DNA of 64,000 nt from Octopus sinensis (Eukaryota): positions 51,398,001-51,462,000 of the forward strand of contig NC_043004.1 of assembly GCF_006345805.1 (NCBI RefSeq). Direction: 5' to 3'. Position numbers and translations under genes: made by a program. Shown here one piece after another: positions 1-64,000 of the stretch (positions are counted from its first letter, which is position 1; each line of letters begins with the position of its first letter). A model generated the notes under the pieces. It was not told the DNA's origin, searched no databases, and saw nothing but the letters and a program-made list of their open reading frames with translations.

Positions 1-365
1 AGTAATTAAAAATCTATGTTTTTCTATCAATAAACATATAAACACTAAATAAATTAGTCGATTATTACTTACATAAATATAGATATCTTTCGAAAATATT
101 TATGAAATACAAAATACGAACTGAAAAATTCCAAAGTAAAAAATATAACCTATCTTTATAAAATACTTATTATTATTATTAAGAGTAATAGTACTAGAAA
201 TATAATATGACTAGAAATATAATAAGAAACTTATAGTTAAATTAAAACATTTTACGATCTAGATCCCAAAGTGACTAATTAATATCTTAAAATTTACGTT
301 CAGATATAATAATTATAAACTAATAATAATTAAATAAATGTACATATCTAAATTATCATTAACAA

Positions 366-416
<51 letters not shown>

Positions 417-439
417 ACAAATAAAATATATATATGTGA

Positions 440-735
440 AGTATATTTGCCACTTAAATGTGGCTAACCACTAAGGGTGGATGCTATTGTAGCTTGTAGC
501 CCCAGGAGAACATCTTCTCCAGCTGGCTATTGACACACTTTCTGTTCCCTATCAGTATTTGCAAAGGGAAGCAATCCTTCCCATCATCGACCTCACGTGA
601 TACGTACGGACCCGGGTTTCTGGGTATTTACCCGTCTCAGGGCTCGACAATCACCTGTCTTCGATGCGAAGGGGTCCCAATGCAAATACATATATCCTTT
701 TTCGAGTGACGAAAAGTCACTGATCTCGAAAAAGT
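440..735 (+). repeat. Unassigned structured interspersed repeat, copy A
   Basis: Aligns by eye with 34320-34565 and partly with 39850-39930; contains helices gccac/gtggc, ggagaa/ttctcc and gtatttgca/tgcaaatac. Confidence 0.6.
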
Positions 736-748
736 GTAAACAAGCAAT

Positions 749-788
<40 letters not shown>

Positions 789-1209
789 CTGTTTATATTT
801 TTGTACTGTCGTTACTGTCCTGTTTTTTTACCATTTTTTTTACCATTTTTTACCCCTCTGCGAAAAGATCTCAGAATTTTAATTGATTTGCTTTTCGCAG
901 GAAGGAAAGTTTCTTGTCGAAGATACGTCTCGCTTTTATCCTTCGAAACGTACAGTAGATGAAACCTTAGCGACTGAAGAAGGGGTTTTTTCGTTGTGTT
1001 AATTGTCCTGTACTCCATTTTTTGTTGTTTTTAAAAAAATGTCCAGTTCCTTTGGTTTGTGTCTATGTTTTCGTTTCTCTTTGTGTTCGACGTCCCTTTG
1101 GTGTTCTGTACTCATTTATGCGTGTATATGTACATGTAGAGGTAGGTACGTACATATATGTTTATATATATGCATATGTTTATTTCATTTATTAATATAT
1201 ATATATATA

Positions 1210-1220
1210 CAGATAGATAT

Positions 1221-1284
<64 letters not shown>

Positions 1285-1293
1285 GTAGGTAGG

Positions 1294-1383
<90 letters not shown>
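1210..1383. repeat. (GATA)n microsatellite
   Basis: Direct tandem AGAT repeats. Confidence 0.95.
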
Positions 1384-1384
<1 letters not shown>

Positions 1385-1780
1385 CTTACGTGTTTTATGT
1401 TCTTCAAACTGTAGCTACAGACGCTATATTTTTCTTGATTTTAAACAGGTTTTTAAATCTAAGTTGCTGACAAGATGATAAATATTTATTTTTTAATATT
1501 TATTTTACAAATATTGTTCAAATATAATGGATACATATATGCAAAAGAATTATCCAAATAAATCTCTTTATTATATTAAATTACCCAATGGATTTTTAAT
1601 GAAATGAGCTGATTTAAGATGTAAGATAATTTTTACATAATTCACGACGTTTCCATATTGACTTCCTAAGTTACGGTTAATTGTTTCATCGAATATATAT
1701 ATATATAATCGATCTTTCTTGGGTGTGATGTGTGTGCGCATTTCATTGAGTCCAAACTCATCGTTATGCTATCTCGATCC

Positions 1781-1918
1781 TTGGTTGTTCGAAAGAATAT
1801 TTCATGCTCCATGTACTCGTGCTTCGTACTTTTTTGGTGTACAAGTTTCGTGACGCCCTGTACCCACATATGCATATATATATATTATATATTTATATAT
1901 ATATATATATATATATAT

Positions 1919-1963
<45 letters not shown>

Positions 1964-2060
1964 ATATGCATATGTGGGTACAGGGCGTCACGAAACTTGT
2001 ACACCAAAAAAGTACGAAGCACGAGTACATGGAGCATGAAATATTCTTTCGAACAACCAA
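1781..2060. repeat. Perfect ~105-bp inverted repeat around a (TA)n spacer
   Basis: 1781-1885 is the reverse complement of 1956-2060. Confidence 0.9.
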
Positions 2061-2369
2061 AGACACTAATGGAAAACAAAACATAAAGAACGACCCTTCA
2101 TCAGTTGTTGGCTGTTTGTCTAGTCTCCTATTTCGAGCATTTAACAACAATATACGCTTTCGATAAAACAGTTTCTCCAGCAAAGCAAATTAAATAAAAT
2201 TTGGGATTTTGCAGAGAATCAAAACTGGTAACACAAACAGGACAGGGAAAACAAACAGGAAGGGCTGCTAAGCCTAAACGAGGCTGCGGTGGCGAACGCG
2301 TGAATCAAGCTACGACAGGAGACAAACAAGAACATGGTGTATGTATGTTCTAGCTTTTACTTATATCAG

Positions 2370-2712
2370 TTATTAGACCACGGCCATGCTAGGGCATCGC
2401 CTTGAAACATTTTAAGTCGAACGAATCGACCCCAGTACTTATTGTTAAAGTCTGATACTGATTCTGTCGCTATCTTTAGCCGAACCGCATTGGTTGTCAA
2501 GTGGTGGTGAAGAACAAACGCAAGCATAAAAACGGACACACACACACACACACACATACGACGGGCTTCTTTCAGTTTCGGTCGACCAAATCCACCCGCA
2601 ATGCTCTCATTAGCCCGGGGTTATAGCAGAAGAATCCTCCCAAGGTGCCACCTAAGGGGCTGAACCCGGGACCACGTAGTTGAGGTGCAAACTACTTATT
2701 ACACACTCACAC
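2370..2712 (-). mobile_element. tRNA-derived SINE family A, diverged copy
   Basis: Matches the reverse complement of the ggcgcaggagtggctgtgtggtaag...gactgaaacaag family. Confidence 0.75.
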
Positions 2713-2934
2713 TTTGCTTATGTGTGTGTGTGTACGCGTGTGTGTGCGTGTGCGTGTGTGAGCGTGTGCGTGTGCATGTGCGTGGGTACGTGTGCTTGTG
2801 TGTGTGCGTGTGCGTGTAAGTGTGTGTTTCTGTTAGAATAAAATAAAAAGAGCATAATTAAATCTCAGAATGAGAGAATTTTAAATAAAAAGTCGTCAAT
2901 AAAGTACTTAAAGAAGATCACATTTTATGTCAGT

Positions 2935-3007
2935 GGGCTTGTGGCGCAATGGATAACGCGTCTGACTTCGGATCAGAAGATTCCAGGTTCGAATCCTGGC
3001 AAGCTCG
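2935..3007 (+). tRNA. tRNA-Arg(TCG)
   Basis: 73-nt cloverleaf: acceptor GGGCTTG/CAAGCTC, anticodon arm TCTGA-CTTCGGA-TCAGA, T arm CCAGG-TTCGAAT-CCTGG; oligo-T terminator immediately downstream. Confidence 0.95.
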
Positions 3008-3020
3008 GATTATTTTTTTA

Positions 3021-3395
3021 GGCGCAGAGGTGGCTGTGTGGTAAGTACCAACCACATGGTTCCGGGTTCATTCCTACTGCGTGGCACCTTGGGCAAATGT
3101 CTTCTACCATAGCCTCGGGCCGACCAAAACCTTGTGAGTGGATTTGGTAGACCGAAACTGAAAGAAGCCCGTCGTATATGTGTGTATATATGTTTGTGTG
3201 TCTCTGTTTGTCCCCCCAACATCGCTTGACACCCGATGGTGGTGTGTTTACGTCCCCGTAACTTAGCGGTTCGGGAAAAGAGACCGATAGAATAAGTACT
3301 AGGCTTAGAAAGAATAAGTCCTGGGGTCGATTTGCTCGACTACAGGTGGTGTTCCAGCATGGCCGCAGTCAAATGACTGAAACAAGTAAAAGAGA
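3021..3395 (+). mobile_element. tRNA-derived SINE family A
   Basis: A/B-box-like head, CORE-like ggcaccttgggcaa segment, internal (TG/TA) tract, caagtaaaagag tail. Confidence 0.9.
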
Positions 3396-3619
3396 AAAAT
3401 AACTTCACGTTAAAACAAAAGTTACAAATTTATTATTCTTTAACAAGTATAGTACCGAAGGTGACGTCGATGTTTCGAACAGCTAACTCATCATCGGAGC
3501 GTCCGATGATGGCTAGCCGTCGGCGATACCTGGGAATTTTAATCTTGTCTATAACTGAGGTAGAGCAAGTCGGTCGAATTTATAAATTTTATAAATATCA
3601 GTTATTCGTATTCCTACAT

Positions 3620-4185
3620 AGTAAAGACCCCCTTCGGTCATAATGACCATGGGATTGCACCTAGAAATTTCGGTACTACTTAAATACAGAAGTCATTCTT
3701 AAATATAGAGGTCCCGACGCATCTATGTAATGATATAAATGGGAGGTAACTCTAACCCTAAAAATTAACCCTGAAAGTAACCCTAAACCTAAAACTTACC
3801 CTATCCCTAATCCTAACCCTAAAAACTAACCCTTAAAGGAACCCTAACCCTAACGAGTGTGCACTGTTCGGGACCTCTGTATTTAAGTAGTGCCGAAAGT
3901 TCCCCTCTGAGGCACAAGACGGGTAAAGTTGTTTAATGGAAGGCCAGCACACCAGACTCCCATGCACAACCAGCCTCCTCTTGTTATCCAAGTGGAAGAC
4001 AAAGGGGCCGATGCAGCTTGGCACCAGTGACGTCGCAACTCATTTCTACAGCTGAGTGAACTGGAGCAACGTGAAAGAGAAAAAGTCTTGCTCAAGAACA
4101 CAACACTCACCAGGTCCGTGAATTGAACTCACTACCTCATGATCGTGAGTCCGACGCTCTAACCACTGAGCCATGCGCCTTCACT
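3620..4185 (-). mobile_element. tRNA-headed SINE interrupted by a MITE
   Basis: Head on minus strand reads gaaggcgcatggctcagtggttagagcg; body resumes on both sides of 3668-3898. Confidence 0.7.
3668..3898. mobile_element. MITE-like element with internal degenerate (TAACCC)n
   Basis: TIR tttcggtactacttaaatacaga / tctgtatttaagtagtgccgaaa; about 12 degenerate CCCTAA units inside. Confidence 0.75.
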
Positions 4186-4552
4186 ACAGTAACATAACCT
4201 CCGTTGTTAGCGCAAATGCAAGAACTTACTTTTAAAAAGAAAAACAAAAAAAAGATGTTGATGGCCTAAATTTATATCGGTTTAGAGAGAGTAGTGATGT
4301 GGTAGGGGGAGTATATAGTGGAAAGGGAGTGTTGATGTTTGAATGAAGCGAGTAGAAAGTGAGCTGGTAAGGTGGAAGAGGGAGGGGCACGGAGAATAAG
4401 GAAGCGAAAGGAAAGGAGGGAGAGGAGGGTGAATACGGCGGCGGCGGCGAATGTTTGAATGTTGGTGGGTGGAGGGGAGGGGAGAGTATTATTTACCAAG
4501 TTAGTCTCTCGCAACTCACACCTGTTACGACGTCCATTCACCGTCATCACCC

Positions 4553-4580
4553 TCATTCATCATCGTTGTCATCGTCATCG

Positions 4581-4636
<56 letters not shown>

Positions 4637-4643
4637 GTCATCG

Positions 4644-4685
<42 letters not shown>

Positions 4686-4862
4686 CCACCATCGTCGCCT
4701 TTGTTGTAGTTGCAGTCATCATCATCGTTGTCGTTGTCACCACCACTACCACTGCAAGCAGTCGTGGTGGTCATGATAAAAAAATCGTCGTCGTCGTTAA
4801 CACCACCACCACCACCACCACCACCACCATCATTATCATCATCATCATCGTCATCATCATCA
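4553..4862. repeat. (CAT)n/(CAC)n trinucleotide microsatellite
   Basis: Direct repeats; source of the poly-H/S/D/M ORFs. Confidence 0.95.
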
Positions 4863-4895
4863 ATACCACTCTCTTCATTATTATTAATGACGTAA

Positions 4896-5750
4896 GGCGG
4901 CGAGCTGGCAGAGACGTTAGCACGCCGGGCGAAATGCGTAGCCGTATTTCATCTGCCGCTACGTTCTGAGTTCAAATTCCGCCGAGGTCGACTTTGCCTT
5001 CCACCCTTTCGGGGTCGATTAAATAAGTACCAGTTACGCACTGGGGTCGATATAATCGACATAATCCGTTTATCTGTCCTTGTTTGTCCTTTCTGTGTTT
5101 AGTCCCTTGTGGGTAGTAAAGAAAAAGGTATTTCGTCTGCCGTTACGTTCTGAGTTCAAATTCCGCCGAGGTCGACTTTGCCTTTCATCCTTTCGGGGTC
5201 GATAATTTAAGTACCAGTTGCATTCTGAGGTCGATATAGTCGACTGGGCCCCCTCCCCCAAAATTTCGGTCCTTGTGCCTAGAATAGAAAAGATTTTTAA
5301 TAACGAACAAGGCAGCGAGTTGGCAGAATCGATAGCACGCCGGGCGAAATGTTTAGCGGTATTTCATCTGTCTTCGTGTTCTGAGTTCAAATGCCGCCAG
5401 TGTCGACTTTGCCTTTCATCCTTTCGGGGTCGATAAATTAAGTACCAGTTACACACAGGGGTCAATTCAATCGACTGCTCCCCTCCCCCGAAAATTCAGG
5501 CCTTGTGCCTATAGTAGAAAGGATTATTGCTAATGGCGGTGAGCTGGCAGAATTGTTAGCGCGTTGGACAAAATGCTTAGCAGCATTTCGTTCTGTTTTA
5601 CATTCTGAGTTCAAATTCCGCTGATGTCAACACTTTGCTCTTCTTACTTTCGAAGTCGATGAAATAAGTACCATTTGAGTACTGAGGGTCGATGTAATCG
5701 ACTCGTCCTGCCCCCAAATTTTCAGGGCCTGTGTCTATAGCAGAATAGAT
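4896..5750 (+). mobile_element. Tandem cluster of SINE family B (Meta-domain-like)
   Basis: About four successive copies of ggcggcgagctggcag...gactttgcctttcatcctttcggggtcgataaattaagtaccag. Confidence 0.85.
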
Positions 5751-6081
5751 TATGTTTTTCTCCGTAACCCTTTAAATTTGTAATTTTTAATTGTTTATAT
5801 TTTATGAAATATCCCCAACATTATTTTTCAACAAAACTACCTATAGTAAAATAGCAAATAATGAACACGGAGAGCTTCTTACAATAAGGGAAACGGGAAA
5901 GTTATGCAACAATATATATATTTCAAGCACACAAGCACACGAGAAGTGAACGGTTCAAAGAAATCTAAGTTTTCGTAGATCTTGCCATGCTGGTTGTCCC
6001 TACAAGCAGTGAGTCTGTTTGTTCGTGTCCTGCTGGTTGTAGCAACGGTATGGTTGGATCGAAATGTTGAACTTCGTGCAA

Positions 6082-6288
6082 CCTATTTCTTTACTACCCA
6101 CAAGGGGCTAAACACAGAGGGGACAAACAAGGACAGACAAACGGATCAAGTCAATTACATTGGCCCCAGTGCGTAACTGGTACTTAATTTATCGACCCCG
6201 AAAGGATGAAAGGCAAAGTCGACCTCGGCGGAATTTGAACTCAGAACGTAACGGCAGACGAAATACGGCTACGCATTTCGCCCGGCGC
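6082..6288 (-). mobile_element. SINE family B
   Basis: Reverse complement of the family B consensus. Confidence 0.85.
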
Positions 6289-6844
6289 AACCATCCAACC
6301 ATACCAATTCGCCTTCTCTTCCACCATTCTACACATTCATATTGTTCTCTATTCCGTCTCCTCCTCAAATAGCACATTACTCTCTTTAATGAAAGGAAGG
6401 ACTTACCGAAGAATGTAGTATTAGGAGTATTAATTCTCAATAGCAGACGGGAGGATCGAGACATGAACAACTTTTCATGATAGGGTCTAGTTGATGAGGG
6501 CTGTAGGTAAGACATCAACAGCAACAACAGGAAGAGTAGAACCAATACATTGGCTCACCTACATATACACAGACGTACAGAGTCGCACCTCTTGGCATAC
6601 CGCCAATTCTTCGCTGTAATTATGTTGAAGATGATGATAATAATGATGATGATGATGCTGACAAAGTTTGTGTGTGAGAGTAATTATGTGTGCGTGCAGG
6701 TGGGAATAAGAGAGCAGGTATGCGTGCATGCGCGTGCGCCTGTGTTTGAGACGGATTGAGAGCGCGGTTTCAGGATGGAAATGGAAACATGAGTGAGTGA
6801 AAGGTGAGTGTGTATATATAGATGTATGCATATTCCTATATATA

Positions 6845-6890
<46 letters not shown>

Positions 6891-6913
6891 TATATATAAA
6901 CATATATATATAT

Positions 6914-6991
<78 letters not shown>

Positions 6992-7276
6992 CAACATACG
7001 CATATCTTATACATATATCAATACACATACCTATATGTGTACATGCGCGTGTGTGTGTGTGTGTCTGTGTCAGTGTGTAAGATAAATATGTATATACAGT
7101 TATATACGTACATTTTAATATATAAACACCCACCTATTGCACTCACCCTCGTTTCCATTTCCACCCTGAAGCCGCGCCCTCACTCAGCCCCACACACAGG
7201 CGCACGCGCTCTCGTATTGCCACTTTCACACACACATTTATATAAATATATATATGTCTATGCTAAGTATATATAT

Positions 7277-7503
7277 CATCATCATCATCATCGTTTAACG
7301 TCCGCTTTCCATGCTAGCATGGGTTGGACGGTTCAACTGGGGACTGGGGAGCCCGAAGGCTGACCAGGCCAGTCAGATCTGGCAGTGTTTCTACAGCTGG
7401 ATGCCCTTCCTAACGCCAACCACTCCGAGAGTGTAGTGGGTGATTTTATGTGCCACCGACACAGGTGCCAGACGAGGCTGGCGAACGGCCACGCTCGGAT
7501 GGT
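7277..7503 (-). mobile_element. SINE 3' part with gttggcgttaggaagggcatccagc domain and (ATG)n tail
   Basis: Recognisable SINE central motif and microsatellite tail. Confidence 0.65.
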
Positions 7504-7504
7504 G

Positions 7505-7801
7505 TCGATAAATTAAGTACCAGTTACGCACTGGGGTCGATGTAATCGACTTAATACCTATGTCTGTCCTTGTTTGTCCCCTCTGTGTTTAGCCCCTTAT
7601 GGGTAATAAAGAAATAGGTATTTCGTCTGCGTTACGTTGTGGGTTCGAATTCCGCCGAGGTCGACTTTGCCTTTCATCCTTTCGGGGTCGATAAATTAAG
7701 TACCAGTTACGCACTGGGGGCGATGTAATCGACTTAATACCTATGTCGTCCTTGTTTGTCCACTCTATGTTTAGCCCCTTGTGGGTAATAAAGAAATAGG
7801 T
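7505..7801 (+). mobile_element. SINE family B, tandem partial copies
   Basis: Two gtcgataaattaagtaccagttacgcactgggg...aaagaaataggta units. Confidence 0.8.
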
Positions 7802-9352
7802 ATGATGTGTCTAGTGCAGTCGCGCTTGCAACTTCCTGGTGAAGTGAGAGGCAACCCAGTCTGCGAGTCTTCCTTGCAAATAGGCGGCCTGTCCCTCACT
7901 AAGACTGTTGCCAATTATATCCCTGTTCACACTCGATATCTCTGTGCTTTCTCGCCACAGGCTAACTTGACAGAACTCCATTGATCAGCAGTTGGTTCCA
8001 AAGAACAGTGTGCAGACCTACACCGTGTTTATACGTCCTGTCACTGATCAATCACACTGTGTAACAAAATATTTATTATTTGTTTTGTCTTTGATCAGTG
8101 AGTGTCATTTCCCATTTGCTTCTATTTAGAAATCAAAGGAAATGACTAATATTCCCTTCAAATTTTGCTCTTGTGATCTGGGCATCAATGTTTTGAAACT
8201 GAACTATTTTCCATTACATTTCAGACAGATTCAGCACTGAGTTGCTGAAGCAGAAATATCATCATAATAAATATTCTGCTCAATACCGCAGATTCACTTG
8301 CCAGTTGCTTGACCGTAACCAATTGAACATGTCCCATATTGACTAACAATATGTGCATCTCTGATTATGAGCTGGAATAGTGGGGCAGTAACATAGCCAT
8401 GTGTTGAGAGGGATTCTTTGGGGTTTGAATAAATGTAACAAAAGTAAAGTTTGGAGGAAATATTAGCCGTTTTTCATAGTTTCTAGGTGTAAACAAATAG
8501 GAAATAGCAGTTGCTACCCAAGGACAAAAGTCGTGTTACTTAGTGTTATTGCTACCTTGTGAATGTGACCAGGAAGACAAGGGCTAAGGGAGTACACCAT
8601 GTGAAAAACAAGCTGGTTGGGTCAGTTTTAAAGTGGTTTCTTACAGACTGGATTGACCGCAGCCTCCTGAAGCTGGGAAAAAGTATCAGTTGTCTTAGAT
8701 TATCACTAGATCGATCCCCTTCACAACAAAGACAATGGTTTCAAATTCTGGCACAAGGCCAGTAACTCTGTGGAAGGGGGTAAGTCGAATTACATCGACC
8801 CCAATGCTCAACTGGTTGTTATTTTATCTGCTCCGAAAGGATGAAATGTAAAGGAGACCTCGTGCTTACGATTCTGCCAGATCGCAGCAAAGATATAGAT
8901 ACTGGGAAAAGTGAAGGACGACGAGCTGGCAGACTCATTACCTTGCTGCTTAAAATGCTTAGCGGTATTTCATCTGTCTTTACTTTCTGAGTACAAATTC
9001 CGCTTAGGACGACTTTGCGTTTCATGCTCTCGGGGCCGATAAAATAAGGACCTTCCCTGTAAATGTTGATATGGGGAAAACTTATATTGGGATAAGTGCA
9101 CCCTCAGCGCCATTGTAAAACCTTATTGTCTTGGTATCTCCTCTTGTAATGTGGATTATCGATACAAGATATCAAGGATGGTCGTTGTCATTGCAGTCAC
9201 TGGTCGGGGAGTCACGCCTATATACCATGATGAAACAATCAACACTTCCGTAGTTCCATTGTTCGTATAAGTACATGGTAGGTATAGCATGGGTGATAGC
9301 TGCCACGATTCTTCGGTCGCCTGTTCGATTGCATCCTCCGTCGGCGTTGATC

Positions 9353-9582
9353 TTTTAACTCTTTACTTACTCTTTTATTTTTACTCTTTTTACTTGTTTC
9401 AGTCATTTGACTGCGGCCATGCTGGAGCACCGCCTTTAGTCGAGCAAATCGACCCCGGGACTTATTCTTTGTAAGCCCAGTACTTATTCTATCGGTCTCT
9501 TTTACCGAACCGCTAGGTGACGGGGACGTAAACACACCAGCATTGGTTGTCAAGCAATGCTAGGGGGACAAACACAGACACA

Positions 9583-9633
<51 letters not shown>

Positions 9634-9805
9634 GTATATATATATACGACAGGCTTCTTTCAGTTTCCGTCTACCAAATCCACTCACAAGGCATTGGTCG
9701 GCCCGGGGCTATAGTAGAAGACACTTGCTCAAGATGCCACGCAGTGGGACTGAACCCGGAACCATGTGATTGGTTAGCAAGCTACTTACCACACAGCCAC
9801 TCCTG
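9353..9805 (-). mobile_element. SINE family A
   Basis: Near full-length reverse-complement copy. Confidence 0.9.
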
Positions 9806-9849
9806 TGCATGACATGTGATATACAGGACCTATCTCTTTTTTTAAAACC

Positions 9850-9948
9850 TGACGATATTCTGTCGGTCTCTTGTGCCGTACCGTTAAGTCACGGGGACGT
9901 AAATACACTAACACTGGTTGTCAAGCGGTGTAATAGGGGACACAGTCA

Positions 9949-9987
<39 letters not shown>

Positions 9988-10470
9988 ACACACACACATA
10001 TATAAATATATATATATACGACAGGCTTCTTTCAGATTCCGTCTACCAAATCCACTCACAAGGCTTTGGTCGGCCCGAGGCTATAGTAGAAGATATTTGC
10101 CCAAGGTACCACGCAGTGGGACTGAATCCGGAATCCTGTGGTTGGTAAGGAAGCTACTTACCACACCCCCACTCCTGCGCCTATATATATATATGCATGC
10201 ATATACACACATGCATATATATATATATATATGCATATATAAATACAGGTGCAGGCGTGGCTGTGTAGTAAGAAGTTTGCTTCCCAACCACAATGGTTCT
10301 GGGTTCAGTCCCATTGCGTGGACCTTGGGCAAGTGTCTTCTACTATAGTCTCGAGCTGACAAAGCCTTGTGAGTGGATTTGGTAGACGGAAACTGAAAGA
10401 AGCCTGTCGAATATGCATGTGTATATATATATATCTATATATACATACATACATATATATATATCTATAC

Positions 10471-10501
<31 letters not shown>

Positions 10502-10508
10502 CATACAT

Positions 10509-10554
<46 letters not shown>

Positions 10555-10780
10555 TATATATATATATGTATGTATGTATGTATGTATATGTTTGTGTGTC
10601 TGACACCCACCGTCGGTTGACAAACGATGTTGGTATTTTTATGTCCCCGTAACTTAGCGGTTTGGCAAAAGAAACCGATTGAATAAGTATTAGGCTTACA
10701 AAGACTAAGTCCTCGGGACCATTCGTTCGACTAAAGACAGAGCTCCAGCATGACCGCTTTCAAATGACTGAAACAAGTAA
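9850..10780. mobile_element. Two SINE family A copies, head to head (minus 9850-10180, plus 10248-10780)
   Basis: Family A sequence in both orientations. Confidence 0.8.
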
Positions 10781-10829
10781 AAAAAATAATAAAGCAATTA
10801 AGGAATATGTGTTTATGTGAATGTGCGTG

Positions 10830-10875
<46 letters not shown>

Positions 10876-10969
10876 TGTGTGTGAATGCGTGTGTGTGTGT
10901 GTGTGTGAATGCGTGTGTGTGTGTGTGTTGTGTGTGTGTGTGTGTGTGTGTGTGTCTGTGTGTGTGTGT

Positions 10970-11001
<32 letters not shown>

Positions 11002-11219
11002 TTCTGCTGACAGTCTGTCGGAACGCTCCTCTTTCTCTTTCTCTGCATAATGAATTACAATCGGGAAGACGCTGATTTGCCAACATTTTAAAACGTCATC
11101 ACCTTTTTGTCACGTGTGTTGCTAATATACCGACAGTGGCTTGTATTTCTATGTGTACTAGTACGTGTGTGTGTGTGTGTGTTGAATATGTATGTATGTT
11201 TTCATGTGTGTGCGTGTGT

Positions 11220-11267
<48 letters not shown>

Positions 11268-11317
11268 CGGGATAGAGTGAGAGAGGGAAACATGCGTTAT
11301 CCCATATGTTTATCCAC

Positions 11318-11638
11318 GTGGAGGCGCAATGGCCTAGTGTTTAGGGCAGCGGACTCGAGGTCGGAGGATCGAGGTTTCGATTCCCAGACTGGGCGTTGTG
11401 TGTGTTTATTGAGCGAAAAACACCTAAAAGCTCCACGAGGCTCTGACAGAGAGGGGGTGGTGGTGGCGACCCCTGTTGTACTCTTTCGCCCCAACTTTCT
11501 CTCACTCTCTCTTCCTGTTTCTTGAGTAACGCTGCGATGGACTGGCGTCCCATCCTGCTGGAAGGAGCACATACGTTACAGAAACCGGGAAACTGGGCCC
11601 ATGAGCCTGGCTAGGCTTGAAAAGGGCGACAAAAAAAA
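11318..11638 (+). mobile_element. tRNA-derived SINE family C with 12-bp TSD
   Basis: tRNA-like head gaggcgcaatggcctagtg...ggtttcgattccc; A-tail; TSD atgtttatccac at 11306-11317 and 11639-11650. Confidence 0.85.
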
Positions 11639-11654
11639 ATGTTTATCCACATAT

Positions 11655-11819
11655 GGCGCAGGAGTGGCTGTGTGGTAAGTAGCTTGCTTGCCAACCACAT
11701 GGTTCCGGGTTCAGTCCCACTGCGTGGCACCTTGGGCAAGTGTCTTCTGCTATAGCCTCGGGCCGACCAAAGCCTTGTGAGTGGATTTGGTAGACGGAAA
11801 CTGAAAGAAGCCCGTTGTA

Positions 11820-11865
<46 letters not shown>

Positions 11866-12025
11866 TGTTTGTCCCCTAGCATTGCTTGACAACCGATGGT
11901 GGTGTGTTTATGTCCCCGTTACTTAGCGGTTCGGCACAAGAGACCGATAGAATAAGTACTGGGCTTACAAAGAATAAGTCCCGGGGTGGAGTTGCTCGGC
12001 TGAAACAAGTAAAAGAGTAAAAGAG
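11655..12025 (+). mobile_element. SINE family A
   Basis: Consensus head and (AAAAGAGT)n tail. Confidence 0.9.
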
Positions 12026-12641
12026 TATATGAGTGTGTGTATGTATATGTGTGTGTATGAGTGTACGCGTGTATGTATGTCCAAATATATGCATCTGTGT
12101 GTGTTTGTGCGTATGTGTGGCCATATATGCACTATTATGTGTACGTGCGTGTGTGTGCGTGCATGTGTCTGTGTCCATACATCCACCGGCATGTTTCTAT
12201 GTGAATCTGTGTGTCCGTATGTGTTTGAGTTTGTGTGTTTGTGTATGTTGATATACATATATCTGAATGTGCACATGTGCGTGGGTATATGTCTTGATAT
12301 ATGCATCTGTGTATGAGTATGTGTATGTATGTGTCCGTATATACATCTACGTGTATTTGCGTGTGTCAAATAAATTAAGAATGTCATTCAATGCGGAATT
12401 TGTAACAAAATATTCCTATCACTTTCAATAATAAATTGTTTATATAACTGATATTTCGACATAACATGCCCTATTCTTAGCGAAATTAACGACATTATCG
12501 GCTGCTGATTATTTATCTTAGTTCTATCTTGTAGCATAGAAGCATGTCCTTTGAAGACGTTGACGCATCGTTGTATAGTTATGCGAGTGGGATCTTTTGG
12601 ATCATTATTCATTTACAAGGAAGATAATGATGTATGTATGT

Positions 12642-13143
12642 TGCATGGTCGGGTCGTCGGCGACTAAACCGGCAACCCCACCAAGCTTGCTTGGTGAAGA
12701 GGGTGTTTATTGGACACCCAGTGGGAGGAAAAACAAAACCCGTCAAAGGGCGGAGGAACTCTTGAGAGTCAACGGCCATCCAATAAATATCTTAAGGCTG
12801 TATCATGCGCGGGGACATAGAAATAATCAGACTGAATACCCGATCGCGCGGTTAAACCATTGGGAGTGAAGGACTCCTAGCCTTTGTCAGGGCATCCTTC
12901 TAGGAGGAGGCAACTCACGTAACTGGGATAACTCCGACGTAAAACCTGCGGCTCAGTGGTTACCGATGATGTTGACTTGTTCTTCTTTTCGGATTATGGC
13001 TGCTGTTGCTTAGTGAGTGGGATTGACTCAGTGCACAGCCTTTCCTCACTTAAAAAAAAATCTTCTTGCACTGGCATTGCACGATAACAACATTGATTAA
13101 GCTTCGTGCAATGACCATACTCGATAGCGAGGGGGCAGCCACC
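12642..13143 (+). mobile_element. Non-autonomous RTE-derived element
   Basis: RTE 5'UTR-like motif agggcatccttctaggaggaggcaactc; RTE-like 3' end ggcagccacc followed by an (ATGT)n tail; no ORF. Confidence 0.55.
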
Positions 13144-13294
13144 ATGTATGTATGTATGTATGTATGTATGTATGTATGTATGTATGTATGTATGTATGTA
13201 TGTGTGTATGTATGTATGTATGTATGTATGAATATAGTACGAATGTACATCTCTCTGTCTGTCTGTTTCTCTCTCTCTCTCTCTCTCTCTCTCC

Positions 13295-13328
<34 letters not shown>

Positions 13329-13340
13329 GTATATATATAC

Positions 13341-13433
<93 letters not shown>

Positions 13434-13646
13434 ATTATGTGAAATAGAAAGATGAATAATCTTGTAGTAGATTAATCAAAAGTTTAACCGATACCTTAGT
13501 AGCAAAAATCACAGCAGTAAACGGCACGGTTGGAGGTACAACCATCAGGCGTTGCAACCGTGCGTTGGTGCGGATAATTGAAATTAAAACATTATTGGTG
13601 AATTGAAGAAATGGAGCTGAACGCAGATTGAACAGAAATCGTTTTA

Positions 13647-13734
13647 TTTCATTCTACACGTGTTTCGAAAGGCACAAATTACCAAAATCCGATTGAATAA
13701 TGGGACCATATTGTGTCTTTCTCTTCAGGAAGAA
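13647..13734 (-). ncRNA. Type I hammerhead ribozyme, inverted pLTR copy
   Basis: Mirror copy of 15434-15519. Confidence 0.8.
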
Positions 13735-13769
13735 AAAAGGAAATCCGTTGGAAAAACAAAAACAGAACA

Positions 13770-14777
13770 GAGGCAGATGGTTTGTAATCCCCTTTGGTAA
13801 GCAGATTAGAACTAACCTCCCCCTCATGTTTAGACAAGCCATCGCCAATAACTTCCCCAGAAATTCCAAATATTACTCCACGGTTAACTCACATAAAGTT
13901 AGGATAGCTTTCTCCAACACTAAAAACCTCGCCCAGATAATCGCCTCCCATATAATAGGCTACTTACTAAGACCCTATCACCTTTTTCCGGAGGCACACC
14001 TCTTCCGCCCCCGGTTTTAATGCTCAGTAGGAATAATTATAGTAGTAATAATGATATGAGAGCCAGTACAGTGACACATAATCTCAGCTCCAGCCAGGGA
14101 GTACCCGCTAGGGGTATAGTTATAAATAGGGGTGTTGTGGTTGACGGTAACAATGGGAGTAGGGTAGAGAGCCCCATTAGCATCCCCAGCATCATTTCCA
14201 CAATAGCAGTACCACGGGCAGTAGCAATGACAGCACTCTGATAGATAGTGGAGAATCAGGGGTTATTCCTATAGTTAATAGTGACGTAGTGGAAAATAGA
14301 GTAGTAAGCGGCTGCAGGTCTCGGAACGAATATAGTGACAGGAACGCAGTTCTAATTTCAGAAACCAATCCTAGCAGATTAAGATTCACGTCGGCGAACT
14401 CCAAGATCAAAAACGCCGTCTACCAATGCAAGGTTTACACGGACTCAGATGCCTTCACTTATGTAGGGGCATCATCCTCAAGATTGTCTTTGCGTGTCTC
14501 CAACCATTACGCAACTTTTCGGGACGTGAACAAGCGCCAGACCACGGGACTCAGTAAGCTAATATGGCGACTGAAGGATGCGAACTTAAGCTATAGGCTG
14601 GAATGGTCAATTTTGTCGGTGGCCCTCCCATTTGATAGGGGCAGAAGACAGTGCAACCTTTGTGTCTCCGAACTCTTCCATATTTTGTTTGCCAGAGGCC
14701 GGATGGTAAACGGGCTCTTACAGTCGGCTTTTCGATGCCCCCATTGGCGGCGTTACACTTATCTGGCCTTTAAATAG
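13770..14777 (+). pseudogene. Penelope-like ORF C-terminus: RT thumb region, linker and GIY-YIG endonuclease, two frameshifts
   Basis: WFVIPFGKQIRTNL...KVRIAFSNTKNLAQIIASH (PLE thumb-like); NAVYQC...TYVG...RVSNH...LEWSIL...CNLCVSE...CPH (GIY-YIG); frameshifts near 13951 and 14190. Confidence 0.85.
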
Positions 14778-15433
14778 CGTTTATAAATAATACCGGCACC
14801 CATAGCCCTTGGTAACAAATTCTGAAATAGCCTTTAAGATATCTACGATTAACCACTGCAAGGGGAATTACTCCTGTAAGACAAACGGGGCTTGGTTTTT
14901 TCACAGCGGGGGGTTTCCTTGACAAGGCAGGCTTAGATGAACACACACACACATAAAACATAATTGATTGATTGATTGATTCTAGTTTCAGCTTATGAGC
15001 TGTGGCCATGCTGAATATATATATAATTTTTTTATTTTTTTCTTTCTGCCACCCAACGGTTATCACGGCAGTAGCCACTGACAGCCGAACGATCAAACGC
15101 ACACACGTACACAAAAAATGTTTTCTACCCCTACGCCAACACACACATATATAGAACAGTATACACACACACACGTCTCTAAGTAGATTTTTTCTCGCCC
15201 CTTATAAAACATCCAATATTCTTTAAATAGTCAGAACTTTATTCTCGGTCACAAAGAACATCTATACACCCTCACCCACATGATTGACCGATGCCTGACC
15301 CGTTGAATTCTTCAGCCACCGGTTCTCAACATACACTGATAAACAGTTTCGCCATGGGCTCTTAGGAGCACAGTTCGATTTGGTTTTTGCTCCGCCTCTG
15401 TTCTGTTTTTGTTTGTCCAACGGATTTCCTTTT

Positions 15434-15519
15434 TTCTTCCTGAAGAGAAAGACACAATATGGTCCCATTATTCAATCGGATTTTGGTAATTTGTGCCTTT
15501 CGAAACACGTGTAGAATGA
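15434..15519 (+). ncRNA. Type I hammerhead ribozyme
   Basis: ttc-CTGAAGA-gaaagacaca...tgtgcctttc-GAAA-cacgtg-TA-gaa: full core, stem I ttc/gaa, long stem II, palindromic stem III. Confidence 0.85.
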
Positions 15520-15576
15520 AATAAAACGATTTCTGTTCAATCTGCGTTCAGCCATTTCTTCAATTCACCAATAATG

Positions 15577-15800
<224 letters not shown>

Positions 15801-16376
15801 TACAAAGTAAGATAGAATGGAATATCATTTATCCAATATACTGTTGGTAAAATACCCAAATTCTTAATACATAAATGTTTTTAATTGCAATGCAATTAAG
15901 TCATTTATTGTATTAAACGGGTGAAGATAAAGAAATATTTTTACCGTAAGTTTATAATACAAATAAGAAAATGGAGAAACAAATTTGGTTTGTTCATCAA
16001 CTTACGGATATCATAATGTTGGATTATTTATTCATTTTACAAAAGAGAACATCAGAAGCATACAAAAATATTATATAAATCAAGAGATAAGATAATAATA
16101 CAGATTTTAAGGCATAATATAAATTAATGAAATCCTAAAAATTACTTCCTACAGCTGTTTCAGCCTATGGTCAAAAGTAATTCTAATTTTCATTGCCTAT
16201 AGATGTCAACTTACTAAGGTTGTAGGTATTTAAAAAATATAATACATGGATTTTACAATTGAATTTGTTCGCTTTACGTGGATGTATAAAATGATAACTA
16301 TATTTTGATTGTCTGGTTTATATGCTTATACGCATGTAATTTTGTATGCATATATATGTATATGTATCAATAGGAA

Positions 16377-16760
16377 GGAAGCACTCCGTCGGTTCCGACG
16401 ACGAGGGTTCCGGTTGATCCGAATCAACGGAACAGCCTGCTCGTGAAATTAACGTGTAAGTGGCTGAGCACTCCACAGACACGGGTACCCTTAATGTAGT
16501 TCTCGGGGATATTCAGCGTGACACAGAGAGTGACAAGGCCGGCCCTTTGAAATACAGGTACAACAGAAACAAGAAGTAAGAGTGAGAGAAAGTTGTGGTG
16601 AAAGAGTACAGCAGGGATCACCACCATCCCCTGCCGGAGCCTCGTGGAGCTTTTAGGTGTTTTCGCTCAATAAACACTCACAACGCCCGGTCTGGGAATC
16701 GAAACCGCGATCCTATGACCGCGAGTCCGCTGCCCTAACCACTGGCCATTGCGCCTCCAC
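16377..16760 (-). mobile_element. SINE family C, full length
   Basis: tRNA-like head at 16760; body matches 38398-38708. Confidence 0.85.
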
Positions 16761-16765
16761 ATGTA

Positions 16766-16800
<35 letters not shown>

Positions 16801-17501
16801 GGGGGGGGGCGATTCCTGCTGTACTCTTTCGCCACAACTTTCTCTTTCTTCTTCTGTTGGCCTGCTCGCTTAGCCAGTGGGGTGGCGTTATTTTAAGGCT
16901 AAAACAATGCGAAGCGCATTGTGACCAGCGATGTGTAGCAACATCTGATAGGCTGGTCGGTCACGGTGATCACGGTGATATATATACATATATGCATATA
17001 TATATGTATATGTGTATGTTTGTTTACACACAAACACACACATATATATATACATGTACATATAAAGAGAAAAGAACATGGACACAACTTGGCACTTCTT
17101 TATCCAAAGTTGTTAGAAATGTTTCAGTATTCGGCTGCGTATGACGTTACAAGTAAGGCGCAGCTTATAGGAGAAAAATGAAGCAAGCGACGGTGAGGGT
17201 TTAATGCGATTAACATTAGAGCCGAAACGTATGAAGTTCAATTGTCGATCGTCGAGCGCGTCTAGTCGCACCTGCACAGACACGCGCGCGCGCATGCAAA
17301 TATGTATATATGTATGCGTGTATATTTTATTCTTTATTCTGTTACTCGTTTCAGCCTAAAGGCTGTGGACATGCTGGAGCACCGCCGGAAGTGACAGATA
17401 GGATTATAATTCTATTTACAAAATTTCAAACACTGCCGTTTTCTAAGTTATGCAGAATTCGTACGTACACACACTCGCATACACACACATACGCACGTAT
17501 A

Positions 17502-17572
<71 letters not shown>

Positions 17573-17764
17573 ATACACATGAATACATACTGGCAATCTG
17601 TAGACCATACTTTATGCAAATAGATCGCGGAAAGCCAAATTATTTGCGATATTCGAATTTTTTTTTCAGTTGGCCGGTTAATTGCAACAACAGTGACTTT
17701 TTCACCCACTGTTTACCTATGTCAGTGGCCACGGATTTTGTCTTGCAATGTAGTTTCCTAGCTG

Positions 17765-17816
17765 GTACTTGCTACTGACGAAGCTCATTAAAGCAGAAAT
17801 ACGCATCCAGCTGTAC
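17765..17816 (+). ncRNA. Degenerate minimal hammerhead motif
   Basis: gcta-CTGACGA-agctcattaaagca-GAAA-tacgca-TC-cagc; core intact, first pairs of stems I and II mismatched. Confidence 0.5.
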
Positions 17817-17927
17817 GATTTTCCTCTGCAACTGATATACTTTTGTGTTATTTAACTCTCTCTGTATTTCTCTCTTACTTTCTCACCCCTTTCACTCTAC
17901 GATGTACAAAGTGACTGAAGAATCAAA

Positions 17928-18440
17928 GGCGCGCGGCTTAGTGGTTACGGTATTCGGCTCACGATCGTAAAGTCGTGAGTTCAATTCCTGGCGCGCGTTC
18001 TGTCTTTCAGAAGACACTTTATTTCACGGTGCACCAGTCCACTCAGCTCGCAAAATGAGTTGCCCCTGACAAAATTAGTTGCAGCTGGCAAAACGAGTTG
18101 CATGGCTGTGGAGTGCTCAACCACTCGTACGTTAATTTCACGAGCAGGCTATTCCATTTATTGCGTCGATGGAACACTCGTCGTCGTAATCGACAGAGTG
18201 CCAGTTTAATACAGAGAGTGGAGGCGCGTGGCTTACTAGTTGCATTCGTGATTGTGGTTTTGAATCTTGGACCGGGCGATGCGTTGTGCTCATGAACAAA
18301 ACACTTCATTTCACGTTGCTCTAATACACTCAGTTAGCAAAAACGAATAATCCTGCGACTGACAGGCATCCCTTTCAGAGTGTTAGGGTTAATATATACT
18401 CCAGAGGATCTGGGAAACCAGCCTTATTAGTCCATGGCTC
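17928..18440 (+). mobile_element. Two diverged tRNA-headed SINEs
   Basis: Head ggcgcgcggcttagtggttacgg; shares gttaatttcacgagcaggct with family C. Confidence 0.65.
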
Positions 18441-18687
18441 GAAAAAGATATTTGATTCTTTTTTTCTTTATTTTTGATATTTAAAAATACCTAACTTGGG
18501 CTGAGAGATTCATCCGAAACTTTTGAACTCTCACACTCTTGTTACGTATGTTCAGCATGCTCGTCGCAAAGGACAGCACTGGACGGCACTGTGCCTTCAC
18601 TATTCAATGATGTGCCTTCAGATTTACAGTGATATACTCATTTCGAAACCCCAGTTTAGAATTATTACAAATTAATAACCATTAGTA

Positions 18688-19089
18688 GGCGCAGGAGTGG
18701 CTGTGTGGTAAGTAGCTTGTTTACCAACCACATGGTTCCGGGTTCAGTCCCACTGCGTGGCACCTTGGAGAAGTGTCTTCTACTATAGCCTCGGGCTGAC
18801 CAAAGCCTTGTGAGTGGATTTGGTAGACGGAAACTGAAAGAAGCCCGTCGTATATATGTATATATATATGAGCGTGTGTGTGTGTCTGTGTTTGTCCCCC
18901 TAGCATTGCTTAACAACCGATGCTGGTGTGTTTATGTCCCCGTTACTTAGCGGTTCAGCAAAAGAGACCGATAGAATAAGTACTGGGCTTACAAAAGAAT
19001 AAGTCCCCGGGATCGAGTTGCTCGATTAAAGGCGGTACTCCAGCATGGCCGAAGTCAAATGACTGAAACAAGTAAAAGAGTAAAAGAGT
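18688..19089 (+). mobile_element. SINE family A
   Basis: Full-length consensus copy. Confidence 0.9.
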
Positions 19090-19267
19090 ATCCAGAATAT
19101 TCTGAAGCACCCAGACCCCAAAACTTGGCAACGGGCATGATGTGTTGCATATAAACCTCAGCTCAATGCTTCCAGAATAATGCTGCACACAAGTTTTAGC
19201 AATCTGGCGGGGACCCGGCTGGTGTAGTAGAATCTTGCACGAAACTTTTGAAAGCATATGATAAATA

Positions 19268-19665
19268 ACTCTTTTACTCTTTGACTCTTACTTGTTTCAG
19301 TCATTTGACTGCGGCCATGCTGGAGCACTGCCTGTAGTCGAGCAAATCGACCCCAGGACTTATTCTTTGTAAGCCTAGTACTTATTCTATCGGTGTCTTT
19401 TGCCAAACCGCTAAGTTACGGGGACGTAAACATACCAGCGTCGGTTGTCAAGCGATGTTGGGGGGGGAGGGGGGTGACAAACACACACACACACACATAT
19501 ATATAAATATATATATGACGGGCTTCTTTAAGTTTCCGTCTACCAAATCCACTCACAAGGCTTTGGTTGGCCCAAGGCTATAGTAGAAGACACTTGCCCA
19601 AGGTGCCACGCAGTGGGACTGAACACGGAACCATGTGGTTCATAAGCAAGTTACTTACCACACAG
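19268..19665 (-). mobile_element. SINE family A
   Basis: Reverse-complement copy. Confidence 0.9.
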
Positions 19666-20001
19666 TAAGGCAACGTATTTTGAGGAAATCGGTTTAGTCG
19701 ATTACATAGTTCCCAGTCCTTGACAGGTACTCATTTTTTGATATACTGAAAGAATGAAAGTCATAAGTATTGGGCTCGGTGGGGTTTGAACTTAGAACGT
19801 TGAAGCCAAGAACATATACCGCGAAACATTTTGTCTCCTGCGCCTATAATTCGGCCAAATGAAACCATCTGAGTTCTGATCATAGGCATGATATCATAAA
19901 TATAGTGAGAAGGGAATTATCGATTACATCGACTCTAGTACTTGACTGATACTATTTTATCAACCCAGAAGAAATGACAGATAAAGTCGACTTCGGCAAT
20001 A

Positions 20002-20055
20002 TTTGTACGAAACGCTCATTTCGTTATTTATAACGAAATGAGCGTTTCGTACAAA
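20002..20055. repeat. Perfect hairpin with 26-bp arms
   Basis: tttgtacgaaacgctcatttcgttat-tt-ataacgaaatgagcgtttcgtacaaa. Confidence 0.9.
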
Positions 20056-20455
20056 GTTCTACTCTTTCTCGCCGTTCTTAGCAGAATATGTAGTGAATGA
20101 CAAATACGGATACATATGTATATGTGTGTCTGTCTGTCTATATATATCCGGTGCCCCAGCATGGCCGCAGTCTCAAGGCAGAAACAAAAGAATGAAGGGA
20201 TATATATGTACATACATACATACATGGGATATATATGTACATACATACATGTATACACACGAATACACACATACACTCCCACATGCAGAGAGAGAGAGAG
20301 GGGAAGAGAGAAAGAGAGAGGAGCGCGAGAGAATGCTGGCAAACATGTGACCTACATAAAACAGTTACCACCTCACTGTCAATGATAGAAACCAGAGAAT
20401 ATGCTGGCATATGACTACATTTGAAATATATTAAAAAAAGTTGCTTACAGCCAAT

Positions 20456-20529
20456 GGCCGGTTAGCTCAGTTGGTTAGAGCGTCGTGCTAATAACGCGAA
20501 TGTCGTGGGTTCGAGCCCCATACTGGCCA
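20456..20529 (+). tRNA. tRNA-Ile(AAT), intact
   Basis: 74-nt cloverleaf GGCCGGT...TCGTG-CTAATAA-CGCGA...GTGGG-TTCGAGC-CCCAT-ACTGGCCA; T-run terminator downstream. Confidence 0.95.
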
Positions 20530-20892
20530 AGTATGTATTTTTTTTTCCTTTTCCAATTTATGGTATACTTTAATTTTTGTTAGCATTTACAGTCTAATTC
20601 ATAAATCTCTATTTCACGTTGCGTGCATCGGTTTGTTACGTAACATGCAACAATGTGCAGCAGTTCTTCTGTAAGATATGAATTTGAATTGCCATAGTAA
20701 AGGGATGTTACTGTGATATTATTTATTACCATGAAGGGTGGTTGGTGGGCAGAAACATCAGAATGTCGAAGTAACACTTTGCTCTTTACATTCCGAGATC
20801 AGCTTTGCTCTTCACAAAAAAGGGGTTGATGTAACTGACTAACCACTTCCTAAATTAGAAACGATTATTTATTAACAAGGTCAATAAAGATT

Positions 20893-21477
20893 TGTAGTGG
20901 ATGCGTGGATGTATTAATAAATACATAAGTGCTTTGTAATAAATTAAAGATTTATTATCACTACATCAATTTGTAAGCAATGTTACACATCGCTTGTACA
21001 AAATGCATATTAAATAGTGGTTGCAAATAATACATATTAAAGGAATGCATAATACAGGATACACATTAAAGCAGAATATGTTTGATGGTGTGTGTGTGTG
21101 CGTGTGTGTAAATCATGCATGACAGAGTCACCTTTCTGATTATTCTTTCGTCGTCCTCATAAATGCGTGACGTTCTCTTAAACGTTGGTTCGGGTTCTCT
21201 CTAGATACCCATTTCTCCGTTCTATTTATAACATCTCAAATAGCCAGAAAAATAGATATACCGCAAGAGTGTTATTGCGTACAGTAGGTCGCTGGTCGTC
21301 CTGTTAAACTTCGCCTGACCTGCTCGGGTCAGAGGTCGAAGGGAGACGATCCATCATTTTTTGTCAGAACAAAGAGATTCTGATTTCGCGCCTTTTTGTG
21401 CATTGGTATTTTACGACCAATGATTCTTGGGTCTGATTTCGAATCCAAGCTTAGAGAAGGAAGTGCTAATTCTTACA
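20893..21477 (-). repeat. 3' LTR (585 bp)
   Basis: Direct repeat of 26187-26770; adjacent PPT agaaggggggtag on the minus strand at 21478-21490. Confidence 0.97.
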
Positions 21478-22049
21478 CTACCCCCCTTCTAGTGAGAAAG
21501 CCACAGAGATCGAACGATATTGGAATTGTATTATTATTATTATTTTATTTTATTTTTTTTTTTGATTGTGTGCATGTAGAAAAAAATTTTTTTTACACAT
21601 TGAACGATAAAAATATGCATGAAAGGTTTACAATTTGTGTGTGCTATATGGTGGGCAATATGTATATGTGCCCAGGCAGAATTATGTTGGCGCGTTGAAA
21701 GAGATGTGCGTCTATTGAGTACACTCGACCTACTAGGTCTAATAGAGGCAAGGTGTCTTTCAGTGGCGAAAAAATATCGAGTGATAGCACGCATGAGAAC
21801 AAGATTTGTAAATGTGTGTGGATATACAGTTAGCAAAAAAAATATATTTATGAGAAAGCAAACATTTTGAAGAGAAAACCAAAAAATATGTACATGCAAA
21901 AATGAAAGAATTGTTCATCGGCAAAGTTCGATTTTGAAATGTTCCGTAAAAGTTCATACAGACAGTTTTTGTTTTCATTTTTTTTTTTTTTCTTTACGTA
22001 CACAAATGTTCTTTGATTTCTCTGGGTGGGTGATGCAGTTATGTGTTCA

Positions 22050-25000
22050 TTAGGAAGATGGATACGTTAGGAGTTCAGAACTTACCCGAAAAACTTGCAC
22101 AAACCTTGCTGGCCATCGAACTGTTCTTCCTGATTTGGTGTGTCGGGGTTGTGCAGCATCTGTGGTGTTCGCTGGAGTTGCCGAGTCTGTTTGAGGAAAA
22201 GAGGGGACTGAATGTAAGTCCTCCTCGATGAAAGCTTTTTTTAAACGATCAATCGAGACCGTATTTCGTTTACCTCCAATATCGAGGACGAAATACTTGG
22301 GTTCTCTTTTGATGACCTTGTAGGGCCCGGAATATGGTGGTCGAAGTTGAGAGGGTATCCCATCATTCCTCACGAAGACATGAGTCCATGTGTTGATATC
22401 TTTTGGGACACGTGAAACGACGTTCTGTTGTCTGGGGCCTGAGGGTGATACTTGCGACATGGATGTTCGTAATCGGTGCACATATTGTTGTGGGTCAGGG
22501 AAGTTTTGTGAAACAGGTTCGATCATCTGCCCAGGTAAGGTGAGTGTTGTGCCATAAACGAGTTCGGCCGGAGTATATCCCAGTTCTTCCTTAATCGTGG
22601 ATCGAATTCCAAGGAGGATGAGAGGGAGATGTTCCAACCAGTGAGAACTGTCTGGAGCAGCTTTTATAGATGCCTTGAGTTGGCGGTGAAAGCGTTCCAC
22701 CATGCCATTTGCTGCAGGGTGGTAAGCTGTAGTGCGGGTGTGTTTACACCCGAGGAGACGAGTCAGCTCGGTGAAAAGGTGGGAATCGAACTGACGTCCT
22801 CTGTCGGTGGTAATTGTTGCGGGTGTGCCAAAACGCGAAACCCATTGTGATATCAGCGTTTTAGCGACCGTTTCTGCTGATATATCAGATAGGGGCCAGG
22901 CTTCGGGCCATCGCGAGAACCTATCTACGCAAGTTAGCAAATATGAATAGTTCTGCGAAGGTGGCAGGGGTCCAACGATATCAATGTGAACGTGCTGAAA
23001 TCGTGCATTGGGCTGCGAAAATGAACCGATTGGTGATTTTATGTGCCGGTGGATTTTCGCTTTTTGGCACGCAACACAGCACTTGGTCCATTCTCTGATA
23101 TCCTTGTTGATACTGGTCCACACAAAACGGGTCGATATTAGCTTTTGAGTGGAGCGAATACCAGGATGTGACAGAGAATGTAGAGCGGAGAAAACTTCTC
23201 GACGATATTTCTGTGGTACATAAGGGCGTTGGTAACCAGTGGAAATATCACACCAAATATGGGCTGTGGATGATGGTAGTGGAACATGCTGAAATTTCAG
23301 AGATGACGAATTCCGGAGCTTTAGAAGTTCTTCGTCATTCTCCTGGTCAGCTGCTATACGTGCCAGATCAATTGTAGACGTGGTGTGGATAGCATTGATC
23401 TGCGCACGTGAAAGTGCATCGGCTGCCACGTTGGTCGTCCCTTTGATGTGGCGTATATCCGTCGTGTACTGCGATATGAAGTCGAGGTGGCGTATTTCTC
23501 TTGGCGAATGGCGATCCGGTTTGGTGTTAAATGCGTATACTAATGGCTTGTGGTCGGTATATATGGCAAAATTGGTACCTTCTAGCATATGACGGAAATG
23601 CTTAACGGGCAGGTATGCCGCCAATAATTCCCGACTGAATGTGCTGTATTTGGTTTCCGCGGGTTTTAACCGCTTAGAAAAGAAAGACAACGGTTGCCAT
23701 ATACCGTCAACAAGCTGTTGTAGCACACCTCCGATTCCGGAATCGGATGCATCAACGAGTAAACATCGTGGGGCGTCTGGTTTTGGATAAACCAACATGG
23801 TAGCGCTAGATAACGCTTTTTTCAGGGCAGCGAAAGAAACGAGTTGATCTTCGGTCAGAGCTATATCTGCATTTTTGCAGGTTCGCTGACGTAGCAAATC
23901 CGTGAGCGGTTGCGCTATTTCAGCGAGGTGGGGCACGAACCGTCGATAGAAATTCGCTAGACCGAGATATTCCCTTAATTTGCGGAGAGATGTGGGTGGT
24001 GGAAAATCCACGATGGCCTTGACTTTCTCGGGAAGGGGACGAATTCCATTTTTATCGACTATATGGCCGAGAAAATGAAGGGAAGCAACTCCGAACAAAC
24101 ATTTAGTAGGGTTGATAACAATTCCGAATTTACATAAACGTTCGAATAGCAGGTGAAGGTGTTGATTATGCTCTTCGTCCGAGTTACTGGCCACGAGTAT
24201 GTCGTCTATGTAGGCATAGACGAAAGGCAAACCTCTAGTCACCATGTCGATAAACCTTTGGAATGTCTGTGCCGCGTTTCGTAAACCGAAAGGCATACGC
24301 AGGAATTCAAACATTCCGAAAGGTGTAGTCACTGCTGTCTTTGAGATGTCTGCAGGTTCGACTGGGATTTGGTTGTATGCTCGCACCAGGTCGATTTTTG
24401 AAAAGATGCGAGCTCCATGCAGCGAGCTCGAAAAGTCCTGAAGAAAAGGCACCGGATAGGCATCACTGATAGTGCTTTTATTCAGTGATCGATAATCGCC
24501 GCAAACCCGCCAATCGGTCGATGATTTTTTTGGGACGCAGTGTATCGGCGAGGACCAGTTGCTGCTGGAAACGCGGATGATTCCGAGGTCGAGCATGTGC
24601 TGGAATTCCCGCTTGACGGCCTGGAGACGATCAGGTGGTAACCTTCTGGGCCTTGCAGCAACAGGTGGACCGCTGGTTTTGATGTGGTGGGTAACGTCGT
24701 GCTTTATCGGCTGGTTATGAAAAACTGGCCGGGTGACATCTGGATAATCATTCAGGATGGAACTGTGACGAGTCGTTGTCGTAAGCATTACAGTTGGGCT
24801 GACTGTGTCCATTCGAGCGGCTATACCGCGCACAGTAAGCTTGGTGGTGGTGTCGACAAGTCGTCTGTTCTTTATGTCTACCAGGAGACCGAAATGATGC
24901 AGGAAATCGGCTCCTAAGATAGGGGTCGGCAGTTTAGCGACGACGAATACCCACTGAAATGTGCGGCGTAGTCCTATGTTTAATGTTAGGGACTGTTCAC

Positions 25001-25217
25001 CGTAGGTTGGAATGGGTGAATGGTTGACTGCCTGAAGACAGACTGATGTCTCTTTTATTTTTCCAGAAGTGTTGGAGACTGGGATGATGCTGACTTCCGC
25101 ACCTGTGTCAACCAGGAAACGCGTGCCTGTTACACGATCGCAAACGAAAAACAGGCGACTGTGTGGGTGCGAACCAGGAACTTCCGTCGCGTTCAATTCC
25201 TGGCTGTGCCGTTTCCC
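22050..25217 (-). CDS. pol: Pol polyprotein (protease, RT, RNase H, integrase), reached by -1 frameshift from gag
   Basis: LVDTGA; MPFGL and YIDD; DASD...ELLA...TDH; HHCC zinc finger, D-D35-E integrase core, GPY motif; no internal stops (ORF track 22050-25292). Confidence 0.97.
25155..25217 (-). promoter_or_regulatory. -1 programmed ribosomal frameshift signal
   Basis: G GGA AAC slippery heptamer in the gag frame, 5-nt spacer, 11-bp stem, loop gcgac complementary to downstream gtcgc. Confidence 0.8.
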
Positions 25218-26068
25218 GAACTGGGTGAGGAAAACGAGCACGGTACCGTACATTTTTGTGCCCGTGTTCCGAATGTTCGGTGGTACCAACACGTGTCATG
25301 TGAGTTTCGGGTAGCACTGGGGCTTCGAGACCGTCTGCCATCTCGTCGAGATCGGCTGGTGCTTCGACGCTGGGGACTAAACTTTAGGGCTTGTATTTGG
25401 GCTGTAAGAATTTGCATTTGCGCAGCTTGCTGCGTCATTAATGCACGCAAATCCGAAATCTCTGAAGAACTGGTTTGTGCACGGAAAGGATTGGTACTGG
25501 GAGCGGCTGGCGTCACCGTCGATACCGTTGGATATCTGTGCGGTACTTCGGCTATTTTGTCAGCTAGCTCCGCCAGTTCTTCAAGGGATGTGTTTTCTCT
25601 GGTGGACGCGAGAACAACCTGGGTATTGGAGGGCAGACGCTGGAGAAAAAGTTGCTTGAAGATTTTTTCTGGGAGCGTCTCATCTCCGAGAAGCTGTTTC
25701 ATTCTCCGAAGAAGCTGGGACGGCGTTTTGTCACCCAATTCTTCCGATATCAGAAGCTGGTGAAGTCTTTTTTGTTGGGATTCTGAGGTTCTGTTTATTA
25801 ACGTGGTTTTAAAAACTTCATATGAAACAGAACCGGGTGGTGCCATGATAAGGTCGCGTATCACGTTCGTTATTTCTGGTGACAGAGAACTGATAACGTG
25901 AGAAAGTCGAGCCGCATCGCTCGATATTCTGTGAGAGGCAAACTGTGCCTCTATATGGTGAAACCACAATGTCGGGTCGTGGGTCCAGAATGGTGGAATT
26001 TTTAACGAGATCGCCGCTTGGAATGCCATGTCGATGTTGGCCGCTGGGTTTTGTTCCGGGAGATTCAT
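25193..26068 (-). CDS. gag: Gag protein, 291 aa
   Basis: [14 protein letters not shown]...[13 protein letters not shown] capsid-like region; C-terminal CWYH...C...C (CHCC) motif. Confidence 0.93.
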
Positions 26069-26173
26069 TGTTTTCGTCGGAATTTTCAGTTGCTTCGTTG
26101 CTGGTGATGTGCAAACTGTAATTCTTCGACGCGGTTGATGAAGCTGGTTCCAGGGAAGGCGCGATTCGTTTTA

Positions 26174-26184
26174 CGGGGTCACCA
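26174..26184 (-). promoter_or_regulatory. Primer binding site, tRNA-Trp type
   Basis: TGGTGACCCCG located 2 nt inside the 5' LTR boundary. Confidence 0.85.
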
Positions 26185-26186
26185 AA

Positions 26187-26770
26187 TGTAGTGGATGGGT
26201 GGATGTATTAATAAATACATAAGTGCTTTGTAATAAATTAAAGATTTATTATCACTACATCAATTTGTAAGCAATGTTACACATCGCTTGTACAAAATGC
26301 ATATTAAATAGTGGTTGCAAATAATACATATTAAAGGAATGCATAATACAGGATACACATTAAAGCAGAATATGTTTGATGGTGTGTGTGTGTGCGTGTG
26401 TGTAAATCATGCATGACAGAGTCACCTTTCTGATTATTCTTTCGTCGTCCTCATAAATGCGTGACGTTCTCTTAACGTTGGTTCGGGTTCTCTCTAGATA
26501 CCCATTTCTCCGTTCTATTTATAACATCTCAAATAGCCAGAAAAATAGATATACCGCAAGAGTGTTATTGCGTACAGTAGGTCGCTGGTCGTCCTGTTAA
26601 ACTTCGCCTGACCTGCTCGGGTCAGAGGTCGAAGGGAGACGATCCATCATTTTTTGTCAGAACAAAGAGATTCTGATTTCGCGCCTTTTTGTGCATTGGT
26701 ATTTTACGACCAATGATTCTTGGGTCTGATTTCGAATCCAAGCTTAGAGAAGGAAGTGCTAATTCTTACA
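26187..26770 (-). repeat. 5' LTR (584 bp)
   Basis: Differs from the other LTR by about one substitution and one indel (by eye). Confidence 0.97.
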
Positions 26771-26869
26771 GATTTATTACTAAGGTCAATAAACCTTTTG
26801 ACCAAAGGCTTTCAAGCAATGAAAGACCCTAAAAGTATATCATATACTGTTTTACCCAATGTAGCCCTT

Positions 26870-27270
26870 TTCTTTTACTTGTTTCAATCATTTGACTACG
26901 GCCGTGCTGGAGCACCGCCTTAAAGAGTTTTAGCCGAAGAAATTGACCCCAGCACTTATTTTTTGTAAGTCTGGTACTTATTCTACCGGTCTCTTTTACC
27001 GAACTGCTATTTCACGGGGACGTAAACACACCAGCATTGGTTGTCAAGCGATGGTGGGGGACAAACACAGACACAAAGGCACACACATAAATATATAAAC
27101 ATAAATATATATACGACGGGATTATTTCAGTTTCCGTCTACCAAATCCATGCACAAGGCTTTGGTTAGTCCGTGGCTATGGCAGAATATACTTCTCCAAA
27201 GTACTACAGTGGTACTTAACCCAGAACCATGTTGTTGGGAAGCAAGCTTCTTAACCACACAGCCATGCTC
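26870..27270 (-). mobile_element. SINE family A, diverged
   Basis: Reverse-complement copy. Confidence 0.8.
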
Positions 27271-27280
27271 TATGTATTAA

Positions 27281-27480
27281 CCCATTCATGCCGATTGTCA
27301 CTTAATTTATAAGGGTATAAAACAAATACTTGATACAAATTGTGATTTGTGTATGATCTGTATCAAAGAATGAAACATGTTCTTCATGAGTATGCAGTCT
27401 GTTGTTATTTAGGTCAAAATAATAGTGTCTGTGAACTTTCAGGCAATTTCATTCGCTAGTAAAATTTCGGCACGAATGGG
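27281..27480. mobile_element. piggyBac-type MITE
   Basis: TTAA on both sides; TIR CCCATTCATGCCGA / TCGGCACGAATGGG. Confidence 0.85.
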
Positions 27481-27659
27481 TTAATGCGGCGGGAATTGCT
27501 CGTGAAACATCGGTATGGGTTCCGCGATTTTTGTAAATTGTAAATTATTGGATCAAAATAAATTTATAAACTAATATCCTGGAGAAAAGTGACCGGGCAT
27601 GAGGTTGCTTGATTTCATGACGAGGTACCTAAAAGATGTTCATCTACATACCCATCCCT

Positions 27660-28441
27660 TCCCATCGCGACTATCACACGGATATCCAGTTGAATGTCCG
27701 AGACTCACTCACAAAGGCACTACTCACGGATAGGGTCCTCAATGGTGAAGTCCTCGAAGTCCTCGAAGAAGTGAACCACTTAAAATAACTCGGATCGACA
27801 TTCACGGTAACCGGGCAGGGAAAGGACGAGATTGACCTACGCATCAACAGCGATTCTCTTGAGTTCTGTCGCCTCCAGAGCCACCTTTTGTCGCGACCGG
27901 AGATCAGAATTTACATGAAAGTGCGTATTTTCCAAGCACTTTTCCGGACCATCCTTCTCTGTGGGTACGAATCCTGAAAACTCAGTCTTCAACTACGACT
28001 GTCTACGTCGAATTTTTCCTATTCTCCTATTGGACTTCCATTTAGAACCCCGAAATACGACAATCCTGCTGCATCATCTCTCTGCAACAAGCTTCTCACA
28101 AGACGTCTAAGGTGGCTTGGTCATACCTATCCGTCAGCTTCCGGGGGAATTCATTCGCTAAGCGATCAATCTGGCTCCCCTCCCAGGCTAACGCAAATGT
28201 ACTGGAGGACAACTGAAGACGTAGTTGCTGACAGCAAAAGAGGAGATGGAAGTACAATCGGATCAGCCCCCACCCCGCGTCTAGGGTCTTGACAGTAGAA
28301 CCGGGAGTAGGTATCCATTAAAGCCCTCGACTGCGGCCGACCGTCTGATGTGGTCGGCACTTATGAGGGACGTGAACTCGTTGATCGGAGCCGGCTCAAT
28401 CCATCCCGGATGAATGCTGCCACAAGTATAAGTACAAGTAC
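27660..28441 (+). mobile_element. Decayed RTE-like LINE 3' fragment
   Basis: Disrupted translation LNGEVLE...K*LGSTF...DEIDLRI...KVRIFQALFRTILLCGYES*, later RRLRWLGH; (CAAGTA)n-like tail. Confidence 0.75.
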
Positions 28442-29147
28442 GGATACGATGGGCTTGCTTAAATTTTAATCCTCTCATTGTTTCATCTACCAAAAGCACC
28501 AGGCTTTCTGCTCCACTGGACTAACTAGTGAGGTGTACTGGGAGGACATTTTAAAATGGAACCAGCCCAATGTGCAGGGTCTTGGGCAAGTGTCTTCTAT
28601 TCTAACCCCGGTCCGACCAAAGCCTTATAAGGGGATTTGGTAGACGGAAGCTGAAAGAAGCCCTTCCAGTATATAAATGCACGCGCACGTGTTTGTTTCT
28701 GTGTGTGTGTGTGTGTGTGCGTGCGTGTGCGTATGTGTGTGTTTTTGTGTTTTTGCTGTTTGTTCCCCACCAGTTCTTGAGAACCGGTGTTAGTAAGTTT
28801 ATATCCCCGTAACACAAGTGCTGGATGTGTGTGTGTGTGTGTGTGTGTTGTGTGTGTGTGTGTGTGTGTGCGTGTGTTAGATCGTTAGTATAGTTGGTAT
28901 TTTCATTAATGAATAAAAATACAATTCATGATAACTGACCGCTAAAATAACTTGGGTCAAACAAGTCAGGTTTCTGGACAGTCCCTGGGAGTGTAAACAT
29001 ATCTGAAAAGGAGAAATATATATGTGTTTATTAACAATTTGAGGTTTTCATCCGCCTACATTTTAAGTATATATATATGTGATTGTATGTTTATGCTTGT
29101 AGGGTTGAATGCATACATGCATTAATATTTATACCTGTTATACTTAT

Positions 29148-29238
<91 letters not shown>

Positions 29239-29253
29239 TCATACATACATATA

Positions 29254-29543
29254 TCTGTATATATATAAGGCAAGATATGTGTGTACGTGATTGTAGTTTA
29301 TGCACATCCACAGATTAGCACGCACATCGCTCAAATTTTAGGACATTCGTCAACATACTATCTGGGTTTGTCAACTTACTTTTTTCCCGAGGCACCTGCG
29401 GATAGCGGTAAAAATTTATTTTCAGTCATAGTTTTTAGCGGTAAAAATCTATTTTCAGCCATAGCTTTTTGACGGCGTCTAACAAAAAAAAAGATAAAGA
29501 AAAGTGGAAGAGAGGCAGAGAGTTTCACGGGAAAGACAAAGCG

Positions 29544-29574
<31 letters not shown>

Positions 29575-30204
29575 TAAGTGACGACGTTCATGAAAAATAA
29601 AATGTAAAATGTTTCGTTTTTTCTTAAACACGAGATATAGTGTTCAAATTCAGGATGTTTTTGAAAGACACTATATTTTATAATCATAGCATATATACCT
29701 TCTCACACAACAATTACAATATATTTATTTTAAATCATTTATTTATTTTAAATCGTTCATCTTTCTCCCACACACATTACTTTGGGTGCGGAAGAGTATC
29801 GTTTTTATTTTACGCCGAGTAAAAAAAAGTGTTTTGTTGAGAATCCATGTATTTAACAATAAAGAAACAAAGAGGTGAGTAACAATTTGTCGGTGAATTA
29901 CACAATATAAATGGGTACAATTTTCAAGGCTTCCACCACACCTCACTCCGTTTCACGGACCACAAAAAGGGTTTTGTAGCATATTAGGAGGCCAGAATAG
30001 TTGATTCCACGCAAAAAAGCCGATTTCTTTTCTTTGTGAAAATCGTGCGAGTGTTAACCTACAAATTTAACATTTTTTTCCATTCTTTTCTGTTTATGAA
30101 CATATATGCATGCACAAAACATGCAATAGGTGTCCGTAAGTACGTGTGCGTATGTGTTGCCCATATATATTTATATTATATTATATATATTATATTATAT
30201 CATA

Positions 30205-30249
<45 letters not shown>

Positions 30250-30380
30250 ATATATATAACCAATTTCAACGGATTCGCCCAAATTTGACGTCGATATTAC
30301 TTAGTTCGGTTTGAAATAAAGAACTTGATTAGCTTAATAATCGTAACTTAATCCCGGACAAGGCCGGGTTATACTGCTAG
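29254..30380 (+). mobile_element. Non-autonomous Helitron
   Basis: 5' TC in atctgtatatatataagg; 3' hairpin cccggacaaggccggg, then CTAG followed by T. Confidence 0.7.
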
Positions 30381-30427
30381 TGTATATATATGTGTACCTA
30401 TATGTATGTGTGCGTGTGTGTGCATAC

Positions 30428-30458
<31 letters not shown>

Positions 30459-31115
30459 CATGTATATATACATATATACATGCATATAATATACTGTTCC
30501 TTTATGGTATATACAACATAAAAATTTATTTCATCCATAAATACGCATATAGAGATATATAGATGCTAAAACTAAGTATATTCGCAAGGGAAATGCATAT
30601 GACAAATAAATTTACTTTTACTTGGAGTATAAAAAATACAGAAAATTGAGGGTAGAATGCATAGCTTTTTTCGAGCCCTCCATCTCATTCGAGTATTTAA
30701 AACGAAATTTATTTGTCAATATATGGAGATTTCTATACACATGTTATTATGTTTAGCTTGTGAATATATTTAGTTTTATATCTATGAATATACCTATATA
30801 TCTATATGTAAGTATGTATGTATGTATGTATGTATGCATGTATACCATTGTTCAGTTTTATTTCAAGATTTCTTTCTAGAGAAAGAGCCGGTTTCTAACA
30901 TAGATCAAAGGCTCCTTCATTGGTATAACAACATCAACAAGAAGATATTTTTGTTGTTTGTTTGCATGTATGTATGTATGTATATTTGTATGCATGTATG
31001 TATCCATGTATGTATATGTGCAGAATGTTTTGCTTTATGTATGTATTCTCATGCATACAGTTGCATATCTATCATGCTGATATGTATATATGCATGTACT
31101 TCCTATGTAGTTTAC

Positions 31116-31335
31116 GCGTTATGTAAAATTTTGCAGCAGATTCATTCCGATTTGTCAGGGGTTCTTCGGTTGTTGTTGTCATCGAGGAACCTTCTGATAG
31201 CGATGGAGTAAAATCTACGACCTCGTCTCCTGGATCTCCTGTCTTCTTGATGCAGGGAATGATTGCTTCAAGTATTCGCTTGGCTCCTGCACGCAGACGT
31301 GCGAGGAAACCAACTGGTTGTACATTAGCTGACAT
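31116..31335 (-). CDS. Candidate first coding exon of an unknown gene or pseudogene
   Basis: AAAATG start, 73 non-repetitive codons (MSANVQPVGFLARLRAGAKRILEAIIPCIKK...), ends at a GTAAAC donor; no recognised homology. Confidence 0.35.
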
Positions 31336-31883
31336 TTTCAATAGATAAAAATTTGTAAATTTATTAACGCAAACGAATATATTGTAAGAGTAACCTACAA
31401 CGGCCAAACAATACAATGTATCGCAAGTGAATATTGGGAAATTATTTTCTCGTTTCTCTGTTTGCTAGTATGACGTCATAATAGGCGTCGAGGTGGCAGA
31501 GTTGTTAACACGCCGGACCAAATGCTTAGGCGGTATCATTTCTATGTTTGGCCCCCGTTGGGCAACAAAGAAATTGGTATTTCATCAGATTTTAGGTTCT
31601 GAGTTCAAATCCCATCGATGTCGACTTTTCTTGGTATTGTTTCAACATCGATAAAATAAGCACCAGTCTAGCCCTGTAATTGCCTCGTCCGCTCCCCAAA
31701 ATTTTACGGACCTTGTGCTTATGGTAGAAAGGATAATTAAACAGTCCAGGCTCAGGATATAATCTTAAATATTATTTTATCTCTCGAATTACACCTTTCC
31801 CCCATTTCTTTTCCTCTCACTTCTTTATTTCCCAGTTGGAACATTTATCTTTCTTTTCAAGCACATTATATCAAGGTCTAAAT

Positions 31884-32069
31884 CAGTGTTCCGCAGCCAT
31901 TTTTCACTTGCGGTACACTTATATTCTTTCCAAAATTTGGCGGCCCACCTGAACTAAAAATATATCTAAAAGTATAGGGAAAAAAATTATATTTAGGATA
32001 CACTGCGGTACGCCTAGCATCGTTTCATAGCACACCAGTGTGCCGCGGCATACCGGTTGTGGGGCACTG
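31884..32069. mobile_element. hAT (Charlie-like) MITE
   Basis: TIR CAGTGTTCCGCAGCC / GGTTGTGGGGCACTG; imperfect 8-bp TSD gtctaaat/gtttaaac. Confidence 0.75.
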
Positions 32070-33317
32070 GTTTAAACTATCGAATGTTCTTTTCTCATTT
32101 GAAGTAAAAGAGTATGATTTGAGAGCGACTTGGCTGTTGTTTCCAGCACATAGAGTGATAACATGGAGGCTCACTTATTGACACACATTATCTGAGTTAT
32201 TTTATTGATTCATTTGTTTATTTTCAAGTCAGATTTGAAGAGAGTAACGTACAACTATTTGATTAATTGTAAGCTTTTGGCTGTACTGTTTGTATGATTC
32301 TTTAGGTCTATACCAACTTCAAAGATATACATTTTATGCAGAATTGTGTATGTTGGTGTACTTGGAGGTGAATAGCAGTGAATGGAATCTTTAGACTTGT
32401 GGTCGTTTATGCTCCGACACAGGGTGGAAGGCCAGTTTTCTTCAGACGTCAGGAAACATTCCTGGTGAATGCTTCTTTTAGAGAAAATTGTCTAAAATTA
32501 AATAACCAAATGATTAATAAACTTGTTATGATAGCAATAATTCTTTTAAATTTCGGTACAAAGCAAGCAATTTTGAGGTAAGGGAAACGACCACTAGGTC
32601 AACTGATACTTATTTTATCGAGGCTGAATGGATGAAAGTTGATCACGGCGCAATTTGATCTCAGAATATAACGCCGGAATAAATGCCGCTAAGTATTTTC
32701 CCGGCGCGCTAACGATTCTGCAAGCTCACCGCCTTAAGGTTTCAAATTTTGTCTTAGGGTCAGCAATTTTAGGGAAATGGTTAATCGACTGCATCGATCT
32801 CAATACTTGGGCGTTATTTTATTTTATGAACCCCACAAGGATGAAATGAAAAGTTTGCCACAGCAGTATTTGATCTCAGGATGCCGTCAAATATTTTTTA
32901 TCCTGCGTCTTAATGATTGTGCAAGCTCTATGCCTTAATGGTAACGACAATAATACTTTCTGTGTTGAACAAAGCGGGTGGAGAACTTAAAAACGTTCAG
33001 GACAATTTGGAGACAAAGGACAGTGAGTGTTTACATAATCATGGATAAAAAACGTTTTTAAAAAATTACAATTAACAAAAAAATAATTAAATAAATAACG
33101 AAATTGACAAACATGCGGAAAACGGCACTCAGGGATGACCAAGGAACTCCACAACATAATTCAACTAATCTATATATGAGGCGAGATTGTCGTCATTTTC
33201 GGTTTCTGTTGCAATTTACTTCAATGTTTTTAGAACAATTTACTTTCACTTTATTTACTATAGTAAACTGCATGCTATTCAAAATTTTTTAATAAATGTT
33301 TGATAAGAATTATATTC

Positions 33318-33464
33318 ATTATTTACATTAATACATTCGACGGATATTTGTCCTCATCTTGTTTGATGAGGACAAACAAGATGAGGATAAATATCCGTCG
33401 AATGTAAATAATGTAAATAATGTAAATAATGTACATAATTCCTCATCTCTTAAATATAGAACTG
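33318..33464. mobile_element. Short fold-back insertion with 13-bp TSD
   Basis: TSD aagaattatattc/aagaaatatattc; internal inverted repeat; absent from the paralogous site near 37855-37870. Confidence 0.75.
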
Positions 33465-33644
33465 AAGAAATATATTCCTATAGAGCTGAGGAGTAGGTTT
33501 CGCCCGAACTTCCAGCTCCCGCATTGAAGTGATGTATACAAAGCTACAGAGCGTCAGCCTACCATGACAGACTCGAGAATTGGAATAGCCTAAAAATGTC
33601 ATGGCTACCATCGGCCTTATTCTTCTAACTCATTAAAAACTATA

Positions 33645-34035
33645 TCTTTATATATAAAAGTAAGGTTGTGTGTCTGTCTACTCCGATTTAGATTCCTAAC
33701 TACTCCCACATTTTGCGGTGCACTTTAACCAAAAGCGGGTATCTTATAGTCGTGATTCATATCGAGCCCTTCTGGGTATTAGCGCGCGTCTACGATGAGT
33801 CTACGATTTTAAAAATAATTTACCATCATTTTTTTCCATTTTAATGCATTTTTTAATATAAGGGAAGTAACTCTCTAAAAATGTCTACGATGAGTCAACG
33901 ATTTAAAAAAAAAATTACCATCATATTTTTTCCATTTTTAATGCATTTTTTTGCTATTTTTTTGCTATAACTCTCTAAAAATGCTTTATAGTTATTTCCC
34001 TTACAAACCCGAGCAACGCCGGGCGATACTGCTAG
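33645..34035 (+). mobile_element. Non-autonomous Helitron
   Basis: A|TC start, hairpin cccgagcaacgccggg, CTAG|T end; empty site visible in the paralog near 38000. Confidence 0.88.
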
Positions 34036-34319
34036 TACATTTATATAATACACCAACCAGTGTCTCTATGGCTGCCTATTTGGTTGTCTCTCTGCCTGTA
34101 TTCTTCTACTTCCCTAGTCATCATCTCCGTTAGTCTCCCACTTCTACTGCTCATTCTCTCTTATTTTTCTGTCAAAACTAGCTTCTTTACTTGTTAAGTT
34201 TGACAATACTATCTGTTAACAACTCGTCAGTCCCGTCCAACTTTAGTTATATGTGTGGATATAATAGCATTAATAAATCTCCGAACGATATATAAACAGT
34301 AACCGCTCGACAACGTAAA

Positions 34320-34565
34320 GTGTACTAGCCATCTGAATGTGGCTAGCCACTGGGGGTGGGTGTTACTGACGCTTTTAGCCCCAGGAGATTGACGTCTCCA
34401 GCTGGCCTTAGACACAATTTCAGTGCCCTTGTGTTATTTGCAAAGGGAGGTCATTCTCTCTCGAAAACCTAAGTGATACATTCGGACTATAGTTTCAAGG
34501 TTTTTGCCTCTCGTCAACGTATGGTAAACACCGGTTTTCGATGAAGGAGACCTTTGCAAATAATA
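34320..34565 (+). repeat. Unassigned structured interspersed repeat, copy B
   Basis: Homologous to 440-690; long-range stems ttatttgcaaagg/cctttgcaaataa and tcgaaaacc/ggttttcga. Confidence 0.6.
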
Positions 34566-34601
34566 TTTAACGTTTTTCCCAATGAAAAAGGGTGATAAGT
34601 C

Positions 34602-34675
34602 GGTCGGTGAGCTCAGTTGGTTAGAGCGCCGTGCTAATAACGCGAATGTCGTGGGTTCGAGCCCCATACTGGCCA
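34602..34675 (+). pseudogene. tRNA-Ile(AAT) variant, probably a pseudogene
   Basis: Three substitutions relative to the intact copies, including invariant U8 to G. Confidence 0.8.
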
Positions 34676-34897
34676 ATGCGTGTTATTTTCACGTTTTATT
34701 CTTTTAGATAAGCATTGACCTCATTGTAGATCATATCCGAAGAGTAAAATGAAAGCAGCCACTCCATTAATAGTTGTTAACATCTTTTTACGAACACCTT
34801 CCAATCTCTCTCTCTCTCTCTTTCTCTCCACACGCACTAATAAATGTATATAAACACAGCCCAATATATTTGCACCCGTAACTTTCACTCTTAACTG

Positions 34898-34952
<55 letters not shown>

Positions 34953-35144
34953 TTCGAGCCTCATATTAGCCAATGACATTTTCTTTTTTTTTTTCAGTTC
35001 TTACGTTGAAAACGCATATTTAAATTATACATTCCATTCTTTACTGACCAAAACTTCTCTTGAGGTAGCAGAGGGTCTCACCATAATGATTATATTAGTC
35101 TCGAGACAAGAATATATATCTTATGCAAAAGGAATCCAAAATAA

Positions 35145-35184
35145 AATAACGCACATATCATGGGTTCGAACCCGATACTGGCCA
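35145..35184 (+). pseudogene. tRNA-Ile 3' half fragment
   Basis: aataacgcac...tgggttcgaacccgatactggcca. Confidence 0.7.
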
Positions 35185-35877
35185 ATGATTTCAATTTTTA
35201 TTTTATTTTGTATATATACAAATGGTTCTACCTCGCCAAGCTTGACATCTTTTGTTTAATTTCGGATTTCTCTTGGTATAATGCCAAAAGGACTCAAAAC
35301 ACTGAATGTGCATGAAGGCTTGCACAATTGAAAAAAAATTCCGGCTGTGATTCCCAATATGGACGTCAAATTCATGCGATAATAATTGTATTCCATTAAA
35401 ACTCTAACCCTTAGTAATCATTTTCTTTTTCCTTTTTTTTTTGCGCCTTGCAACAAAACCTTCAAATACTCATTGACTCCGCCCTCCATTGGTCTCTTGT
35501 ATAATTTCTGAGAAAATATTTCGTTTCATAAACGTTCATCTAAATCCGGGAAAGATTCCATAAATAACAAATGGATTGCTTTGAACCCAATATTTAAGAT
35601 ATCTTGAGTTGGGCAAAAACGTTAAGAATCGCTGAAGCTAATTGGTGTTCGAAATCTTCAGAGAAATGGAAATTACTTCCAATACGCTGTTATAAATATT
35701 GTCCTTTTCGTAAAAAAAAAATGAATACAAAACGAAATAAATGCACCACTCCATATATCTCTATATGTATCTCTGTAGTCACCTTTCCTTCTTTTTCTCT
35801 GTCTGACTCCGGTTAAGTGTTAAAGAGAAACTGACTGCAATCGTGTTCACGACGATTTGAAAGTAAACGGAAGGTTT

Positions 35878-35925
35878 TACCGTTTATCTCAGTTGGTTAG
35901 AGCGTCATGCTAATAATGCAAATAC
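35878..35925 (+). pseudogene. tRNA-Ile 5' fragment
   Basis: ctcagttggttagagcgtcatgctaataatgc. Confidence 0.7.
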
Positions 35926-36897
35926 AGTGTCTTCGGTTCACCTGCTTCCCAATGGCTTCATATTTTTCGTTTTCATTTAGGTATATTCTGTATAGCTTTA
36001 TTAGCTGGATGTTTAGAAATTTTCCCCAGTCCTGTTACTTCTCGAATTTTGTTAAATGTGAAGGATTCTGATTGACTAATGTTAACCAAAGTATGTTACA
36101 ACTTGAAAAGTCTCCTAACATTTTTTTTATAATTAATTTCACCAAACAAATGAATCTCATTTTCGTAATTAACATGCAAAAAAATCTGCTGGGAAAATTT
36201 CAAAGGACAAGCATTAAAATTTAAGTTAACATGCTGTTTACTTTCATAAGAAATATGAAAGTAAATTTGCCGAAATATTAAAGTAAAATCCTTTAGAAGC
36301 TGGAGTGTCGGCAGTAGCACACGGAAAATTTCATAAAAGGAATATAAAAATCTCCCTCATTAAGTCACGTCTACATGTACCTAGCAGTACAGCACGTTCT
36401 GATGACATGTTCAGTATTTCAGGAATAGCAGCTGAGGTACGTCGTTCGGATGTATTACACTCAGCAATGAACACTACTCAGAAGGTAATTCGGTGACTTG
36501 CATGTGGATGCATGACAGCCAGCAGTTACATGCGAGCAATGCAATAAACCTGAACGATTAATGAGTTGTGCAGACGAGAATTTCTAAACATCCAGCTAAT
36601 AAAGCTATACAGAATATACCTAAATGAAAAGGAAAGATATGAAACCATTGGGAAGCAGGTGACCCCATACTGGCCAATTCGTTTTGTTTCTACTTTTTTT
36701 TTTTTTAGATATGTATCCGTCCCATTTTGGATCATGTCCGAAGAGTTAACTCAAAGCATTCATAGTTGTGAACATATTTGTAAGATAACTTCACGTCCTT
36801 TCTCCCACTTCACATCTCTCTCCAAACACACGCGATAATTAATGTATATAAACACTGCACAATATGTCAACCCCCGTAACAGTTTCTCCTCTCGTGT

Positions 36898-36971
36898 GGC
36901 CAGTTAGCTAGGTTGGTTGCAGCGTCGTGTTAATAACGCGGATGTTGTGGGTTTGCTCCCTATACTGGCCA
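36898..36971 (+). pseudogene. tRNA-Ile pseudogene
   Basis: Full length with many substitutions in the A and B boxes. Confidence 0.8.
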
Positions 36972-37392
36972 ATGACGTATTTCATTGTCTGTTATCCCTA
37001 GTTTTTATGTTCAAAATACATAATTAGACAATATATTCCATCCTTTACTGACCGAAACCTCTCTTGGAGTAGCAAAGGTCTCACAATAATGATCATGTCA
37101 GACACGACGTAAGGATACATACCTTATACAATAGGAATCCAAAGTAATGGAATATGGCATTTACATCCATGAACCAGTTTTTCACCTTCGATCTCATTGT
37201 TTGTTTACATCTGATATCTCGGAAACAAAACGCCATAATAAAATCAGTACAGGCTAGAATTTCCATACGAAATCTGTAGAGATGACTTAACAGCGTTCAG
37301 TATTTCAACAATACTAACAATATTATTCGACATGCAAGAGACTGTAGTCATTTCTGGTTTCTATTGCAATTTACTTTAATGTTTTTTAGAAT

Positions 37393-37793
37393 TACTCTTT
37401 TACTCTTTTACTTGTTTCAGTCATTTGACTGCGGCCATGCTGGAGCACCGCCTTTAATCGAGCAACTCGACCCCGGGATTTATTCTTTTGTAAGCCCAGT
37501 ACTTATTCTATCGGTCTCTTTTGCCGAACCGCTAAGTAACGGGGACATAAACACACCAGCATCGGTTGTCATGCAATGCTAGGGGGACAAACACAGACAC
37601 ACAAACACATACATGCACATATATACATATATATGACGGGCTTCTTTCAGTTTCCGTCTACCAAATCCACTCACAAGGCTTTGGTCGGCCTGAGGCTATA
37701 GCAGAAGACACTTGCCCAAGGTGCCACGCAGTGGGACTGAACCCGGGACCATGTGGTTGGTAAACAAGCTACTTACCACACAGCCACTCCTGC
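37393..37793 (-). mobile_element. SINE family A
   Basis: Full copy; absent from the paralogous site near 33235. Confidence 0.9.
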
Positions 37794-38263
37794 CACTTAT
37801 TTACTTTCACTTTATTTACTGCATGTTATCCAAAATCTTAATAAATGTTCGATAAGAATTATACTTCTGTGAAACTGAGGAGTAGGTTTCGCCCGATTGA
37901 GCCAAAGCTACGGAGTTTCAACCACTTGGACAAGCTTGAGAAACGGAACAGCCTGAAGATGTCCTGGCTACCACCGGACTTCTTCTAACTTACTAAAAAT
38001 TATATACATTTATACAAAACACTACTCTAATGTCTCTATGTCTGTCTCTCAGCCTGTCTGTGTGTCTTCCGAGTTTTCTGTCAATCTGTCTTAACTTCTG
38101 CATCTCTGATCCACCATCCCCATCGGTGTTTCGCGTCTTTAGCTGCTTGTCATTCTCTCTTTCGATCGTACTGTCACGACATCAATGTTGACAACCCAAC
38201 TGTTCCGTCTAAGTATAGTAACATGTGTGAATATAAGAACGATTTTGAAAAGTGCAGCTTGTT

Positions 38264-38337
38264 GCCCGGTTAGCTCAGTTGGTTAGAGCGTCGTGCTAAT
38301 AACGTGATGGTCGTGGGTTCGAACCCCATCTTGGCTG
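38264..38337 (+). pseudogene. tRNA-Ile pseudogene
   Basis: AAT anticodon loop retained, acceptor stem disrupted. Confidence 0.8.
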
Positions 38338-38397
38338 ATTTGTTTTGTTTCCACTTTTTTTCTTTTATATAAGTATCTGTTGTGAGTGTTGTTGTGA

Positions 38398-38708
38398 GGC
38401 GTTGTGAGTGTTTATTGAGCGAAAACACCTAAAAGCTCCACAAGGCTCCGGCAGGGGATGGTGGTCATCTCTGCTGTACTCTTTCACCACAACTTTCTCT
38501 CACTCTTACTTCCTATTTCTGTTGTACCTGTATTTCAAGGGGCCGGCTTTGTCACTCTCTGTGTCACGCTGAATATCCCCGAGAACTACGTTAAGGGTAC
38601 ACGTGTCTGTGGAGTGCTCAGCCACTTACACGTTAATTTCACGAGCAGGCAGTTCCGTTGATTCGGATCAACCGGAACCCTCGTCGTCGTAACCGACGGA
38701 GTGCTTCC
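38398..38708 (+). mobile_element. SINE family C, 5'-truncated
   Basis: Matches the reverse complement of 16377-16690. Confidence 0.85.
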
Positions 38709-39144
38709 AAGTATCTGTTCCTTTTGGGATCATATACGAAGAGTAAAATCAAAGCAGCCGCTCCATTCATAGATGTGAACATGTATGTACGAAAACCTCC
38801 ACTCCCTTCTTCCACTCCACATACAAGCACTAATTAATGCATATAAACACTGCACAATATGTCAAACCCCGTAACTGTCTTTCCTTCTCTTTCTCTTTTG
38901 CTCCTTCTCCTCTCTCGCTTTCTCTCAAGTGTAACAGATTTCTTTTCTAATCTAGGCACAAGGCCCGAAATTTTGGGGGGAGGGGGCCAGTCGTTTAGAT
39001 CGACCGCAGTATGCGACTGGTACTTAATTTATCGACCCCGAAATGATGAAAGGCAAAGTCCACCTCGGTGGAATTTGATCTCAGAGCATAAAGACATACG
39101 AAATACAGTCTAGATAATCCTTTCAGATATGGACATTCTCGTGT

Positions 39145-39218
39145 TGCTGGTTAGCGCAGTTGGTTAGGGCATCGTGTAACTAACGCGAATATCGTGTGTC
39201 CTAGCCCCATGTTTAACG
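39145..39218 (+). pseudogene. Highly decayed tRNA-Ile pseudogene
   Basis: ggttagcgcagttggttagggcatcgtg...taacgcgaatatcgtg. Confidence 0.7.
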
Positions 39219-40207
39219 AATGACTTTTTTTTTTAAATCCCCAGTTTTTATGTTTAAAGTACATAATTAGACGATACATTCCATTCTCTTGAGGTAGCTG
39301 ATGTCTCACCCTAATTATCATTAGCCACTATAGAGACTCAAACCCAGGACATTCACGTTAATCAATAGAGCCCAACGGGTAATTGAAAGAATCAGCCTCT
39401 CTGAATCAAACGGAAAAGTTCCATTGAATCTACTTTACAAACTTTTAGTTCAACAGCTCTCATCATTTTGGTAGATTTCCTGGGAATATGTGGTTAGATT
39501 CTTTCCTGTATGAAATCAGTTTTCCTTGTAAAAGCAGGCGAACAATGGTCGTTTCTTCGTTTTATTATTTCGGTCATTGGATTGAGACCATCCTGGGGTA
39601 TCAACTTGAAAACTTCTATACTAAATTATAGAATTATAATTTCAACTTCAGTCACGTCAGTTTCTCAGAATCTTAGAATTGGGAACCTTAAGATATCATG
39701 GTTACTATTGACCTTCCTCTGACTTACAATTCTAAATTATACACATTTATATATCAGAAATACTAAATTTCTAAATCTCTCGTAGAGACATGTACGGTGG
39801 TGGGGCGATAGAATGGTTGTATACTGTCAATCTAACACGAACGTGACAGTAGGGGGTACACCACCGCTGTTTAGCCCTAGGAAGCATCGACGCCTCCTGA
39901 CGGCTTTGACACATTTTTCCTGTGTCCTTATATACATTTACGAAGGGGAGACAAATACCCTCAGCCGCCCGGGCTGCATTTATATAATACACCATAAAGT
40001 GTTCCTATCTCTGTCTGTCTCTCTGTCGCTCCACTTTCTCTTTCCCTCGCTTTTTATTCCTCTTCCTATCTGCCTCTCCACACCTATTCGTCAGTTTCCT
40101 TCCTCCCTTAACTCTAATGTCAGACGAAATCTGACTACACAATCACGCTGTTCAAAGTCTAGATATATGTGTGAATGGAAGAATTTTTATCAGCGTTCGT
40201 CGCATTC

Positions 40208-40291
40208 GGTCGGTTAGCTCAGTTGGTTAGAGCGTCTCGGGTTAGAGCGTCTCGGGTTAGAGCGTCTCGGGTTCGAGCGCCATACTGATCG
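40208..40291 (+). pseudogene. tRNA-Ile pseudogene, anticodon arm replaced by a 3x15-bp repeat
   Basis: ggtcggttagctcagtt(ggttagagcgtctcg)x3 ggttcgagcgccatactgatc. Confidence 0.8.
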
Positions 40292-40626
40292 ATGAACTTC
40301 ATTCTTTTTTTTTTTTTTCTTTTAGATAAGTATCTAATATTTTTACGAATTCAAGTTGAGAAAGGCGCAGGCATGACTGTGTGGTAAGAAGTGTGGTTTT
40401 GGGTCCAATCCTACTGCGTGACACCTTGGACCAGTGTCTTCAACTATAACCCCGTGCCTACAAGAAACTTGTGAGTGGATGTAGTGCACGGAAACTGGAA
40501 GAAGCCCGTCATGTATGTATGAGTGTGTTGAGTAGATTCGATGTTTTCAACCACCATATATCGTTCTGGGGATTAGCCTATTGGTTCCCCATATGAGCAC
40601 CCTTCCAGATATATATGGGTTGCACA

Positions 40627-41045
40627 GGCAGCGAGCTGGCAGAAACGTTAGCACGCCGGGCGAAATGCGTAGCCGTATTTCGTCTGCCGTTACGTTCTCA
40701 GTTCAAATTCCGCCGAGGTCGACTTTGCCTTTCATCCTTTCGGGGTCGATAAATTAAGTACCATTTACGCACTGGGGTTTGATGCAATCGACTTAATCCC
40801 TTTGTCTGTCTTTGTTTGTCCCCTCTATGTTTAGCCTCTTTTGGGCAATAAAGAAAACGTTAGTACGCCGGGCGAAATGCTTAGCGGTATTTCGTCTGTC
40901 TTTACGTTCTGAGTTCAAATTCCACCGAGGTCGACTTCGCCTATCATCCTTTTGGGGTCGATAAATTAAGTACCAGTTGCATACTGGAGTCGATCTAATC
41001 GACTGGCCCCCTCCTCCAAAATTTCGGGCCTTGTACCTAAAGTAG
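40627..41045 (+). mobile_element. SINE family B dimer
   Basis: Two tandem family B units. Confidence 0.85.
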
Positions 41046-41495
41046 AAAAGTGTATATGGATTGCACACACGCAAATGTATTTATGTTTATACATGTATAC
41101 TTTATACTTTATAAGTCAAGTCTAGGGGTAACTATAGAAATATCTTATTTCTCATTCCCTTTGAAGTTAGTCTTATTCGTGATTTGGGCTTTAACTGCCC
41201 ACTCTAGCATGTAAGGTGTTCTGTTACAGTTACCTCTTTTGTGTATAAATTCTGGGGTCAGTTAGGTCGGGTTATTTCCCTCGGGCCACTTCTTTAGGTC
41301 TTACTGTCTAAAAACAGCCCAAGGTAAAATGATTCCCCTGTTCCCCTTCTTCCCCACAAGAACTGGTCCAAGGCAGATAACCCATCCTCACTGAGTCCCC
41401 GCCCCGGACTATCCACTCTTTAGTGACTTACTAACCAAATGACTGTAACGGATTCCTGCATCCCAGAGGTAAACGGTTACATTTGTCTTCGGCTT

Positions 41496-41559
41496 TAGAG
41501 TCTGAGGTGACGTTCACGGGACTAAGCTCTTTGTGGATGCGAAACCATTGGTCACTCTA
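41496..41559 (+). ncRNA. Hammerhead motif with variant core
   Basis: tagagt-CTGAGGT-gacgttcacggga...gtggatgc-GAAA-ccattgg-TC-actcta; three stems present, A9 deviates. Confidence 0.6.
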
Positions 41560-41583
41560 TAACCGGACATAGACTTAACTACT

Positions 41584-41656
<73 letters not shown>

Positions 41657-41659
41657 ATA

Positions 41660-42175
41660 GTTTATAATTTGGGTTCAGCAAAGATTTGCTTCACCACATA
41701 CCGCAGTTTAGAAATAACAGTCAAAAAACCTTAGCTATTCCTTCTACTTTAAAAGGGACTCCCAGAAAAACCAAAGTACTTGAAAACAATCTACGCAGGC
41801 AAAGAGGAAAAATAACGAAAATCAATCCATATTTGGTTACCCACGTACGCGCGTTTCGGAATTAGATCGGTATAAAGAATAAAGAATAAAGAATTATACT
41901 TTACCCAACCATTTTCAACTCATCAGTGTGGGATTCCAACAATATTAACTATCAAATATTAAATTCGAAGGCACTGGAATATATCTCTCCACCTAACGGT
42001 ATCAGACATCATATTCAGTGTTAGTGCCGCCATGCCTGCGTAGATTGTTTTCAAGTACTTTGGTTTTTCTGGGAGTCCCTTTTAAAGTAGAAGGAATAGC
42101 TAAGGTTTTTTTGAGTGCTATTTCTAAACTTCGGTATGTGGTAAAGCAAATCTTTGCTGAACCCTAATTATAAAG
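41660..42175. mobile_element. Penelope-like remnant with ~140-bp inverted repeats
   Basis: 41660-41801 is approximately the reverse complement of 42033-42175; a hammerhead lies between the arms. Confidence 0.7.
41840..41932 (-). ncRNA. Type I hammerhead ribozyme
   Basis: Minus strand: cccaca-CTGATGA-g...c-GAAA-cgcgcg-TA-cgtggg. Confidence 0.7.
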
Positions 42176-42623
42176 TATTACTTAAGCTTACCATGAAATG
42201 GTCTTTTTCATGCCGAATTCTACTTGGTGACATTACTGATTACTTCTTAATTAATTAATTTTACCCTTACCCAACAAAAACTCACTACTTGAATGGACCA
42301 TAAACAAAACTTGACTTAAATAGGATTCAAATAATCCTATCAGGTGGTGCTATTAAGTTAGACATGGCCTGGACCAATCTTTGGTCGAAACATATCTAAG
42401 TTTATCTAAGTTTATATATATATATTTCAGTGTATCTATGCCTGTGACAATCTTTCCTTCAATATCTTTCCTTCTCTATCTCTTTGCCTATCTGTCAATC
42501 TTTCTCTCTTTCTCCCCACCCCATCTCTCTCAAGTGTCACAGGGAACTTGGCTGCAAACACACGCAACTGTAATATATGCTGTCATGTCTATGTAATACT
42601 TGTTATACAAACCTTGTTGAAAT

Positions 42624-42677
42624 GGCCGGTTAGCTCAGTTGGTTAGAGCGTCGTGCTAATAACGCGAATACTGGCCA
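42624..42677 (+). pseudogene. tRNA-Ile with a precise 20-nt deletion of the variable loop and T arm
   Basis: Identical to the intact copies except for loss of gtcgtgggttcgagccccat. Confidence 0.88.
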
Positions 42678-43031
42678 ATGTCTTCACATACGATTTTCGT
42701 CTAAGACTTTCTTTTTATACTTCTTTAGCGTATTTCAATAATATGAATTTAATTTTTTCCAGACTCTTGTTTCTTTTGCTTGTTTGTTTTTTTTTTGCTT
42801 TTGCTTTTTTTTTTAGAAATATCGTCAAAGTGTGTAAAATATCGAGTGTCTCTTCACAAAACCTATGGCGAGTGTACAGCTAATCATTGAAGATGCAGTT
42901 AGGCCCACACATAGGCTCGTTATTTACTTACTATGTCGTGTATCGATCCTCGCACCAATATTTAAAATTGTGTTAATGAGACAACATAAATGCAAGTATA
43001 ACCGAGATGAGTATAATTTTTCACAGACTAC

Positions 43032-43199
43032 AGGCGAAGGCATGGGTGTGTAGTAAGAGGCTTGCTTCTCAATCACATGGTTCCGGGTTCAGTCCCACTG
43101 CGTGGCACCTTGGGTAAGTATCTTCTACTGTAGCCTCGGGCGGAGCAAAGCCTTGTGGGTAAACTTAGTCGACGGAAACTGAAAGAAGCCCGTCCTGTG

Positions 43200-43296
<97 letters not shown>

Positions 43297-43515
43297 TGTG
43301 TGTGTGTGCGGGTTCTCTGTGTCTGTGTTTGTCTCCTTCTACCGCTTGGCAACTAGTGTTGATGTGTTAATGTCCTCGTAACTCAGCGGTTCGGCCAGAG
43401 TCATCGATAGAATAAGTCCCAGACTTTAAAAAATACTGAGGCCGATTCATTCGACTAAAAATTTCTTCAAGGCGGTATCCCAGCTTGGCCGCAAGTCTAA
43501 TAACTGAAATAAATA
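43032..43515 (+). mobile_element. SINE family A, diverged
   Basis: Consensus head and expanded (TG)n. Confidence 0.8.
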
Positions 43516-44054
43516 AAATATAAAAAAAAGATATAAATCAATGCTAAATACACTCAGAAATTACCGTTAGATGTCAATAAATACAACTAATATCTATTAT
43601 TTCGTAACAAGACGAAAGCTATGATATAAGTTGGTAAAAACAACAGCAGACGAGGAAGGCATGCGCCATCTTTTTCGAGAAGCAGGCTGCATGAGATAAG
43701 ATTCTTCATCAGACAGGCCGCACTAGTCAAAATACAAAGTAACTTTCCATCTTGGTGTGCCTCTCAGAAAGTCTTGCAAGACAGTTTGCCTATGTAGAAT
43801 CCTCGGGGAAAGTGGAAATTGCATTGGTTTATTTATGAGAATTCTCGGTGGAAACTTTGTTACGTTTATGTATTTGTTTTGCAAGATTCTTGATGCGAAA
43901 TCCTGTATTGAAACAGATATTGTTATACTTGGGAATGGTCATACACTTGGGGAAGTTCATCTTTTATCAATTAAACACAAGCATTTTATACTCAATCTTT
44001 ACTTCAGCATTATATGTTGGTGTTATATATCAGCACTAAATGTTTTGTTATTTT

Positions 44055-44277
44055 TTTATTGCCCACAACGGGCTAACATAGAGGGGGCAAACAAGGACAG
44101 ACAAAGGTATTGAGTCGATTACATCGACCCCAGTGCGTAACTGGCACTTAATTCATCGACCCCGAAAGGATGAAAGGCAAAGTCAACCTCGGCGGAATTT
44201 GAACTCAGAACGTAACGGCTGAAGAATACCGCTAAGCATTTCGCCCGACGTGCTAACGTTTCTGCCAGCTCACCGCC
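44055..44277 (-). mobile_element. SINE family B
   Basis: Reverse-complement copy. Confidence 0.85.
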
Positions 44278-45022
44278 ATCAGCACTATATGTTTTGTCTT
44301 AGCTTCAGCTTTTTGTCTTTGCTTCAGCTTTATTATTATTATTTGTATTGTTTTGTCAAAGTCCTTTCGTCACACATCCTGTGACTTCTTCAGGGACTCT
44401 TTATCCCACGTTTCTCCTTTTGTCCAGCTTAGCCCAGAAAATGTACTAAGCAGAACAAGAGAAGACACATGGAATAAAGAGTCACCGAAGAGGTCACAGG
44501 ATGCGTGCCGAACGAGTTTTGACAAAGAAACAACAACAAAAAAATTAAGAAATAAAGCTGAAGAAAAGACCAACACGTGTGTTTGATTGGCAAAATATGA
44601 CCATCCCCATTATACCAGTATGTGGAAACTACATTGAGCCTTTATAATCTGGAATCTGGTACGCTAATCTTTATGATTGACGTCATAAACGCTGTCCTTC
44701 ACTATTTTATTAAAATAAAATAAAAGATACTCAGCAGTGTATCCCTTAATCTGTCTGGCTCTTCTTTATCTCTGCCTCTCTGTCTTTCTTTCTCTTTATC
44801 TCTGACCTCCATTACTTACTCTTTGTCTCTTTTCTCTCTCTATCTCTCTCCATCCACCCTCTTTCCCCTCTATCTCTCTTTCTTTCTCTCCCTCTCTCTC
44901 TCTCCCTCACTCTCACCCCTCCCCTCATCCACCAGCTGTCAAACAATACAAATTCTAAACACGTACAGCTGTAGCCTACGTAAATCGTCTGTTCATGCTT
45001 ATTTTTATCCGAATTCTACAGT

Positions 45023-45096
45023 GGCCGGTTAGCTCAGTTGGTTAGAGCGTCGTGCTAATAACGCGAATGTCGTGGGTTCGAGCCCCATACTGGCCA
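45023..45096 (+). tRNA. tRNA-Ile(AAT), intact
   Basis: Identical to 20456-20529; T-run downstream. Confidence 0.95.
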
Positions 45097-45656
45097 ACGT
45101 GTCTTTTTTTTTTCTCTTTTTTGTGTCTTTATATAAATGTCATTTTACTGTAAAGAAATTCAGTCCTCACGGCAACGCTTTTTTAAATGTCATTACACGA
45201 TATAAACTAGAAATATGACTGGAATATATTATTGACTAATAGAGGTTCCTGTTTTAAACTGCAGTACAACTGACAAGCATCAAAACCGAAACTGCTATTC
45301 AATAGTATCGATCTGTAAGGCAAAGCCAACCGCTTTTATATAATTCACCAATAAATCAATGAAATAATAAGCAATCATAGAACACATTTTTGTTTTTTTA
45401 CAAATAGACCGACCATCACTTTGCTTATATATGTCATTCCTCTTATCGTCACTCATGCTCTCTCAAGTAATTATTGAGTTCAAATTTTGGCACAAGGCCA
45501 GCAATTTCGACCCCAATGTTCAACTAGTACTTATTTTATCGATCCCGAAAAGCAAAGTCGACCTCAGCGGAATTTGAACTCAGAACGTAAAGGCATTTCT
45601 TTCAAGTAATTTATTAAAGACATTTTCTAGTGTCCTATTCTTCCGCTCCAATTGTA

Positions 45657-45873
45657 TACTCTTTTACTCTTTTACTTGTTTCAGTCATTTGACTGCGGCC
45701 ATCCTGGAGCACCGCCTTTAGTCGAGCAAATCAACCCCGAGACTTATTCTTTGTAAGCCCAGTACTTATTCTATCGGTCTCTTTTGCCGAACCGCTAGGT
45801 GACGGGGACGTAAACACACCAGCATCGGTTATCAAGCAATGCTAGGGGGAGAAACACAAACACACAAACACAT

Positions 45874-45904
<31 letters not shown>

Positions 45905-46075
45905 CATATATACGACGGGCTTCTTTCAGTTTCCGTCTACCAAATCCACTCACAAGGCATTGGTCGGCCCGGGGCTATAGCAGAAGATACTTGCCCAAGA
46001 TGCCACGCAGTGGGACTGAACCCGGAACCATGTGGTTGGTTAGTAAGCGACTTACCACACAGCCACTCCTGCGCC
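45657..46075 (-). mobile_element. SINE family A
   Basis: Full copy. Confidence 0.9.
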
Positions 46076-46966
46076 TGGTATCTTGGTATGAGACCAAAAA
46101 CACTCAGCGCGCGCGTGTGCGTGTGCATGAGAGTTCGCAAGATTGACAAAATTTCAGCTGTGGGTTCCAATACGAACGCAGAAGTCCTAATATAGGCATC
46201 AAATTCATATCGTAATAATTGCATTTTATCCTAATTACGCCAGTTATCACAGCATAGATCTATATTGATCTATGATCATTTTTCTAGAATACTAATCAGT
46301 AGGCGGCGAGCTAGTAGAATCGTTGCCACGCAGGGCAAAATGCTTAGCGACATTTTGTTCGTCCTTACGTTCTGAGTTCAAAACGTAAGGAGGTCGACTT
46401 TGCCTTTCATCCTGTCAGGGTCGATAAAATGTGTACCGGTTGATCACTGGTGGCTGAGATCATCGACTTACCACCTCCCACGAAATTGCTGGCCTTAGGT
46501 CTAAATTTGAAATCAATAATACTGATCAGTATATCTACTCAGTATTCTATCATAGAATTCAGCATTTCCTTGAAATATGCCATATCTAAATTTACTCTAA
46601 ATCGAAAACTGTGAGTAGGGCCCCGACATCAAAAGCAATTTCATATCAGTACAGCTTACACAGGCATATAACAGCAGGCCCGGGAGTACCTCCTGATAAA
46701 AGCGTCGCTCCAGGGCGGACTGCTATCCCTCGCCCCACTTATAACGTTACTATCCTTCCATGGAGGACATGTTGAAAGGATCTGCCATCGTGTCTCCTTC
46801 AAATATCCCCTCAAATACCCAGTGACCCCGACTCCATCCAGTATTCGTTTGTAATAAGTTTTGTTGAAATATTTCGTTTTATTAGAGTTCATCCGAATGT
46901 GGATTCCACAAGATAACATTTATCTTTCTTGGAGCCAGTGAAGCGCGCGCACAAACACGAAGACAT

Positions 46967-47037
<71 letters not shown>

Positions 47038-47329
47038 CATTGTAACTGTCTTTCTAGCTTCGTCAAATTTACATTGCTTGTCAATCTCCTCCGCTCCATC
47101 AGTGTCAGAACACCAGAAATGCTTAAATTCATGCAGTTGAATTAATTTAAAGTCGCTTTTAGACAAACAGACAGACAAGCAGAGAGCGACGAAAGAAAGA
47201 AAGAAAGTGTGAGAGAATAACATTTAGTTTATGAAAGAGGAGTTTCACTCCATGGACTACAATGATAAAGATATTCACCAACATCTTTGACATATTTCAT
47301 AAATTTTGAAATTAATATTTTCTCTCTTT

Positions 47330-47522
47330 CTCTCTTTTACTTGTTTTAGTCATTTGACTGCGGCCATACTGGAGCACCGCCTTTAGTCGAGCAAATCGAC
47401 CCCGGGACTTATTCTTTGTAAGCCCAGTACTTATTCTATCGGTCTCTTTTGCCGAACCGCTAAGTTACGGGGACGTAAACACACCAGCATCGGTTGTCAA
47501 GCAATGCTAGGGGGACAAACAC

Positions 47523-47559
<37 letters not shown>

Positions 47560-47730
47560 CATATATACGACAGGCTTCTTTCAGTATCCGTCAACCAAAT
47601 CCACTCACAAGGCATTGGTCGGTCCGGGACTATAGCAGAAGACACTTGCCCAAGATGCCATGCAGTGGGACTGAACCCAGAACCATGTGGTTGGTTAGCA
47701 AGCTACTTACCACACAGCCACTCTTGCGCC
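47330..47730 (-). mobile_element. SINE family A
   Basis: Full copy. Confidence 0.9.
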
Positions 47731-48209
47731 TATATTTTGCCTACTCTTTTTTTTTTGTCGATTTATAGACGCTGGTGTGTCTGGGTTTCTGAGTTTCGCC
47801 GCAACGGCAGGTTCGCTCGGATCGTTATAACATTGTGCTTAATAACGTGGATGCTGTGTCTTCACATCCCACGCTGATTAGTAACATTTTTGTTTTTAGA
47901 TAATACATGTACGGTTTTACTAAAACTGAAGTCAATCTGTGCACCAGTATCCTTATACGATGCCAATATACGACATAAATTAGGCACAACTGGAAAATTA
48001 TATTGCAGTCCCAGTATCCCAGAAGTCCCAAGTGCTGTTGGTGATTTTTCCCCTCTTCTTTGTACACTTTTTCAATTTACTTCCCGACGATGATCCTATG
48101 CTCGAAACGTCAAAAACTTTCTCTTCTTACCAAGCGTCACACTCATACATTCCATGAGTACGTCTTATTGTTATTTTTAATGTTTGTTTGTTTGATTTGA
48201 CTATCTATT

Positions 48210-49325
48210 CTTTTATTCTTTTACTTGCTTCAGTTATTTTATTGCGCCCATGCTGGAGCACCGCCATTAGTCGAACAAATAGACCCCAGGACTTATTCTT
48301 TGTAAGCCAAGTACTTTTCTATCGGTCTCTTTTGCCGAACCGTTAAGTTACAGGAACGTAAACACACCAACATCGGCTGTCAAGCTTTGGTGTAGGGGAC
48401 AAACACAGGCACACACACAAACACACACGCAAACACACACATATACATGTATATACGACGGGCTTCTTTCAGTTTCCGTCTACCAAAGCCACTCACAAGG
48501 CTTAGGTCGGTCCGAGGCTATATATATATATATATATATGTATGTAGCTGGCAGAAACGTTAACACGCCAGGCGAAATTCTTAGCGGTATTTTTTAATAG
48601 GCGCAGGAGTGGCTGTTTGGTAAGTAGCTTGCTAACCAACCACATGGTTCCGGGTTCAGTCCCACTGCGTGGCATCTTGGGCAAGTATCTTCTGCTATAG
48701 CCCCGGGCCGACCAATGCCTTGTGAGTGGATTTGGTAGACGGAAACTGAAAGAAGCCTGTCGTATATATGTATATATATATAAGTGTGTGTGAATATGTT
48801 TGTGTGTCTGTGTTTGTTCCCCTAGCATTGCTTGACAACTGATGCTGGTGTGTTTACGTCCCCGTCACTTAGCGGTTCGGCAAAAGAGACCGATAGAATA
48901 AGTACTGGGCTTACAAAGAATAAGTCCCGGGGTCGAGTTGCTCGACTAAAGGCGGTGCTCCAGCATGGCCGCAGTCAAATGACTGAAACAAGTAAAAAGA
49001 GTAAAAAGAGTAAAAAAAAGAGAAAAAGAGAGTAATATATATATATATATCACTGTGACCGACCAAGCTATCAGATGTTGCTACACATCGCTGGTCACAA
49101 TGCACTTCGCATTGGTTTAGCCTTCAAATGACACCACCCCGCTGGCTAAGCGAGCAGGGCAACATAAGAATGGGTGAGAGAAAGTTGTGGCGAAAGAGTA
49201 CAGCAGGGTTTGCCACCACCCCCTACTGGAGCCTCGTGGAGCTTTAGGTGTTTTCGCTCAATAAACACTCACTCGGTTTTGGAGTCGAAACCGCCATCCT
49301 ACAACCACGAGTTCCTAACCACTGG
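48210..49325. mobile_element. Stack of SINEs (A minus 48210-48520, A plus 48600-49033, C minus 49050-49325)
   Basis: Family consensus segments in alternating orientation. Confidence 0.8.
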
Positions 49326-49619
49326 GCCTATGTATGTATGTATGTATGTACGTATGTATACATGTATATATATACCTGTATTTATATATATATTATAAAT
49401 ATATATAGGTATATATATGTCTCTGTGTGTGTACGTGCATACATACTTACGTACATACATAACATACATATATACATACATGACATAACATACATACATG
49501 CATACATGCATAAATACATACATACAAACAAAATGCTTGACACTCACACTCAGCAAGTGGCAATGTAAAACATCTGACACAGAAGTTCGTGCAAAGGCAA
49601 CTGAGCACAAACCGCCAGC

Positions 49620-50165
49620 CACTAATCATATGTATTCAGATGCCTTGTGCGTAAGGAAGATCACGGTATTCCAAAGCAGCTGTTCCTTGACGAGCTGTGC
49701 ATTGGAAAGCGTCCTCAGCACAAAACACGAGAAAGATTACAAAGACTGCATAAAAGGCAACCAAGGAATTGCAAATCAATGTTAAGAACTGGGAAGAGCT
49801 AGCTTTGGAGAGATCTGAGTGGAGGAAACGTATAAGGGAAGATTATAAAGCTTTTGGAGAGGGTCGCCTTGGCTTCGGAAAGGCTGTCATCAGAACCTCA
49901 ATAAAAATAGAAAATGCTGGAAGAGTGATACGTATGGCCGTGTATTCCTCTCTAAGATTGGGTATGTCAACCATTCGAAGTCCCATGTTAGATCAACTGT
50001 ATGTAACATTCTTCCACAGAGACCAGGTGATTCAACAAGAGCATACCACTTATGCTTCAAACCATACGGATCTGCAACAGGACTGAATAGTGATCTGAGA
50101 AGTTATGGACGAGAAGTCAAAACTGCCATAGACAACGAAGCGGCTCAGAGTGACGGCAAATCATC
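49620..50165 (+). mobile_element. Decayed RTE (BovB-like) LINE 3' end
   Basis: IPKQLFLDELCIGKRPQ, KDCIK and NWEELALERSEWRKRI motifs. Confidence 0.75.
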
Positions 50166-50381
50166 TGTGAAAATGGAGCAATAACCAACTGTATACTTAA
50201 ATTACTCAATGTGTCTATCTATGACCGTAACTCTCTTTCTCACTTTCACTCGCTCTCTCTCCCCCCTCCCCCTCTCTCTCTCTTTCTATCTCAAGTGTCA
50301 CAAGAAGATGGACTATGAACACACACACACAACTGTAATCTATACTATTGTATCTACATAACAGTTCTTTAAATTTTATGT

Positions 50382-50455
50382 GGCCGGTTAGCTCAGTTGG
50401 TTAGAGCGTCGTGCTAATAACGCGAATGTCGTGGGTTCGAGCCCCATACTGGCCA
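50382..50455 (+). tRNA. tRNA-Ile(AAT), intact
   Basis: Identical to the other intact copies; TTTTT immediately downstream. Confidence 0.95.
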
Positions 50456-51048
50456 TCTTTTTAAAGTAAGTTCATATTCACCAATGTCTTTGGCATACCT
50501 TATTAATTTGAAACTAGCTTTCTTTTTTACGTACCTTTCTTCGATATGTATATCATCACAAACCATATGGTCGTTACGATGCACTCCTGACGACCATAAG
50601 GTCTCTGATGAGATTCATATTGAAGAAAGGTACATGTGCACATAGACTTGGTACTTGTACGATGCTTTGTACCTGATTGTTTGATCAAACTTTTTCAATT
50701 TTTTTAGTGAGATAAAAGAAATGCAGGTCTAATTGGTACAGAATCAGTGCGAATCCATCCATGTTTTGTAAGGAACTTCTTGCGGTATACTTACAAAAAA
50801 AAAAGCGTCGTTTATTAGTCGACAAATACAACAAACATCTATTAACCCGAGATAAACTGAGACCTAAAATAAGTTGTTAAAAACAGCAGCAAAGATGGAA
50901 GTTGATTAAATTTTATTGGAAATTCTCTGGGAAATTGGAAACTACATTGATGCATCGAAATCAAGGTAGAAACTGCTTTGTTCCTAAATTATCCGGGACG
51001 CTATTCCACATAATTGGCCTCAAAAGCGCTGTCGTTTCATTATTTCAC

Positions 51049-51383
51049 TAGCTAGTGCATGCATATACAGCTGCGTGCGTGCGCACATACACGCGAGTAC
51101 TGTCCAAGTCTCCAACCAATCACATACAGCTAGCTGGCATTCAATTGGCGTATCAAGTTTCGGGCATTTTGATTGGGATTTGGAAAGAAAATTCACAAAA
51201 AAGTCACTTCTATTGATTTTTTTTGTGGCTTTGCGGGGTGACTGGGGAAATGTAAAGATGTGCACGACCACCCTTGGACGGTTTTGAATGACCCTAGAAA
51301 GTGCGAGCTCTCTAACTGAAAAATTGTGGATTTGTATAAAGGACACACACACACAGACATTTTGCCGTTTATATATATAGAGA
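51049..51383 (-). mobile_element. Helitron-like non-autonomous fragment
   Basis: Minus-strand 5' end atctctatatatataaacggc...tgtctgtgtgtg resembles the other two Helitron 5' ends. Confidence 0.5.
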
Positions 51384-51588
51384 TAAAAGAACAAAACATA
51401 CTGAATAGTGTATCTCTAAATCTGTCGTCTCTCCCTCCCCATCTCCTTAATCTTTGTTACCTTTTACTTCCCTGTTTCTATCTGTTACTCACACTCACTC
51501 TCACTCTTAACAGTGCAGCAGCAGTAGCAGCAGTCTACGGTAACTTCCTATTTGTTCATGATAATTATTACGCAAGTGCCGTAAACGT

Positions 51589-51662
51589 GGCCGGTTAACT
51601 CAGTTGGTTAGGGCGCCGTGCTAATAACGCGGATGTCGTGGGGTCGAGTCCCATACTGGCCA
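51589..51662 (+). pseudogene. tRNA-Ile pseudogene
   Basis: About six substitutions, affecting the D stem and B box (GGGTCGA). Confidence 0.8.
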
Positions 51663-51859
51663 GTAACTTTTTCGTTTTTAGATACGTTGGTGTGAGTTTA
51701 AGCAAGTCATTGTCAATCCTCGCAGAAACACCTTTGTACATTATAAACTAGACATATAACTGAAATCGAAGTTCCGTTGCTTACTGTTGCCCAACTTAGA
51801 TAATGGTCAAGCAAATCCATGAAATAAATAATCACAGAACGTACTTTTTCCCCAGTAGA

Positions 51860-53100
51860 TCGACTACCACCGCCATCAGATTTATGGGAGGGGTTAAGAC
51901 GAGCAAGTTGACCCCCAGTACTCAACTGGTACTTATTTTATCGATCTCGAAAGGATGAAAGGCAAAGTCGGACGAAATGCCGCTAAGCATTTTATCCGGC
52001 ATATCAACGATTCTGCCAGCTCACCGCCTTATGTTCTTTCAATATTAGAAACATTTTTTTAAGACGGCGAGCAAGCAGATTCGTTTGGACCCCAAGCAAA
52101 ATGCTTTGTAGCATTTCGTTCGTCCTTAAGTTCTAAGTTCAAATTCTGCCAAGATCGGCTTTGCCTTTTATCTTTGCGGGGTCGATAAAACAAGTACCCG
52201 ACAACAACTGGGGTCGATGTAATCCACTTACACCCTCCCTACAAACTGCTGGCCTTGTGCCAAAATTTGAAACCAATTTTTTAAATAGTCTTCTTTTTTT
52301 TCTTTATTTCTTTTTAAGTCGGCGAAATGGCAGAATCTTTGGCACGCTGGGCAAAATACTTTGCAGCATTTTATCCGTCCTTACATTCTAACTCCAAATT
52401 CCACCAAGGTCGGCTTTGCCTTTCATCCTTTCAGAATCGGTAAAATTAGTACTCGCAGAGCACTAGGATCGATGTAATCAACTAACGCTCTTCCCCTTAT
52501 GCCAAAATTTGAAATCAATATTAAAATATTTTCTCATGTACGGGTGATCCGCTACAGTTTTATTTTAATATGAACCTAAAAGGATTTATTATTAGTGTGT
52601 ACATAAGAGTTTTCAGGACTGACAAAATTCCAACTGTGATTCCCAATATGGGTGCCAAGTCTCTCTGTCTTTGTAATTGTATTCCACCATAATTCCACCA
52701 TTTATCAGAGTATATTATTGATGTTTGAGACGTTTGGAAGGACTGGGCCCTTAACAGAAAAGTTTTTGTTATCGTTGGCGCTTTGCCTTACCGAGGTCTC
52801 AGGTGACGCTCGTGAGGATGCTTGGCTGTTCCAAAGCCTTAGTCTTGCCACCACCTGGGGTAATACCTATTTCTTTACTACCCACAAGTGGCTAAACACA
52901 GAGAGGACAAACAAGGACAGACAAACGGATTAAGTCGATTATATCAACCCCAGTGCGTAACTGGCACTTAATTTATCGACCCCGTAAAGATGAAAGGCAA
53001 AGTCGACTTCGGCGGAATTTGAACTCAGAACGTAGCGACAGAGGACATACTGCAAAGTATTTCGCCCGGCGTGCTAACGTTTCTGCCAGCTCGCCGCCTT
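51860..53100. mobile_element. Cluster of family B SINEs in both orientations
   Basis: Copies at about 51860-52030(-), 52065-52275(+), 52320-52515(+) and 52866-53100(-). Confidence 0.75.
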
Positions 53101-53775
53101 CACCGCGGAATGGGAAATGGCGTGACAATTCACTTCATGGATCAAAGCTTGCTGATGTGTGTGTGTGTGTGTGTGCGCGCGCGCGCGCGTTATGAGCATT
53201 TATAGAAAAATAATAAAATAATACTTTCAAATTATTTCCACTGACCACTAACTGGTACACTTTCCCTTATCTATATCCTTGTTTTTCTTTTTTCTGTTTT
53301 CTTTTTTCTTTCTTTCCTTTATTCCTCTCTTTCTGTTTTTGTTTTTTTTTTGTTATTTTATTATTTTATTATTTTTCTTCTTACTTTCTTCTTATTCTCT
53401 CTTTTTTCTCTTCTTTTTCTCTTTCTTTAATACCTGTCTTCCTGCTTTCGATTTGACCCTACTATTGACACTCCCTATTTGACCCTACTATTGACCCTAC
53501 TATTGACACTCCCTATTTTTAGGTCACTTTAAATAAAACCATTGATTCAATAACACTGTGTATAAATTCTATACTTGGAATGACCAATTTTAATTATCAT
53601 TGGATTTTACTCATAAGGTATTGGAATCTTATATGTATACCATTCTGCCTAAAAAATGGATCTACAAATATAACATCCCAACATATCTCACATTTGTTCT
53701 CTTTTCTTTCCTCCACCTCACTCTCTATTTTGTATCATATCTAAATTAACTATTACTTAACCATCCTCTCACACC

Positions 53776-53827
53776 GTCTCCGATGAAGGGATATAGTTAA
53801 TAAACATCTTGAAAACAGCTGTAAGAC
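53776..53827 (+). ncRNA. Degenerate minimal hammerhead motif
   Basis: gtct-CCGATGA-agggat...atctt-GAAA-acagctg-TA-agac; U4 changed to C, palindromic stem III. Confidence 0.6.
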
Positions 53828-54664
53828 CTTCTATCTACAAATGTTCTAAAATCTATACACAGCCTTGGTTTTTTGTCCCATTATGAAAAAAATTTATATA
53901 TATATATATAATAAAAAAAAAACTGCCGTTATGCCTGGCAACGAGTACCCGTCATCGAGGAGAACCAATAGAGATCAAAACCACGTTGTTTGGTGGTCAT
54001 AAAGCTAGGGTAACAGGAGTTATGTCCCGCTTGCAATAAATACCAGGCGGGAGACGCGCACTGAATAAACCAGCCGGAGGAGATGTCTTCCTCTGCTTCA
54101 ATGGCAGTATCGTCGTCTTTTAGAAGACAATCATATTAGAGGGGCCATAAACACTGCAAAAAAAGAAATATTTTTGATCATTGATCGATTTTCAATAAGA
54201 TTCAGTGGTGGGTATAACACTTCCAAGCAGGAAATGCCGAACGAGCCTCTCTTTGTGTCTCCTCCAAAAATATCCTCAAATACTCAATGAATTCTCTCAC
54301 TTTTCCGCCATCGGTCTCATATAATTTTTGTGGAAATATTTCGTTTCACAAACGTTTATTTGCATCTGGAGTAATTCCAGCGATAACAACTGGATTGCTC
54401 TCAACGTAACAGTAAAGAACTTGTAGTCGTAAACGCGTTAAAGGTTAATGATTAATAACTAGTTATCAGCAAAGATAACTATCGACCACTTGGTCTGAAA
54501 CAAATCGAAAGCCAAAGGAAGGTCGAGGAAAAGGCCAACAATCGCAAAATCTAATTGGTATTGGAAATCCCCAGGCGAAAAGGAATCTACTTCACCATCA
54601 TAAACATTACGGAGATGTACTCGCATAGCAAGTAATTTGATCTGAGATGGTGTGCTGAAACGAA

Positions 54665-54922
54665 AACAATTGCAGCGTGGAGGGTGTTTGTAAGCCATTT
54701 AAGAAACACACAAAAGCCGTTCGATTCACTTCAACAGTTAAGTTTAATTTGTCAAAATATTTTCGTCGCTAAAATCCGTAACCTGTTCACTGACAAAAAT
54801 CCGAGATGCGGATTTTAGCGACGAAAATATTTTGACAAATTAAACTTAACTGTTGAAGTGAATCGAACGGCTTTTGTGTGTTTCTTAAATGGCTTACAAA
54901 CACCTTCCACGATGCAATTGTT
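54665..54922. repeat. Near-perfect fold-back with 114-bp arms (MITE-like)
   Basis: 54665-54778 is the reverse complement of 54809-54922 with about two mismatches. Confidence 0.9.
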
Positions 54923-55167
54923 ATTATAAACATTGTCCTCAGACTATTTTGAAAAAAAAAAGAAAGAAAGAAAGCAAAAAACATACACTATATAGTGTAT
55001 ATCCATATCTACATAACTGTTTCCTTCTCTCTGTCTTTTCTATCTCTTTCTCTTACTCTCCCTCTTTCCTTCCTTCACAAGTGTCAAAACACTGATTGCA
55101 AACACATCAAGTTGTATCTTGCATTAACATGTGTTCATACTAATTTTTATAGCCACCGGATACCAAT

Positions 55168-55241
55168 GGCCGGTTAGCTCAGTTGGTTAGAGCGTCGTGC
55201 TAATAACGCGAATGTCGTGGGTTCGAGCCCCATACTGGCCA
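55168..55241 (+). tRNA. tRNA-Ile(AAT), intact
   Basis: Identical to the other intact copies; T-run downstream. Confidence 0.95.
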
Positions 55242-55872
55242 ATGTGTTCACATTTTTTTTTTTTCGCTTTTGTATGTTTTTACGAACTGAATTTTTGGAT
55301 CTAGTTGGTCTGGCTGCCAGCATTTCAAAAATTTTAAGTTTATCGACAATTTTAAAATTTGGTACAATAATATACATTTTCCAAGCTGAATTGCTGGAGT
55401 TATTTCACTTTTTCCAGAAAAAATATTTTTAAGAAGTTATAGAAGTTTAAAGTTTGATCATTTTTCACCCAGTCCAGAAACAGGATTTGGAAGCTGTCCT
55501 TTTGTGCGTGACTGCACATTTTGTCGTCAGCATCCTGAAGATAGCACGTCTTGTCGATATTTGTAAACAACACATGTTTTGTAGTTTGAAGCATTCAATA
55601 TGCATTTAATGCGAGAGCACGAACTTAAAAAGATTTATTCAAAAAACGTTATTTAGCTGTTGTTTTTAGTACACTTCAAAGACAAAAAGGAACGAGTAAA
55701 CCAGTAGTTTGAAGCATTCAATATGCATTTAATGCAAATGCGATGAACAACACTTTACATGCGATCAGCACTTAACAATTTCCCCCCACAAATGGTTGCA
55801 ATACAGTTTTAACAGAAAGATTTGGAAGAATTCGATAAAAGTTCTTCGGTAATTTTCTTTCATGTAAATAAA

Positions 55873-56231
55873 TACTCTTTTACTCTTTTACTTGTTTCAG
55901 TCATTTGACTGCGGCCATGCTGAAGCACTGCCTTTCAGTCGAGCAAATCGGCCCCAGGACTTATTCTTTATAAGCCTAGTACTTATTCTATCGGTCTTTT
56001 TTTGCCGAACCGCTAAGTTACGGGGACGTAGACACACCAGCATTGATTGTCAAGCGATGTTGGAGCGACAAACAGAGACACACAAACATATACACACACA
56101 CATACATATGTATATACATATATACGACGGGCTTCTTTCAGTTTCCGTCTATCAAATCCAGTCGCAAGGCTTTGGTCGGCCCGAGGCTATAGTAGAAGAC
56201 ACTTGCCCAAGGTGCCACGCAGTGGGACTGA
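55873..56231 (-). mobile_element. SINE family A, head truncated
   Basis: Reverse-complement copy. Confidence 0.85.
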
Positions 56232-57535
56232 ATTTAAAATACTTATCCAAAAAAAAAACGTTATTTAGCTGTTATTTTTAGTACATCTCAATGGCAAAAA
56301 GAAACGAGTGAACAAGTAGTTTTAAGCATTCAATATGCATTTAATACAAATGCGATGAACAACACATTACAAATTAAATATGAAAAAAAAAACCCCAAAC
56401 ATTTTGTTGACCAGGTCATAAATGCACACGCCCAACTGTCGACAGATCGGCAAAATAAGTGGTTTCAATATATTTGACAACATGTGCTTTCTCGCAGACA
56501 AAAGGTCACTCATGTTCCGCTTGTTACTATGGAAACTGGCATGAATGTATTTATGACTTACGATTGGCTAAAATTACGAAAATTTTCAAAATTTAGTTGC
56601 TAATAACTCTTTATTTATTGATTTATAGCAGAAGTGATTTTCACATCATTTATTAACCAATAAAAGTGTATCATTATGAAATCAATTCGAACAGAATTGA
56701 TGCAGGCGGCCAAACTGACGAGATCCGAACTTTTATCTTTTTCCTTGACTCAGTCCGATTATGTCAACTATTAAGTCTTCTGATTTGCTAAAATTATGTA
56801 AAATGCTACTAGCTTTAAAAACTCGTTCATAATTTTATTCATTTCTCAAAAAAAAAAAAAAAAACTACATTCGTATGGACAATTTCAAAAGAATCGGGCG
56901 CTGTGAATTCAGTTTACTAACTTTCAATTCAATAGTGCTCATGATTTTGATCCTTTTCTTATGGCGACAAATGTTTTTGTATAAAATAAACTTTTAGAGT
57001 AAAAGCAGTTGTATAATTTCTTTTAGTTTTCTTTCACTTCTTTGAACAATGGCCATGCTGGGGCATCGCCTTGAATTATTTCATTAAACAAATCGATCCT
57101 AGTACCTAATTCTTTTCAAGTAGACGCAAGCGTGGCTGTGAGGAAGGAAGCTTGCTTCCCAACTACATGGTTCCAGGTTCTGTCCCATTACGTGGCACCT
57201 TGCGCAAGTGTCATCTACTGTAGTCTCGGTCGACCAAAGCCTTGTGAGTGGATTTAGTAGCTGGAACTGAAAGCAGCCCCTAATAATCAAGCATGAAATT
57301 AGAGAAATCTGAAACTCGTCAGTTCGATCTTCACCTGGGGCACACAATTTTTTATACAACGGTGGTGCCCCTTTTACATATGGGTGTATATTCGTTAGTC
57401 TAGCTAATATGATCGTTATAGCGAGATACTTTGCTACCTCAAGAAAGGTTTCGGTCAGTAAACAATAGATTGTATCATTTAAATATGTATTTTGAGAATA
57501 AGAACTGAAAGAAAGAAAGAACAAAAAAATATCGC

Positions 57536-57609
57536 TGGCCAGTATTGAGCTCGAACCTACGACACCTGCGTCATTAGAACGATGCTTTGACCAACTGAGC
57601 TAACCGGCT
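57536..57609 (-). pseudogene. tRNA-Ile pseudogene, inverted orientation
   Basis: Minus strand: agccggttagctcagttggtcaaagcatcgttctaatgacgcagg...tactggcca. Confidence 0.8.
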
Positions 57610-57664
57610 ACTTACGTATAGTATAGCGTAGGTTACAGTTACGTGTGTTCACAAGATGATGATG

Positions 57665-59030
57665 GGTGCAAGTATCTTGGTAATCCTGGAGCTGGACAAT
57701 AACATGCACATAAAAATGAAAGACAAGGTCATCACTGCATATTTCAAGTGCTCCAAACATCTCTTGAAATCAAAACTCAGCTCAAGAAACCTTGTGACTA
57801 CCATCAGCATATGGGTTGTTGCTGTAGTCCGCTATAGTGCACCCACCCTGAAATAGAAACAAGCGGAAATTAACCAACTCGATTGCACTACCCGAAAGAC
57901 AATAACAATGCATGGTACCCTCCACCCTAAGACGAATGTACACAGGCTCTACACAAAGAGGTGTAAAAGTGGATGTGGGTTGATTAGCGTACGGGAATGC
58001 ATCAACAGTGAAAGAAGAAACATGGCAGAATATTTGGTAAACAGCAAACAAAACAGACCTGCTTCAGTATGCTGCTAATGCAGAAGGATTTACCAAAAAT
58101 GAACTTGAGAGTGCTCGTGAATTCAGATCCTTAACAGCCAACGAGAGAGAAGAAACCCCACTCTGCATGGAATTACATGGTCAGTTCCACCGTGAAACAA
58201 ATTAAAAGACTCGGAAGCACCATGGCGGTGGCTCAGCAAAGGTGACCTAAAAAAGAATACTGAAAGCCTAATACCAAGTCAGTGAAAAGGGATATATACC
58301 ACACATGTGCAACGAACCTCTGCAGAATGTGTGGGAAGAGGGCCGAAAGCGTGACTCTCAAGAGTACAAGCGCAGACATGACAAGGTGCACCTTGTCATG
58401 TCTGCGCTTGTACTCTTTCTGCGCAAGACTTTCACAAATACTAACAATGTGAGTCACGCTTCACTGGCCACTATGCCGGAAGTATGGATACGAGGTAACG
58501 GGTGCTTGGTACCAACATACACCAGAAAAGGTAATAGACGAAAAGGAGAAGACAAAAATCCTCTGGGACTTTGACTTCCAGACAGACAAGGTGTTAGAGC
58601 ACCGAAGGCTGGATATAGTAATTTTTAGGAGGGACAAACAAGAGTGCCTAATAATCGACAACACAGTGCCAGGAGATCAACATATTATCATGAAAGAAAG
58701 AGAAAAGATTGGTGGAGACCGGAGAATTGAGACCGCTAAGATGTGGCAACTGCGTGAGTCAAACATAAAGGTTGTCCCTATTGTCATCGGAGCTTTGGGT
58801 TCAATATCACCCAACCTGAAAAAACATCCGGAAATTTTAGAAAGACCCTACAATGTAGGTGTATTACAAAACTCAGCATTTCTTGGAACTGCATGCACAC
58901 TGCATAAAGTACTGTCTGTCTGAGGTACTTGTGGTGAACTGACAGACAGTACAAACCCCCGGTACACACAATATCTTCAATCAACAACATTACGATATTG
59001 GACATTACTATGCGACGTCTTAAACAATAA
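57665..59030 (+). mobile_element. 5'-truncated R4/Dong-like LINE with restriction-like endonuclease, decayed
   Basis: LLKSKLSSRNLVTTISIWVVAVVRYS; MHGTLHPKTNVHRLYTKR; CRMC...THIVSICESLAQKEYKRRHDKV; ILWDF...HRRLDIV...LIIDNTVPGD...KEREK...PIVIGALG. Confidence 0.88.
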
Positions 59031-59699
59031 TGATGATGATGAGGAGGAGGAGGAGGATAATAAACCTGAAGTGAAGTCCAAGTGTATAGTGAAGTCCAAG
59101 ATGAATAGGAGTGTAGGGTTGATAGTAAGTTGCTAAGGGGGTAGTTCATTTAGAATTTGGATTGGAGAAAGAGTTCATGTGTACATGGTAGCGGTATTTG
59201 AAATCAACAGGGCCGCCAATATACACTCTTGCTTGGTGGGAGCGTGGTGTTATAACACGGTAGTTATAGACAACATTTTTATGCAGACAGAAACCTCCAA
59301 GGTGACAGAGAAACTCGATAATTGCAAGTCTTCCTACCTGCTCTGCCTTTTTCTCTACAGAAAAAACTCCATCAGGAATTGTGGCAGTATATTAAAAGAA
59401 CCTTTACGGTTAAAAATTATAAATATCTTATAAGCAAGGGTTAAAGAAGGTTATTCTAAAGCCAATATACTGATATTCCACATTTAATCTACTTGCTACA
59501 GAAAGTTGAACTGAAATTCGGGCAACTAAACCTTTGGAACATTTAAATTGCGTTATCTCAATATTGAATCAATTTCGGAATTAACCACATAAGGATTCGT
59601 TCTTCTTCAGTTAAGCTTTCTGTAGAGAAAAAGGCTTCATCATTTTTAATAGTAGTAAACTGATTACTGCTTACTGCAGGGGGACTTGTAACCACTACA

Positions 59700-60819
59700 A
59701 TATGTAGCGGCGGGAAGTCAACATGTTGTTCTGAGACTGTATTTTAGCAATTCGTCTTCATGGAACAAAAGTCCCTCCGCACAAAAGGGCACAAAAAAGA
59801 AAATAGAAAGAATTTAGGGCATTTATATCCTTGAAACGGAAAAGACTTGGTGCACACAAGCTATCATAAGACAATGGGTTGATTTAACTATGCCACTTGT
59901 TTTACATGGTTCTTAAAGAAGTTGTTTAGTCAGGGATTCGGCCAGTACTCATCACGCAAAAGATATGAAAACTTTCCTTTCTGAACGAAGAATTGACAAC
60001 ATAATGATTCCGACGGGAATGACTTGATATCTACAAATATTAGATCTTGTAATAAACAGGCCCTTCAAGGATTATTTAAGGATGGAAGGGAATTAATATA
60101 TCGAATATAGAATAGAGAGAAATCAGCGTGGAAACTATCAAACCCAACCTCCAAGAAATCGTGAATTGGATGAAGAATTCATGGAATAAAATTACCGACA
60201 GTTGCGTTGCCAACGCTCTACGAGCAGGATACTTGGATTGAAAATTATATTGCCAAACCTAAGAGATTGGGGTTCATGATTCCACAGGAAATGGAATTGC
60301 AAGAAATTCAATCTGAAGTTCGGGGTTTGATGATTTATAACGATGTTCCAGAAGAGGACGAAATGTTTGTACTTGACTAAAAACATTAAGCAAATAAATA
60401 AACTTTTGATAATTAAAAATATGGGTTTGCTTTTTCCAGTGTTTTTCCTTTTACACGGGGACAAAAGACTATTTTGTCTTTCATGGATTTTTTTCCGCAA
60501 AAATATGACATACTCTGAAAATAAGCCCTAGCGCGTTATTTGGACACTAAATTATTTTCTACTCTAGGCACAAGGCCCGTGATTTGTGGGGAGGGGGCCA
60601 GTAAATTAGATCGACACCCGTACGCAACTGATACTTAATTTATCGACCCCGAAAGGATGAAAGACAAAGTCGACCTCGGCGGAATTTGAACTTAGAGTAT
60701 AAAGAAAAGCAAAATACTGCTAAGCATTTCGCTCGGCGTGCTAACGTTTCTGCCAGCTCGCAGCCTATTTGGATGCAAAATTAATATAAGATTGGGTCTT
60801 ATTTTCAGGGAAACAAGGT
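59700..60819 (+). mobile_element. pogo/Tigger-like DNA transposon remnant with a family B SINE at 60565-60765
   Basis: DDE_1-like IPTGMT*YLQILDLVINRPFKDYLR; terminal ggtcttattttcagggaaacaagg-TA. Confidence 0.7.
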
Positions 60820-61126
60820 ATATGTGTGTATATGTGTGTGTGTGGGTGGGTGTATTTTTATATAGATACATGCGCACATACATACACACGTATATATATA
60901 TATTTACATACATTGATAAATGTATAAATGCATACGCACACACACACACACAAACACACGAAGTTCAGACGTCATTTTCGACGGCTAGTTCTAATAAACA
61001 AACATGTTGTATTAGAATGTTTCTTTGTCTTTGCATGTTGTATGTTTATAAGTATTTAAGGCACAACATTATACATCCGCCTGTGTTCGTGCGTGCCTAT
61101 GTAATATCGACGTAATACATATTATA

Positions 61127-61312
61127 GGCGCAGGAGTGGCTGTGTGGTAAGTAGCTTGCTAACCAACCACATGGTTCCGGGTTCAGTCCCACTGCGTGGC
61201 ATCTCGGGCATGTGTCTTCTGCTATAGCCCCGGGCTGACCAATGCCTTGTGAGTGGATTTGGTAGACGGAAACTGAAAGAAGCCTGTCGTATTATGTAAT
61301 ATATATATATAT

Positions 61313-61366
<54 letters not shown>

Positions 61367-61580
61367 GTGTGTTTGTGTGTCTGTGTTTGTCCCCCTAGCA
61401 TTGCTTGACAACCGATGCTAGTGTGTTCACGTCCCCGTCACTTAGCGGTTCGGCAAAAGAGACCGATAGAATAAGTACTGGGCTTACAAAGAATAAGTCC
61501 CGGGTCGATTTGCTCGACTAAAGGCGGTGCTCCAGCATGGCCGTAGTCAAATGACTGAAACAAGTAAAAGAATAAAGAGT
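61127..61580 (+). mobile_element. SINE family A
   Basis: Full copy. Confidence 0.9.
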
Positions 61581-61679
61581 ATTATACACATATGACCTCA
61601 TATATATATGTGTACGTGCGTGTGTTTATATGTGTGTGTGTGTGTGTGCACACGTGCGTATGTATGTATATGTTCTGTT

Positions 61680-61936
61680 ATTTGCTTCAGTCAGTTGACT
61701 GCAGCCATGCTGGAGCACTGTCTTAAAGGGTTTTAATCGGAGAAATTGACCGTAGGGCTTATTCTTTGTAAGGCTAGTACTTCCACCGGTCTCTTTTGCC
61801 GAACCGTTAAGTTACAGAGATGTAAACACATCAACGTCGGTTAACAAGCGACGATAGTGGGACAAATGCAAACACAAAGATACATACACACACGCACACG
61901 CACACACAAACGCTCACACACAAACGCACACGCGCC

Positions 61937-61985
<49 letters not shown>

Positions 61986-62125
61986 TACGACGGCTGTCTT
62001 TCAGTTTCCGTCTATCAAATCCACTCACAAGGTTTTGGTCTGCCTGAGGCTACAGTAGATGACATTTGCCCAAGGTGCCACGCAGTGGGACTGAACCCCA
62101 AAACATGTGGTTGGGAAGCAAGTTT
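61680..62125 (-). mobile_element. SINE family A, diverged
   Basis: Reverse-complement copy. Confidence 0.8.
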
Positions 62126-62199
62126 CTCCCCCGACGTCTACGCCTGCATACATACATACATAGATACATACATACATACATACATACATATTTATTTAT

Positions 62200-62835
62200 A
62201 TTAAGGGCATTACTATACATAAATGCCTCACGCTAGGGCTAGGAGGGACTATTAAAGTAAAAACTACCATAATAAAAACATTGTACCGAACGCGAGGGAA
62301 TACAACTCTCGAAGCGAGCCCTTTAAAAACAGATTCAGCTGCAGATAATATCATTTCATAATAAGTTCACAAAATGCACTTTTTAATCATCAGTGCATGC
62401 ATAATCAAGACACATAAAAATGAACAAAAAAATCAACATACCAGACGAACACCAAATGCATCCAGCATAGTACATAGGACTGTTCACACTTATATATCTA
62501 TGTGAGAGGCAGGCTTTTCGAATTGCATCTCGGTACACATGATTATTCAGAATAAAATTCAGCACTGAATATATTCCGGTTAAATTTACAATTGAAAAAT
62601 AGGATTAAATCTTTATAAGAAATTATCAAGTAGTTAGCGTGAAAAACCTCATAAGGGAAAAATTTATTAATGATTCCCTTTGAATATATTTATTTATATT
62701 AAGGACATTATTATACATAAATGCCTTATGCTAGGAGGGACTCTTAAAGTCATAACTACCATAATAAACACACTGTACCGAACGCGAACGAATGCAATTC
62801 TCGAAGCGAGCCTTTTAAAAACGGATTCAGCTGAA
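62200..62835 (-). mobile_element. Penelope-like partial tandem (pLTR-like) remnant
   Basis: ~140-bp direct repeats at 62200-62342 and 62699-62834 with a hammerhead adjoining the first. Confidence 0.55.
62340..62397 (-). ncRNA. Type I hammerhead ribozyme
   Basis: Minus strand: tgca-CTGATGA-ttaaaaagtgcattttgtgaacttattat-GAAA-tgatatta-TC-tgca. Confidence 0.65.
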
Positions 62836-63427
62836 CATGGAGGTTTAACTGTACTTATAATTTAAATTCAAACACAAACATATGCACAAGAACAAATATA
62901 CACACACGTAGATACACACTGAAAGATATACAATATACTATATCAAAAATATTTGCTTTCCGTCCAGACCTTCTTCCGGTTTTACGGTACATGTGCTGAA
63001 GCGAAGCAGGAATGTCTTTTAAGGAACTGAAAGAAAGGAAGACTGATATAACAGAACACGGTAAATATGATATTCCTACAGAATGCGCGCGTGCATATGT
63101 GTATATGTGTGAGAGAAAGAATAAGGGAGAGAAAGCTGGAGAGAGAGAAAGATGGAGAGAGAGAAAGATGGAGAGAGAGAGAAAGAGAGAAAGAGAAATA
63201 GAGAGTTTGTGTACGTATGTTTCCTTGTACAATATTGTTACCATTCTCTTTTTGGCGAGTGGGGTTGATGTTATCTACTAATCTCATCCCTCAAAATCAA
63301 AGCTGCCGGTTTTGTTCCTGAAATATAAACAATTATAAGTGCTGTTGTTGTTACTGCTGCGACTATTACTACTACTATTTAAAATCTTCTAAATATACGA
63401 TACACGAATTCCATTCAAACACACACA

Positions 63428-63477
<50 letters not shown>

Positions 63478-63488
63478 ACACACATACG

Positions 63489-63520
<32 letters not shown>

Positions 63521-63674
63521 CACAGATTGATCGATTGGTAGATAGAGATACATATACAAGTAAATACACTAATTTCTCTCAATATATAAAAATACGCTAT
63601 CTTTAAGATCACATTTTAATTTCCTAAAAACTACTTTACTGTTCTAATGCTTTAAAGTATGCTTCTTTTTCAGA

Positions 63675-63719
<45 letters not shown>

Positions 63720-63734
63720 CTGTATATCTGTATA

Positions 63735-63800
<66 letters not shown>

Positions 63801-63804
63801 CTGC

Positions 63805-63845
<41 letters not shown>

Positions 63846-64000
63846 CAAATTTGTTGTTAAAAATGTGCCTAACTTTGAAAAATTTGTAATTCATTGTTTA
63901 AAATAAATTTATTTACATATATACCAAACTAGCTTCAACAATATTTTTTGTTTATCAATGGGAAAAAATTAGAATTATGAATTAGAAAAACATCTTTAAA

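What the first reader, a model, noticed from the sequence alone, without database searches (positions are those of the whole stretch)
440..735. Unassigned structured RNA-like motif in three diverged copies
Seen in sequence: 440-690, 34320-34565 and 39850-39930 share a core approximating gct-N-TAGCCC(C/T)AGGA-loop-TCC(A/T)G-NN-GGC-NNN-GACACA-ttt-c-(T/A)GT-NCC while loops differ (ggagaa-catc-ttctcc versus ggaga-ttgacg-tctcc). Copies A and B keep an enclosing stem with a compensatory change (gtatttgca/tgcaaatac versus ttatttgca/tgcaaataa) and inner stems of different sequence (catcga/tcgatg versus tcgaaaacc/ggttttcga). In copy B, ctgggg can pair with ccccag. By eye it matches none of the hammerhead, twister, pistol or HDV cores. 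Inference: a conserved functional RNA or ssDNA structure, such as a new ribozyme or a replication/packaging signal, carried by a non-coding mobile element family.
Basis: partly seen in the sequence, partly recalled or inferred. Interest (0 to 1): 0.72.

Follow-up and report, generated by a model that had tools for sequence, protein, structure and literature searches.

The report
Retrozyme RNA fold at copying starts

Summary
Copies A (434-748), B (34267-34580) and C (39754-39979) each belong to a high-copy subfamily of one circularly permuted 352-361-nt non-coding repeat. Six subfamilies were found; the five compared are 57-85% identical. A fourth copy lies at 53920-54153. The minus strand carries a type I hammerhead motif with palindromic helix III and covarying stems, which Rfam misses. 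Sense 3' ends fall at two fixed sites (at least 160 of 176 pieces). Of 50 two-armed insertions, 40 pair site 1 with site 2 and none repeats a site. This is the Penelope 'tail' footprint. So the element is a non-LTR retrozyme, a known class (PMC7229834; 2026 preprint), and this scan has found other such families in this and other genomes. It is a covarying domain between the ribozyme and the end sites, with a candidate pseudoknot kept in 6 of 6 subfamilies, and it likely docks the reverse transcriptase. I found no description of it in print. Cleavage, circles, expression and the partner element are untested or not found.

The parts
434..748 (-). Subfamily A copy (monomer 357 nt), 5'-truncated, 3' end at fixed site 1 (no tail), between (TA)n runs
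603..646 (-). Type I hammerhead motif of copy A; predicted cleavage between 609 and 608; this copy has a 1-nt deletion in the core and a damaged helix I
434..548 (-).
34267..34580 (-). Subfamily B copy (monomer 351-354 nt), 5'-truncated, 3' end at fixed site 2 (with tail), about 20 nt upstream of a tRNA-Ile(AAT)-like gene
34479..34523 (-). Type I hammerhead motif of copy B, with the U3-G8 core found in 17 of 17 B copies; predicted cleavage between 34485 and 34484
34297..34427 (-). 3' domain of copy B: H2 (34411-34427), H3 (34377-34407), P1 (34362-34368 with 34297-34303) enclosing H1, H0 and end site 1 (34312)
34267..34311 (-). Tail of copy B: 45 nt between end site 1 and end site 2, holding the P1 3' arm and a small hairpin
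39754..39979 (-). Subfamily C copy (monomer 361 nt), 5'-truncated just downstream of the hammerhead, so it lacks it; 3' end at site 2
39795..39926 (-). 3' domain of copy C: H2 (39909-39926), H3 (39873-39905), P1 (39860-39866 with 39795-39801), end site 1 at 39810
53920..54153 (+).

Best explanation
Shown: circularly permuted monomers, hammerhead anatomy with covarying stems, a conserved 3' fold, two fixed 3' ends 173-178 and about 216-233 nt after the predicted cleavage site, scattered 5' ends, and two-armed insertions pairing one end of each kind. Inferred: a multimeric transcript is cut by dimeric hammerheads (palindromic helix III) and may circularise. A Penelope-type RT-endonuclease binds the H2-H3-P1 domain, nicks both strands of AT-rich DNA, and primes one cDNA at each of the two internal sites. 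It can run past the monomer junction, which gives permuted partial tandems and inverted arms.
For: Hammerhead: the core, helix II, GAAAC, tetraloop and GUC align in all three families. Helix III plus loop is a perfect 8-nt palindrome in 5 of 5 consensuses, with four different sequences; helix I has 25 of 25 pairs intact with different sequences. A pattern for it gives 799 genome matches against 0 for the reversed control. Strand: the B monomer folds at z -5.5 on the minus strand and z -3.7 on the plus strand; G-U 11 against A-C 3. Ends: at least 160 of 176 pieces end at the two sites. Of 50 two-armed insertions, 40 are site 1 + site 2, none is 1+1 or 2+2, and 10 have one arm ending elsewhere. 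These match the PLE tail, inverted copies and (TA)n bias (PMC8557442) and two-site internal initiation shown in vitro (PMC11167929). 3' domain: 12 two-sided changes keep pairing and 1 breaks it; P1 has 4 of 7 pairs with two-sided change. Intact PLE ORFs (784 aa) exist in the genome.
Against: Rfam finds no ribozyme on any copy, even at E up to 5. Several subfamilies fix non-canonical cores: U3-G8 in 17 of 17 B copies; C4 in 25 of 30 C and 13 of 17 F copies; and a mismatch at the base of helix II in A, D and F. Cleavage may therefore be weak or absent; 8 of 9 Xenopus retrozymes tested did not cleave. No autonomous element with a homologous terminal repeat was found in 85 PLE loci sampled. The tail (45-55 nt) is longer than the 30-40 nt in print. 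One-sided changes in the 3' domain keep pairing 8 times and break it 10 times (several are helix edges or register offsets of my anchors). Related sequences inflate the shuffle test. Binding of an RT to this fold is untested.
Confidence: 0.8

Rival explanations
1. Same element, but the H2-H3 core is a second, unknown self-cleaving or ligating ribozyme.
For: H3 and its 4x3 internal loop are invariant in 5 of 6 subfamilies, while the hammerhead core drifts; a candidate pseudoknot is conserved; Rfam has no match.
Against: A hammerhead already accounts for processing. No end or junction maps to H3. Subfamily C changes three of the seven internal-loop bases yet is young (96-99% identity). Invariance beside RT start sites is equally explained by protein binding.
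Confidence: 0.07
2. The fold is only the general self-pairing that keeps a retrozyme circle stable or hidden; the start sites are set by short local sequence, and the pseudoknot is chance.
For: Retrozyme circles are described as highly self-paired (PMC7229834). A G-rich strand pairs easily with pyrimidine tracts, and the pseudoknot register was chosen after inspection. The subfamilies are related.
Against: The branched architecture and spacing are kept at 57-85% identity. P1 closes around site 1 using the tail. The pseudoknot register scores 30 of 30 pairs, against at most 23 at 52 other offsets and 21 on the opposite strand.
Confidence: 0.25
3. The units are detached terminal repeats (solo pseudo-LTRs) of an autonomous Penelope element, not an independently replicating RNA.
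For: PLEs leave many truncated copies with the same ends; Xenopus retrozymes are homologous to pLTRs.
Against: 75 of 176 pieces are longer than one monomer and wrap into their own start with no coding sequence between. No PLE ORF was seen fused to the unit in the loci translated, and no sampled PLE shares the sequence.
Confidence: 0.08
4. A DNA-level mobile element (MITE, Helitron-like ssDNA signal) or a tRNA-targeted element.
For: Hairpin-rich; copy B sits next to a tRNA gene and near a Helitron-like piece.
Against: No terminal inverted repeats or fixed 5' end; circular permutation; G-U asymmetry; a hammerhead motif. Only 1 of 60 loci has a tRNA gene, and it is the window's own.
Confidence: 0.01

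Closest known systems
Metazoan non-LTR retrozymes (Cervera and de la Pena 2020, PMC7229834: passages and the mussel section read; Li, Clavereau and Pollet 2026, bioRxiv 10.64898/2026.07.22.740005: abstract to discussion read, supplements closed)
   Same: Non-coding monomer of mussel-like size (350-390 nt there), one type I hammerhead per unit, coexistence with PLEs.
   Different: Mostly dispersed insertions of about 1-2 units, often with an inverted arm, rather than long arrays. Non-canonical cores are fixed in young subfamilies. No conserved 3' domain, fixed ends or site pairing is described in the parts read. No cephalopod is mentioned in PMC7229834 (0 occurrences).
EN+ Penelope-like elements, tail and internal initiation (Craig et al. 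2021, PMC8557442: passages; Frangieh et al. 2024, PMC11167929: main text, parts 1-2 of 4)
   Same: Two fixed 3' ends downstream of a hammerhead, tail at one end only, inverted 5'-truncated copies, partial tandems, AT-rich targets; first site in a small stem-loop in A, D and F.
   Different: No ORF; sites lie about 175 and 220-233 nt after the cleavage site; the tail is 45-55 nt; no homologous autonomous element was found.
Canonical metazoan type I hammerhead with palindromic helix III (Cervera and de la Pena 2014, PMC4209133: passages; Perreault et al. 2011, PMC3088659: passages and the core-variation section)
   Same: Helix I 5-7 bp, helix II 4 positions, 2-bp helix III with palindromic tetraloop (dimer type), GUC triplet. 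U4C is a known natural low-activity variant.
   Different: U3 with G8 (not the published U3-A8 swap) is fixed in subfamily B; there is a C-A or C-U mismatch at the base of helix II in A, D and F; Rfam models do not score it.

Membership tests
Type I hammerhead ribozyme | Core CUGANGA ... GAAA ... NUH in type I order | tested here: met
   Canonical in A (25 of 30 copies) and D (14 of 21); single-base variants fixed in B (U3), C and F (C4); mixed in G.
Type I hammerhead ribozyme | Helices I, II and III around the core | tested here: met
   Helix I 25 of 25 pairs, helix II 17 of 20, helix III plus loop a perfect palindrome in 5 of 5 consensuses; two-sided changes in 4 of 5 helix I pairs.
Type I hammerhead ribozyme | Match to an Rfam hammerhead model | tested here: not met
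   No hit in the window at E up to 1, or in 6 loci at E up to 5.
Type I hammerhead ribozyme | Loop 1-loop 2 tertiary contact | not tested
   Not examined.
Type I hammerhead ribozyme | Self-cleavage after the GUC | not testable with these tools
   Needs a cleavage assay or raw stranded reads.
Non-LTR retrozyme | Non-coding monomer of about 170-400 nt with one type I hammerhead | tested here: met
   Monomers of 352-361 nt; no ORF of 150 aa or more at the copies.
Non-LTR retrozyme | Tandem arrangement with two hammerheads in a row | tested here: met
   Met in a minority: L067 has two motifs 361 nt apart on one strand; 75 of 176 pieces exceed one monomer. All window copies are shorter than a monomer.
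Non-LTR retrozyme | Accumulates as circular RNA | not testable with these tools
   Only assembled contigs of runs guessed to be RNA were offered.
Non-autonomous Penelope-like element | Two fixed 3' ends (tail) and variable 5' ends | tested here: met
   At least 160 of 176 3' ends at two sites; no 8-nt bin holds more than 5 of the 5' ends.
Non-autonomous Penelope-like element | Inverted 5'-truncated copy, tail at one end only | tested here: met
   40 of 50 two-armed insertions are site 1 + site 2; none has the same site twice.
Non-autonomous Penelope-like element | AT-rich or microsatellite targets | tested here: inconclusive
   124 of 176 3' flanks are at least 10/12 A+T; no genomic control was run.
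Non-autonomous Penelope-like element | Homology to the terminal repeat of an autonomous PLE | tested here: inconclusive
   None in 35 + 50 PLE loci; these cover only a few of the genome's PLE families.
Pistol, HDV-like, twister, hatchet or hairpin ribozyme (for the named core) | Family consensus core and fold | tested here: not met
   No Rfam hit. By-eye comparison with recalled consensuses found only a partial pistol-like loop pairing on the plus strand, without the other conserved bases.

The most novel reading that the evidence does not exclude
The 3' domain is a pseudoknotted RNA module that binds a Penelope RT dimer and positions two active sites at two template starts at once, one per DNA strand. 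It would be a template-defining RNA for the retroelement RT closest to telomerase, and selection would keep it while the hammerhead core is free to decay.
Probability: 0.3. Interest if true: 0.72.

Novelty: new member of a known kind. Interest (0 to 1): 0.43.

Why it matters
The class is known, so this is not a new ribozyme. What RNA structure a Penelope RT recognises is still open: in vitro work narrowed it to a region and an AC-rich stem-loop (PMC11167929). Six diverged subfamilies of a 355-nt parasite give a natural covariation map of that signal, with exact start sites, a candidate pseudoknot and a strict site 1 + site 2 rule. That makes the priming mechanism directly testable once the partner protein is found. 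Young subfamilies with U3-G8 or C4 cores also allow a test of whether self-cleavage is needed for spread.

Tried and rejected
Rfam: no ribozyme or other relevant family. Plus-strand readings as pistol, HDV-like, hairpin, hatchet, twister, telomerase RNA or a Pol III small RNA were compared by eye with recalled consensuses and dropped; the plus strand is the antisense. tRNA targeting: 1 of 60 loci. RNAalifold on the MAFFT alignment missed H2, H3 and H0, because C is shifted by about 3 columns there; helices were therefore anchored by motif, and the H2 rows were mis-anchored and redone. Expression: no RNA holder listed; contigs of four runs guessed to be RNA cover parts of the B unit but cannot show strand, ends or circles. 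Partner search: a young PLE with a 784-aa ORF, its own U3-A8 hammerhead-like motif (read by eye) and a 34-nt tail has no similarity to the unit; 30 GIY-YIG loci and 20 loci of the window's PLE showed only scattered neighbouring insertions. Look-ups of copies A and B by sequence in earlier findings returned nothing. Literature searches; none listed a paper on octopus retrozymes or on a structured RT-binding domain in them. The library lacks most subscription papers, and the supplements of the 2026 preprint are closed and may list such families.

Full report
Setting. The window lies in a 2.72-Gb animal genome of 13,516 contigs, among microsatellites, SINE-like repeats and a tRNA-Ile(AAT) array. 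Earlier scan notes on this genome call it an octopus; I did not test that.

Observation. A and B align at 70.7% over 273 nt. Each copy heads its own genome-wide subfamily: 2725, 2182 and 2752 first-look candidates for A, B and C, with the 40 scored at 92-95%, 94-98% and 96-99% identity. Flanks show that the unit wraps into its own start, with monomers of 357, 351-354 and 361 nt. The three are homologous over the whole monomer.

Strand and ribozyme. On the minus strand all three have a type I hammerhead layout: helix I, YYGAYGA, helix II, GAAAC, four bases, GUC, helix I. A pattern for it matches 799 places against 0 for the reversed control and led to subfamilies D and F. The five consensuses are 57-85% identical. 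Helix I keeps 25 of 25 pairs with different sequences. Helix III plus its loop is a perfect 8-nt palindrome in all five, in four different sequences. This is the dimer-type design of metazoan type I hammerheads (PMC4209133; PMC3088659). The B monomer folds better on this strand (z -5.5 against -3.7). Against: Rfam scores no ribozyme, and cores deviate. B has U3 with G8 in 17 of 17 copies, C has C4 in 25 of 30 and F in 13 of 17, and A, D and F have a mismatch at the base of helix II. U4C is a known natural low-activity variant, and the published 3-8 swap is U3-A8. In the window, copy A has a deletion in the core, copy B has the family core with one helix I mismatch, and copy C is cut off before the motif.

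Insertion footprint. Across 130 loci of five subfamilies, at least 160 of 176 distinct pieces end at one of two sites, 173-178 or about 216-233 nt after the predicted cleavage site, while 5' ends scatter; 75 pieces are longer than a monomer. After dropping six loci fetched twice, 50 two-armed insertions all point their 3' ends outward. Forty pair site 1 with site 2, none repeats a site, and 10 have one arm ending elsewhere; one locus (L090) holds a duplicated insertion and counts twice. I ran this test because earlier notes reported the same rule in other families. The tail at one end only, inverted 5'-truncated copies and (TA)n bias are PLE hallmarks (PMC8557442). A PLE protein starts reverse transcription in vitro at two internal sites that delimit the tail, cuts and extends both strands, is predicted to be a dimer, and does not need hammerhead cleavage (PMC11167929). 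Only 1 of 60 loci has a tRNA gene.

On the sense strand it is hairpin H2 plus hairpin H3 with a 4x3 internal loop, about 60-120 nt after the cleavage site. It is followed by P1, whose 3' arm lies in the tail and which encloses H1, H0 and end site 1. On a MAFFT alignment of 20 chosen copies, 89% of cells pair. Seventeen of 46 pairs change on both sides (10.1 in shuffles, 0/500; slid controls 4-9), including 4 of 7 in P1; relatedness inflates this test, and C is misaligned in H2-H3. In motif-anchored consensuses, 12 two-sided changes keep pairing and 1 breaks it, one-sided changes split 8 to 10, and G-U outnumbers A-C 11 to 3. H2 and the base of H3 are nearly invariant, so the core's own covariation is modest. 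A sixth, older subfamily G (E 8e-20 to the profile) keeps H3 and P1 but has a different hairpin in place of H2, and has a copy at 53920-54153. Five bases of the H3 3' strand can pair with a tract 13 nt into P1 in 6 of 6 subfamilies (30 of 30 pairs, with a 1-nt shift allowed for C). The best of 52 other offsets gives 23, and the opposite strand gives 21. One position goes G-C, G-U, A-U. The register was chosen after inspection and it competes with the base of H3, so it is a candidate pseudoknot or switch.

Partner. The genome holds young PLEs with intact ORFs (784 aa; a second family). None of 85 sampled PLE loci carries a homologous terminal repeat, so the mobilising enzyme is unidentified.

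Mechanism. Shown: monomer, motif anatomy, conserved fold, end sites and their pairing. Inferred: transcription of partial tandems, dimeric self-cleavage and possibly circles (as shown for mussel), binding of a PLE protein to the 3' domain, and priming on both strands. I put 0.9 on a PLE-mobilised retrozyme and about 0.6 on the fold being the RT recognition signal.

Novelty. Non-LTR retrozymes and their PLE link are in print, and this scan has noted many such families, 80 notes fitting 'retrozyme' in this genome. These subfamilies were not found by sequence among earlier notes. The conserved 3' domain was not found in eight literature searches. Verdict: new member of a known kind with a useful undescribed structure; interest 0.43.

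Noticed in passing
window 13585-15581: Truncated young Penelope-like element: GIY-YIG-like frame at 14181-14777, inverted terminal copies (13585-13777 and 15391-15581, 97%) and a hammerhead-like motif near 15435-15520 (read by eye); dozens of genomic copies are identical over 135 aa.
   Followed up: partly
window 2935-57600: Cluster of tRNA-Ile(AAT) genes and decayed copies, with four identical intact copies (20456, 45023, 50382, 55168) and a tRNA-Arg(TCG) at 2935; the copy at 40209 has a short internal triplication.
   Followed up: no
window 20893-26770: Young LTR retrotransposon with 99.7% identical 585-bp LTRs and long gag and pol frames on the minus strand.
   Followed up: no
window 33640-34037: Short element with Helitron-like ends (hairpin before CTAG), judged by eye, upstream of copy B.
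   Followed up: no
L151 (G000:C12:27283500-27293499): Tandem 4.4-kb PLE with a separate upstream frame of about 300 aa before the 784-aa RT-endonuclease frame, a U3-A8 hammerhead-like motif and two fixed ends 34 nt apart.
   Followed up: partly
L215, L218 and related loci: Further PLE families with U3-A8 hammerhead-like motifs and palindromic helix III about 60-100 nt before their ends.
   Followed up: no
L092 1299-1590: A retrozyme copy inserted into a PLE 3' region just upstream of that PLE's own hammerhead-like motif.
   Followed up: partly
window 3497 (-) and 53780 (+): Two isolated hammerhead-like motifs with a C4 core, not part of the subfamilies studied.
   Followed up: no
L252 354-530: Weak match (E 6e-4) to the six-subfamily profile; possibly a seventh, more diverged subfamily.
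   Followed up: no
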